Below, in pieces: positions 1 to 64,000 of a DNA stretch of 64,000 bases; position 1 is the stretch's first letter, and the number at the start of each line of letters is the position of its first letter. The DNA is from Sphaerodactylus townsendi. Taxonomy: Eukaryota. The translations under genes and the position numbers were made by a program. Where the stretch lies: contig NC_059439.1 of assembly GCF_021028975.2 (NCBI RefSeq), forward strand, positions 25,916,001 through 25,980,000. The letters run 5' to 3'. The notes under the pieces were generated by a model. It searched no databases and was not told where the DNA came from. It was given only the letters and a program-made list of their open reading frames with translations.

Positions 1-127
1 GGGCAGCATCCGTTCTTTAAACCACAGTTTCCTCACAGGTGTTGACGAATCCCTGTCCAACACATTTTCCTTTCTGGAGAAGTCCACCTTCCTTCGCTGC
101 CTCTAAAACTGCTTACTACTCACCTTA

Positions 128-885
128 TTGTGGGCCTTATGCTGCGTTGTGCATTGAGATGGGCCAAACAACTCTAGAAACCTTGGTATGGATAAGGGCC
201 ACAAAATATTGACTGCATATACATTTTCTAGTGGGATCCAACAGCTATATTCCCTCTCTGTTATCAGATCACTTTATTTCAGAATGGTATACTTTGATCT
301 TTAGAAAGGTTGAAGCTATTTGTTTCCCCTTGGAATCACTCCTTATGCTCACAAAGGTGGAAGCCTTCAGACTAGTTAAGAATAGGCTCTTGGATCTTGA
401 TTTTCATCATTTGACTCGTGCTGCCAAGACAACCTGTTCTCCGACTACATTATTAATCCCATGCGAGCGAGGAATTATGGCAGCATATCTTCGTCTGCTG
501 ATTAATCCCACCCAGAGGAGAGCCTTGGCTACTGCAAGATGTAATGTGCTGCCATCAGCTCTGCTGGAGGGAAGATTTAAGAATATGGAACGTTCTAAAA
601 AAGTTTGTTCATGTGATATGTGTTGAAACACTTGACCATTCTCTGTTTCTATGCCCTAAATACAATAAGATACGCATGAAATACATGAATTCCATTTTCT
701 TGCAATGTTCTCAGTGGCATGAGTATTATAAGATACCCAATCTCCTGAACAGCTCTGATGTGCTCTTTTGTGAAACTGCTGCAAATTTTATACTGGAAAT
801 TAGTAATTTTAACTGTATTTCTTAACCTTGTTTTGTTTTAAAATTTTGTCCTGTTTTATATGCCAGTAAAGGCTTGTGTTGTTGT
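128..885 (+). mobile_element. 5'-truncated non-LTR retrotransposon (ORF2 C-terminal zinc-finger region) with 11-bp TSD
   Basis: Frameshifted frames 231-626 and 544-825 give RRALATARCNVLPSALLEGRF...CSC...ETLDHSLFLCPKY; short (gtt)n tail; tactcacctta at 117-127 and 886-896. Confidence 0.75.
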
Positions 886-892
886 TACTCAC

Positions 893-3800
893 CTTACTGG
901 GGCTGGGGATGTAAATTGTGGGCATGTCAAACCCACATTTGTTGAGGCCTGGGCGCTTGCAGAGTTCCTGGACAATCTGCATCAGCACCCTCTGTCAGGA
1001 GAGAAGCAGGGAGCAGTGTAAAAAAAAAATCCAACCGGAGGCTTTGGCCTAGTGTCTTCCTTCCCACAGAAACAGGGATTCTGCTTCTCCGTCCTAGCTG
1101 ACTCCCTTCCCCAGGGATGCTTTCCCGGGAGTTACCTGCCTGTCCCCCTCAGCACCCGCCTCATCAGCCTTGCTGAGGTAGAAACGCAGTTTGTCCCCAT
1201 GCCCCTCGTTGAGTTCCTCTACGATGTTGAGGGTGCGCTTGCAAAGGGCCTGTCCCATGGGGTCGAAGAAGACCAGGATGAGATCACAGAGCTGGCCTGA
1301 AGCAAGGTGGGGAAACGGGAAAAAGAGGGAGTGAATGCCGTGGAAGATGCAGCTCGCTAAAAGATGATGCCCCTGTCACATTTTGCCCACCAATTCCTGT
1401 TACTTTACTTGCTTTAGACAATTCTCAGAATTTTTCTCATATACAGCCTTTCCTTTATTGTTACCAACGAAAGACCCTAAAAATCCATGCTTTAGGTACA
1501 CATGTTCCCAGAGCAGAGATGTCAAGCATGTGGTCCAGGGGGCAGATCCAGACCCCTGATAGAGGTTATCAGGCCTGTGGAACAGCTGAGGTAACACTAC
1601 CTCTCATTCCCAATCTCCAGGCATTCACCCCGATGCAGGTTCGGCAATCCAGGCACCCACCGCACTCCCAGTCTGACATGGTGAGACCCCCACCCCCCCA
1701 AGTGCCAATCTGGGCTGGTGAGCCCACTGAGAGGGACCCACCCCCAGCCCAACCAAGTAACATTTATGTTATATCTGGCCTTTGTAACAAATCAGTTTGA
1801 CACCCATACCTCACAGATTCCAAGCTCCTTCCCATTTTAACCGCTATTTTCCCACTAACTTTTAACCTGTTCTGCTTTCCCTGTAAGAAGCCTATCTCCT
1901 TTTGAACTCTGAACCACTAGGCTGATGTCAGGTGGCAATACAGAGAAGAGTTTAGATTTATACCCTCCTTTCTCTCCTGTAAGGAGACTCAAAGGGGCTT
2001 ACAATCTTCTTCCCCCCCCCCCCCCACAACAAACACCCTGTGAGGTGTGTGGGGCTGAGAGAGCTCCGTAAAGCTGTGACTAGCCCAAGGTCATCCAGCT
2101 GGCGTGCATTGGGAGTGCACAGGCTAATCTAGTTCCCCAGATAAGCCTCCACAGCTCAAGTGGCAGAGCAGGGAATCAAACCCAGTTTTCCAGATTAGAG
2201 TGCACCTGCTCTTAACCACTACACCACTGCTGCTACCTTATCCTTATGCTATCACTACCCAGATGATCAGAACCCACTACAGGAGCCAACAAGATTCCAC
2301 ATCATTCCGCTCACCAAACCAGATAAGTGCTGCTTCAACATCAAAAGGGTACTTCATGTCACCATCGACCAAGCCTGGTGTGTCAAGGAAGGTAACCAGA
2401 GGGAAGTGTTTCTGTTTGGAGGTACAAATCTCAGTGCTCAGGTACTCCGGCACCCCTAATGGAAGAGGGGGGAAATGAGTATTCTCACAGCACTGACAGA
2501 TGATAAACAGCCTGCCTGCTAGAAATACACGCTGCCTTCCAGATTTCATTACTCACCCGGCTTAGTGTCTGCCAAGCTTCAGTGCCAACTAACAGCCTTA
2601 AGGTATCATTTCCATCCAATTCATGAATTCATGAGTGTTTGAATGGATTTGTCTGTACCTTATTCTTAAGTGTTTGAATGGGTGTTGTCTGTACCTTATT
2701 CTTACCCCAATTGTTTGTAACTGTTGAACTAACCTTTGAAACTTTGCAGGGCCTGGAAATGGGGATACAGATGGAGCGTTGCATTACCCTGTAGCAAAAG
2801 GTAAGGAAAAAGCAGGGGATTTGAAACATGGTTGCTGCTTCACAACAGCTTTTTTAAAAAAGTTATGCAAACCACAAGGTGGGTCTTTCAACAGCTGTTA
2901 GCCACTATAGCCAAAAATAGAGAAACTGGGTATAAACTGGGCTAGTCACAGCTTCTTGGAGCTCTCTCAGCCCCACCTACCTCACAGGGTGTTTGTTGTG
3001 AGGGGGGGAAGGGCAAGGAGATTGTAAGCCCCTTTGAGTCTCCTGCAGGAGAGAAAGGGGGGATATAAATCCAAACTCTTCTTCTTCTTCTATAAAGAAT
3101 AAGGAATGGCTATGCCCACCCTGGCTTGCTTCTGAGCAGTTCCTGGACACACGATTATAGGTGACAAAGTGCTGGATTTGACAGGCTTTTGTTTTAATGC
3201 AATAAAAAATTCCCTGATTTTTTTAGTCCAGAGAATTCAGAAGAAGAAAAAGTTTGGATTTATACCCTGCTTTTCTCTATCGCAAGGAGTCTCAAAGCAG
3301 CATACAACTCCTTCCCTTCCTCTCTCCGCAACAGACCTCTTGTGAGGCAGATGGGGCCGAGGGAGTGCTGAGAGAACTGTGGCCAGTCCAAAGTCACCCC
3401 ACTGGATTCATATATAGGAGCGGGGAACAAATTCAATTCACCAGATTACAGTCTGCCATTCTTAACCAGTACAACGCGGACGGCCAGATTATCTGTGAGG
3501 GGAGCAAATGAGGCAGGAAATTCTCACTGTGAGGGACTCTCGTTTCCTCCCGCTGGTGATGAAGGTGAAACCTTGGGTCTCGATAGCTACTCCGGTTCGT
3601 TGAATGTGCTCTTCCACATACCTTCAAGGAAATGATGAGGAAAGCAAGATGTAATATACAAATATGACCAGTTCTACAATCTAATGAAGTTATTATTGCT
3701 GGATCTCACCAGTCAAATAGCAACCTAGGAGAACGTCTTCTTGGTCATGGCACCAAAGCTCTGGAACTCTCTCTTTAAGGGAGATTCAACTGCACCCTTT

Positions 3801-4883
3801 TTCCACTGCCTTGGCAGCCCTTGTATGGGTAGAAAGCCAGGACATAAATTTTGGAAATAAATAATCTCAAAACACCCTGAGGCTTACAACCCGTCACCAA
3901 GTACGGAAAGATCGGTGTCAACGCCAACGTTTCTGGTTACTCGGGATGCCTTGAATAATGCACAATTAACGTAGGATGTACATAATGTTCCATTTCCTTT
4001 CATATAGAACACTCATTCCTTCCTACAAACTAAATAATATCAAACAGATAAATTCTATATCTTGTATTACAGCACACCACTGATAAAAGACCACCCTGCA
4101 GATACCAGAGCATCATATGACCTCCCTGAACTTTCTAACATCCAATAGATGTTGAGACTGCGATATCTTGCACCCAAACCAACTCCTTGGGATTTCCCCA
4201 CAATGCTTAGCACCCATATAGGGTCGCCGGCTCTGAGTTGGGAAAGACCTGGAGATTTAGGGGGGGGGGGGCTAAGGAGGGGTGGGTCTTCAGTGGGAGT
4301 ATAACAGTCCACCTTCCAAAGTGGCCATTTTCTCCAGGGGAACTGATCTTTGTTGTCTGGAGATGAGCTGTCATTCCAGGAGACCACCAGGGTCGCTTGG
4401 AGGTTGGCAACACAACAGCCATGCCAACTCAAGATTTTCCCACAATGCCTTGCACCCAAGCCAGCACTCCTTCGTAGCATCCCTTCGAGCGGCCTTTATG
4501 GTTCTCCACCCCATCTTCCGATGGGTCCCTGCTCACCAATTGATGAAGCTACTCTTGCCAGCACTGTGGTTCCCCATCACCATGACAGTGACTTTGCGGC
4601 GTGGAGGCAGCAGCGTCAGGCCAAGTCGTGACCCAATGGTCACCAGACCTAGAAGGAAAGAGTGATGGGTTTAAGACACAAAGTTAGAGACCTGTTGCTA
4701 CCTGTGACATCCCATACCTACTCCAAACATCCCCCCCCCGCATTCCCCAGCCCTCTCACCATGACCCGGATGTACATAAAGCGAGTGGGCCTCTCGCAAG
4801 ACCCGCTCGGTCACCGACTCGGCCCCTCCCCCTGCAGCCGGGTTCGCGGCCTCGCGGGACTTCCCGCTTCTCCCCCCGGGCAT
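893..4883 (-). CDS. Uncharacterised dynamin/EHD-like P-loop GTPase, 5' part (7 coding exons, 262 codons; gene continues off the left edge)
   Basis: Exons 4883-4760, 4648-4537, 3621-3528, 2788-2734, 2455-2315, 1296-1136, 991-893. All introns GT-AG, phases consistent, no stops. Protein MPGGRSGK...VTVMVMGNHSAGKSSFINW (G1)...VAIET (G2-like)...FLDTPGLVDG (G3)...FYLSKADE (G4)...CGFDMPTIYIPSPSK. Confidence 0.9.
1946..2233 (-). mobile_element. tRNA-derived squamate SINE (Squam3-like), representative copy
   Basis: tRNA-like head gcagtgg(c/t)gtag..ggttaagagc..gggtttgattccc and (TTC)n tail. About 20 copies, e.g. 7468-7760, 10820-11082, 11326-11612, 20224-20513, 31628-31950, 35948-36230, 38644-38975, 41915-42220, 42706-42998, 52974-53278, 57390-58053, 59222-59912. 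Confidence 0.85.
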
Positions 4884-5110
4884 GGCTGGTGACCGGCCAC
4901 CGGGCGACGGAAGCGGCAAGGAAACTCGGGAAGAGGAACACAAAGGGATGTACTACAACTCCCAGGGGGCACTTCGCGGAGAAGGGCCGGCGTTCCCATC
5001 GGCCGACAAGGAGGACGAGTAGAACGTCACGGGTCCAGAAGACTACAACTCCCATGAGGCCACGCGCATTCTTGTTTCGAATGAGGGCTTTTCAAGCCTT
5101 AGTTCGAAAT
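4780..5110 (-). promoter_or_regulatory. CpG-rich promoter of the GTPase gene with two ACTACAAnTCCCA (ZNF143/THAP11-type) motifs
   Basis: Local CpG enrichment around the ATG at 4883; actacaactcccag at 4952-4965 and actacaactcccat at 5042-5055. Confidence 0.65.
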
Positions 5111-6329
5111 CCAAAGCTTTGAAAAGGATTCCGGTTGTCCTTTGCAGGCATTCTCCTTGGGCAGTTTTCACACTTCCATTCTTGGAGTTCTTTTTGCCAT
5201 TTTCCTTACTATGGTTATTTACTTGTTTTAATTCTACTCGGTCTTTTGGAATCTCCAAGTAACTACATGGCCCTTCCCCTCCCCATTTAATTTTCACAAC
5301 AACCTTGTGAGGTATGTTAGGATGAGAGAGTTAGTGGCTGGCACAAGGTCCGCCTAGGCCCTTTCCGCATATGCAGAATAATGCACTTTCAATCCACTTT
5401 CAAAATTATTTGCAAGTGGATTTTGCTATTCCACACAGCTGCAAAGTGCATTGTATGTGGATTGAAAGTGCATTATTCTGCATGTGTGGAAAGGGCCCTA
5501 GTGAATGCCATGGTGGAATGGGGTTTAAAACTTTGATCTTCACAATTGTGATCCTGCATGCTAACCACTACAACCGCACTGGCAGATCCTATCATCAACG
5601 GCCTTTTAATTGGCATTGATTATTGACCCTGTAGGAAATGGTGTAAAGTGCTGTTCTGGGAGCTGATCAGTGGTGGGATTCAGCAGGTTCGCACCACTTT
5701 GGCAGAACCGGTTGTTAAAATGGTGCTTGTAAACAACCAGTTGTTAAATTATTTGAATCCCACCACTGGACCTGATGTCATTTCCTATTGCTTGGCCTGA
5801 TGGCTTTATTATTTTGCTTTCAATGGAAATGTGTTGCATGCTTTTGATAGATGCGTCAAGCTGCATTGGAGACCCGCAGTGGCATATAAATTTAATAAAT
5901 ACATTAATAGGAAAATCTCTTAATTGTGGGATATCAAATTGCAAATTAAGATAGTGAAGTAGCGAATGTATTACATACAGATTCTCTGGAAAATGTGTGG
6001 CAGATTTTCCCAGAAGTATAGAGGTTGGAAGCAGATCAGCCTCTACCAACAGCACGGATCAGAGAACAGCTAGGCTGAGTGAAAATCATTTGATTAAATG
6101 ACTTTGTCATAGCTTTGTAGCTTTTTTTTTTTCAAAATGCTGACAAAATCGAAAGCAGTGAAAGTTTTAGGTCCCTGCACATGCAGAATAATGCACTTTC
6201 AATCCACTTTCAATGCACTTAGCAGCTGAATTTCACTGTGCGGAATAGCAAAATCCACTTGCAAACAATTGTGAAAGTGGATTGAAAGTGCATTATTCTG
6301 CATGTGTGGAAGAGGAGTGCAAAGTGTGT

Positions 6330-6424
6330 TTATAGGCTGCAAGCTCCCAGTTGCTGGGCACAGACTTCATCTATGCATTCATTTTGAGCTACTGTGAAAT
6401 GCTCCTTCCAGCCTCCCATGATGC
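6330..6424 (-). other. Duplicated SULT terminal exon (candidate alternative last exon or pseudoexon of gene A)
   Basis: Acceptor cttcacctgcag, then in-phase [31 protein letters not shown], paralogous to exon 6779-6667. Confidence 0.8.
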
Positions 6425-6666
6425 CTGCAGGTGAAGAAAATAATACAGCAAGAACACAAAAGCAGGTAATATCCTGCTCTCCTCAGACTGGGATATGAGT
6501 AAATAATTTAAGAACTGTCCCTTGGAAAGAGAATAATAGCAGATCAAGTTTTTATTCCACTTCATTGAAATACATTTTAAAATGATCTGTAAACAGTTTG
6601 AAAGCTCCCGCTTGACATAATTATGCAAAACCAACCATCCGGGACGGTTTAGTGACTAAGGAGTGC

Positions 6667-10172
<3,506 letters not shown>

Positions 10173-10622
10173 TCACTCCTGTCTTGTAGGTTTGGTGTCG
10201 TTTCTCTCACGTCCCTCCCTCTGGCTTTGTTAAGTTTCTTCAGGGCCGAAGAAATGGGCTGGGTCTGTGTGCCAGTCAAAGATCGGGGATGCGTGTTTCA
10301 GAACAAACATTTTTTGCACGCTAGCGCCGGGCACTCTGCCAAGATCTGAAACTTACGCAATGGAACAAATTACCTAGTAAGGGAAGCTTGTAGGGGGCTC
10401 TGTATGTGTGTATGTATTGTAAAGATATATGAAAGCTTCAATCAGAGCAACCCCACTTATCATCTTGGGTGCTTTTTAATGCTTTCAAGGTTGTTCTGTG
10501 TAGAGAACCCAGATAGCTGGGTTGAGACGGTTGCCCTTTGCCCCACCTGACCTCTCAGTAATCTTCGTCAGGTCTTACACAATGAAAAAACCTCAAACGC
10601 TTGTTGGCCACTGGAAAACATA

Positions 10623-10819
10623 NNNNNNNNNNNNNNNNNNNNNNNNNNNNNNNNNNNNNNNNNNNNNNNNNNNNNNNNNNNNNNNNNNNNNNNNNNNNNN
10701 NNNNNNNNNNNNNNNNNNNNNNNNNNNNNNNNNNNNNNNNNNNNNNNNNNNNNNNNNNNNNNNNNNNNNNNNNNNNNNNNNNNNNNNNNNNNNNNNNNNN
10801 NNNNNNNNNNNNNNNNNNN
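10623..10819. other. Assembly gap (others at 29398-29595 and 59505-59638)
   Basis: Runs of N, each located where a retroelement microsatellite tail is expected. Confidence 0.95.
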
Positions 10820-12068
10820 CCCCTTTCTCTCCTGCAGGAGACTCAAAGGGGCTGACAATCTCCTTGCCCTTCCCCCCTCACAACAAACACCCTGTGAGGT
10901 AGGTGGGGCTGAGAGAGCTCTGACTAGCCCAAGGTCACCCAGCTGGCATGTGTGGGAGTGCACAGGCTAATCTGAATTCCCCAGATAAGCCTCCACAGCT
11001 CAGGCAGCAGAGCTGGGAATCAAACCCGGTTCCTCCAGATTAGATACACGAGCTCTTAACCTCCTACGCCACTGCTGCTCCCACTGAAGCCACTGAAGCC
11101 TGCTGACTGTACGAACGGACTGTGGCAAATGTCATCTCTGCCTCAGACATTTTGTATAGTCGTGGACTAGAAACTTAAGACCAATTCTGTCATTTCGGCT
11201 GCCATGCAGAACCTGCTAGAAGCATTCCAGGTTGTGGTGCCTGTGTGGGGTAACCGGTACATGAAGCTGTAACCACGTAGAGCAGGGGCGTCGAATTCAT
11301 TTGTTATGAGGGCTGGATATGGCGTAGAGCAGCAGGGGCGTAGGAGGTTAAGTGCTCATGTATCTAATCTGGAGGAACCGGGTTTGATTCCCAGCTCTGC
11401 TGTCTGAGCTGTGGAGGCTTATCTGGGGAATTCAGATTAGCCTGTACACTCCCACACACGCCAGCTGGGTGACCTTGGGCTAGTCACAGCTTCTCGGAGC
11501 TCTCTCAGCCCCACCCACCTCACAGGGTGTTTGTTGTGAGGGGGGAAGGGCAAGGAGATTGTAAGCCCCTTTGAGTCTCCTGCAGGAGAGAAAGGGGGGA
11601 TATGAATCCAAACAAAAAACAAAACAAAACATAAATGTGATTTAGTCAGGCCAGACCTGGGGGGAGTGGGGATGGCTCACTCAGCTGGCAAAACCCTAGC
11701 AGGCTCTCCAGGTCTGATTGACATCAAGGGGGCGGGGGCCTCAGCTCGCTCCTGGGCCTGATAAGCCCTCTCAAGGGGCCAGATCCACCCCCTGGGCTGC
11801 ATGCTTTACACCTCTCACAGAGCCTTCTGATGGTATCAGCTTTTCCACAACAGTGCTGTACATTCTCTGTGGTTACTGATAGACGGTTTGATACAATTGA
11901 TGGTTTGGTGAGTGAGTCACTCGTCTGTGGAACTGCTGCCCTGTAGGAGTGTTTTCTGTGCAGTGCGGTATTTTGTATTGTGAAGGAAAGAAAAGCGGTT
12001 TTTCACGAGTTCCCCAAGCTCGACTCCTTCAGCTTCACCTATGGACCCTTTTATGGTTTTCTATATCT

Positions 12069-12914
12069 CAGTAACGGCAAACCTTTTCGAGACCGAGTGC
12101 CCAAATTGCAACCCGAAACCCACTTATTTATCGCAAAGTGCCAACGTGGCAATTTAACCCAAATACTGAGGTTTTAGTTTAGAAAAAAAAGGTTGGCTCC
12201 AAGGCACGCATTACTCAGGAGTAAGCTTGGTGGTAGTCGGTGGCTTTGCTTTGAAGCAACCGTGCAATGCTTCGAATGGGTGAATCACGGCCCTAGGAGC
12301 AGTGGTGGGATCCAAAAATTTTAGTAACAGGTTCCCATGGTGGTGGGATTCAAACTGTGGTGTAGCGTCAATGGGGCTGGGCGGGGCACGATGGGGGCGT
12401 GGCCAGGCTATCCGGGGGTGGGGCATTCCTGGGCGTGGCTGTGGCAAGGACGCAGCCGCTGCACCGGTCCTTGGGCGGGAAACGAATGCACGCAGGCGCA
12501 GGCTGCCATGCCATGCACGCTGGTACACCTCCTGCTAGACTGCTTCAAGTTCTGCGCGCTACTGCTGAGAGGAGGGGCGTAACTAAGGCAAAAATCACGT
12601 GGCAAAATCACCAATTAGTAACCCTCTCTCGGCACACACAAATAATGAGTAACCTACTCTTGGGAACCTGTGAGAACCTGCTGGATCCCACCTCTGCCTA
12701 GGAGGGTTTAGAAGCAAGCCCCATTGCCAGCAACTGAGCTTACTCCCAGGTAAAGGATTGTGCTTTACTTCTTCCCATGAAAATCAGTGGGGTTTAACAG
12801 CACTTAACAGGGTTACCTATTGCCCCCCCACGTGACGAACTCTGTGCACGCGTGCCCACAGAGAGGGCTCTGAGTGCCACCTCTGGCACCCGTGCCATAG
12901 GTTCGCCACCACTG
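12069..12914. mobile_element. hAT element (family 2) with a nested family-1 hAT at 12300-12696
   Basis: Outer 8-bp TSD ctatatct; inner 8-bp TSD cctaggag. Uninterrupted relative at 40327-40828. Confidence 0.85.
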
Positions 12915-13223
12915 CTATATCTTCAAAACTAAGTAGTCTAGGGACTTGTTCCAACTTCTTTCACATATTTTTGAAAGAGCCAGTATGTTGTAGTTAGTAG
13001 TATTGACCAGGGTCGGGCAAGACCGGGGTTCAAATTTCTGCTCAGTTATGAAGCTCATTGGATAAGTATGGACTGATCTGAATCGAAGTTGACTGTGTTG
13101 ATTGTGTGTTCCTGCATGGCAAGGGTTTGGACTTGATGGCCCTCAGTATCTCTTCCAACTCTACGATTCTATGAAGTGGATGATGGTTTTTTTTCAAACA
13201 TTCAAGTCAAATGTGCTGTGTCC

Positions 13224-13620
13224 TGTAGGGGTGTGTTAGGGAACCCAGTAGAGCCTCAGAAACTACACAGGAATGCCTGTGCCATCTGTCCCCTTCTGAG
13301 TTCACACGTATGCACATCACGAGATCTCCCAGACACGCAGGTCACAAGATACCTGAATGTGGATTCGACCCAGACAGGAACGTTTCCCCCTGCACGTACG
13401 CAGCCCTTCACTGAGTCATGAATTGCGCAACTTTCTCCCGCTCTCCCGCCTACCCCAAACCCTTAATAAAGGTGCCAGGGACCCCAGCTCGGCAGATTAG
13501 CCTGATCGGCCAAACTGGCCAGACTATCCGGATCAGCTAGGTCAGCCGCTGGCTTCTCTCCACCAGTCTCCTGATATCGCTGCATCTCGTCTCATTCATT
13601 GCATCGCCGTAACGACTTCA
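13224..13620 (+). mobile_element. Solo LTR
   Basis: TGTAG...CTTCA termini, internal AATAAA, TSD gtgtcc on both sides (13218-13223, 13621-13626). Confidence 0.8.
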
Positions 13621-14220
13621 GTGTCCCATTGCATTTCTGCTCATGCAAGATCTTGTACAACCAATGTATGGGTTTTGTAAAGAGAAGAAAGTGACAGGTG
13701 TTATACAAGATCTTGGACAAGCAGAATTGTGCTAAGCCCATTTATGTTTCTACTTGAGCATCCCTGGATCTGAGTCACCGTTTTCCCATTTTCATCTCTG
13801 GAAAACCGTTGTTTTTTTAAAAAAAATTGTTTCTAAACCAACTCAACATGTCAGACAAAGAAGTCACGCTGTATGATATTTTTATGCCCCTGTGTAGATG
13901 CCTCCCCGGTAGCAGAGTTTCTGGAGGATAAAATGGCCACATATATCGCACTGAGCTCTTTGGACAGAAATGTATATAGTTTGAAAAACACAGACTAAGA
14001 TGTCGGTAACAAAATGCGACAAGTGAGCAAGCCCAATTGTTTCATCCAAATTAATTTGCAAAGGAAAATACAAAAACGATCAATTTGAAAAGTCCACATG
14101 CAAACATTGACATGTGCGGCCCTTGCTTGTGGCCTCATAAGTCATTTGATTCAATGCTGGTAAAATCTATAGTCCTGGCACATTTGGGTGAAAGTTTCCA
14201 TGGTGGCCACATAGTTGTGC

Positions 14221-20725
<6,505 letters not shown>

Positions 20726-21890
20726 CTCCTGGAAGGGTAGGAAAATGGAGCTATTATTGTGTAGGACACTTTTAATTTAAAATTCTCCAAAACTGTGAGT
20801 TTCTTGCATCCCTGCTCCTGATGTCGCCCGTTCACAGAGGCAGAGCGTGACTACTTACCAGCCGCGCGCTCCTTTCCGATGGTCAGAATTCCTGTTTCAC
20901 CTCTTTCGCTTCTTAAGGTCCCTCTCTGACCCAGGAACCGCAGAACGTGTGTGTTTCAAAGAAGCAACAGGGGAGTGTGTTTTTTTCAGGGCAAAGTTTC
21001 TCTTACACAAAACTCGGGCATGACGCCAGGACTGTCTCACGCGAATGTCATCGGGTGGATTTTATAACCGGGTAAAACCTCTGTGGGAAATTTTTGTTCG
21101 AACAATATTGCTGCCAGAAAACTTTGGTGTTTACACTACATGCTTCAATCTGTAAGTTTAAAAGCAGGTCCCGTTGTAGAGAATCAAGGTGTCCTGGGCA
21201 AAACTTTGACCCAGCTTATATACTAAGATAACAAGGGCTGGGCACGACCTTTGGTTCAACTAAGAATAACCTCATTCGAGGACCAATGCAGCTAGCGACT
21301 TTGAAAGAGATTGTGTGCATTGTATGCCTTCAATGATGAGTAGAATATTGTATTATGGAACAAACTCTGTCCTTGTAACCAGAGGGACAGATAATAATTA
21401 TTTTGTTTTAATATAATTTTTGATAGACATATATAGTGTTAGTAGAATTTAGGTTTATTCTGGTTTTCTGTAAAAGGCGTTCCTTCCTGCTGTCAAATGT
21501 ATTACTCCCTGAAACCATTGTCTACGTCGCAAGCTTGCTGAAACAAAAAAAGATTAGATTATGCTAAAGGTGGACCCAGAGAAACAGGATGCAGACAGCT
21601 AATGAATCAGGCAAACCCCTTTTGCATTTTTACATAGCCCCAAGTAATTGTCACACACACCCAGGAAGAGACCACAGCCGATGGCAATACTAGCAAGCGA
21701 GCCCCTGGGTTTTATTAAAACTATTTTGCAAATGACGACACAGAAGCAATCGATTCAAAAAGGCCGCGCACAAACTTTGATGTGACTGGCTTTTGCTTGT
21801 GGTTTTGTAAATTATTTTCTTTAATGGTAACTCAATCTATAATCCAGCCAGGTGTGGGTGAAAGTTTCCACAATGAGCAGAAAGTTGTGC

Positions 21891-26579
<4,689 letters not shown>

Positions 26580-26722
26580 TATCTGTCAGGGCAACAAAAG
26601 TAATAATATAAGAACCTGATGTCCCATCCCATTCACAAACAGTTGTCGCACCCTCTACTATGTCCTATTGATATTGTCATAAATGGGGTGTGTTCAGCAT
26701 GGTGCAAGGTTAAGGACAGAGG

Positions 26723-27227
26723 CAGTGGTGGGATCCAAAAATGTAGTAACAGGTTCCCTCGCCAGCCCCCCCTCAGCAAAGGGGGCAGAGGCGTACCTAG
26801 GCAAACCTGAGCCCTGGGCAAAACCTGAGTTGGATGCCCCCCCATGGGCAGCCACCCCACCATGACCCCCCCAAATTTTTTTGCACTAGGTCATTTCTAA
26901 ATCATCATCACATTATAGAAAATGCCCCAACTCACGAATCTGAACACAGCAATGGTGAAACACACAGGTTCTTTGATAGAGACTGGTGAGATAAAAGGTG
27001 CGAAAGGCTGAGATTCAATGAATTGCAGTACCTGAAAGGGATTAACCCAGTTCAGGGAGTTACATTATTAGTCGCAATTGCTATATGGAACCTTCACGTT
27101 CAAAGGCAGTAGGCCTCTCGGGGAGGCATGGAAAAGCGGACCCAATTAGTAACCCCCTCTTGGCACACACAAATAATTAGTAACCCACTCTCGGGAACTG
27201 GTGAGAACCTGCTGGATCCCCCCTCTG
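26723..27227. mobile_element. Non-autonomous hAT element (family 1 ends, different interior) just upstream of gene C coding exon 1
   Basis: Family-1 termini; TSD gacagagg/ggcagagg (7/8 match). Confidence 0.75.
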
Positions 27228-28355
27228 GGCAGAGGACTCTAATCTGGACAGCTGGATGTGATTCTCTGCTCCTCTGCTTGAGCGGTTGACTCTTATCTGG
27301 TGAACTGGATTTGTTTCCCACTCATGAAGTCCACTCCTACAGATGAAGTCTGCAGGTTAGTCATAGTTCTCCCCGAACTCTCTCAGCCCCACCTACCTTG
27401 CAAGGTGTATGTTGTGGGGAGGGGGAGGGATGGAGTTTTAAGCCACTTCAAGCCTTCTTGCAGTAGGACAAAGTGGCGTATAAATCCAAACTCCTCTATT
27501 CTTCTTCCACCAGCTTCACTCTGCTCCCAGACTGTCAGAATTCCTTTCTGGCACTCTTGTTTTTCTTGTGCCTCCTGAGATTTCTTCTTCGTTCAAGGCA
27601 ATTTTTGTGTACGACTACACAGTGGGTGTGTTTTTTCCTGTTCGGGATTCTCTCAACTGAAGGGTTAAGCAATAATTTCCCTGCAGGTCCCGGTATCGTT
27701 TTTCTAAAGCTTTAAGCCTTGTGAGAATGAAGTTGTAAAGATATTTTGTGACAGCCTAGCCCCCTTTTCTCTTTAACCCCTTACAGCATTTACTTACATG
27801 CCCAAGTACCCTTGCAATCTGTTTCGATGCAATATGACTTTTGTCCTATTATGTAACATGATAAGGGCAGGCCCTATGTACGTGGATGGCTCAAAGCAGA
27901 GTTGGTAACTTTGTGACCTTATTTACTAGTGAAACACCAACATCTGGGAATGACTGCAGCTTGTAAGGGAGAAAAAACTACTTGGGATCTCAGCTTACCT
28001 TTAATAACATGTGTTAGTGTGTAGCGGCTGTCTGAATCAGTACAATCCAATAGGAATTACACTGAAGAAGGCTCATAGCAATTGCTGCCTGCTTTCAAAT
28101 GAAGTCTTGTTAGAAGTAAATTGTGTCCAAAAATTACAAACATCACAAAAGTAATGCCCCCTCATGAGGCCCTGCCATATTTTGTCATCCCTGGCAGTGC
28201 CCTATATTGGTTTCATCTCTGGGTGCTGCCAGCCCCTCCCAGCGTTAAGACCGAGTGCCACCAACATGGGTTTCAGACTGTTGTCATTTGATTTGTTATG
28301 CTGCGCAGTGAATTTTAAATGTTTTTAGGTGTGTTTTTAAGTAATTTATTGGACA

Positions 28356-29349
28356 CTAGCGGGGCCCAGCCACGCGTTGCTGTGGCAATTGTCCTTCTCA
28401 TCACAGTCTGCAACCCACACAGATGTCCATGCAGGTCCAATGATCTACAGCATAGCCTTTTGGGGTGGTCAAATGGAATCCCTCTTTCCCTTTTCAATTC
28501 ACATTGCTATATGGTGGTGTCTTGTTTTTTTAGTATAATGTAACCCTTTCCATTCCACAACGGAACTGTCCAGAGTGCGAATCCCGCTGTCCATGAGGCT
28601 GGTTGACACGCGCAGAACTGGGGCAAGGAGGCTATCCCAGTCAGGCAGCAGAGGCAGGGTGGTGAGGCGCTGAGATCGAGGCCAGCTCTCTGGGTTCATA
28701 AAGGGCCATGTGCAAAAGAAGCTGAGCCAGTAGTGTTGGTTCGCCCCCACCCTGCGGATTTTCTTAGAAGAAAAAGGCAAACTCCAGCTCGCTTTTAGTA
28801 AAAGAGAGCTGTGGTGAATATGGGTGAGGAAGTGGGTAAGCGGTGGTTGGATGTGAGGGAGGGCAGAGTGAGGTGTGTGAGGATGAGCTGGATGTGTATG
28901 AAAGTATGTGTGTTATGTGGTAGCAGTGAGTGAGGCACAGAGAGTGAAAGTTACCCGTGTGTGAGGGGGAGAAACCCCACCTGGTGTCTCACATGGCAAA
29001 GTGTGTATGTGTTTCACTTCCAGTTGTGTTACCTAACAGTGTTACCTATTTACTGTTTTCACTGCTCATCTCTGCCCATCTGCGCAAACATTCTAAGCCC
29101 TCAGGCCACAGACAGACAGGCTGCACAAACATTCTAAGGGTGACAGTTAAGCACAAACAGCTTCATGGCCTGGTGGGCCAGGAAAAAGACGTTTTACCTG
29201 GCTCAGGTGTAGACTTTTGGCGATTTGAAGGTCCTATTACCTGCCCGCAACAGAGAGGAACGTCATGTGAAAATTTGGGGGTGATCCGTCCAGCCGTTTC
29301 GGCGTTAGGGAGACTAACAAAGTCATTGTTTGCTTTTTATATATATAGA
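28356..29349 (-). mobile_element. Non-autonomous Helitron (~1 kb)
   Basis: Minus strand starts A|TCTATATATATAAAAA and ends with a GCCAC-AGCAACGC-GTGGC hairpin followed by CTAG|T; A-T target, no TSD. Confidence 0.8.
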
Positions 29350-30152
29350 TTACATTGTATTGTGAACTGCCTAGAGCCCTTCGGGGATGAGGCGGTCNNN
29401 NNNNNNNNNNNNNNNNNNNNNNNNNNNNNNNNNNNNNNNNNNNNNNNNNNNNNNNNNNNNNNNNNNNNNNNNNNNNNNNNNNNNNNNNNNNNNNNNNNNN
29501 NNNNNNNNNNNNNNNNNNNNNNNNNNNNNNNNNNNNNNNNNNNNNNNNNNNNNNNNNNNNNNNNNNNNNNNNNNNNNNNNNNNNNNNNNNNNNNNAAAAA
29601 CAGACCCTAGTAACACAGATAAAAATCCTGTGCAGTACAAAATATGTACTAAGCCAATTAGCCATGCTGGCAGGGGCTGATGGGAATTGTAGTCCATAAC
29701 ATCTGGAGTGCCAAAGGTTCGCCACCATGGTACTAAGCTAATTGGAATCCAGATGTGCACTGGTCTCAAACAAGATTCAATGCTAGTAGAACATAAATTC
29801 CGTATGTCGGTGCTTCCAAAATCCACTAAAGTTTGTTAGAACAGCAATGATTTGAAACCATCAGGGACTACAGTCTGATCTGAAAACTCTGGCTGCTCTG
29901 AAAACACAAATGGTGGGCTGTGTATGAATCGGGACATCTCTGATGGAAAGCAAAACTAAATGACATTTATGGGCCTTCTGCACACATTTGGTCTCTTTGA
30001 GGCAAGCATATATTACCTTTGGTTCAGATTCAGTTCAGATTCTCAACCACACACGTGACGTGTTTCCCTCTCTTCAGAACTCACCGCTTGGCAGATTGGA
30101 GAAGCCCCGCAGTTTCTGAGAGTGGGCAAAGAGAGATGTTTTCGCTGCCTGT

Positions 30153-30464
30153 CAGAGGCGTACCTGGAGTAAATGGCGCCCGGAGACAAATTGTACCTCC
30201 AGGATGCCCCCCAGGCTCTGCCCCCTGCCCTGCCCCCAGGCTCTGCCCCCCACTGCCCTCGACCCCACCCATGGACACGGGCAAGGTCTAGGGTGCCCAC
30301 CTCCCCCCCCAGACTCCCCCTTGGATGGGGTTGAGGCACACGAAAATGACAAGACAGCAGGACTTCCTGGTCACGTGTGGGCTGGTTTCCCCCCCCCCAC
30401 GTGACCAGAAGAGTGGCGCCCGGGGACAAGGGGTATCCCTTGTCCCTAGACAGATACGCCACTG
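30153..30464. mobile_element. Non-autonomous hAT element (family 3)
   Basis: TSD ctgcctgt. Relative at 34324-34769 (TSD agtttgtc) is nested inside a SINE. Confidence 0.8.
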
Positions 30465-31156
30465 CTGCCTGTGCAGGGAAAGCGAAGCACACCAGTGTGC
30501 ATTCTGCTCCATTTGGCTTTTCTGCTCCCCCCCCCCCACCTTATCCCACTCATGCAGGAGAAGTTCTGCCCACTCCCCTTGCATTTCCAGGGGATAAACT
30601 TTTAATCTATTGCTTCTGTGGTAGATTGGTACAATATCCTTTAAAATAATAAAAAAGAGGCAGTAAACAACTTCCTGATTTCAAAGCAGGGGTCAGGCAA
30701 AATGGAGGCTAGGCTTGGGGAAAGCAGCAGTGCGTCACCTCAAATGTAAATGAGGGACTGTGGGGGGACCCCACTGAAGCACAGAGCCGTGCCACGAAGC
30801 GTAAGAGCCATGGAGAACAGAGGGATGTTTGCTGAACAAGCAAACATGTTTACTTCAAAGCAAAAGGAACAAAAGATCTTGACCTTGGAACGTGCACGCT
30901 GTTAGATTTTTAAGGAAAATACGTGCTTGCCTCTCAGTGGGAAAAGGGACATGGTAGTCACATGGGACTGACTTTCGGTACGGGAGAAAAGGTGAAACAC
31001 CTTTCCCCTGCATCTTCTTCCTGATCTTTACAGTTGACGTATATGGTGTTTGTGTGGGTTATATAATGCTGTGTATGTATTCCATCATAGTTTTCCTCCA
31101 AAGGAAACAGTTCACGTCTCAGCCGGCAAGAGGGGTAGTCAGTACTAAGCACACAG

Positions 31157-31448
31157 TTAAAGTAAAGTAAAGTTTCCCCTTCAGTCATATCCGACCCTGG
31201 GGTACCACTGCAAGCAGTGATTTCATAGGCAAGCCGTTTTTGTGGGGTAGTTTGCCATTGCTTTCCCCGGCTATTCTTTATCCCCTAGCTATGTCCTACC
31301 TAGTAGGTACTCATTTACCGACCAAGGAATGAATGGATGGCTGAGTTGACCATGAGCCAGCCGCCAGGATATCTGACCCACAGAGGGCTCGAACTCCTGA
31401 CCGTGTGAGTGGCAGTGCAAGCACTTAACCGTTACGCCACATGGCTCC
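31157..31448 (-). mobile_element. Sauria SINE-like element
   Basis: Reverse-oriented tRNA-like head (ggagcc..gtggcgta..ggttaag) and (aaagt)n tail followed by tttcccct..agtc..tccgac. Confidence 0.65.
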
Positions 31449-33038
31449 TAAGCACACAGTTAGATCCTTTCAAATTCTTGAAGTCAGTGGGGTTAGACAG
31501 AAGAATATAACTCTGTTTAGGAACCCATTGTCAAGGACCCAACATTTCAGGGGCCCAGGAAACTGGGCAAGGTGCTCTTCCTCCTGCCTTTCCCCACCCA
31601 CACCACAAAAGTTCTTCCCAGTAGTTTGAAGAAGAAGAGAAGAATAATTTGGATTTATATGCCCTACCTTTCTCACCTGTAAGGAGAGGCAAGGTGGCTT
31701 ACAAGCTCCTTTCCCTTCCTCTCCCCACAACAGACATCTTGTGAGGTAGGTGGGGCTGAGAGAATTCTGAGACAACCATAACTGCCCCAAGAGAGTTCTG
31801 AGACAACCAAGACTGACCCAGAAGGAATGTAAGAGTGCAGAAACACATCTGGTTCACCAGATAAGTCTTTGTCACTCAGGTGGAGAAGTGGGGAATCAAA
31901 CCCGGTTCTCCAGATTATAATCCACCTGCTCTTAACCACTGCACCATGCTGGTTCTCCACACCATGCTGCTTTCTGAGTTTGCAGAGGTCTCTGCCACCC
32001 AAAGGCCAAAGATGGGTGGTGGACGGAGGGGAGGAGGAGAGCCAAGTGCTCAAAAAACCACCTGAAAAACCCACCACAAAGGAAACAGCTACGGGGCCAG
32101 TAGGGTGTGCATCTCAGTAATCCTTATCCACCACACTGTAATGTCACAACCATCCTGAGAAGGAACAGGTCGGGAAGCCCTTCTGTTTTCCTTCTGATGG
32201 TACCCGTGGGAGGTCAGAAGAACCCCGCAGCTGCCCTAAGTCTTTGCTGTTCCCCCCTCACTTCCCTGAAGTTGCAGTCACAAACTGCACTTGTCGCCAC
32301 TCTGGACATGCTTCAAGGGCAGCCCCAAGTAGAGTGTGTTGCAGTAGTCCAGTCTAGATGTAACTAAGCAATGGATCTCTGAGTCTAGATGTGACTAGAT
32401 CAGGGACTGGTGCAGATGATCCAACTGGGCAAAAGTTGGGGTGAGTTAGAGTCCCTCATTACCTTAAGACCTTCACGGCTCCCACCTCATGGGCAAAAAG
32501 CTTAGTCCATCGTGGCTTACGTGCATCCAGAGAGCTGCCCCAAATGGAAGAGGCACCTTTCCCCCCATCTCCAGAGTTTTTATAACCTCCGTTGCATAGC
32601 GAGGCAGCGATAAACAGCCAATTTCCCTTAACTTAATGGCTTATTTATTAACATTGAAACTTCAGGGCTTGGAAATATAACAATACTTAACTGAAAGCTA
32701 TTTTTGCCCGCTCCGTCCAGTATTGTCCTGGTCTAGTTCTGAACAGTTTGCATAGGTCCAGCACTTCTAGAGCTTATCAGCAGGGAAGTAAAATTATCTC
32801 TCCTACTGTCCTGCTTGCACTGACTTCCTGTCCCGAAGGAAGGGTTTTCCTTAGGTCACTTTTAACTTTCTTGGCTTTATGGCTCCAGGTGTGACTTCCT
32901 AGCAGATGATGGGGTCGTAAGCATAGCTAAGAGTTGTGCTCTGAGCTGGGAATTGGTGGAAGATCTGGGGGGTGGAGACTTGGCCAGGTGGTGATATCTT
33001 TGGTGTTGCCACATGACAGCTGGATAAAAACTGGAATT

Positions 33039-33850
33039 GATGTAGAGTAGTTCTAGGAAGCATCTGAAAATCTATGGTATAATTTTATCTGGAAGTGATG
33101 TAGAGTAGTTCTAGGAAGCATCCAAAAATCTATGGTATAATTTTATCTGGAAGTGATGTAGAGTAGTTCTAGGAAGCATCCGAAAATCTATGCTAAACTT
33201 ATAATTTTATCTGGAAGTGATGTAGAGTAGTTCTAGGAAGCATCCGAAAATCTATGCTAAACTTATAATTTTATCTGGAAGTGATGTAGAGTAGTTCTAG
33301 GAAGCATCCGAAAATCTATGCTAAACTTATAATTTTATCTGGAAGTGATGTAGAGTAGTTCTAGGAAGCATCTGAAAATCTATGCTAAACTTATAATTTT
33401 ATCTGGAAGTGATGTAGAGTAGTTCTAGGAAGCATCTGAAAATCTATGATAAACTTATAATTTTATCTGGAAGTGATGTAGAGTAGTTTTAGGAAGCATC
33501 CGAAAATCTATGGTAAACTTATAATTTTATCTGGAAGTGATGTAGCGTAGTTCTAGGAAGCATCTGAAAATCTATGGTATAATTTTATCTGGAAGTGATG
33601 TAGAGTAGTTCTAGGAAGCATCTGAAATTCTATGATAAACTTATAATTTTATCTGGAAGTGATGTAGAGTAGTTCTAGGAAGCATCCAAAAATCTATGTT
33701 AAACTTATAATTTTATCTGGAAGTGATGTAGAGTAGTTCTAGGAAGCATCTGAAAATCTATGGTATAATTTTATCTGGAAGTTATGTAGAGTAGTTCTAG
33801 GAAGCATCCAAAAATCTATGGTAAACTTATAATTTTATCTGGAAGTGATG
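33039..33850. repeat. Minisatellite, 13 units of 58 or 64 bp
   Basis: Unit gatgtagagtagttctaggaagcatcYgaaaatctatgNt(aaactt)ataattttatctggaagt; order S,S,L,L,L,L,L,L,S,L,L,S,L. Confidence 0.95.
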
Positions 33851-36369
33851 CAACAACATAGATGACATCTTTGGGTTTTCAAAATATCTTTCTCCTGCCA
33901 CAGCTCAGAGTAGCAGCAGGGAACAGCAGTTGCAAGCAACTCTGTTATTTCTGTCAGCTAATATTCTTCAGGATCGCTCCTGACTATGAACAGAGAGTAG
34001 TCACAATAATGAAAACACTGGAGTGAATTCTTGGTTGGAGGGTGTTTTCTCACACAACCCAAGACATACTGCAGGGTTCCTAGCACGTTCAGAGCTCTGG
34101 CGAGATGATTTCATGGCAGGCTTCCAGGTCATAGCTCTGCTCCAAGGTAGCACGAGACATTTCACATGTTTAAAAATACCCAGTGAACTGGATTTGTTTC
34201 CCTACTCCTCCACATGAAGCCTGCTGGGTGACCATGGGCTAGTCACAATTCTCTCTGAGCTCTCTAAGCCACACCTACCTCACAAGGTGTCTGTTTTGGG
34301 GAGAGGAAGGGAAGGAGTTTGTCCAGAGGTGCACCATGGGTAAATGGCGCCCGGAGACAAATTGTCTCCAGGATGCCCCCCAGGCTCTGCCCCACTGCCA
34401 CCCCGGCTCCACCCCCTGATGCCCCAGGTTCCAACCCCCCACTGACCTTGACCCCGCCCATGTCACCATGGACATGGGCAAGGTCTAGGGTGCCCACCTC
34501 CCCTTCCCCTGCTGGCTGGGCTCCCAGCCGGCAGCCTGCAGTCTCTTCTGACTGGGGAGGGGAGGAAGGGAGGGAGGGGGGAGTCCAGGGGGGGTTGAGG
34601 GTGCTCATCGTTTTTGCGTGCCGACTGACATGGATAGGTTGAGGCACGCGAAAACGACAAGGCAGCAGGACTTCCTGGTCATGTGGGGGGCCAATTTTGC
34701 GCCCCCCCCCACGTGACCAGAAGAGTGGCGCCCGGGGACAAGGGGTGTCCCTAGGTAGATACGCCACTGAGTTTGTCAGCTGCTTTGAGAGTCCTTACAG
34801 GAGAGAAAGGCAGTATATAAATCCAAACTCTGCTCTTCTTCTTCATCTTTCACCCCTATAGTCGTGTGACTGCATGATAATTCCAAATTCTTCCAAATTA
34901 AAGAACAGGGATATTCATGATCCCAGCAGTAACGCTCATTATTATAATTTTAAACACATGGAATGTTAAAGAATTAACACCAGCACGGATATTACACAAA
35001 CAACCTTTTAAAATTACATCATGGTTTGCAGCAAGCAATAAGGGCTTATTGATTTGGACTCCTTAATCTGTTAATTGCCATGGGCGTGGCTGCTAATGAT
35101 GGTGCTTAACAACTGTTAATAAAGGAAATCAAACCTTCTTGCACAACAAACTCACAGAGAAACGTGAGAACTTTTATCCTGCTTCCAAACAGTGACCAGC
35201 GTTAGCAATTTTTAAAACTATTTTTAAATATAGCTTTGTTATTTTAATGTGTGTATTGGTGGGTAGATCTGTAGTCAGTCAATCTTTTTTAAAAAAACTG
35301 ATTAATCTAACCGTTTTGTCAACCAAACACTGTATTCATAGCATAGAAAAAGCTTTTTACAGTCTTTGGGAAAGTTGGAAATGGGTTTCTGGCTGGCAGA
35401 AGTACTTTGTAATAACTACACTGCTATAATTGTATTTCCTTGAATTTTCCTGGGTTCATACTGCCTGGTATGTGTTGCACATTCTGGGGTGGGAGTTCAA
35501 TTCCCAGGTGCCTCAGGGTTGCCAACCTCCAGACTGGAAATCTGCCAGAATTACAACTGATCTCCAGACAAGATAGATCACTTCTCTGAAGAAAATGGAA
35601 GAAGAAAAAGAGTTTGGATTTACATCCCCCCTTTCTCTCCTGTGAGGAGACTCAAAGAGGCTTACAATGTCCTTTTCCTCCCTCTCCCCCAACAAACACC
35701 CTGTGAGGCGAGTGGGGCTGACAGAGCTCCGAAGAACTGTGACTAGCCCAAGGTCACCCAGCTGGCATGTGTTGGAGTGCATAAGATAATCTGGTTCACC
35801 ACATAAGCCTCCGCAGCTCAACCCCACCCACCTCACAGGGTGTTTGTTCTGGGGGGGGGGGGGAAGGAAAGGAAAAGGAGATTGTAAGCCCCTTTGAGCT
35901 TCCTTACAGGAGAGAAAGGGGGGGATATAATTCTTCCTCTTCCTCTATGCAGCAGTGGCGTAGGAGGTTAAGAGCTCGTGTATCTAATCTGGAGGAACCA
36001 GCTTGATTCCCAGCTCTGCTGCCTGAGCTGTGGAGGCTTATCTGAGGAATTCAGATTAGCCTGTACACTCCCACACACACCAGCTGGGTGACCTTGGGCT
36101 AGTCTCTCAGCCCCACCTACCTCACAGGGTGTTTGTTGTGAGGGGGGAAGGGCAAGGAGATTGTAAGTCCCTTTGAGTCTCCTACATGAGAGAAAGGGGG
36201 GATATAAATCCAAACTCTTCTTCTTCTTCTTCCCTTCTCCAAAGCCCATCCTCCCCAGGCACCGGCCCCCAAATTCTCAACCCAGGGTTATGACCTCTAC
36301 TTTATCCACGATTCTCAAGTGCTGGGCAATGGTTGAGTACTCAAGAACTGAAAATGTCCTAGAACTGAC

Positions 36370-36496
36370 CGTTGCCCTCCATGAATTTTGTAACGTATCA
36401 GTTCCACAGCCCTGGGTCTGGCTGCATCAAATGCATCTGGTCAAAGAAGAAATAGGAGACCACGGTGTCCTTGGCGTTGCAAGCGACGTAGATAAT
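36370..36496 (-). pseudogene. Orphan inactivated copy of SULT gene D exon 4
   Basis: 127-nt near-identical copy of 42358-42484 with both splice sites, but ARN>ACN and GGA>TGA (premature stop). No neighbouring SULT exons. Confidence 0.85.
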
Positions 36497-36586
36497 CTGC
36501 AAAGGCCAAAAGGAAACCTCATACAGGGCTGTGGACTGGTACTGAGGAGAAAGGGGGGATATAAGAAAGGGGGGATATAAATCCAA

Positions 36587-36672
36587 CTCTTCTTCTTCTT
36601 CTTCTTCTTCTTCTTCTTCTTCTTCTTCTTCTTCCTCTTCCTCTTCTTCTTCTTCTTCTTCTTCTTCTTCTT
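36587..36672. repeat. (TTC)n microsatellite (SINE tail). Similar tracts at 38645-38700, 42706-42747, 57700-57766; (TTCA)n at 14927-14960, 55114-55152, 61864-61934
   Basis: Direct inspection. Confidence 0.9.
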
Positions 36673-36859
36673 GCTCCTATTTCCTCGTTCCATTTAGGCT
36701 CTATCCCTATTATTTTAGGCTTCCGACTTTAACTTATTGTTCTAAGAACCCATTTTCATCATTCCTCCATTACATCCAAGACTCAGTTTTCAAAAGGACC
36801 CATATTTATTTTTTAAAAATAGTACAAAAAAGAGAGAGAAACATTTGTGCATTATCAAA

Positions 36860-37106
36860 AGCTTTCAGGGCTGGAATCAACTGGCTGTTGGGGATTTTCA
36901 GGGCTGTGTGGTCATAGTCTGATAGTTTTTGCTCCTAACGTTTCACCCGCATCTATGGCTGGCAAGCCACGGTGAGATGGTGCCATGGAGAGAAATGTAT
37001 TACTGTGACATGCCTCTGAAGATGCCAGCCATAGATGCAAGCAAAATGTTAGGAGCAAAAGCTACCAGACTGTGGCCACACAGCCCTGAAAACCCACAAC
37101 AGCCAG
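36860..37106 (+). mobile_element. Degenerate Penelope-like palindromic element just 3' of the gene D stop
   Basis: Same architecture as 53746-53954 (cctctgaagatgccagccatagatgc...aacccacaacagccag with an inverted left arm); the GAAA core is mutated. Confidence 0.65.
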
Positions 37107-37135
37107 AAACAATTTTGGTCCTTCATAGAAAAGCT

Positions 37136-45667
<8,532 letters not shown>

Positions 45668-46235
45668 GATATCTGGTCCAGGCTAATCTGTGAATTGGAG
45701 AATCCTCTGTGGCAGTTCTCAACCAAGAAGTCCTTTTTTGTTGTTTCCGGAAGCGAGTGCCTGAAGCGATTAGCATACCTGCTTCCCTGCCAATCAAGAG
45801 AGAGACTTACTTCAGTGGGATTTTCTTTTATGTCGCAACAGAATAAAACAGGAAATAGAATGTACTTTGCCCTGCCCGTAACGTGCCAGCTCGGTGAAGC
45901 AAGAGCAAGTAAAAAACCCAGCCAAATTAGACACTCAGTTCTCTTCCTGGAGACTTCCGAACGTTCATTCATTTCAAACAACATGTTTTTCTTCACCCTG
46001 CAGAAAGCATCTTACATCATCCAGGAATCTTGGCTGCTTACCCTGGCCTAGAAAAAGGTCGGTTGTCGTTTCAGGAAACCTAGAAGTTGCAGAAGCACAC
46101 AACATGAAGAATCCTCCTTTCCCCCCTTCTGGTACTGACAACAAAGTTTAAGGTAGTGATCCTTAAGAGGTCTACTCAGAAGCATTCCATATTTATTCAG
46201 AAAGACATTCTCAGGAAAGTATCCTTAGGATTGCC

Positions 46236-47317
46236 CAGTGGTGGGATCCAAAAATTTTAGAAACAGGTTCCCATGGTGGCGGGATTCAAACTGTGGCGTA
46301 GCACCAATGGGGCTGGGCGGGGCACAACGGGGGCATGGCCGGGGATTCTGGGGGCGGGGCATTCCTGGGCGAGGCTGTGGCAAGGACGCAGCCACTGCGC
46401 CGGTCCTTGGGTGGGAAACGAATGCACACAGGCGCAGGCTGCCACGCACACCGGTGCACCTCCTGCTAGACTGCTTCTGCGCGCTACTGCTGAGAGGAGG
46501 GGCGTAACTAAGGCAAAAATCACGTGGCAAAATCACCAATTAGTAACCCCCTCTTGGCACACACGAATAATTAGTAACCTACTCTCGGGAACCTGTGAGA
46601 ACCTGCTGGATCCCACCTCTGATTGCAGCATAGCTAAGGGTCTTCCATTTCAGTGACAGTTCAGTGACAATTCAGCCAAGGACCATCCTAGGCTCTGTGC
46701 TGGAACATGTGAAGGAATAAGAGGATGCCTTTGAGTCAGCACGCAGCCCATTTTTCTCTTGTCGAGAAATCACATTCCACTCATTTTCATCATTGCATTA
46801 AGTAGCAGGACTTGGTGCCCAGAAGGAGAAGCCTGAAGGCGAGTGTGAATTCCATCAGCTCTCTTTTGAGCACTCAGCCATCGGGGTGGTCATAACCACG
46901 GGGATTAGAAGCAGCTGCCCTGGGCCCAGTGGTGGGATCCAAACATTTTTGTAACAGGTTCCCATGGTGGCGGGATTCAAACTGTGGCGTAGCGCCAATG
47001 GGGCTGGGCGGGGCACGACGGGGGTGTGGCCGGGCATTCCGGGGGTGGGGCATTCCTGAGCGGGGCTGTGGCAAGGACCCAGTCACTGCGCTTGTCCTTG
47101 GGCGGGAAACGAATGCACACAGGCGCAGGCTGCCACCCACGCCTGTGCACCTCCTGCTAGACTGCTTCAAGTTCTGTGTGCTACTGTGGAGAGGAGGGGC
47201 GTAACTAAGGCAAAATCACGGGGCAAAATCACCAATTAGTAACCCCCTCTCGGCATGCACAAATAATTAGTAACCTACTCTTGGGAGCCTGTGAGAACCT
47301 GCTGGATCCCACCTCTG
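46236..47317. mobile_element. Two family-1 hAT elements (46236-46621, 46927-47317) upstream of gene D
   Basis: Both match 12300-12696; the second has TSD cctgggcc. Confidence 0.85.
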
Positions 47318-49590
47318 CCTGGGCCCTATTCTGGGGGTGGTCTACAGGGGGGAGCCACCGCTGCCCTGCTGTCAGCCACCCTAGCCACTGTCCTGAAGCC
47401 CCTACTAACCCTGGGTTGTCCCTGATCCCTCATGCTGCTAAGATACAGGCAAGCTAGAAGGAGATCGTTTGTAGAATGATGGAGGCTCCAACCATGGTAC
47501 AGCAGATCCCATCACAGGAAGTGATCATCTGTAGGACATTCAGGGAACCCGACAGCCTGCAGTTGATTATTCTTCCTTATTCGCATGTTGCCTGGATGAT
47601 TCTGGAGTTCTGTCTTGGAGTTCCGTCCCCAAGAATCACTTACTGGTCCCTTGAGCTGTTACCTATTTCTCCACCCCCCAGTTCTGTATCCCAGAACTGC
47701 TCATAACAACAGTTTAAAGACTGCCGAATCCAGGTTGAGAAATTCCTGGACATTTGAAGAGTGGAACCTGGAAAAGGGAGGGTTTGAGGAAGTGGGGTGG
47801 GGGGGGACCTCAGTTGGGTATGATGCCATTGAGTTCGCCCTCCAGATCAGCCATTTTCTCCATGAGAACTTGCAGCTCAATCCAGGTCCGTGGGCCAAAT
47901 GGCCTTAGGAAGTGGCAGGGGGCTGCGCCAACATATTTGCCCCCTCTGCTGGCGTAAGGGCAGTGGCGGGATTCAGCAGGTTCGCACCAGTTCGGCAGAA
48001 CCGGTTGCAAAGAAATAGTTGTTAAATTATTGGAACCCCACCACCGGAACTGGTTGATAAATTATTTTAATACCACCAATGCGTAAGGGGCATCCCCACC
48101 AGAGGAGGGAATAAACATGTCAGCGTCCAGCTGCCCCCCCCCCCCCGGTCTATGGCAGGCAAACCTAGAAATTGGGGCCACCATGGAGCTATGCTGGTGA
48201 TCGAGTGAACACCAGCAAAGGGGGAGGGGCAGGCTGGGGCATCCCTGGGGGGAGGGTGCCAACATTATTTCCCTTCCGCCAGCATTCAAGTCCTCCAGGC
48301 CCACAGGCTTTCACCACACTTTTGTGCGGCGTACGCCTGTTTTCAAATAACCCTCCTTCCCATGCTGCCCCTGAAGAGGTGGCGCAGCGCCGCCTTTGTG
48401 ACACAATCCCCAGCTTCCTCTGAGCTCCTCATCTTCATCTGGATTGCAGTGTTACTGCCGAAGTCTGAAGATCAGTTGTGTAATTCTGGGAGATCTGCAG
48501 GCCCCACTTGAATGTTGGCACAGGGGCGTATCTTGGAGGGGCCGAGGGAGGTCGTGACCGAGGCACTGTGCACATGGTGGGCGCATTTGGCTGTCATGTG
48601 GGGGTGCATTTGGCTGCCTCCACTCCTCCTCTGGGCCGGACTGGCCAGCATTTGGGATTTGGGCGAGAAAGGCCACGGCCCTAACATTCCTCCCTCCAGT
48701 GTGCTGCATGAGAAAGTGAGCTGCTCTCTCTCCCTCTTTCTTTCTTTCTGTCTTTCTCTTTCCCTCTTTTTCGGTCTCGCTTTCTCTCCCTCTTTCTCTG
48801 TCTTTCTCCCTCCCTCTTTCTCTGGCTCATTCCGCACATGCAGAATAATGCACTTTGAAACTGCTTTCAGTGCTCTTTGAAGCTGTGCGGAATGGCAAAA
48901 TCCACTTGCAAACAGTTGTGAAAGTGGTTTGAAAACGCATTATTTTGCGTGTGCGGAAGGGGCCTAGGTGTCTTTCATTGTCTCCTGTGCAAGAGCAGTG
49001 CTGGTGAGTGGAGGCTGCGAGAGTGGGGAGGGGAGGCTCCGATTCTCCTCCATGTGGGGGTTTGGTAAAGGGCTGGGCAGCCACATAGACCCTCTCACCA
49101 GCCCGATGCTTGGGGGGGGGGGGGGGGCAAAATCCGTTCTTGCCTTGGCAAAACTTAGAATCGCAGTTCTCTGGAGCCAGTGAGTCCTTTGCTGGTCTTG
49201 CAGTCATACTCTGGAGCCGGACTCGTTGACACCAAACTCTCCAAAGCAAAAAAAAGAGTAAATAAAATAAAAAGACCCTGCAAGAAAAGGTCTATTCCTA
49301 AGACCTACAAAGTGGCCACAGGACTTGATGCACACCACAGTCATTATTTACAGATTCTAAGCTCTCAGCCCTGCTATTGTGTGCCTCTGGACTCACCCAC
49401 AGAATCCAGCAGTCCTGGTTCTCAGCTTTCGCCCATTCCTCTCTGAACCCACCTTTATTGTTCCACCAAAGCATCCAAGACATTTCGCATTCATTTTTTG
49501 AAAGTTCATGTTTATTGAAACAAAAGAGGAAAGTGAGAAAGGGGAATGCTGCTTGGCAGGAGAAGTCCTCGATGAGGTATATTTCTGAGT

Positions 49591-55945
<6,355 letters not shown>

Positions 55946-56458
55946 GGTGCTCCTTCAGGCTGAGGGTATGAATATTATGTGTTCTGCCTCAAAGAAAATA
56001 GCACCCTTTTAATTCCTTCGTCCTGGAGTCTTTTTCAGACTGCGTCTCTGAGATGAAGCGTTTATTTTGTTTCTTGATGTGTGCAGCTCAAATCCTTCTG
56101 TCTCCTTCGTGTCAGCTTAGAGGGAATAGCAGTCTCTCAAGTGTGATTTTGTAAAAATGTACGAAAGTTAAACACCAGGAAATGGCCTGGGCCGTCTCCT
56201 TTTATCCCTGCCCGTATTTCGCAAGCCTTTTGAATCCATGAGAAAAGCTGGACTGGATAAAAGCCAAGCTGGAGCTTTCTACATCCTGCTACTCACTTGA
56301 CTTTGGATTGTTTCCAGAATCCTCACAGAGACAGTAAGGTCGTTTCTGCACGGTACAAATATCCCAGGTTGAGCAGAGAAAATATCCCAGTTTGGTCAAG
56401 AAGTTTGTATGGTTCCCGGTCCTAAAGTATTTCCTCCCGATTCCTTCACAGAAACGGG

Positions 56459-59400
56459 CAGCCATGTAAAGGGAGAAACCGGGATAAAATAGAGCCGGAT
56501 TGTAAGATACCGACTGTCACCCAGTATAATTGTCCCATGCAGAAATGGCCTAAGACTTTTGGCTTCCACTATGAGACCAGGAACCTTCAGTTGCCATAGA
56601 GGATATCCAGAGTTTCACATGTTTTTTATGCCTCCCCCTGTCAAACCAGAAACAAAGATGAATGATCCCAAATACCCCAAAGCCCTCCAGCATTCTGCTA
56701 TATGACTTCAGCTCAGCACCAGAATATCATAATTAGTGTCAAAAGAAGATTGAGACTAGGAAGGGCGGACACGAAGGAGCCATTGCATATCCTATTATCA
56801 TACTGTCTATGAGTATGAAAAGTTGGACAATGGAGAAAGCTGACAGGACAAATTAGATCCCTTTGAAATGTGGTGTAGGAAAAGAACGTTAAGGACACCA
56901 TGGACTGCCCAAAAGACAGATCACTGGGTTCCAAATAAATTCATAATTACTCCGAGTTCCCAGTTAAATTGCATTTACAATCCAGATTTATTCAAGCTCG
57001 CAGGCAAAGTCTGAGCTGCAAAACATTTATGATTGCAATCACAGCAGTAATAATCAGATACCAAAGTGCCTTTATAGGCATTTGAACAATAATCATTATT
57101 CGGTTTTTAAATGTGTGGCAACTGATAGAACGCAGACAGCAAGGCATGAAACGGTTCCAGGTTTCTCTTTGCTGAGCGTCTTTGAATGCACGATGCCGTC
57201 ACGTTGCAGCCAACTTGTTGTGACCCCTTCGGGTTTTCAAGGCAAGAGACAAACACAGGTGGTTTGCCAATTTTTCCTCTGCAGAGAAATCCTGGGCTTC
57301 CTTGGTGATCTCCCATCCAAGTACCAAAGGGGTGACTTTGCCATGATTTGACAAGATCAGGCTAGCCTGGCCCATCTGTGTTAGGGCCTTGTGGTGTAGT
57401 GGTTAAGAGCAAGTGGATTCTAATCTAGAGAACTGGGTTTGATTCCCCACTCCTCCACCTGAGTGGCGGAGGTTCATCTGGTGAACCAGATGTGTTTCTG
57501 CCCTCCTATATTCCTGCTGGGTGACCTTGGGCTAGTCTCAGTTCTTCAGAACTCTCTCAGACGCACCTACCTCACACGGTGTCTGTTGTGGGGAGAGGAA
57601 GGGAAAGGAACTTGTAAGCCACCTCGCGCCTCCTTACAAGAGAGAAAGGTGGGATAAATCCAAACTCTTCTAAGCACAGACATTTTTAAACATGTTAAGG
57701 AGAAGAAGAAGAAGAAGAAGAAGAAGAAGAGGAGGAGGAGGAGGAGGAGGAGGAGGAGGAGGAGGAGTTTGGATTTATATCCCCCCTTTCTCTCCTGTAG
57801 GAGACTCAAAGGAGCTTACAATCTCCTTGCCCTTCCCCCCTCACAACAAACACCCTGTGAGGTAGGTGCGGCTGAGAGAGCTCCGAGAAGCTGTGACTAG
57901 CCAAGGTCACCCAGCTGGCGTGTGTGGGAGTGTACAGGCTAATCTGAATTCCCCAGATAAGCCTCCACAGCTCAGGTGGCAGAGTAGAGAATCAAACCCA
58001 GTTCCTCCAGATTAGATACACGAGCTTTTAACCTACTACGCTACTGCTGCTCCTAGCATCAAGCAGCAAACCGAACTGCTGAACAGTTGATTGCTCTGGT
58101 AATAAATGATGATGTTAGTGGTCAATGACCCATCATTGTAAATATTAATATAGAAATTCTTACTATACTTGCATAATAAATAACCATCAAGTGATGACAA
58201 GACTTTGCCCAGAATCTTAAGTTGTTAACTACCGCCTGGAGCTCGCACCAGCGTCCAGGTCTACCACACAGAGCCACCGCCAGCATCCAGGTCTACCACA
58301 GCCATGTAAAGGGAGAAACCGGGATAAAATAGAGCCGGATTGTAAGATACCGACTGTCACCCAGTATAATTGTGCCATGCAGAAATGGCCTAAGACTTTT
58401 GGCTTCCACTATGAGACCAGGAACCTTCAGTTGCCATAGAGGATATCCAGAGTTTCACATGTTTTTTATGCCTCCCCCTGTCAAACCAGAAACAAAGATG
58501 AATGATCCCAAATACCCCAAAGCCCTCCAGCATTCTGCTATATGACTTCAGCTCAGCACCAGAATATCATAATTAGTGTCAAAAGAAGATTGAGACTAGG
58601 AAGGGCGGACACGAAGGAACCATTGCATATCCTATTACTGTGTTTGAGTATGGAAGTTGGACAATGGAAGAAGCTGACAGGACAAATTAGATCCCTTTGA
58701 AATGTGGTGTAGGAAAAGAACGTTATGGACACCATGGACTGCCCAAAAGACAGATCACTGGGTTCCAAATAAATTCATAATTACTCCGAGTTCCCAGTTA
58801 AATTGCATTTACAATCCAGATTTATTCAAGCTCGCAGGCAAAGTCTGAACTGCAAAACATTTATGATTGCAATCACAGCAGTAATAATCAGACACCAAAG
58901 TGCCTTTATAGGCATTTGAACAATAATCATTATTCGGTTTTTAAATGTGTGGCAACTGATAGAACGCAGACAGCAAGGCATGAAACAGTTCCAGGTTTCT
59001 CTTTGCTAAGTGGGTGTGAACGCACGATGCCGTCACGTTGTAGCCAACTTGTTGTGACCCCTTCAAGTTTTCAAGGCAAGAGACGAACACAGGTGGTTTG
59101 CCAATTCTTCCTCTGCAGAGAAATCCTGGGCTTCCTTGGTGATCTCCCATCCAAGTACCAAATGGGTGACTTTGCCATGATTTGACAAGATCAGACTAGC
59201 CTGGCCCATCTGTGTTAGGGCCTTGTGGTGTAGTGGTTAAGAGCAGGTTGATTCTAATCTAGAGAACCGGGTTTGATTCCCCTGAGTGGCAGAGGCTTAT
59301 CTGGTGAACCAGATGTGTTTCTGCCCTCCTGTATTCCTGCTGGGTGACCTTGGGGTAGTCTCAATTCTTCAGAACTCTCTCAGACCCACCTACCTCACAA

Positions 59401-60191
59401 GGTGTCTGTTGTGGGGAGAGGAAGGGAAAGGAACTTGTAAGCCACCTTGCGTCTCCTTACAAGAGAGAAAGGTGGGATAAATCCAAACTCTTCTAAGCAC
59501 AGACNNNNNNNNNNNNNNNNNNNNNNNNNNNNNNNNNNNNNNNNNNNNNNNNNNNNNNNNNNNNNNNNNNNNNNNNNNNNNNNNNNNNNNNNNNNNNNNN
59601 NNNNNNNNNNNNNNNNNNNNNNNNNNNNNNNNNNNNNNCCCCCTTTCTCTCCTGTAGGAGACTCAAAGGGGCTTACAATCTCCTTGCCCTTCCCCCCCTC
59701 ACAACAAACACCCTGTGAGGTAGGTACGGCTGAGAGAGCTCTGAGAAGCTGTGACTAGCCCAAGGTCACCCAGCTGGCGTGTGTGGGAGTGTACAGGCTA
59801 ATCTGAATCCCCCGGATAAGCCTCCACAGCTCAGGTGGAAGAGCAGAGAATCAAACCCAGTTCCTCCAGATTAGATACACGAGCTCTTAACCTACTACGC
59901 CACTGGTGCTCCTAGCATCAAGCAGCAAACCGAACTGCTGAACAGCTGATTGCTCTGGTAATAAATGATGATGTTAGTGGTCAATGACCCATCATTGTAA
60001 ATATTAATATAGAAATTCTCACTGTACTTGCATAATAAATAACCATCAAGTGATGACAAGACTTTGCCCAGAATCTTAAGTTGTTAACTACCGCCTGGAG
60101 CCCAAGCCAGCATCCAGGTCCACTGCCTGGAGCTCGCACCAGCATCCAGGTCTACCACACAGAGCCACCGCCAGCATCCAGGTCTACCACA
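56459..60191. repeat. Tandem segmental duplication, period ~1840 bp
   Basis: gccatgtaaagggagaaacc starts at 56461 and 58301; both copies carry the same RTE fragment and the same tail-to-tail SINE pair. Confidence 0.9.
56780..56935 (+). mobile_element. RTE/BovB-like LINE fragment (second copy at ~58620-58770)
   Basis: Degenerate ESWTMEKADR..FEMWCRKRTLRTPWTAQK-like remnant. Confidence 0.55.
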
Positions 60192-60884
60192 CAGAGCTGG
60201 TGCCGGCGCCCAGGTCTATGCGCACCCGGGGACATAGGTTGCCCCATGTCCCCGTTGGTGGTACGCCTCTGAGTGTGGGAGCCAGAGTGGTGCAATGGTT
60301 AAGAGCAGTGGAGTCAAATCTCTCAGTTTGTAAGACCTGAGCAAGGCTGGTGACAACAGGACCTTTTGGAGGACACTGATTCTAAGGCCTCTTCCACGCA
60401 TGCAGAATGCACTTTCAATCCACTTTCAATGTACTTTGCAGCTAGATTTTACTGTGCGGAATAGTGAAATCCGCTTGCAAACAATTGTGAAAGTGGACTG
60501 AAAGTGCATTATTTTGCATGTGCGGAAGAGGTCTTTACTGTGTGGGATAGTGAAACCCGCTTGCAGACAATTGTGAAAGTGGACTGAAAGTGCATTATTT
60601 TGCATGTGCGGGCCATAGGGTTGCCATGAGTTGGAAGCAACTTGACAGCACTTTACAAACACACCCATGGCCTGCTATGCTTGGCCCCAGCTTCACCCAG
60701 TGAACCCTGATATCCTACTTGCCAGATTTCTTTTACTCTTCCCAAAACCTATTGTTATTGTTCCTTCCAATACATCTGAGTCATTTCACACGGAGCATTT
60801 AATAGCACCCACTTTCATGATTACAAAAAATGCAAAGCATTCGCTCCAGGAAAAGAAAATCCCATGGAAGATGATTCTTTGAGT

Positions 60885-63944
<3,060 letters not shown>

Positions 63945-64000
63945 CTATAAGGACACCAGATGTAGGATGGGAAAGTTAGTTTTGAAGCAGTAAACTTAAA

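Follow-up and report, generated by a model that had tools for sequence, protein, structure and literature searches.

Our analyses support the assignment of an uncharacterised gene of Sphaerodactylus townsendi to a family of dynamin-superfamily G-domain proteins which, among solved structures, is nearest to EHD and which is neither an EHD1-4 paralogue nor sarcalumenin. The gene codes for a 453-residue EHD-related protein with two predicted transmembrane helices that, by analogy with related proteins and with an even chance of our being right, acts as a nucleotide-driven tether or remodeller of an internal membrane. The window, i.e. the entire 64,000-nucleotide stretch of contig NC_059439.1 that was analysed, holds the 5' part of the gene, for which the original prediction had proposed an intact, EHD-like GTPase; our results extend this to a predicted integral membrane protein belonging to a family that is ancient, spread across eukaryotes and closely related to bacterial proteins. 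The dynamin superfamily, whose transmembrane members drive ER and mitochondrial fusion, is generally regarded as well catalogued, and an additional conserved transmembrane family over most eukaryotic supergroups would suggest an unnamed membrane-remodelling step. Such a family would also constitute a living intermediate for the rise of soluble EHD scaffolds from membrane-anchored bacterial GTPases. The gene is strongly conserved and a candidate for independent losses, in mammals on one side and in turtles, crocodilians and birds on the other.

The seven exons first proposed for the window (Table 1) splice, as claimed, into 786 nt of 262 stop-free codons through six introns that are GT-AG throughout and agree in phase. 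Five further exons, recovered left of the window, complete the gene and uphold its intactness: 12 exons and 11 GT-AG introns give an open 1362-nt frame, with an in-frame stop upstream of the ATG. This splice model was derived from the genome sequence and orthologue comparison, and its product is identical to annotated Eublepharis and Gekko proteins at 426 of 453 positions (94%), gap-free, which places the gene model far beyond chance. Three sequencing runs aligned at the locus behave as genomic DNA, with no exon-exon joints among those displayed. The CpG-rich promoter was likewise borne out, as positions 4801-5100 have a GC content of 0.64 and a CpG observed/expected ratio of 0.945, against 0.37 over the whole window. 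The gene is the single-copy orthologue of zebrafish si:ch211-11k18.4, a gene spanning 9 kb that appears on a larval-eye differential-expression list (PMC3530609). Transcription of orthologues is seen from contigs of approximately 2 kb, whose 418 encoded residues match the zebrafish protein at 100% identity. The placement downstream of a SULT1 cluster stands as to adjacency, but not as to its one-sidedness, SULT1-type genes flanking the gene on both sides; a functional tie with them was dropped, adjacency being its sole support.

Table 1. Features of the Sphaerodactylus gene (window positions, except for exons 8-12)
Feature	Position	Strand	Basis
CpG island (likely promoter and first exon)	4701..5100	.	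GC, CpG o/e, island call
Exon 1: ATG, predicted disordered N-terminus (~residues 1-22), predicted N-terminal stalk helix 24-37	4760..4883	-	Splice model; predicted structure, low pLDDT before residue 20
Exon 2: G1/P-loop GNHSAGKS, Ser70 at the dynamin cation-binding serine position	4537..4648	-	Splice model; alignment
Exon 3: switch I/G2 (A-I-E-T94)	3528..3621	-	Splice model; T94 aligns within the EHD PEPTTD switch I segment
Exon 4: aligns with the EHD KPF-loop region, without a KPF/NPF motif	2734..2788	-	Splice model; alignments
Exon 5: G3/switch II DTPGLVDG	2315..2455	-	Splice model; alignment
Exon 6: family signature FFDPxGQALCxRT and G4 SKAD	1136..1296	-	Splice model; alignment
Exon 7: EHD alpha6-equivalent helix (Q-x-x-Q replaces the EHD dimer tryptophan), G-domain end	893..991	-	Splice model; register from EHD profile alignment
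Exons 8-12: stalk, predicted TM1 and TM2, return helix, stop	G000:C15 25915958-25915813, 25914488-25914314, 25913729-25913617, 25913498-25913414, 25912774-25912718	-	Left of the window

The three nucleotide-binding motifs named in the original prediction were located at 4574 (G1 GNHSAGKS), 2384 (G3 DTPG) and ~1171 (the G4-like SKAD), and an extended G domain with motifs G1-G4 is present across the family, as judged from Pfam, motif conservation and fold matches. In the family alignment (105 aligned rows), catalytic positions are 91-99% conserved: Ser70 is serine in 97%; in switch I, E93 is found in 94% and T94 in 91%, with serine in a further 8%; in G3, D153, P155 and G156 reach 99% and L157 93%; and in G4, K218 and D220 reach 98% and 99%, the first position being S (77%) or T (20%) and the residue after the motif E (44%), T (30%) or Q (9%). 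The family thus bears the marks of the dynamin superfamily, namely a hydrophobic residue rather than Gln after G3 and a catalytic P-loop position taken by Ser or Arg, at which the dynamin serine binds the cation (PMC5084822). Residues 59-290 share 84-88% identity with fish and amphibian orthologues, and in a second organism the exons show six differences, five of them synonymous.

Single exons gave only sub-threshold Pfam matches, and an Atlas search with one exon gave no match at 0.9, so that full-length orthologues were needed for domain calls. With these, the dynamin/EHD-like nature of the G domain was confirmed: Pfam Dynamin_N scored 33.2 bits against a cut-off of 27 in the gecko orthologue P0004 and lay above the cut-off in four full-length orthologues. 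EHD_N (PF16880), DUF5600 (PF18150) and EH or EF-hand had no Pfam match at E<=1 in five family proteins, the first two being found on EHDs in the comparison scan. An AlphaFold2 model of P0004, 94% identical to the Sphaerodactylus protein (pLDDT 92, pTM 0.84), has helices at 24-37, 270-345 and 414-446. Its best fold match is EHD4, over G domain and stalk together (Z 27.0, rmsd 3.4, 321 aligned residues, model 23-446 on chain 19-403), followed by mitofusins (Z 17-21) and IniA (Z 18). Aligned to EHD4, the model shows a predicted bundle of helices whose tip would contact the membrane and whose C-terminal helix folds back, as in the dynamin superfamily.

The recovered 3' exons, which were to be inspected for transmembrane or EH domains, contribute two predicted transmembrane helices and no EH domain. 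These helices, called from hydropathy alone, would occupy the place of the EHD membrane-binding tip: the central helix 270-345 is predicted to continue into TM1 just beyond the register of that tip, and to be followed by a loop of ~37 residues, TM2 and a C-terminal helix returning onto the stalk, so that both protein ends would lie on the cytosolic side. The return helix is followed by the C-terminus at residue 453. Both hydrophobic segments reach a Kyte-Doolittle value >=1.6 in 89 of the 102 members that span the region, and a single segment does so in 12. Seven K/R residues lie on the C-terminal side of TM2, an N-terminal hydrophobic segment is absent, and no retention or targeting signal naming an organelle was found in the protein.

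Bacterial EHD/sarcalumenin-related GTPases with a C-terminal transmembrane helix pair are described in passing in PMC7016017. The bacterial loci gathered here by pattern, which may differ from that sequence set, numbered 197, of which 80 were kept and 75 proteins extracted. GNHS[SA]GKS occurs in all 80, a set biased towards the family around G1 because the search patterns were derived from it. A hydrophobic peak follows the G domain in 68 of the 75 proteins, and the structure model of one bacterial protein places a helical hairpin there, so the predicted transmembrane-pair architecture is common to both groups. Profile scores were 333 for family against bacteria, 331 for bacteria against EHD and 155 for family against EHD; that is, the score of either family or EHD against the bacterial clade is roughly double their score against each other. 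In the best tree, which has a very long outgroup branch, family and bacteria group together at 87/99, but the AU test does not reject a single eukaryotic clade of family and EHD/sarcalumenin (p-AU 0.225). The bacterial proteins (~430-490 aa) share with the family the P-loop, the switch I pattern and the order of G domain, stalk and hydrophobic hairpin (profile match E 3e-42 over 272 columns), but retain the EHD-type RGYD after G3, YGxLCWNL helix and NKxD, all missing in the family, and their modelled hairpin has a tight turn instead of the ~37-residue loop. No common neighbour gene was found among 31 proteins at 15 bacterial loci; a second dynamin-like gene lies alongside in five of the 80. 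None of 99 pattern matches in viral contigs was a relative. The family would have kept the G-domain and transmembrane-pair design of a bacterial clade thought to be ancestral to EHD and sarcalumenin.

The family is ancient, eukaryote-wide and apparently unstudied, with members in animals, choanoflagellates, a chytrid, amoebozoans, algae, oomycetes and apicomplexans. The suggested patchy vertebrate distribution also seems real, as the best 120 matches include no mammal, bird, turtle or crocodilian, and the gene was likely lost in these groups; catfish and elephant shark carry fast-evolving extra copies with altered motifs. Nine genes that PMC6871517 lists as missing from warm-blooded vertebrates were compared by description, and none is described as dynamin- or EHD-like. 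Consistent with the gene being uncharacterised, literature searches by gene names, motif strings, locus tags and topics returned no study or description of the family except a table mention under the gene name, while the tree in PMC7016017 may include members. Databases carry the family as unnamed automatic annotation, some members being labelled 'EH domain-containing protein 1/3/4' or 'sarcalumenin'. A broader reading, which we put forward tentatively and hold to be possible but rather doubtful, is that of an integral-membrane dynamin-like family as old as LECA, with the transmembrane design of the bacterial EHD ancestor, maybe a separate entry from EHD/sarcalumenin, serving, like atlastin and mitofusin, to tether or fuse organelles, and with two or more amniote losses, one in mammals and another in turtles, crocodilians and birds. 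If so, the amniote losses would have hidden the family from human-centred cell biology.

By comparison with the superfamily, nucleotide binding would dimerise two G domains over the G-interface, Ser70 and the cation would stimulate hydrolysis, and a hinge swing of the G domain relative to the stalk would pull the anchored bilayers. As the nucleotide, GTP is somewhat favoured over ATP, since the family lacks the EH-domain tail that in EHDs occupies the G4 aspartate, a soft argument given that the residue after G4 is variable within the EHDs too (Q in EHD1, M in EHD2); as the closest solved relatives are ATPases, 'GTPase' is a provisional label for the family.

The same architecture could instead serve a scaffold on a single membrane, in which EHD-like rings or filaments stabilise or constrict tubules or necks (endosome, ER, flagellar pocket) and the anchor only fixes the location, an explanation that we regard as unlikely although serious. 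The fold match to EHD4 across the entire G domain and stalk is consistent with it, EHD filaments are built through three interfaces (PMC9741607), and the family has a conserved helix face of its own (Q234 98%, Q237 85%) at the interface-1 site. The EHDs, the closest relatives, are moreover same-membrane scaffolds and ATPases rather than fusogens, which speaks against a tether or fusogen. Nevertheless, the family shows no conservation of the interface-1 tryptophan, of the KPF/NPF loop or of the EH domain, and a permanent anchor abolishes the recruit-and-release cycle that EHDs need. A reading of the protein as no more than a diverged paralogue of EHD or sarcalumenin, which some automatic labels and the status of EHD2 and EHD4 as best solved relatives in the profile search might suggest, is scarcely credible and was largely refuted. 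Four EHD-type loci and one sarcalumenin-type locus (contig C4) sit on other contigs of the genome, the domains defining EHDs are missing, and the family forms one clade (100/100) on a 2.67-long stem apart from both, in a tree with thin EHD sampling (five rows, all animal or plant), mitofusin left out, and nine of 52 rows dropped (six bacterial sequences, an EHD3 that aligned poorly, a gapped paralogue from catfish and a protein whose N-terminus was not homologous). The contention that the gene is not a canonical EHD1-4 hence holds.

The patchy loss would be explained by a cell-autonomous immune or membrane-repair GTPase, comparable to IRG/GBP or to bacterial stress dynamin-like proteins, which have a repair or anti-phage role. 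The apparent losses in several amniote lines and the altered extra copies of catfish and elephant shark fit this reading, which is nonetheless improbable, because the main orthologue is single-copy in Sphaerodactylus and, unlike arms-race genes, strongly conserved in its G domain across jawed vertebrates, has a CpG-island promoter and differs mostly synonymously in the second organism. An association with the cilium or flagellum appears very improbable: most named non-animal holders come from lineages with flagellated life-cycle stages, but the sampled taxa were drawn from protist-rich collections, Cryptosporidium, which is not known to bear flagella, has the family, and ciliated mammals and birds apparently lack it.

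Several known systems come close to the family. EHD1-4 (EHD2 2QPT/4CID, EHD4 5MTV/5MVF/7SOX) share with the family the G-domain fold, the motif order, a composite stalk of N- and C-terminal helices and membrane contact at its tip, with 18-23% identity in structure alignments and a profile match of E 2e-19. In EHDs, however, the tip is polybasic instead of carrying two predicted transmembrane helices, G1 is GQYSTGKT rather than GNHSAGKS, G4 is NKxD rather than [ST]KxD, and EH, EHD_N and DUF5600 domains are present. Neither the tryptophan that EHDs carry at interface-1 in helix alpha6 nor their KPF loop (PMC9741607) has a counterpart, the aligned family helix containing no Trp and the aligned segment no KPF/NPF. 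Sarcalumenin, the best human BLASTX match of the zebrafish gene (E 2e-05; PMC3530609), belongs to the same dynamin-superfamily branch. It differs in its separate locus and its position in the tree. Sarcalumenin is also a soluble, luminal protein with an N-terminal signal sequence, in contrast to the family protein, whose two hydrophobic segments are C-terminal. Mitofusin/Fzo1, BDLP, IniA and atlastin resemble the family in their transmembrane segments at the stalk tip, as described for atlastin, mitofusin and BDLP (PMC5084822), and mitofusin, BDLP and IniA match its fold across N- and C-terminal helices (Z 15-21). The family stalk is much shorter, identity with mitofusin, BDLP and IniA is 12-16% in structure alignments, and mitofusin gave no match in the profile search at E<=0.5. 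Atlastin and GBP are marked by a P-loop arginine finger and RD in G4 (PMC5084822), in place of which the family has S70 and [ST]KxD. The family may work like mitofusin, BDLP, IniA or atlastin, yet it is probably a member of none of these groups.

The gene is real and intact. Spliced on the minus strand, its seven exons in the window gave the open frame that had been read from the DNA, stop-free over 786 nt (262 codons), with GT-AG introns and matching phases; the G motifs lay at the predicted positions, and a CpG island spans the gene start, in agreement with the proposed CpG-rich promoter. The search for 3' exons that had been suggested succeeded, orthologue alignment recovering five from DNA left of the window and yielding a complete frame of 12 exons and 1362 nt that encodes 453 residues with a single terminal stop. 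The product is 94% identical to the Eublepharis and Gekko proteins, 84-89% to those of other squamates and 65-71% to those of amphibians and fishes; over residues 59-290, identity is 84-98% among the orthologues compared. A second organism shows six differences within the exons, five of which are synonymous. Orthologues are transcribed, 1.9-2.1 kb contigs encoding 418 residues that match the zebrafish protein exactly, and several protist records of the family derive from transcriptome assemblies; among sequencing runs, none of RNA is listed for S. townsendi. Very high-copy repeats, with a read depth of 1e4 to 1e7 times, occur in introns 2, 3 and 5 and beside exon 7 (window 1930-2350, 2915-3480, 4180-4465 and 800-940).

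The original prediction had also separated the gene from canonical EHD1-4 and called it uncharacterised, and both claims were borne out. S. townsendi carries one copy (11 of 12 matches in a genome search were its own locus, the other an EHD exon at 30%), and an EHD-exon search of the same genome found, all on other contigs, four loci of EHD type, at 100, 97, 80 and 73% identity, and one of sarcalumenin type at 44%; the gene is therefore none of these. Pfam matches were Dynamin_N and MMR_HSR1 only, and EHD2 and EHD4 were the only clear sequence matches among solved structures (E 4e-13 with a single sequence, 6e-17 with a profile). The gene is already in databases without a name, its matches being called 'uncharacterized protein', 'si:ch211-11k18.4' or 'Dynamin N-terminal domain-containing protein', a few with automatic EHD or sarcalumenin labels. 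The open-access literature searched gave one table mention of the gene and no description of the family, although the clade may have been recognised earlier; PMC11789081 itself states that sarcalumenin-like GTPases were omitted from its trees. The phylogeny against EHD and sarcalumenin, a 43-row tree, recovered the family as monophyletic (100/100), with a long stem branch. Overall, the gene represents an apparently ancient family of its own within the EHD branch, with predicted transmembrane helices. Fishes also harbour diverged extra copies (P0122 and P0125 from catfish, P0142 from elephant shark, and P0001, si:dkey-98f17.5) whose G1, switch I or G4 motifs are altered; these may be pseudo-enzymes or have acquired new functions.

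Among 1.84 billion cluster representatives, 211 scored at E<=1e-30. Thirty of 150 listed representatives were looked up, and the 18 with a named organism comprised three fishes, four insects or springtails and ticks (Nilaparvata, Graphocephala, Orchesella, Amblyomma), and Monosiga, Hartaetosiga, Pigoraptor, Blyttiomyces, Clastostelium, Gefionella, Hemimastix, Tetraselmis, Hemiselmis, Aphanomyces and Cryptosporidium, a breadth that points to an origin close to the eukaryotic root. In the Atlas, 27 of 30 matches were clusters with the same Pfam pair. The vertebrate distribution does look patchy, as had been proposed. With the full-length protein as query, 1178 matches were ranked; the best 120 comprise 16 lepidosaurs, tuatara included, followed at once by amphibians, lungfish, ray-finned fishes and sharks, and none of them is named as a turtle, crocodilian, bird or mammal. 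Of the 866 matches to the exon query, the top 120 agree, apart from one entry, P0067, that bears both an Oreochromis and a Mustela label; it scores as fish proteins do, and a mislabel is more probable than a mammalian copy. An EHD1 exon in the same tool returned many mammals and a turtle. Among 160 unnamed or unassigned proteins, nine scored best with lepidosaurs, only one of them by a clear margin: a fragment of 124 aa that matches a skink at 100% identity. The gene was likely lost in mammals and in the turtle, crocodilian and bird lineages; this is likely and no more, because it was judged from the best 120 matches, a list from which an orthologue under about 64% identity would drop, with 7994 candidates scored, and because GC-rich genes are often missing from bird assemblies. 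In 2012 the zebrafish gene had sarcalumenin as its best human BLASTX match, at E 2e-05 (PMC3530609).

The gene had been placed downstream of a SULT1 cluster; such a cluster does lie upstream, and a further one lies on the far side. The minus-strand order is SULT1-type cluster, gene and SGF29 exon, the next recognised gene downstream; a convergent plus-strand SULT1-type cluster follows, so that two SULT1 clusters flank the gene and SGF29. In the nearest of the SULT1-type copies, the last exon (window 6330-6425, minus) reads GGWK in place of the usual GDWK and seems to terminate early; judging from its sequence, this copy is possibly altered or decaying. A plus-strand C2H2 zinc-finger array exon (L009:4101-5498) lies to the left of the window, about 75 kb away. 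About 52-55 kb to the right, an open frame of 777 codons on the minus strand (L115:2245-4575), rich in Glu and internally repetitive, had no Pfam match; in size and composition it may resemble the large acidic exon of APOBR, a gene likewise of the human 16p11.2 region. This human region includes SGF29 and Sult1a1 (PMC11568765).

Features flanking the gene and segments of the AlphaFold2 model of P0004, a gecko orthologue
Feature	Position	Strand	Remark
SGF29 tudor-domain exon	L004:857-1147 = G000:C15 about 25886857-25887147	minus	
CpG island	about 21.7 kb left of window		noted with SGF29
Second cluster, at least 3 SULT1-type genes	about 62 to 36 kb left of window	plus	convergent with SGF29
N-terminal helix	residues 24-37		
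G domain	about residues 58-262		
Single unbroken helix	residues 270-345		
Two short helices	between the 270-345 and 381-405 helices		
Helix	residues 381-405		
Return helix	residues 414-446		

The model of this 94%-identical orthologue was built from a 110-row alignment (pLDDT 92, pTM 0.84). As the predicted kinship would have it, EHD4 was the top fold match (Foldseek, VIA-align; Z 27.0, rmsd 3.4 over 321 residues), followed by EHD2, mitofusins, Fzo1, IniA and bacterial dynamin-like proteins. Conservation reaches 91-99% at S70, K73 and S74 (G1), E93/T94 (switch I), D153/G156/L157 (G3) and K218/D220 (G4). Hydropathy peaks at about 321-350 and 381-409 are both retained in 89 of the 102 family members covering the region, and a two-pass topology with both ends cytosolic is predicted. 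When two profile alignments are chained, the membrane-binding tip of EHDs, which inserts into the outer leaflet (PMC9741607), would fall at about residue 316, just ahead of the first hydrophobic segment.

By analogy with the systems treated in PMC5084822, two G domains would dimerise across the G-interface, the P-loop serine and a cation would assist hydrolysis, and membrane work would occur at the stalk tip, where the transmembrane segments of atlastin, mitofusin and BDLP are located. On this analogy tethering or fusion of an internal membrane, general remodelling included, is ranked first and given about an even chance. An EHD-like scaffold acting on one and the same membrane comes second and is less likely. 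An immune or repair role, ranked after the scaffold, appears improbable, and a ciliary role, ranked last, slightly more so. The zebrafish transcript declines between 3 and 5 days together with collagen and ER folding genes (PMC3530609), a weak hint of secretory cells.

According to PMC7016017, a transmembrane helix pair follows the GTPase domain in the bacterial proteins most closely homologous to EHD and sarcalumenin. A prokaryotic genome scan yielded 197 relatives, of which the best 80 (Verrucomicrobiota, Planctomycetota, Pseudomonadota and others) were retained; all 80 have GNHS[SA]GKS, the second half of which was preset by the scan pattern, but not G-N-H. Their model, with a tight helical hairpin, also matched EHD4 best. 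Profile scores were 333 for family-bacteria, 331 for bacteria-EHD and 155 for family-EHD, the EHD profile being shallow. The family joined the bacteria at 87/99 in the 43-row tree, and a single eukaryotic origin with EHD was not rejected (p-AU 0.225); one acquisition followed by duplication, or two acquisitions, may account for the family. At five of the 80 loci (L053, L063, L070, L071 and L100; Verrucomicrobiota/Opitutia), a second dynamin-like gene of 715-740 aa lies directly upstream, a pairing already known from bacterial dynamin-like proteins. Beyond G1 the bacterial relatives show EHD-type features, whereas the family has its own conserved residues in place of the interface-1 tryptophan and KPF/NPF loop of EHDs.
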